This document shows, one piece after another, positions 1 to 15,676 of a stretch of DNA of 15,676 nt (positions are counted from its first letter, which is position 1; every line of letters begins with the position of its first letter). The position numbers were made by a program, and so were the translations under genes. This stretch comes from Verrucomicrobiota bacterium (GTDB lineage: Bacteria; Verrucomicrobiota; Verrucomicrobiia; Opitutales; Cerasicoccaceae): positions 1-15,676 of the forward strand of contig JBCBUK010000032.1 of NCBI GenBank assembly GCA_039818205.1. Direction: 5' to 3'. Under the pieces are notes generated by a model that did not search any database, was not told where the DNA came from, and saw only the letters and a program-made list of their open reading frames with translations.

Positions 1-146
1 AGCCATGACTTCTGCGATGCCCGATCAGTAATCTTCGGCTTTGATTCGAAAGTCTGCCCTGCCCATTCGATATGGTGGGTATTGATCTGAACAAAGAATT
101 CTCGCCAGATCGGGATCAGCTTAGGACTGCCTCGGAATTGGATCAT
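1..146 (-). CDS. Hypothetical protein, 5' part only (runs off the window edge)
   Basis: ATG at 146 sits 2 nt after the TAG of the 149..1978 ORF. The frame is open to the edge (MIQFRGSPKLIPIWREFFVQINTHHIEWAGQ...). Confidence 0.55.
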   Translation of the reverse strand, partial: MIQFRGSPKLIPIWREFFVQINTHHIEWAGQTFESKPKITDRASQKSW

Positions 147-148
147 GT

Positions 149-1978
149 CTAAAAGCTCGTTACGCCTCCCGATGCGGTCCCGTCGTTGCCGTTGGGAGAC
201 ACGTCATAAACTTCGCCTGAACCGCCTAGGCTGTTCATCGGGTAGGCTGACGTGACGGCAGACGAATTATTCAGCGCCCAGGGGATCGCGCCCTCCTGAT
301 AAATCAAAGTTCGTTCAGACTCGGAAAGCGCCTTGTCTACCAGGATCAACTGCGAAACCATACCCGGATAATATGCTGCCGAATTGTTGATTGAGCCTAC
401 ATAAAGCGACGCGGCATTAGACAGGCTGGTCACTGCGGTTGGGTCAGCGGATCCCGTGGAGACGTTGTTTATATACAGCTTCATCCCGGTCGAACTGCTC
501 ACATCGACAATGGCCGTCACGTGGATCCATTGGCCATTATCTAAGCCCGATGAACTGACTACGGAAACATTCGTTGTTCCGTCGTTTAATCGGAATGTTA
601 TTGCACCGAGATTTGATATCGAAAAGTTAAAAGCAGGTGTGCCCGACTTTGAATAAAGCAAGCCGCTAGTTGCCGAAATATCCTTACAATTAATCCAAAA
701 CGCGACAGACCAATCCGTCGTCATATCTTGGTCGAAAATGTTGCCTAGGTTAATCGTCCCGTCGACACCATCCAGGTGGATACCCAATTGCGGCTTAGCA
801 ACGATCACACCCGCATTGTCCCAAGCGCTACCGCTGATGCCACCAGAGCTAAACTTAATGACATCTTCCCCCCCCTGCTCGAGCGTCCAAGAACCGCCAC
901 TCTTTAGCACCTGAACAAGGTCCAGGCTATCATTCGTCACCTTCTCACGCGTCGTGGGTCCAGTCAAAGGCGAAGGCAAACCGAGGTCGGTGCAAATCCA
1001 GTTGGCGAGGACCACGTTTGCGGCAATGTCCGCATGCGTGTCGTCGCGGGATAGTCCATACTTGCTAAGATTCGCCACCGCGCTGCCGAACGCTTCAAAG
1101 CCGCTATAGAACGCAAACTCGTGCTCCTCGCATTTCTCGAGCATGGCGTCATTGGTAGCCTGAGTCACCGAATCAGAGGCATCTAGAATGGTCGGTATCG
1201 GACCGAGTGCCGCGACGCTCGGATAACGGGTATTGTCTGCCGGCGCTCCACTCATCCAACCCGCAATAGCTTCGAGTGCCGCCGGTTGTTCAGAGCTCCC
1301 ACTGTCGGCAAAGGCGACCGTCAGCAAAGAGGGTTGAACTTCAGAAATGATTCCTTGGCCTACCCCATCAGCAAGGACAACCAAACTAGTGGACGGTTGC
1401 AGGCTGGAGACCGCAGCATCAATGATGATCACCTCGGGAACGTCGTCGCGATAGATCAAGCAACCCAAGACTTTGACCGTTCCGCTCGCACCCGTGACCT
1501 TTACGGCAATGTCTTCAGTAGTAGAGCGACGGATCGTTGCAACGGCAAGCGAGGTGGCCGCATCATCCGAGTCGACCGCTGAAAGTTCTGCCGAGAACCC
1601 CGAGGAAATGCTTGAATTGGAAACCTCAACATCAAAGGTTCCGCCGCCCGATTCTTTGACGTAAAGCACATCGATGCGGTTAGCATCAACGAGCGAATCG
1701 CCCTTCTGAAAAAAGGTTACGTCTTGCGCGCTCGGAATCGAAAAGTAAGTGCCACAAGGCGATATCGTATAGTCGGGAGTTGCAACCCGTTGGCCCCCGC
1801 CATCGTTTTTGACGTAGTGGGTAACGCTGGCTGAGTAATCGAAGTCCATGTAATGAGCAACCAGGACACCATCCTTTTCCGAGTTCGGACCATAGGCCCG
1901 ATTAGCTGGCACGATCTTATCGGGGCACTCGGTCGAGCTAAGCGTCGGCCCACTGAATGAGCGCCCGGAAAGTGGCAC
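149..1978 (-). CDS. C-terminal part of a large virion/tail-associated protein: SGNH-hydrolase-like region plus LamG/concanavalin-A-like domain
   Basis: LamG-like pattern (WSVAFWIN...WIHVTAIVD...KLYINN...LYVG...GMVSQLILVDKALSESE) and SGNH block V-like DDTH. No convincing start or RBS; the first ~20-28 codons probably belong to the opposite-strand gene. The SGNH block I (GDS) lies in the + ORF instead. Confidence 0.7.
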   Translation of the reverse strand: MPLSGRSFSGPTLSSTECPDKIVPANRAYGPNSEKDGVLVAHYMDFDYSASVTHYVKNDGGGQRVATPDYTISPCGTYFSIPSAQDVTFFQKGDSLVDANRIDVLYVKESGGGTFDVEVSNSSISSGFSAELSAVDSDDAATSLAVATIRRSTTEDIAVKVTGASGTVKVLGCLIYRDDVPEVIIIDAAVSSLQPSTSLVVLADGVGQGIISEVQPSLLTVAFADSGSSEQPAALEAIAGWMSGAPADNTRYPSVAALGPIPTILDASDSVTQATNDAMLEKCEEHEFAFYSGFEAFGSAVANLSKYGLSRDDTHADIAANVVLANWICTDLGLPSPLTGPTTREKVTNDSLDLVQVLKSGGSWTLEQGGEDVIKFSSGGISGSAWDNAGVIVAKPQLGIHLDGVDGTINLGNIFDQDMTTDWSVAFWINCKDISATSGLLYSKSGTPAFNFSISNLGAITFRLNDGTTNVSVVSSSGLDNGQWIHVTAIVDVSSSTGMKLYINNVSTGSADPTAVTSLSNAASLYVGSINNSAAYYPGMVSQLILVDKALSESERTLIYQEGAIPWALNNSSAVTSAYPMNSLGGSGEVYDVSPNGNDGTASGGVTSF

Positions 1979-2000
1979 CTGGGATTATTCTGCCGATGGC

Positions 2001-3050
2001 GTGGTGTTGACGGGTACGGCGGCGGGCTTGGATTTCGATATCTCTGCCACGGCTCTGAAGACGGCTATTGAAGCAAACATCACGCAAGTGGTTGGCGGCG
2101 CTGCTGTCGTGGTCAATGTGAGCTTACTTTCGCTCGGCTCATACCAGATTGAATACACGACGCCGGGCGCATCGGACATCCCCGAGGGTGCAATTGACGC
2201 CGATAGCCTTGTTCCGTTTTCGTATGGGACGGTTGAAGAGGTTCGCGCTGGTGCGGTCGGTCAGAATGCGCTTCACGTTGTTATCCTCCGGCAAGACATC
2301 TTGGCGTCTCAAGGCGTTTGGACAGCCAACACATCGGACCAGAACTGGACCGCTCGGCTCAATCTGAACACCGATGAGATGGTGCGTTTCGCCGCTTCGC
2401 AAGCGTCCGATGATTTCGAAGTCGCGATGCATATTCGCGTGAAGGATGGAAGCGGCAACCTTGTTACCGAAGAGCAAAAGACAATTGAGATAAGCGCTGG
2501 TGTGATCAACCCGTCAACGAGCACGCCGCGGGACAAGGCTAGCTATTATACGATTGAGCAGAGCGATGAGCGGTTTGCGCAATCGGCGGAGATTGAAGGC
2601 ACGCGCTATAAGAATCGCTGGCCACTTGCCAGTCTTCAGCGGTCGCTTGCTCTGGCGCAAAGCGATTCCAAAGACTACGAGGGTAGCGGATTTCGGATCA
2701 CTGCACGGACGATTTCAGCCGTCACCAATGCAAACCCGTGCGTTGTTACTCTGAGCTATGGAAGCGTCTTTGATGACTACCAAGACGGCGATTACGTGAT
2801 GTTTAGCGACGTTGGCGGAATGACTGAGCTAAATGGCAATGCCTATCAGATCACACGCTCCGGCGCTGATATTACCTTGACTGGGGTAGACTCTACGGCC
2901 TTTGGCACTTTCACGTCCGGCGGAAAGGCTCGGCGTCTGAATGATCAGCGGGTGCTGATTATGAACATGGGAGATTCGTTCAACGTCGAGAAAGCGTTTC
3001 GCTATGTTTCTGACTCACTAGCCCGCGCCAATGGCGATCCGAAAGCGTAA
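2001..3050 (+). CDS. Internal/N-terminal fragment of a phage structural protein with an E1-FCCH-like beta domain and SGNH block I; inverted relative to its neighbours
   Basis: Frame is open from 1896 and reads as protein before the GTG (HSVELSVGPLNERPESGTWDY). FCCH-like motif ISAVTNANPCVVT...DGDYVMFSDVGGMTELNGNAYQI...DSTAFGTFTSGG. Ends shortly after LIMNMGDS. Confidence 0.75.
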   Translation: MVLTGTAAGLDFDISATALKTAIEANITQVVGGAAVVVNVSLLSLGSYQIEYTTPGASDIPEGAIDADSLVPFSYGTVEEVRAGAVGQNALHVVILRQDILASQGVWTANTSDQNWTARLNLNTDEMVRFAASQASDDFEVAMHIRVKDGSGNLVTEEQKTIEISAGVINPSTSTPRDKASYYTIEQSDERFAQSAEIEGTRYKNRWPLASLQRSLALAQSDSKDYEGSGFRITARTISAVTNANPCVVTLSYGSVFDDYQDGDYVMFSDVGGMTELNGNAYQITRSGADITLTGVDSTAFGTFTSGGKARRLNDQRVLIMNMGDSFNVEKAFRYVSDSLARANGDPKA

Positions 3051-3123
3051 ACGAAGACGCTACCCCAATATTAACGGCGGCTTGCTGGCTCGCCTCAATG
3101 GCCCATTTCAGCGGATTCTCCAT
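2980..3123 (-). pseudogene. Truncated first post-capsid gene (MENPLKWAIEASQQAAVNIGVASSFTLSD..., 47 codons), head-tail connector position
   Basis: ATG at 3123 follows the capsid terminator and carries the GTTGAC-N14-ATG motif seen at four other gene starts. The ORF stops after running into the inverted segment. Confidence 0.5.
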
Positions 3124-3143
3124 ACCCATTCCAACTCGTCAAC
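3121..3143 (-). promoter_or_regulatory. GTTGAC-N14-ATG start-associated motif (copy 1)
   Basis: GTTGAC GAGTTGGAATGGGT ATG, directly after the terminator. Confidence 0.6.
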
Positions 3144-3149
3144 TAGGCC

Positions 3150-3181
3150 AAAAACAGGGCCGCCCATATTTGGGCGACCCT
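3150..3181 (-). terminator. Rho-independent terminator after the major capsid gene
   Basis: AGGGTCGCCCA-AATA-TGGGCGGCCCT (11-bp stem, one G-U pair) followed by GTTTTT on the minus strand. Confidence 0.8.
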
Positions 3182-3213
3182 TGGAGGCGGTATTATCTAC
3201 GGTGGGAATAAAT

Positions 3214-4092
3214 TTATGCGGAAACCGCAAGCGCACCAGTGCCCGCGCCAACAGCGCCGTAGGCAGAACCAAAGCAGAGATCAAACGATGCCCAGCGTGC
3301 CCGAGTTGCCCGGCTTACCCATTGGTTGAACTCAACCGACAAGCCAAGATCAGGCAGCTCGATCACCTGTTGAGACGTCATGTCCGAACTCACACTTTCG
3401 TGCATATCAGGACGGCGACCGACGGCAGCAATCGCTTGCGGCGAACAGGCAAAGCCATAGGCATTAGTCTCAGCGGCCGACCAGCGCGAAGTATGAATGA
3501 TCTCATCAAAACCATACGCACCAGCAAAGCGCCCAGCGCTTACCTGGAAGCTGTCGGTATTCGTTGGCAACAGCTTCGAGAAAGCGACACCATCAAGGTA
3601 AAGGAACTTTTGATCGGTATCCTCAATCGCGGCCCAAAGATCCTGAATCTCACTGGTGCCAAAAGCACTTTGCGCACCTGTGTGCGCGGCGGCACCGAAG
3701 TTGGCGGCCGTAAGGTTTGCGAACACCCGATCATGGATCGCGTTGGCAAACGTGTCGAGATTGATCACCATTTGGCGCTCGAACTTCTGCGATTGCTGCA
3801 ACTCAACCGAGGTCAAATGGAAACTCTTGGAAATGTGCTCGGGCTGGATCAACACACTGCCTACAGTGGTGTCTCCGGTTTCAAAACTGGATGGGTTAAC
3901 CTGAACCGAACCGGTGCCGGTCGCAATCGCAACCCGAATCGGCTGCAACGTTCCGTCAGCAGTGCGAACGGCAGGATCAGCGGAAAAGTCCATCGTCAAT
4001 CCGCGGAGTGTAGCAAGGCGATTGTTCAAAACCGTCAAGCCCTTATCCGCGACGATATCAGCAATCAGATCCGCGCTAAGTGTATTGGCCAT
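3214..4092 (-). CDS. Major capsid protein (292 aa, probable HK97 fold)
   Basis: Lies directly after the prohead protease, starts MANTL, has an AT-rich leader, is Ala/Gly/Ser-rich and is followed by a strong terminator. Confidence 0.8.
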   Translation of the reverse strand: MANTLSADLIADIVADKGLTVLNNRLATLRGLTMDFSADPAVRTADGTLQPIRVAIATGTGSVQVNPSSFETGDTTVGSVLIQPEHISKSFHLTSVELQQSQKFERQMVINLDTFANAIHDRVFANLTAANFGAAAHTGAQSAFGTSEIQDLWAAIEDTDQKFLYLDGVAFSKLLPTNTDSFQVSAGRFAGAYGFDEIIHTSRWSAAETNAYGFACSPQAIAAVGRRPDMHESVSSDMTSQQVIELPDLGLSVEFNQWVSRATRARWASFDLCFGSAYGAVGAGTGALAVSA

Positions 4093-4131
4093 AATATTAT
4101 TGCAATAGGATGTTAGTGAATGCAGCCTTGC

Positions 4132-5232
4132 TTAACTTTGCTGCGTGAAATCGATTTCGGGGTGCGATTCGCGAAACTTCTTGCGCGCCTCGCCCGGTGC
4201 CATTTTGGCGTATTCAGCAATCAGCTGAGCATTACCCCGAGGGGCCGCGTCAACCGCGCCCGTAACCGGAGGCACGCCCAGCTCGCCCAATTGTTGGACA
4301 ACGCGGCTAGAAAGTGATTCCTCCATGCGCTCCAGCGCGGCGGCATGATCAAGTTTCATTTGCTGGCTTGCCGCGGAAAGCGCATCCCGCTCGGACTCAA
4401 GATCCTTTGCACATTCCTGCGCAACCGCCAAACTCGCATGCAGTCCGTCATTCTCCTCGCGGAGACTGAAGATTGCTTCCGCATTGTCGGCAAGTTGCTG
4501 GAGGTTGCCACGCTGCTCAGCTTGGAGGCGCTTCACGTAGCGATCCAGCCGCTCGCGAGTCATCTCGCCAGGCTCGGGCTGATCCTCCGCCTTCGCGGTG
4601 ATGTCTGAAAAGTTCTCCGGAAGCTTCAGCTCAGAGAGCACGCCGCCAAAATCATCGAGCGCCACCGCCCGGGATTCGTGGGTGATCTCATCAATGAATC
4701 CGTGTTCCTTCGCCTCGGACGCAGTGAAGTATGTTTCTTCATCCATCCACTTTGAAATCTGCTCCTCAGTCTGCCCGGACTTGGCCGCGTAAACGTCAAC
4801 CGCATCGGCTTTCATTTTGTCGAGCAGGTCGGCCTCTTTGCGCAGATCATCAGCCTCGCCGATCCCAACCGATTTCGGGTTGTGAATCATGTAAAGTGAA
4901 TTCGCGGCCATCCGCACCTCAGTACCAGCCAAAGCGATGATCGAGGCCATGCTTGCTGCCAGACCTTCAATCTGCGTCACAACGCGGGCCGGATGGGAAA
5001 GAATTGCATTGTAGATCGCGTTACCGTGCATAACGGATCCACCCGGGCTATTAACGTGCAGAACGATCTCTTGCACATCGCCGAGCGAGTTAAGCTCATC
5101 AATGAAGCCCTTGGCCTCAACGCCGCCGCCAAAAAAATCTTGGCCAATGACATCATAGATATAGATGTCTGCCGAATTCGATTCGGCGGTATGTTCCATC
5201 CGGAACCAAGGACGATTTTGATTTTTGCTCAT
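4132..5232 (-). CDS. ClpP-type (S14) prohead maturation protease with a C-terminal coiled-coil scaffold-like extension
   Basis: IYIYDVIG, VNSPGGSV, GLAASMAS (catalytic Ser), MIHNP (His), ETYFTASEAKEHGFIDEI, then ~150 aa rich in A/E/L/Q. Start placed at ATG 5232 (MSKNQNRPWF) from the GTTGAC motif. Confidence 0.92.
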   Translation of the reverse strand: MSKNQNRPWFRMEHTAESNSADIYIYDVIGQDFFGGGVEAKGFIDELNSLGDVQEIVLHVNSPGGSVMHGNAIYNAILSHPARVVTQIEGLAASMASIIALAGTEVRMAANSLYMIHNPKSVGIGEADDLRKEADLLDKMKADAVDVYAAKSGQTEEQISKWMDEETYFTASEAKEHGFIDEITHESRAVALDDFGGVLSELKLPENFSDITAKAEDQPEPGEMTRERLDRYVKRLQAEQRGNLQQLADNAEAIFSLREENDGLHASLAVAQECAKDLESERDALSAASQQMKLDHAAALERMEESLSSRVVQQLGELGVPPVTGAVDAAPRGNAQLIAEYAKMAPGEARKKFRESHPEIDFTQQS

Positions 5233-5253
5233 GTCCTCGGCGGCATTGTCAAC
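5230..5253 (-). promoter_or_regulatory. GTTGAC-N15-ATG motif (copy 2)
   Basis: GTTGAC AATGCCGCCGAGGAC ATG, just after the portal terminator. Confidence 0.65.
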
Positions 5254-5266
5254 CCCGGCAGCGGGC

Positions 5267-5300
5267 AAAGAAAATGCCGGGCACTATCCGCACCCGGCAC
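5267..5300 (-). terminator. Rho-independent terminator after the portal gene
   Basis: GTGCCGGGTGC-GGATA-GTGCCCGGCAT (11-bp stem with G-U pairs that form only on the minus-strand RNA) followed by TTTCTTT. Confidence 0.7.
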
Positions 5301-5328
5301 ACTCAACAAACAAAACATACATGAACAC

Positions 5329-6828
5329 CTAATCCGATTCGTCAACCGCGGGCGCTGATGCTCCCGGCGGCGCGTCGCCCGGCTTCGAAAATGTTCCGAG
5401 TTCATCCGGATCTAAACCGCGCTCCTCGGCCAATTGCTTTTTGTAGTCGAGATAGTCCGCCTGCTCGGAAAGAATTGCTTTCGCGTCGAGGTTTCGCATC
5501 TCACACGCCTCGGGCACACTCAACAAACCGGCGCGAATATCCTCGCGGATTTCCTGGTGATACTTCCCGTCGTCGACCGTAAAGCGAGCGGGACGGGAAA
5601 ACCCAAGCTCAAACCAATCGGACGGCAGGGCCGACCAACCAGGATCGTATGAACCGGCAACGCGCAGCTTTTCAAACTTCGCCACAATGTAGACCGCCGC
5701 GCGCGTCCAAGCGCCCAGCAAGAGATCACCACGGTCAAAAACAATTCCGTTGATGTCACTTTGGAAAGCGCGCACCCCAGCGCCGCCGACCTCACTTGAA
5801 TCAACCATTTCGCGCCGCCAATTTATACCATAGAGCGCGCGACTCTCCACCAGTTTATCAAATTCCAACTGCCCGTTTGATGGGTCGTTCGCGGTATGAG
5901 GCTGAATCTTATTGCCGTTTCGAATATAGCGGATCATCCCGCCTTCAATTAGCTCCGTTTGCAGCTGACGATTCACCGGGGAATATCCGCCGACCGCTTG
6001 CCGACCGGTATCGGTTTTACCCTGCTCGTTACTCTCAATCAGCGTCAACGCACTATGAACCTTTTGCTTGATTCGCTGCAGATCCCGCGACTCTTTCAAA
6101 TCGTAGAATGAAAGAAGTCCGTATGATATTGGCGGGATCCCGCGACCCTGGCTGAACCAAACCGGATCGTAAACATGAATCATATCCCGGGCCGAAATGT
6201 CTTCGAAGTTTTCTTCATCCAACATCAAACGATAGGCCACCGGATGGGCTTGCTTGTTGTAGATGATGCCATTTCGAATCATCAGCCCCTTATATGGCCC
6301 CGCCTCGATCTCAGACTCCAAAGGCAAGGTCTTAGGCTGACCAATGCGGTGACTTTCCAAAAACTGAAGTCGCGGAAACCCGCTCTCGGCTTCCGTAAGC
6401 AGAATAAAGAATTCACCATCAACATCGAGCAGCTTGCTCGCAATCCGGATGTTCTTGCGAAAACTAAAGGGAGCACCCCGCACATCCAGCACACCATCAA
6501 TTCGACGGAAAAGCTTATGGACAGCATCACGGAAATCATCGGCTTCGCCGTCATACTTTAAGCGCCAAGCCCGCCCGTACACATAGCGGGATTTCTGGTG
6601 AACCGCACCCGCAACAGTGTCGCTGGATTGATAGATAAAACGACCATCCGCAAGCATTATCCGGTGCTTGTGGCGCGAGACCAAGTTCACGATATCGTCA
6701 TCAAGTCGGGGCCGGTTAGCATGATAGCCGTCGCGCTGAGTGTCCGGCAGAAGCCCGGACCCCGAAAAGGTAAACCCGAGACCCTTCTTTGCCCGTTTGA
6801 AAAATCCTGAAATTGCCTTGCGCGCCAT
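5329..6828 (-). CDS. Portal protein, lambda (gpB) family
   Basis: 499 aa between terL and the protease. Motifs DVDGEFFI, PRLQFLESHRI, NGIIYNKQAHPVAY, MIHVYDP..SQGRGIP, and C-terminal IRAGLLS are typical of lambda-family portals. Confidence 0.9.
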   Translation of the reverse strand: MARKAISGFFKRAKKGLGFTFSGSGLLPDTQRDGYHANRPRLDDDIVNLVSRHKHRIMLADGRFIYQSSDTVAGAVHQKSRYVYGRAWRLKYDGEADDFRDAVHKLFRRIDGVLDVRGAPFSFRKNIRIASKLLDVDGEFFILLTEAESGFPRLQFLESHRIGQPKTLPLESEIEAGPYKGLMIRNGIIYNKQAHPVAYRLMLDEENFEDISARDMIHVYDPVWFSQGRGIPPISYGLLSFYDLKESRDLQRIKQKVHSALTLIESNEQGKTDTGRQAVGGYSPVNRQLQTELIEGGMIRYIRNGNKIQPHTANDPSNGQLEFDKLVESRALYGINWRREMVDSSEVGGAGVRAFQSDINGIVFDRGDLLLGAWTRAAVYIVAKFEKLRVAGSYDPGWSALPSDWFELGFSRPARFTVDDGKYHQEIREDIRAGLLSVPEACEMRNLDAKAILSEQADYLDYKKQLAEERGLDPDELGTFSKPGDAPPGASAPAVDESD

Positions 6829-6849
6829 ATCCGCAAGGACCGCGTCAAC
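6826..6849 (-). promoter_or_regulatory. GTTGAC-N15-ATG motif (copy 3)
   Basis: TAG|GTTGAC GCGGTCCTTGCGGAT ATG. The motif plus spacer fills the whole intergenic gap. Confidence 0.65.
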
Positions 6850-7164
6850 CTACCGACGAAAAACCACGCTCGTGCGGTCGGTCAACTCGCCGGCCGAATC
6901 GCGCAACCAGGTTTCCAACTCGTCGTCAGTGAAACCACTAACCACCCGCCAGGCAGTGTATGCTAGATCATTGATGCGCTCCGAGGCGTAGCCGTCCGGA
7001 ACATTGAATGTTGTCGTCTGACCGGCCAGCGTAAAAGACGCCACTTGCGAACCGCCATTTTTGAAGGTCGAATACTGACCCATCGACAACACCTCGAGCG
7101 CCGCAATCGTCGATTGCACATTTTTGCCCACACTTACCCAAATCGAAAAAACGAGTGATCGCAT
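6850..7164 (-). CDS. Small head-associated protein in the lambda gpW (head-tail joining) position, 104 aa
   Basis: Between terL and portal. ATG 7164 (MRSLVFSIW) avoids overlap with terL and carries the GTTGAC motif. Function inferred from synteny only. Confidence 0.7.
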   Translation of the reverse strand: MRSLVFSIWVSVGKNVQSTIAALEVLSMGQYSTFKNGGSQVASFTLAGQTTTFNVPDGYASERINDLAYTAWRVVSGFTDDELETWLRDSAGELTDRTSVVFRR

Positions 7165-7185
7165 GCCTATGAGTTGGGCGTCAAC
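7162..7185 (-). promoter_or_regulatory. GTTGAC-N15-ATG motif (copy 4)
   Basis: GTTGAC GCCCAACTCATAGGC ATG. The TGA inside the hexamer is the terL stop codon. Confidence 0.65.
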
Positions 7186-8932
7186 TCTCGGAATACTGCT
7201 CGCCAAAGATCCCGAGCATCGAGGCGCAAACGACCTGCATCTTCTCGCAGTCGAAAAAGTGGTCGTCATCCTTGGCCCGGTACCATTCCCAAACCAGGGA
7301 GTTATCGCTGTTTCGCGTTTTGCTCCGACGGACCCAAGAATTCAATTGATCGATATACGTCTTAGGCACATCATCAGCATGTGTCCATAGGCGCTTGGGG
7401 TCACCGATGCTGCGCAGCGTAACCAAGCGATTGCGGGCGGGCGGCTCAGAATATGGAAACTCCATCGCATAGCGAGAGCCTTGGCTAGTGGTTCCTTCCC
7501 AGGCATCTATAAACCGCGCCGGCGCGTACATCCGTCGGACTTTATCCTCGTGGAGATAAGTTTTCTCAGTGTCACCGATAAACACCGCCCAACCATAGGA
7601 AGCCGCCAAGCGGCGGACGTTGTCTGTGTTGTAGTTGCCATCCAGGAAGACCCGACAGTTTCCAGCCATATCGGGATCAAGCGTTGGAATCGCCCAGCGC
7701 TTCACCGCCTCATGAATCGGCTCTAGAGTCAGGACCCGTTCACAAGCAAGCAAACGACTTTCCGCCGTCACCTGATCCCACGCCCGGGCCACAAAGTAGT
7801 AATGGTCCTGTTGAACGTCGATCGTGATAAACGTGAACCAACCCTCGGGTGGATCTTCGCCTAGCTTGTAACCGCCCGCGGCGCGCTCAGGAGCCGCGGA
7901 TGGGATGTAGCGGTGCTCACTCCAGGATTCCCCCAACTGCTTACGCACAAAGTTTTCGAGTAGTTCCAGGTTGCCGCGATCCTTGGCGAAGATCGCTTTC
8001 GCCCAGAGTTCAACGAGATCCGGCCAAGGAACATGCAAAATTGCATTATATTGAAACCATTCCACCCGCCCATCACTGTCAGGATTAAGCGAGATATAGC
8101 GGCCCGTGTCGTTTAGGCGAACCAACACCCCATCATACCAATCGATCTTTTTCTCGCAGTGCTCGCAAACGTAGCCAACACTTGAGCGAAGCGCTTGCCA
8201 ATCCATCGTCCCGTCGGGTCGAATGCAACTCTTAGGGTCGCGAAACTCCATGCCGCCACGCGGCACCTCACCATTCTCATCAGCAGGCCAAGACCAACGC
8301 ACTTGCATCATTTCACCACAACAGGGGCATTCCCAATGCGCCCACCGTTGAGTTGATTCTGCGTAGAGCTCGTGCAGCTCGCTCCCTTCAGTCGGACCAC
8401 TGCTCGGGATAAACACTTGGCGGGACCAAGGGTAGCTCGTTAGCCGGTCAAATATTTGCTTCATCCATCCCGGGTCATAGCTCCAGGCCTCATCGAGCAC
8501 CACGCGCTCTAGGGTCTTGGAATTCCGATTGGACAGCACCGCCGCCGACAGGAGCAGAATCGACCCGTAAACAGTTTTGATCCGCTCCTTAGTGAACCCG
8601 CTTCGATCGTTTGGAATGATCCTGAAGAACGCCAAGGCTTCCTTAACCAAGGAAGAAAATTTCAAGTTGTAGAAATCATCAATCGCATCCAACGAGCGAT
8701 CGTAATATGCCGATCGACCCGGAGCAATAAAGGCCATGAAGATCAAAAAAAGCTGCGCGGTCAGCGTCTTGATAAACTGAACGGATCCACAGAGCACCGT
8801 GATCCCGCCGCGCTTCTCACACGCAATCCGCAAAGGCCCAACAAGCCAAGGATGCTTGCGACGATCAAATTTGCCGTAGTCAAGCGCGATGTGCTTTTCG
8901 CACCAAGCAACCGGATCCTTAATCCGAAGCAT
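7181..8932 (-). CDS. terL: Terminase large subunit, lambda GpA family
   Basis: N-terminal PVAWCEKHI, variant Walker A GSVQFIKT, Walker B VVLDE, CPCCG...CEHC zinc-binding pair, nuclease TIDVQ, C-terminal DHFFDCEKMQ. GGAGG lies 9 nt before ATG 8932. Confidence 0.92.
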   Translation of the reverse strand: MLRIKDPVAWCEKHIALDYGKFDRRKHPWLVGPLRIACEKRGGITVLCGSVQFIKTLTAQLFLIFMAFIAPGRSAYYDRSLDAIDDFYNLKFSSLVKEALAFFRIIPNDRSGFTKERIKTVYGSILLLSAAVLSNRNSKTLERVVLDEAWSYDPGWMKQIFDRLTSYPWSRQVFIPSSGPTEGSELHELYAESTQRWAHWECPCCGEMMQVRWSWPADENGEVPRGGMEFRDPKSCIRPDGTMDWQALRSSVGYVCEHCEKKIDWYDGVLVRLNDTGRYISLNPDSDGRVEWFQYNAILHVPWPDLVELWAKAIFAKDRGNLELLENFVRKQLGESWSEHRYIPSAAPERAAGGYKLGEDPPEGWFTFITIDVQQDHYYFVARAWDQVTAESRLLACERVLTLEPIHEAVKRWAIPTLDPDMAGNCRVFLDGNYNTDNVRRLAASYGWAVFIGDTEKTYLHEDKVRRMYAPARFIDAWEGTTSQGSRYAMEFPYSEPPARNRLVTLRSIGDPKRLWTHADDVPKTYIDQLNSWVRRSKTRNSDNSLVWEWYRAKDDDHFFDCEKMQVVCASMLGIFGEQYSES

Positions 8933-9632
8933 TCTCAACGACCTCCAGATAGCTGGATTCAGCATCCAGGATGATCTTCACAAACCACTCCGGCAGCGCG
9001 GGTGAACCCTGCACCCGCGCTGCCCTTTTCAGTGGATCGAACAAGCAACGATATAGAATTCTTGGCTTCAGTTCTGCGTAAACCTCGGCCGGGAAATCGA
9101 CCACCGCCAAACGTTCACAAACATCATGCAGCAACATCTCAACAGATGCCGTGCCCGCCGAGGCAAAGGCAAAAACCAATCGTTCAACCTCCTCACGCGG
9201 AAGTAGCTCCCCCCGATCAACGCCCATCTTTTTGGCGTGCGCTTCCGACTTTTGAATTTGCGCGTCGACCTTCAAAAAAGCTTCCCGGGACCCTTTCGCC
9301 CGGACCTCATCCCGCTCCTGTTCTGCCCACTTGGTTAACTCAAAGTAGTATTCGCGGAGCGCATACACGTCACCGCCTGATTCCATCGAAGGAGGAGGCG
9401 AAGCCGCCGCGCTGGCGTCATCCGATGCGTCAGGCTGTCCCGCGCGATCATTTGCCAATATCCGGCGAGCGCGGGCCAAGGCACTAGCCGACGGACGTTT
9501 CATTTGCAATATCACGTGGGCCATCGCCTTGTCGTTGTCGACGGGATGTCCTGCCTTGATCCACTTCTGGGCAGTCCGGAGACCGACGCCCCAAGCGTCT
9601 GCAACTTTCGCCGATAATAAATCCTTTTCCAT
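8919..9632 (-). CDS. Terminase small subunit (Nu1-like, N-terminal winged HTH)
   Basis: Directly upstream of and overlapping terL. HTH-like KVADAWGVGLRTAQKWIKAGHP and RGELLPREEV motif typical of Nu1-like proteins. Alternative GTG start at 9635. Confidence 0.75.
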   Translation of the reverse strand: MEKDLLSAKVADAWGVGLRTAQKWIKAGHPVDNDKAMAHVILQMKRPSASALARARRILANDRAGQPDASDDASAAASPPPSMESGGDVYALREYYFELTKWAEQERDEVRAKGSREAFLKVDAQIQKSEAHAKKMGVDRGELLPREEVERLVFAFASAGTASVEMLLHDVCERLAVVDFPAEVYAELKPRILYRCLFDPLKRAARVQGSPALPEWFVKIILDAESSYLEVVENASD

Positions 9633-9640
9633 CACCTACT

Positions 9641-9744
9641 TAACGAATTCCCTAACGAAACGAACGAACTTTCAGAACATCAAACGCACAAAAAAACGCA
9701 CGGAGTCGCCTAACCTCGTGAGAAATAATCATGCAATAGATTCC
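9641..9744 (-). other. Candidate cos-type packaging site
   Basis: Just upstream of terS: GGAATCT, 17 nt, then a 22-bp partial dyad CACGAGGTTAGGCGACTCCGTG, followed by short repeats (AAACGCAC x2 and AACGAA x4 on the + strand). The layout resembles lambda cosQ-cosN-cosB. Confidence 0.45.
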
Positions 9745-10247
9745 TTACCGGGGGGCCTTAGCACGATCTCGAGCCGACGGCTCAATCCCTCCATCGCCAG
9801 GCGTTCGCCCGGGTTGAAGTCTTCGGTTCGACCAAGGTAAGCCATGAGCTTATTGATCCACTGCATATGCTGCGGACAATGCGTCACGCGCTCCTCGGCT
9901 GGTGGCTTCTCCGACTTCGGAACGACGCCGAGGTTCAAGGCTAACTGTCTTGGATCCGCAGTGAGTGCGCGTTCATACTTGCAAGAACGCTTGAGGAAGT
10001 CTTCCCCGAGCTCGGCTTGCAACCATGCCCGATACCCCTTTGCACCGGTGATAGTCTTGACTTGACCCAGTAGGGCGCCAACCCCCCTCGCCTCCAGCAC
10101 CACCTGGGCGGCCATCTCGTGACACTCGTTGATGCGTGAGCAAAGCGCCTCATCCGCTTGGCGAATGGCTGGCGCTAGTTCCTCGAGTGTCGTTCCCAAC
10201 GTCGAGTCACCCACTATCTCAACCGCTACACATTCCGCTTCTTGCAT
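9729..10247 (-). CDS. Phage hypothetical protein, DUF3102-like
   Basis: INECHEM...EARGVGALLGQVK...GYRAWL resembles the DUF3102 pattern. Overlaps the upstream gene, with GAGGG before the ATG. Confidence 0.6.
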   Translation of the reverse strand: MQEAECVAVEIVGDSTLGTTLEELAPAIRQADEALCSRINECHEMAAQVVLEARGVGALLGQVKTITGAKGYRAWLQAELGEDFLKRSCKYERALTADPRQLALNLGVVPKSEKPPAEERVTHCPQHMQWINKLMAYLGRTEDFNPGERLAMEGLSRRLEIVLRPPGKESIA

Positions 10248-10585
10248 TCCCTCACCTTTGGTCGATGGTTAATGTTTCGAACGCCGAACATTTCCCGTAG
10301 TTCTTCGTCCGCCTCTTGTATGGCTGCGCGCGTCAACTTGGAGCGCCGAGCGATATCGGAAAAGTTTTTGAAGCCGGGCACCTCCAGCCCGAGGTTGATT
10401 CCGAGCAGAATCACCCGAGCGCCAATTGACACCAAACTACCACCACTGAGTAACCAATAAATCAAGCGAGACACCACAGCGGCGGCTTCGCGTTCGGGTT
10501 CATTTTTTGGCTCGATGTGATCCACTGGATCATCGAGGTAAGACGGCTCCCGACAGTCTTCCAAACTGACTTCGTTTTGATTCAT
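10226..10585 (-). CDS. Small protein with a C-terminal helix-turn-helix (sigma region-4-like), putative transcription regulator
   Basis: NFSDIARRSKLTRAAIQEADEELRE fits an HTH pattern. AAAGGGG upstream. First gene after the replication module. Confidence 0.65.
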   Translation of the reverse strand: MNQNEVSLEDCREPSYLDDPVDHIEPKNEPEREAAAVVSRLIYWLLSGGSLVSIGARVILLGINLGLEVPGFKNFSDIARRSKLTRAAIQEADEELREMFGVRNINHRPKVRECKKRNV

Positions 10586-10607
10586 AAATTCAACCCCTTT
10601 AGGCCCA

Positions 10608-10867
10608 ATGACGGCATGACGGCATATCCGCTATACTTATCTCTATACACACACACGCGTATATATTTTGTATATTGATTTACTGTCATGCTGTCATTTT
10701 CCCTTCTATACCGCATAAACTCTGGACACTTTTGTGACGGCATGGGTCAAACCTCACTGTCATGCCGTCACGATTTCCGGCGTTTTCGACGCATTTGTGC
10801 CGATCGCCACTCAATTTGCGACCGACCAAAAACACCCATGACAGCAACTTGCCCAAATCATGACGGG
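10608..10867. repeat. Iteron-like 8-bp repeats (RTGACRGB) in both orientations around an AT-rich tract; putative replication origin
   Basis: Nine copies: + strand at 10608, 10616, 10734, 10838, 10860; - strand at 10682, 10690, 10756, 10764. Lies in the largest intergenic gap, directly downstream of the helicase gene. Confidence 0.7.
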
Positions 10868-10897
10868 AATTTCGCGCCGAATGCCACACCTCCATCA

Positions 10898-12421
10898 TCA
10901 TTTCCCCACCGTTTCCACGAGTTCATCCCGGGCGTGCACATTGGAATTTTGGCTCAAATACCAAATACGTTTGCTCGAATAGCGCTTCATATACGCGCGC
11001 TCCGGATAGCGTGATTCAATGGCCTTCAGGTGCCGCCCAAACCACGCTGCGCTCATGCGGTTGATCTCCATTTGCGTAAGGTTCCATTCTTCCTTGTTGG
11101 TCCGGAACACTTCGATCAAGTCCTGGCACGTGCCCGCCCAGCACTGCGACGGCATCTCCATGCGGTTAAAGGAATTCTGCCGGGTCGGCTTAAGGATAGT
11201 TGCCTCGAGCAGCGCCCACAGCTCAGCCCAGGGCGTCAATTCGTCCATCAGATCCACGATCTCCGGGTGATGCCACGGAATGACGGGAAATCGATTCGTC
11301 GGCCCATACTTCTCCGGCAGCTCAAAGCGGTTCAGGAGCCAATCGACAAAGAATGGCAGCTCATACATTACCGCCTTCCAGAAAAGCCGTTGCTGGGCCG
11401 TGGTCGTCGTCGGCATGGGCATATCTGCCCGATACCCTTTCAGCACCACGCACTTATCGTGAATCATGTCCATGGGCGGCAATACGCGCAAACTATCCTG
11501 GTCGACATTGCACACCATCACCACCCGCCAGAGCGGGTCCAGTTCCAGCGCATCGGTCCCCTTCCCTTCGCACCGGCCAGCCGACCCCACCACCAATTGC
11601 TTGGTAATCTGCGCCAGGTAGGCCCGGCTTTTTATATCGGTCTTGTCAGCCTCATCATCAACCAAGAGCAGCGGACTTTGAAACAGGTCCTTGTTAAAGC
11701 CACTTTCCCCCGTCATCCACTTATAGGGAAACCCGCGGCGCCGGCCGGTCGTAATGCGGAGCATCTCCGTAAACCGGGTCTTACCGCAGTTCCACTCGCC
11801 CGCCATAAACAGCGCCGGGCTTTTCGGTGGACCATAGCGCGTATCCACACCCCGATAAACCGCCTGCAGGAAATCACGCCACCAGCCAAACACAATACCG
11901 AGTTGGCTCAGGCGTTCGCCATGCTCATCGGGCGGGCTCACAAATAGATTCGTGAGAAATCGGGAAATGATGGGCCAGCCTTCGGCCGCAGGCTCGGATT
12001 CATCCACCACACGCCGCCAGGCCTTCTCGCTCTCTGCGAGTTGCGCCTCTGGCACGCCTACCCCATCAAAGAGCGCTTGGCGCTCGGCGTACTGCCAGCC
12101 ATCGCCCGCGCATTGCGGCTCGATCAGCTCCGCCTCCCGGGGGCACAACACCCGCCGACCGCCGATCGTGTGCAGCCCGGTCTTGTATCCGGCTATCTCC
12201 CCCACGAAATCGACCGTGCGATTCGTTTCAACATCCGTCAGCACCCGGTCCGCGGGCGACAGCACGACGCCCTCCGCGCGTTCTTCCTTCGTCAGCGAAG
12301 TGCGAAAGCCCTGCATGAGTAGCCACCGCCGCATCGACTGCTCCGGCTTGCTCACCCATTCGTCGTTTTCATTCAAATGCCAAAAGCGCCGCGCGTCGTG
12401 ATAAATTTCCAGTTCCGCCAT
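10898..12421 (-). CDS. P-loop NTPase, SF3/D5-like replicative helicase (primase-associated type)
   Basis: Walker A GEWNCGKT, FNKDL, Walker B LLLVDDE, EGKGTDA, VMVCN (sensor/motif C). Near the primase gene and the repeat-rich origin candidate. Confidence 0.8.
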   Translation of the reverse strand: MAELEIYHDARRFWHLNENDEWVSKPEQSMRRWLLMQGFRTSLTKEERAEGVVLSPADRVLTDVETNRTVDFVGEIAGYKTGLHTIGGRRVLCPREAELIEPQCAGDGWQYAERQALFDGVGVPEAQLAESEKAWRRVVDESEPAAEGWPIISRFLTNLFVSPPDEHGERLSQLGIVFGWWRDFLQAVYRGVDTRYGPPKSPALFMAGEWNCGKTRFTEMLRITTGRRRGFPYKWMTGESGFNKDLFQSPLLLVDDEADKTDIKSRAYLAQITKQLVVGSAGRCEGKGTDALELDPLWRVVMVCNVDQDSLRVLPPMDMIHDKCVVLKGYRADMPMPTTTTAQQRLFWKAVMYELPFFVDWLLNRFELPEKYGPTNRFPVIPWHHPEIVDLMDELTPWAELWALLEATILKPTRQNSFNRMEMPSQCWAGTCQDLIEVFRTNKEEWNLTQMEINRMSAAWFGRHLKAIESRYPERAYMKRYSSKRIWYLSQNSNVHARDELVETVGK

Positions 12422-12442
12422 TACCGTGTCAAATTCGTCAAC
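12419..12442 (-). promoter_or_regulatory. GTTGAC-N15-ATG motif (copy 5)
   Basis: GTTGAC GAATTTGACACGGTA ATG. The first G is the last base of the upstream TAG, and a second TTGAC is nested in the spacer. Confidence 0.6.
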
Positions 12443-13389
12443 TATTCAAATTTCTCCGCTAAGGACTCTCCATGCCGTTGCCGCCACTGCTGGAACTTGT
12501 CCATTTCCAAGGGCTCTAAGTCGGTCCACCCGATGGCCCACCCCATTAGCCACTCGACCCACGGCGGGTTCAGACTCCCACCAACTCGCGTTTCCTCCGT
12601 TGAAAGGGCATTGCAAAGCCTCACCTGCTGACCCTTCGCCTTCCGCTCTTGGGCTGTTCTCTTGTTCCAGCCCGTGCCATCGCTCGCGGTCGGAGTCGGT
12701 AGATACTTTGGACGCTTCGGATCGTTCACGGAGTATTGCGCTTGGATCATGTCGCCCATCGTCATCATTGAGCTTGTCGGCGTTGGCCAGAGTTTCACGG
12801 CTGTCGCAAGGTTCGGGCCCTTGCCACCCCCGCGCTCTGACCTCGGTAGGGCCCGAGTATGGGCAAAACGCTTCAAATTCTTCTCTGGCTCCATCGCGCA
12901 GGGCGTTGGCCACAATCCAGATTCGGTCTCGCTTGTGAGGGGCACCGACGTGATGCGCTCCCACAATTCCCCATCGCGCATCATACCCCATTTGGGCAAG
13001 GTCAGCGAGGACCATTCCAAGGCCTCGGGAAACAAGCAGTGGTGAGTTTTCCACGAACACATATCGCGGTCGAACGTCACGGACAATCCGCGCCATCTCG
13101 GCCCAGAGTCCGGAGCGTTCTCCGCCGATTCCTGCGCCTTTTCCCGCGGCGCTGATGTCCTGGCAGGAAAAGCCGCCCGAAACGACGTCAACAAGGCCTC
13201 GCCATGGTCGACCGTCAAAGCTTCCCACGTCAGACCAAATTGGGAAAGGCGGGAGAACTCCGTCGTTTTGTCTCTGTGCCAAAATGGATGCGGCGTAGAG
13301 ATCACGTTCAACGGCGCAGATGCACCGCCATCCGAGCAACTCGCCTCCGAGTATTCCGCCACCAGCGCCTGCGAAAAGAGCCAACTCAT
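12442..13389 (-). CDS. C5 cytosine methyltransferase 'beta' polypeptide (motif IX plus putative target-recognition repeats), in an alternative frame inside the alpha gene
   Basis: 315-aa open frame with LWPTP/LWPTP/YLPTP repeats and LNPPWVEWLMGWAIGWTD, equivalent to C5-MTase motif IX, which the alpha frame lacks. Confidence 0.8.
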   Translation of the reverse strand: MSWLFSQALVAEYSEASCSDGGASAPLNVISTPHPFWHRDKTTEFSRLSQFGLTWEALTVDHGEALLTSFRAAFPARTSAPREKAQESAENAPDSGPRWRGLSVTFDRDMCSWKTHHCLFPEALEWSSLTLPKWGMMRDGELWERITSVPLTSETESGLWPTPCAMEPEKNLKRFAHTRALPRSERGGGKGPNLATAVKLWPTPTSSMMTMGDMIQAQYSVNDPKRPKYLPTPTASDGTGWNKRTAQERKAKGQQVRLCNALSTEETRVGGSLNPPWVEWLMGWAIGWTDLEPLEMDKFQQWRQRHGESLAEKFE

Positions 13390-13393
13390 TCAC
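12446..13393 (-). CDS. DNA (cytosine-5)-methyltransferase 'alpha' polypeptide
   Basis: Motif I LFAGAGG, IV GGFSCQD, VI VENS, VIII PHKRDRIWIVA, X RLRALGNGQVP. Likely GTG start at 13393 (MNELALF); the track start is 13414. Confidence 0.92.
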   Translation of the reverse strand: MNELALFAGAGGGILGGELLGWRCICAVERDLYAASILAQRQNDGVLPPFPIWSDVGSFDGRPWRGLVDVVSGGFSCQDISAAGKGAGIGGERSGLWAEMARIVRDVRPRYVFVENSPLLVSRGLGMVLADLAQMGYDARWGIVGAHHVGAPHKRDRIWIVANALRDGAREEFEAFCPYSGPTEVRARGWQGPEPCDSRETLANADKLNDDDGRHDPSAILRERSEASKVSTDSDRERWHGLEQENSPRAEGEGSAGEALQCPFNGGNASWWESEPAVGRVANGVGHRVDRLRALGNGQVPAVAATAWRVLSGEI

Positions 13394-13439
13394 CGCGCCG
13401 CCGTTTCTCTTCACAGACTGGATATTGCCTTAGTACCAT
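13386..13439 (-). CDS. 17-aa mini-ORF (MVLRQYPVCEEKRRRGE), putative translational coupler
   Basis: Its start overlaps the primase stop (TGATG) and its stop overlaps the beta-MTase start (ATGA). Confidence 0.4.
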   Translation of the reverse strand: MVLRQYPVCEEKRRRGE

Positions 13440-14800
13440 CAATAATCGCTCCGTATGCGTTCCCATAGTTGTGCGGTGGATGGCTGAGTTGCCGTCCACC
13501 AGTCATTGAAATCGTCACCACGTTCACCGAGCTCCCACAGCCCAACGCGATCGTGACCGACAAGCTTACGCATCCGGTCAACCAGGCCAGCGACCGCCGG
13601 CTTACCGGCTTTAAAGTCCGCCGGGCGCCCCTTCCACAAGTCGCCCGCCGTATCGTTGTCCGGCAGCATCAACACCCGCGGCCGTTTCCGATCGAGCACC
13701 CAGCCATAATGCCGCAAGAAGGGCTCTACCCCCTGCGCACCGCGGAGACCCAGCACACAGGTGGATGCCCGCAAGCTATCATCAAAGCCCCCAAGCGCAC
13801 CCCAGGCGGTTATGGCATCCCATTGGCCCTCGCAAAGCACGAATAAATCGGCGTCCACTGGATCCCCCATCACAAAGGGCGCAGCCTCGATGCGACGCCC
13901 GTGTGCCTTCACCTTTCGCTGAAAGTCATTGCGCGGCCGTGTCGCCTCAAACAACGCCGGTAGATACATCCACGACTTACTAAGATCTCGGCGGAAAAAG
14001 CGTTGATGATAGCCCGTCCAGCACCACGTCAGCGAGTCATAGGAGGCAGTCCACTGCGGCACCTCCACCGCAAAGGCCAATCCCACCAGGGACTCATGCC
14101 AGGCGCGATCATCCCAGTCCCGCGCCTCCCACGGCAACATCGGCGCCGACACCTTGCCAGCCTCAATCAATTCATGCGCCCAATGCCCAGGCCAGCCCCG
14201 CTCGTGCGCCATGGCGGCGCCCCACTTCGAGGCCCACTCCCAGCCCGCACGATAGTGCGCTTGCAGGAAATCGGGTAAGGACTCAACCGGCATCACCTCG
14301 GGCAAAGGCGCATTGGCGGCCGAGCGCGCACGGTCCAACACCCGCGACACTGCCGCGCGGTTCCGCTCACGCTCGAGCCGCCGCCGCGCCCCGTTACCTA
14401 TCCGTTTTCCCTTGTCACCCCTGACAAATGATTCCCAGTTCACCCCGGCCAACGTCAGCAGACGATCCCGCGCCTCAAGCTTCTCGCACCCCCAAGCCGC
14501 GACCGCAAACGCGAGCAAATCCCACGTCTCACCGGTCGACAAGTCTTTCGCCCCCACCACGCGACCACGCCGGCCGCCGTCCTCTGCCCCGCAAAGTAAA
14601 AAGTGCGGCGTCTTGCCATCGTCGCGAAACGGGGAAAACACCCTCACGCCGGCCGAGGGCTCCGTGCGCTCACGTGAGCCGCGCAAATCAATCCCCGCAT
14701 CGCGGGCGATATCCAGCAGATCAAGAATCTGCCGAGCCTGCCCCCATGCTTGCCAGCGCGCCTCTTGCGCCGTCGGTTTATCAATCGCTTGTTTAGCCAT
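13439..14800 (-). CDS. DNA primase (TOPRIM domain, degenerate CHC2-like N-terminal domain)
   Basis: FVLCEGQWDAI, LPDNDTAG (DxD) and GDDFNDWW TOPRIM motifs. N-terminal SPFRDDGKTPHF...KDLSTGETWD resembles the CHC2 zinc-finger scaffold. Confidence 0.85.
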   Translation of the reverse strand: MAKQAIDKPTAQEARWQAWGQARQILDLLDIARDAGIDLRGSRERTEPSAGVRVFSPFRDDGKTPHFLLCGAEDGGRRGRVVGAKDLSTGETWDLLAFAVAAWGCEKLEARDRLLTLAGVNWESFVRGDKGKRIGNGARRRLERERNRAAVSRVLDRARSAANAPLPEVMPVESLPDFLQAHYRAGWEWASKWGAAMAHERGWPGHWAHELIEAGKVSAPMLPWEARDWDDRAWHESLVGLAFAVEVPQWTASYDSLTWCWTGYHQRFFRRDLSKSWMYLPALFEATRPRNDFQRKVKAHGRRIEAAPFVMGDPVDADLFVLCEGQWDAITAWGALGGFDDSLRASTCVLGLRGAQGVEPFLRHYGWVLDRKRPRVLMLPDNDTAGDLWKGRPADFKAGKPAVAGLVDRMRKLVGHDRVGLWELGERGDDFNDWWTATQPSTAQLWERIRSDY

Positions 14801-14848
14801 AACAAAAATTCACTACCTTTCAATCGCTTGTCTACTGCCCGGGCCGCC

Positions 14849-14877
14849 TTGACAGCGTGCCTGGTTGCTGGTCGGTT
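14849..14877 (+). promoter_or_regulatory. Putative sigma70 promoter for a leaderless transcript
   Basis: TTGACA, 17 nt spacer ending TGG, TCGGTT (weak -10 with extended TG), 7 nt, then ATG at 14885. Confidence 0.4.
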
Positions 14878-14884
14878 GGTGGGC

Positions 14885-15091
14885 ATGCCTTTCGTGATCA
14901 AGACCCAGTTTGACCAATACATAACGCTCGAGCACAGTTCCTCGGCGGTTAGCGGTGGTACGTCGTGGGGCATGGTCTACAATTTCTCGAACGACATTGC
15001 CGATGCCTGGCGCTTTGAGACGCATCAGGCGGCGGTTTACTGGCTCTCTAAGCGTGGTTTGATGCATATCAGTGTTGTTGAGGTGGAGTAG
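14885..15091 (+). CDS. Small hypothetical protein (68 aa), opposite to the operon
   Basis: MPFVIKTQFDQYITL...FSNDIADAWRFETHQAAVYWL...VVEVE reads as a globular protein, fills the gap between minus-strand genes, and has a promoter-like element upstream. Confidence 0.55.
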   Translation: MPFVIKTQFDQYITLEHSSSAVSGGTSWGMVYNFSNDIADAWRFETHQAAVYWLSKRGLMHISVVEVE

Positions 15092-15338
15092 CATCCCAAT
15101 CCCCCTTTAAGACGCACGTCCATTGGCCTGCCTCTGATCCATCCTCGCGAAAATCCATCGCTCCGTCCCCATCTAGGTTTTGAATCCAATCAACCTCGAT
15201 TTCCTCGACATCCAGAATCGAGCAACCATCGATTTCCAGCGGATGGCCAAAAGAGCGTTTATCAACTCTCACCGGCTTCCGTGCATGGCCTTGGTCGATC
15301 AGGTCGCCAAGTATTTGATGTAGTTTCCTTATAGTCAT
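15069..15338 (-). CDS. Hypothetical phage protein (89 aa)
   Basis: ATG with an AT-rich leader, MTIRKL..L start, acidic globular composition, co-oriented with its neighbours. Confidence 0.7.
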   Translation of the reverse strand: MTIRKLHQILGDLIDQGHARKPVRVDKRSFGHPLEIDGCSILDVEEIEVDWIQNLDGDGAMDFREDGSEAGQWTCVLKGDWDATPPQQH

Positions 15339-15362
15339 AACGCTTTCTCTATAGTTAATTGT

Positions 15363-15605
15363 TCAGTCGCTCGCCGGTTCGGGGTTATGGGTGTCACCGT
15401 AGGCATTCACCCAGTCGGGAAGTTCTTTGCCTGCGCGAAAATCCAAGGCGTATTGCACGGCCTTTGCTGAATCGACAACGCGACCGGATAACCTCACCGA
15501 CCAAACAATGTTACCAAAACGATCTCGTCGTATAACATCCCCGGTTCCATTCCCACAGAAACGCATGATCCATCTTACCTGAGTTGATGCTCGTCTCTCC
15601 TTCAC
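15363..15605 (-). CDS. Hypothetical phage protein (80 aa)
   Basis: GTG start overlaps the upstream stop (GTGA), preceded by purine-rich GGAAGGGGG. Co-oriented. Confidence 0.6.
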   Translation of the reverse strand: MKERRASTQVRWIMRFCGNGTGDVIRRDRFGNIVWSVRLSGRVVDSAKAVQYALDFRAGKELPDWVNAYGDTHNPEPASD

Positions 15606-15676
15606 TCTCCGCCCCCTTCCTGATCAGGATTAGATTCGCGAAGACCCTTAGAGATATTCGAAAGCACTATTCCGCG
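15602..15676 (-). CDS. 3' end of an upstream gene (partial)
   Basis: Open frame from the window edge (RGIVLSNISKGLRESNPDQEGGGE*) ending in a TGA that overlaps the next GTG. Confidence 0.45.
   Translation of the reverse strand, partial: RGIVLSNISKGLRESNPDQEGGGE

Follow-up and report, generated by a model that had tools for sequence, protein, structure and literature searches.

A short word, TTGAC, recurs 14 or 15 nt upstream of the ATG of five minus-strand genes in the 15,676-nucleotide stretch of DNA analysed here (the window), which lies in a probably defective Verrucomicrobiota prophage. Its arrangement in the window and among related phages and prophages favours, on balance, the view that the element is a promoter that depends on a phage factor, has its hexamer at about −19 to −15 and mostly gives leaderless transcripts; action at the level of translation is less likely.

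Boxes and genes in the prophage

The boxes, genes and hairpins are as follows.

12419..12442, minus strand, TTGAC box, 15-nt spacer and putative ATG of the helicase-like gene
10898..12421, minus strand, helicase-like NTPase gene (DUF5906)
10226..10585, minus strand, gene for a 119-aa helix-turn-helix (HTH) protein; sigma-region-4-like fold predicted from a model, candidate box specificity factor
7181..8935, minus strand, terminase large subunit, lambda gpA type
7162..7185, minus strand, TTGAC box, 15 nt and ATG of the 104-aa gene between terminase and portal; overlaps the terminase stop
6850..7164, minus strand, 104-aa gene, P8625 gp08 homologue
6826..6849, minus strand, TTGAC box, 15 nt and ATG of the portal gene
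5329..6828, minus strand, lambda-family portal gene
5274..5300, minus strand, terminator-like hairpin between portal and protease genes, 11 pairs
5230..5253, minus strand, TTGAC box, 15 nt and ATG of the ClpP-type head protease gene; 3′ of a terminator-like hairpin
4132..5232, minus strand, ClpP-type head maturation protease gene
4230..4254, minus strand, candidate sixth box, 16-nt spacer, G-T-A step and ATG of a 3-codon ORF; may be chance
3214..4092, minus strand, major capsid-like gene, weak P8625 gp11 homologue; A-rich leader, no adjacent box
3156..3181, minus strand, terminator-like hairpin after the capsid gene, 11 pairs
3121..3143, minus strand, TTGAC box, 14 nt and ATG of a truncated post-capsid gene; 3′ of a terminator-like hairpin

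The HTH gene lies upstream of the packaging genes.

A preliminary description of this DNA had reported GTTGAC-N14/15-ATG at five gene starts, and all five sites are present, where 0.27 are expected and none of 200 shuffled sequences reaches five; GTTGAC alone occurs 15 times, 14 of them on the minus strand (7.1 expected; 5/200 shuffles). Direct reading of the sequence also bears out that G is at −3 in all five sites and GG at −4/−3 in four, and that the hexamer overlaps or abuts the upstream stop at the helicase, 104-aa and portal genes. Other parts of that description need adjustment. TTGAC(A) is conserved but the leading G is not kept in relatives; the TTGAC core is present in all sites, and A follows it in about 65–90% of relatives. 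The label 'gpW-like' given to the 104-aa gene has gene position as its sole basis, with no family match, and the post-capsid box, although located as described, precedes an ORF of only 47 codons that is apparently truncated. N-terminal agreement with relatives supports the ATG starts of the 104-aa, portal and protease genes. Close portal orthologues have no box at the position of the portal-gene box. The candidate sixth box lies inside the 3′ end of the protease gene, 140 nt before the capsid gene, and its hexamer (4249–4254) is not conserved at the same place in relatives.

Spacing and the step after the box

At the gene after terminase, TTGAC is present in 74/74 related phage contigs or loci at two distinct distances, 16–19 nt before the ATG in 39 (the short type) and 31–38 nt in 35 (the long type), with none between. 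The protease-gene box is found in 37/37 short-type and 0/34 long-type orthologues, and the swap recurs in a second gene pair (31 versus 17). Long-type sites have T and A at the −10 position (69% and 65%), and their spacing matches the host's own TTGAC peak at 30–31 nt before the ATG (36 and 23–24 of about 3,390 starts; background 5.6). Short and long distance distributions both begin sharply and then tail, with a shift of 16 nt, as expected if the minimum represents a leaderless start; what had been described as a fixed distance is better viewed as a sharp minimum of 14 followed by a tail, and 47 of 1,172 starts have the site at exactly 14 nt. Gene starts in these scans follow simple ORF rules (first ATGs) that pass over GTG starts and bring in noise. 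In the portal tree the short type forms one branch and the long type another, so comparisons of the two types, including that for the HTH gene below, represent about two independent contrasts. Enrichment across the whole genome, which the preliminary description had expected, was not found at 14–16 nt in the host, where the only peak is that at 30–31 nt; the short-spaced element is phage-specific.

The short-type sites have three further features. First, they have no −10 box and their spacers are often GC-rich; TAnnnT at positions 1–9 after the box occurs in none of 16 short-type and 14 prophage sites. The TTGACA of a sigma70 −35 element is present, but a −10 element 16–18 bp downstream with a start before the ATG is not, and sigma70 spacing would put the −10 position in the coding region (a weak −10 match does lie 16 nt from one window box, within coding sequence). 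The host and the long-type phages show the 30–31 nt geometry instead, and the earlier statement that this is not an ordinary sigma70 promoter holds. Sigma54 promoters have a conserved −24 element upstream of a −12 element, and prophage sites show no such consensus over the 10 nt before TTGAC. Second, the host anti-Shine-Dalgarno sequence at the 16S 3′ end is standard; box sites lack complementarity to it just before the start, and Shine-Dalgarno-like words are rarer at these sites than elsewhere (2/60 versus 49/296; 0/29 versus 6/88). Third, a pyrimidine-purine step lies 15–16 nt downstream of the box and is kept even when the ATG is farther away. TA occupies positions 15–16 in 13/16 sites with the ATG at 17–22 (next best position, 6/16), and pyrimidine-purine is at 16 in all five sites with the ATG at 35–42; a two-position pyrimidine-purine test gave 15/16, with three other offsets also giving 13–14/16. 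A pyrimidine precedes the ATG in 40/47 sites at 14/15 (166/366 in controls). The step is tied to the box and not to the ATG, and its constant distance regardless of the ATG points to a fixed transcription start. The position of the step predicts a start at 12422 or 12421 for the helicase-gene box, and the predicted start for the 104-aa gene box is 7164.

The preliminary description had left the choice between a compact leaderless promoter and a translation or regulator site, and the promoter is best supported. Its additional argument from re-initiation after terminators does not carry over. Both hairpins that it placed upstream of boxes are present (5274–5300 and 3156–3181), but a crude detector, which recovered one of these two window cases, places a hairpin just upstream of only 1/29 short-type phage sites and 0/60 prophage sites. 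Terminator-like sites number 22 in the window, no excess over the 17.4 of shuffled sequences.

A candidate phage-encoded factor

The HTH gene is present in 4/4 short-type records that are at least 63% complete and in 0/9 long-type records that are at least 68% complete, including P8625, and likewise in 7/7 genomes whose portal prophage has short sites and 0/5 without them. A short site is located within 2.5 kb downstream of the HTH homologue in 41/59 prophage loci (1/59 for a control window), and upstream of the prophage-type HTH gene the spacing is 31 nt in five cases and 14–16 nt in none. For 40 terminase loci chosen without bias, an initial count gave no significant association (3/8 HTH-positive versus 6/32 negative, p=0.35); it became 6/9 versus 5/31 (p=0.007) after post hoc changes, namely the addition of GTG starts, CTGAC and one borderline HTH. 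The exceptions are three near-identical HTH-positive loci without boxes, and locus L296, which has five boxes, with no HTH found in G312. The helicase box precedes the HTH gene, and the boxes are therefore not exclusively late.

Structure comparison of the HTH model ranks sigma-A region 4 first (Z 6.2, rmsd 3.7, 63 aligned), a match within the ordinary HTH range (CodY Z 5.9, AlpA 5.5, gp36 chain Z 5.0). Foldseek returned nothing at E≤0.001, hhalign to the host sigma-A gave a probability of 4.6%, and PDB profile searches gave weak HTH matches only, with RpoS/RpoD region 4 at E 0.3–0.8. An Atlas search recovered unnamed viral clusters, the nearest named one being Sigma70_r4 (10% of members, score 0.76), a lead only. 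The window protein has no Pfam match, its homologues score 13–14 bits against the PF04545 (Sigma70 region 4) cut-off of 24, and single-protein scans with it found no viral loci. HTH subfamilies that align only at profile level share TTGAC. The G068 prophage has CTGAC at 9/32 starts (15–17 nt) and TTGAC at none, with a host sigma region 4 recognition helix identical to that of G000, and specificity therefore looks phage-encoded. The switch was seen only once, TTGAC is retained with two HTHs whose recognition helix has diverged just as far, and a search for further CTGAC-type loci found none, yielding two protein relatives without DNA context.

We propose that TTGAC would lie at about −19 to −15 with transcription starting 15–16 bases after the box, in most cases at the A of the ATG, and that the HTH protein (10226–10585) would read the box and position the host RNA polymerase; the HTH gene, expressed from an ordinary host promoter, would then turn on the short promoters. 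We infer the promoter nature of the element, which is likely, as well as its start site, the binding of the HTH protein and this cascade; the HTH protein, encoded next to the packaging genes, probably switches on the compact promoter. More tentatively, and with rather less confidence than in the promoter itself, the element may define a new promoter class that has an initiator base and a single −35-type word at −19 to −15 but lacks a −10. Its reader would be a free-standing, sigma-4-like phage protein of 120 aa, in place of sigma regions 3–4 on the host RNA polymerase. Across a large group of Verrucomicrobiota phages and integrative elements such a promoter could serve as the standard middle/late switch, and its specificity would be open to reprogramming (TTGAC to CTGAC). 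On the usual view, bacterial promoters require a −10 element for melting and keep the −35 word some 30 bases away from the start. A 20-base promoter whose word has moved inwards by one and a half helical turns would, if true, mean that a repositioned sigma-4 state can drive initiation, a state so far known from paused antitermination complexes. The natural pairs (short versus long spacing at the same gene; TTGAC versus CTGAC with different HTHs) offer a direct test of the model. A one-protein orthogonal promoter would also be of practical use in Verrucomicrobiota, for which there are few genetic parts.

Alternative explanations and known systems

The same compact promoter could be read by host sigma-A region 4, if a phage protein (the HTH as a sigma-4 mimic, or another) freed region 4 from the beta-flap and let it slide next to region 2. 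The box is the host −35 core, TTGAC is constant across HTH subfamilies alignable only at profile level, and sigma-4 is repositioned in the lambda Q complex and relocated by gp39 and AsiA (PMC9388147 and PMC3950348, respectively); nonetheless, CTGAC is used in the G068 prophage despite an unchanged sigma-A recognition helix, there is no −10 box for region 2 to occupy, and we regard this arrangement as unlikely. A further reading is ordinary sigma70 −35 boxes with transcripts starting inside genes, or chance. The identity of TTGAC with the host −35 core and the weak −10 match near one window box are in keeping with this, but the shuffled sequences, the two distinct distances at the gene after terminase and the number of sites at exactly 14 nt largely refute it, the conserved N-termini indicate that the ATGs are used, and it is very improbable.

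The signal could instead act in RNA. UUGAC in read-through mRNA might be the target of a phage translational activator or processing factor, which would open a start-codon hairpin or make a cut 14–15 nt downstream to give a leaderless mRNA. Prophage spacers do pair more strongly with their own early coding region than with others (−9.76 versus −8.11 kcal/mol, 0/200 permutations), as do spacers of three window sites, with that of the portal box able to form such pairing; there is no −10 box, and one RNA-library contig runs across both the box and the start predicted for the gene after terminase (from read-through or DNA). However, the effect has the same sign in control genes, though it is smaller there, and is absent in short-type marine phages (103/200), the box swaps with ordinary promoters at orthologous genes, the ATG distance ranges from 14 to 42 while the step stays at 15–16, and the co-occurring factor is an HTH protein. 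We give this reading little credence. A hairpin that silences read-through RNA is compatible with the promoter model too. Metatranscriptome contigs of a short-type marine phage came from three runs with even, DNA-like cover and others too sparse, and such contigs cannot show starts. It is more doubtful still that the box serves for pausing or antiterminator loading, in the manner of lambda Q or AlpA, and that the HTH protein is the antiterminator, notwithstanding that the geometry was first seen in the Q-loading complex (PMC9388147), that AlpA is among the HTH fold matches (Z 5.5) and that the HTH gene is upstream of the packaging genes: there are many copies at gene starts instead of a single late-promoter site, the box is followed by no −10-like pause element, and two window boxes are downstream of terminators.

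The compact promoter that we favour resembles several known systems in part. By the lambda PR′ sequence and the position of its pause element, 14 nt separate TTGAC from the start-equivalent base. This geometry matches that of the short box, and in the lambda Q-loading complex (PMC9388147) sigma region 4 sits on a −35-like TTGAC word immediately upstream of region 2, with region 3 displaced. That complex is paused in elongation, forms at one site and requires a −10-like element, whereas the short box has many sites and lacks the −10-like element of a Q-type loading site, and would act in initiation. Small phage proteins that appropriate or displace sigma and redirect host RNA polymerase to phage promoters include P23-45 gp39 and T4 AsiA (PMC3950348), phiEco32 gp79/gp36 (PMC12276001) and D29 gp53 (bioRxiv 10.64898/2026.10.05.756390); their promoters rely on a −10 or extended −10 element or on a full phage sigma, and the HTH protein has no sequence or fold match to any of them beyond generic HTH. 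No description of the short-box element was found in the literature searched (main texts, few of them from subscription journals), and neither 'promoter' nor 'TTGAC' occurs in the main text of the P8625 paper. The start-associated sequences (SAS) of Cluster K mycobacteriophages are likewise oriented phage repeats of unknown function at a set distance before the ATG. They are 13 bp long, contain AGGAG, lie 3–7 bp from the start and occur only before non-structural genes (PMC3203893), whereas the short box is 5–6 bp, free of Shine-Dalgarno sequence, at least 14 nt from the start and in most cases followed by a packaging or structural gene, and is not an SAS. The host sigma70-type leaderless promoters (G000, phage P8625) share its hexamer core, orientation and kind of position, and are interchangeable with it at orthologous genes; unlike these, the short box is 16 nt closer to the start, has no −10 box, is absent from host genes and is tied to the phage HTH gene.

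The box in the window and the state of its prophage

The preliminary description claimed five GTTGAC-N14/15-ATG sites in the window, and this holds on counting (5 matches against 0.27 expected; 0/200 shuffles). We refer to the TTGAC core as the box. The window spans an entire contig, C32 of its genome. Among annotated phages Verrucomicrobia phage P8625 is closest (portal identity 45%), and the minus strand of the contig encodes a DNA methyltransferase region, a helicase-like NTPase, two small genes, terminase, portal, a ClpP-type protease and a capsid-like protein. The features discussed are:

12442-13414, minus strand: C5 DNA methyltransferase, 322 aa, overlapping the 315-aa ORF
12442-13414, minus strand: 315-aa ORF with a match to PHROG 1008
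10226-10585, minus strand: 119-aa helix-turn-helix (HTH) ORF, the candidate specificity factor for the box
2001-3050, opposite strand to the post-capsid gene: inverted tail-like fragment

The first two ORFs overlap almost fully, in different frames. The prophage looks defective because the post-capsid ORF is truncated by a stop after 47 codons, the fragment at 2001-3050 is inverted, and nothing on the window contig matches the tail genes of relatives. Within 149-3123 a tail-like ORF that has a LamG domain but no clear start comes after the inverted fragment, and no obvious repeat was found at the junctions; this segment is a decayed or rearranged prophage, or a misassembly. The right end of the window (15281-15676) has 63-77 nt in common with contig ends of C1, C31 and C58, which suggests that the element is linked to the chromosome.

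Box spacing in the host and in related phages

Of all 5-mers upstream of ATGs in the window's host genome (about 3,390 starts, from our own simple gene calls), TTGAC shows the strongest positional enrichment, with 36 starts at 30 nt and 23–24 at 31 nt against 5.6 per position. The genome-wide enrichment at short spacing on which the preliminary description had proposed to judge the element is absent, with only 8, 2 and 5 starts at 14, 15 and 16 nt, which makes the short spacing specific to phages. No box precedes the called starts on three further prophage-like contigs of this genome. The host sites at 30/31 nt resemble what leaderless sigma70-type promoters would be: the base before the ATG is mostly a pyrimidine and the -10 is weak (T at -7 in 23/36), this T being the only conserved -10 position. 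SD words are rare at host gene starts, and the promoter style of the genome would be -35-dominated and leaderless. A second 16S rRNA match lies on a 1.7-kb contig (C49), scoring below the main one.

Viral loci were collected by portal alignment (the best 80 of 167, many of them near-copies). The start of the gene that follows terminase is present in 74 of the 80 listed, all 74 with TTGAC upstream, at 16–19 nt in 39 (short-type) and at 31–38 nt in 35 (long-type). The protease gene has a box at 15–21 nt in 37/37 short-type loci and within 48 nt in 0/34 long-type loci, and T and A occupy the -10 position in long-type sites but not in short-type ones. P8625 is long-type, with TTGAC 31 nt before four genes and 36–39 nt before three, and at 14–22 nt before none of its 52 annotated starts. 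Between TTGAC and ATG of two of its long-type promoters (5412-5447 and 10736-10771) lies an inverted pair GTATC...GATAC, a possible operator. In a tree built from 34 dereplicated portal rows, the short and long types form one branch each; the window groups with the short type at weak support (83/63), and the branch leading to it is long.

Position of the putative transcription start

The dinucleotide TA occupies positions 15–16 after TTGAC in 13 of 16 non-redundant short-type sites with the ATG 17–22 nt away, and 5/5 sites with the ATG at 35–42 nt have a pyrimidine-purine step whose last base is position 16 (four of these belong to one and the same tail gene and have an A-rich leader). Loosened to two positions, the test is not specific, giving 13–14/16 at three other offsets. 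A pyrimidine precedes the ATG in 40/47 prophage sites at 14/15 nt versus 166/366 controls. Purine-pyrimidine-A ends at position 15 or 16 in 5/5 window sites, and this step, read from the sequence, accounts for the G at -3 remarked on in the preliminary description. We infer that the box would set the point at which transcription starts, and that the ATG lies on this point or downstream of it. A TTGAC within the recognition-helix codons of the HTH gene (10332-10337, minus strand), with an A-C-A step at position 15 after it, is possibly a promoter of the 172-aa gene that lies downstream, or a chance occurrence.

The box might instead act as a signal at the RNA level, which we consider improbable. 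In prophage sites and at three sites of the window the spacers do pair with the early coding sequence of their own gene, but control genes give a similar, smaller effect and the marine short-type set gives none. Such a hairpin would keep read-through RNA silent and would be missing from a leaderless mRNA, and so is compatible with either model.

A candidate factor and its relation to known systems

Homologues of the HTH gene sit upstream of terminase genes in short-type phages. Searching 49 whole records found it in seven, all short-type; it is present in 4/4 short-type records at least 63% complete versus 0/9 long-type records at least 68% complete. A longer subfamily (profile match 97%) occurs in 159 stretches of bacterial genomes, with 79 loci listed, nearly all titled Verrucomicrobiota. 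Downstream of the HTH gene TTGAC lies at 14/15/16 nt before 47/18/14 of 1,172 starts (85 loci), and no other distance exceeds 6; for starts upstream of it the counts are 12/8/2 of 1,065. A short site lies within 2.5 kb downstream in 41/59 loci versus 1/59 for a control window, and of 12 relatives that carry a prophage with a portal gene, 7/7 with short sites have the HTH gene and 0/5 without. The HTH gene itself is preceded by TTGAC at 31 nt in five cases. At L108:837, L146:12783 and L109:18690, the box for the next, overlapping gene lies in the 3′ codons of a prophage-type HTH gene. Two non-phage integrative elements (L142:10968-12533 and L155:11357-18068) carry a 93–105-aa homologue and a 14-nt box before an integrase-like gene; in L155 the HTH adjoins a DUF3102-like gene, and the 172-aa neighbor of the window HTH may be likewise.

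An unbiased set comprised 40 of 54 terminase matches in a 401-genome sample of the phylum, leaving out four in the window's genome, six already analysed and four others. The first tally gave no significant link (box in 3/8 HTH-positive versus 6/32 negative loci, p=0.35), partly because L317, with GTG starts at 14 nt, and L291, with CTGAC in place of TTGAC, were missed. Recounting with these and one borderline HTH (E 0.004) gives 6/9 versus 5/31 (p=0.007), and 5/9 versus 1/31 at three or more sites, both post hoc and with kin that are not independent. No boxes occur at three HTH-positive loci that are nearly identical to each other, and L296 has five boxes in a genome where a search for the HTH found none; in two further box-positive loci the gene lies at another place in the genome or immediately outside the stretch retrieved. 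The CTGAC variant belongs to a prophage of another genome, G068:

G068:C27, about 471000-496000 (L329 and L291): CTGAC-type prophage, with the box preceding the small-terminase, head and tail genes; its HTH is diverged and encoded on the other strand

CTGAC stands 15–17 nt before 9/32 of its ORF starts and TTGAC before 0/32, and the sigma-A recognition helix of this host is identical to that of the window's genome. Use of CTGAC with an unchanged host helix speaks, in a single case, for a reader encoded by the phage and against host sigma or the ribosome; no further CTGAC-type loci replicating the switch were found.

In the lambda Q-loading complex sigma region 4 is off the flap tip and on a -35-like site directly upstream of region 2, with region 3 displaced (PMC9388147); the lambda PR' sequence has TTGACT at -7 to -2 (PMC4604602). 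The AlphaFold model of the 119-aa HTH (pLDDT 82) has sigma-A region 4 as its best structural match (Z 6.2), tied with other HTH proteins; Foldseek and profile searches gave no significant match. We take the PR' pause element to lie at +1 to +6; on that placement 14 nt would separate TTGAC from the start-equivalent base, the modal spacing of the boxes here. It is thus structurally possible for RNA polymerase to hold a sigma-4-like domain in this position.

The best explanation, to which we give somewhat better than even chances, is that the box would belong to a phage-specific compact promoter and be read by the small HTH protein. An ordinary sigma70 promoter and an SD site are ruled out as the identity of the short-type element, as is the Cluster K start-associated sequence for the box element. 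The short-type architecture was not found described in the main texts of the open-access literature; the short/long swap, the box-anchored initiator step, the candidate factor and the CTGAC variant are new here. In its proposed mode of action, the box element most resembles the switching of phage promoters by small proteins that bind the polymerase.
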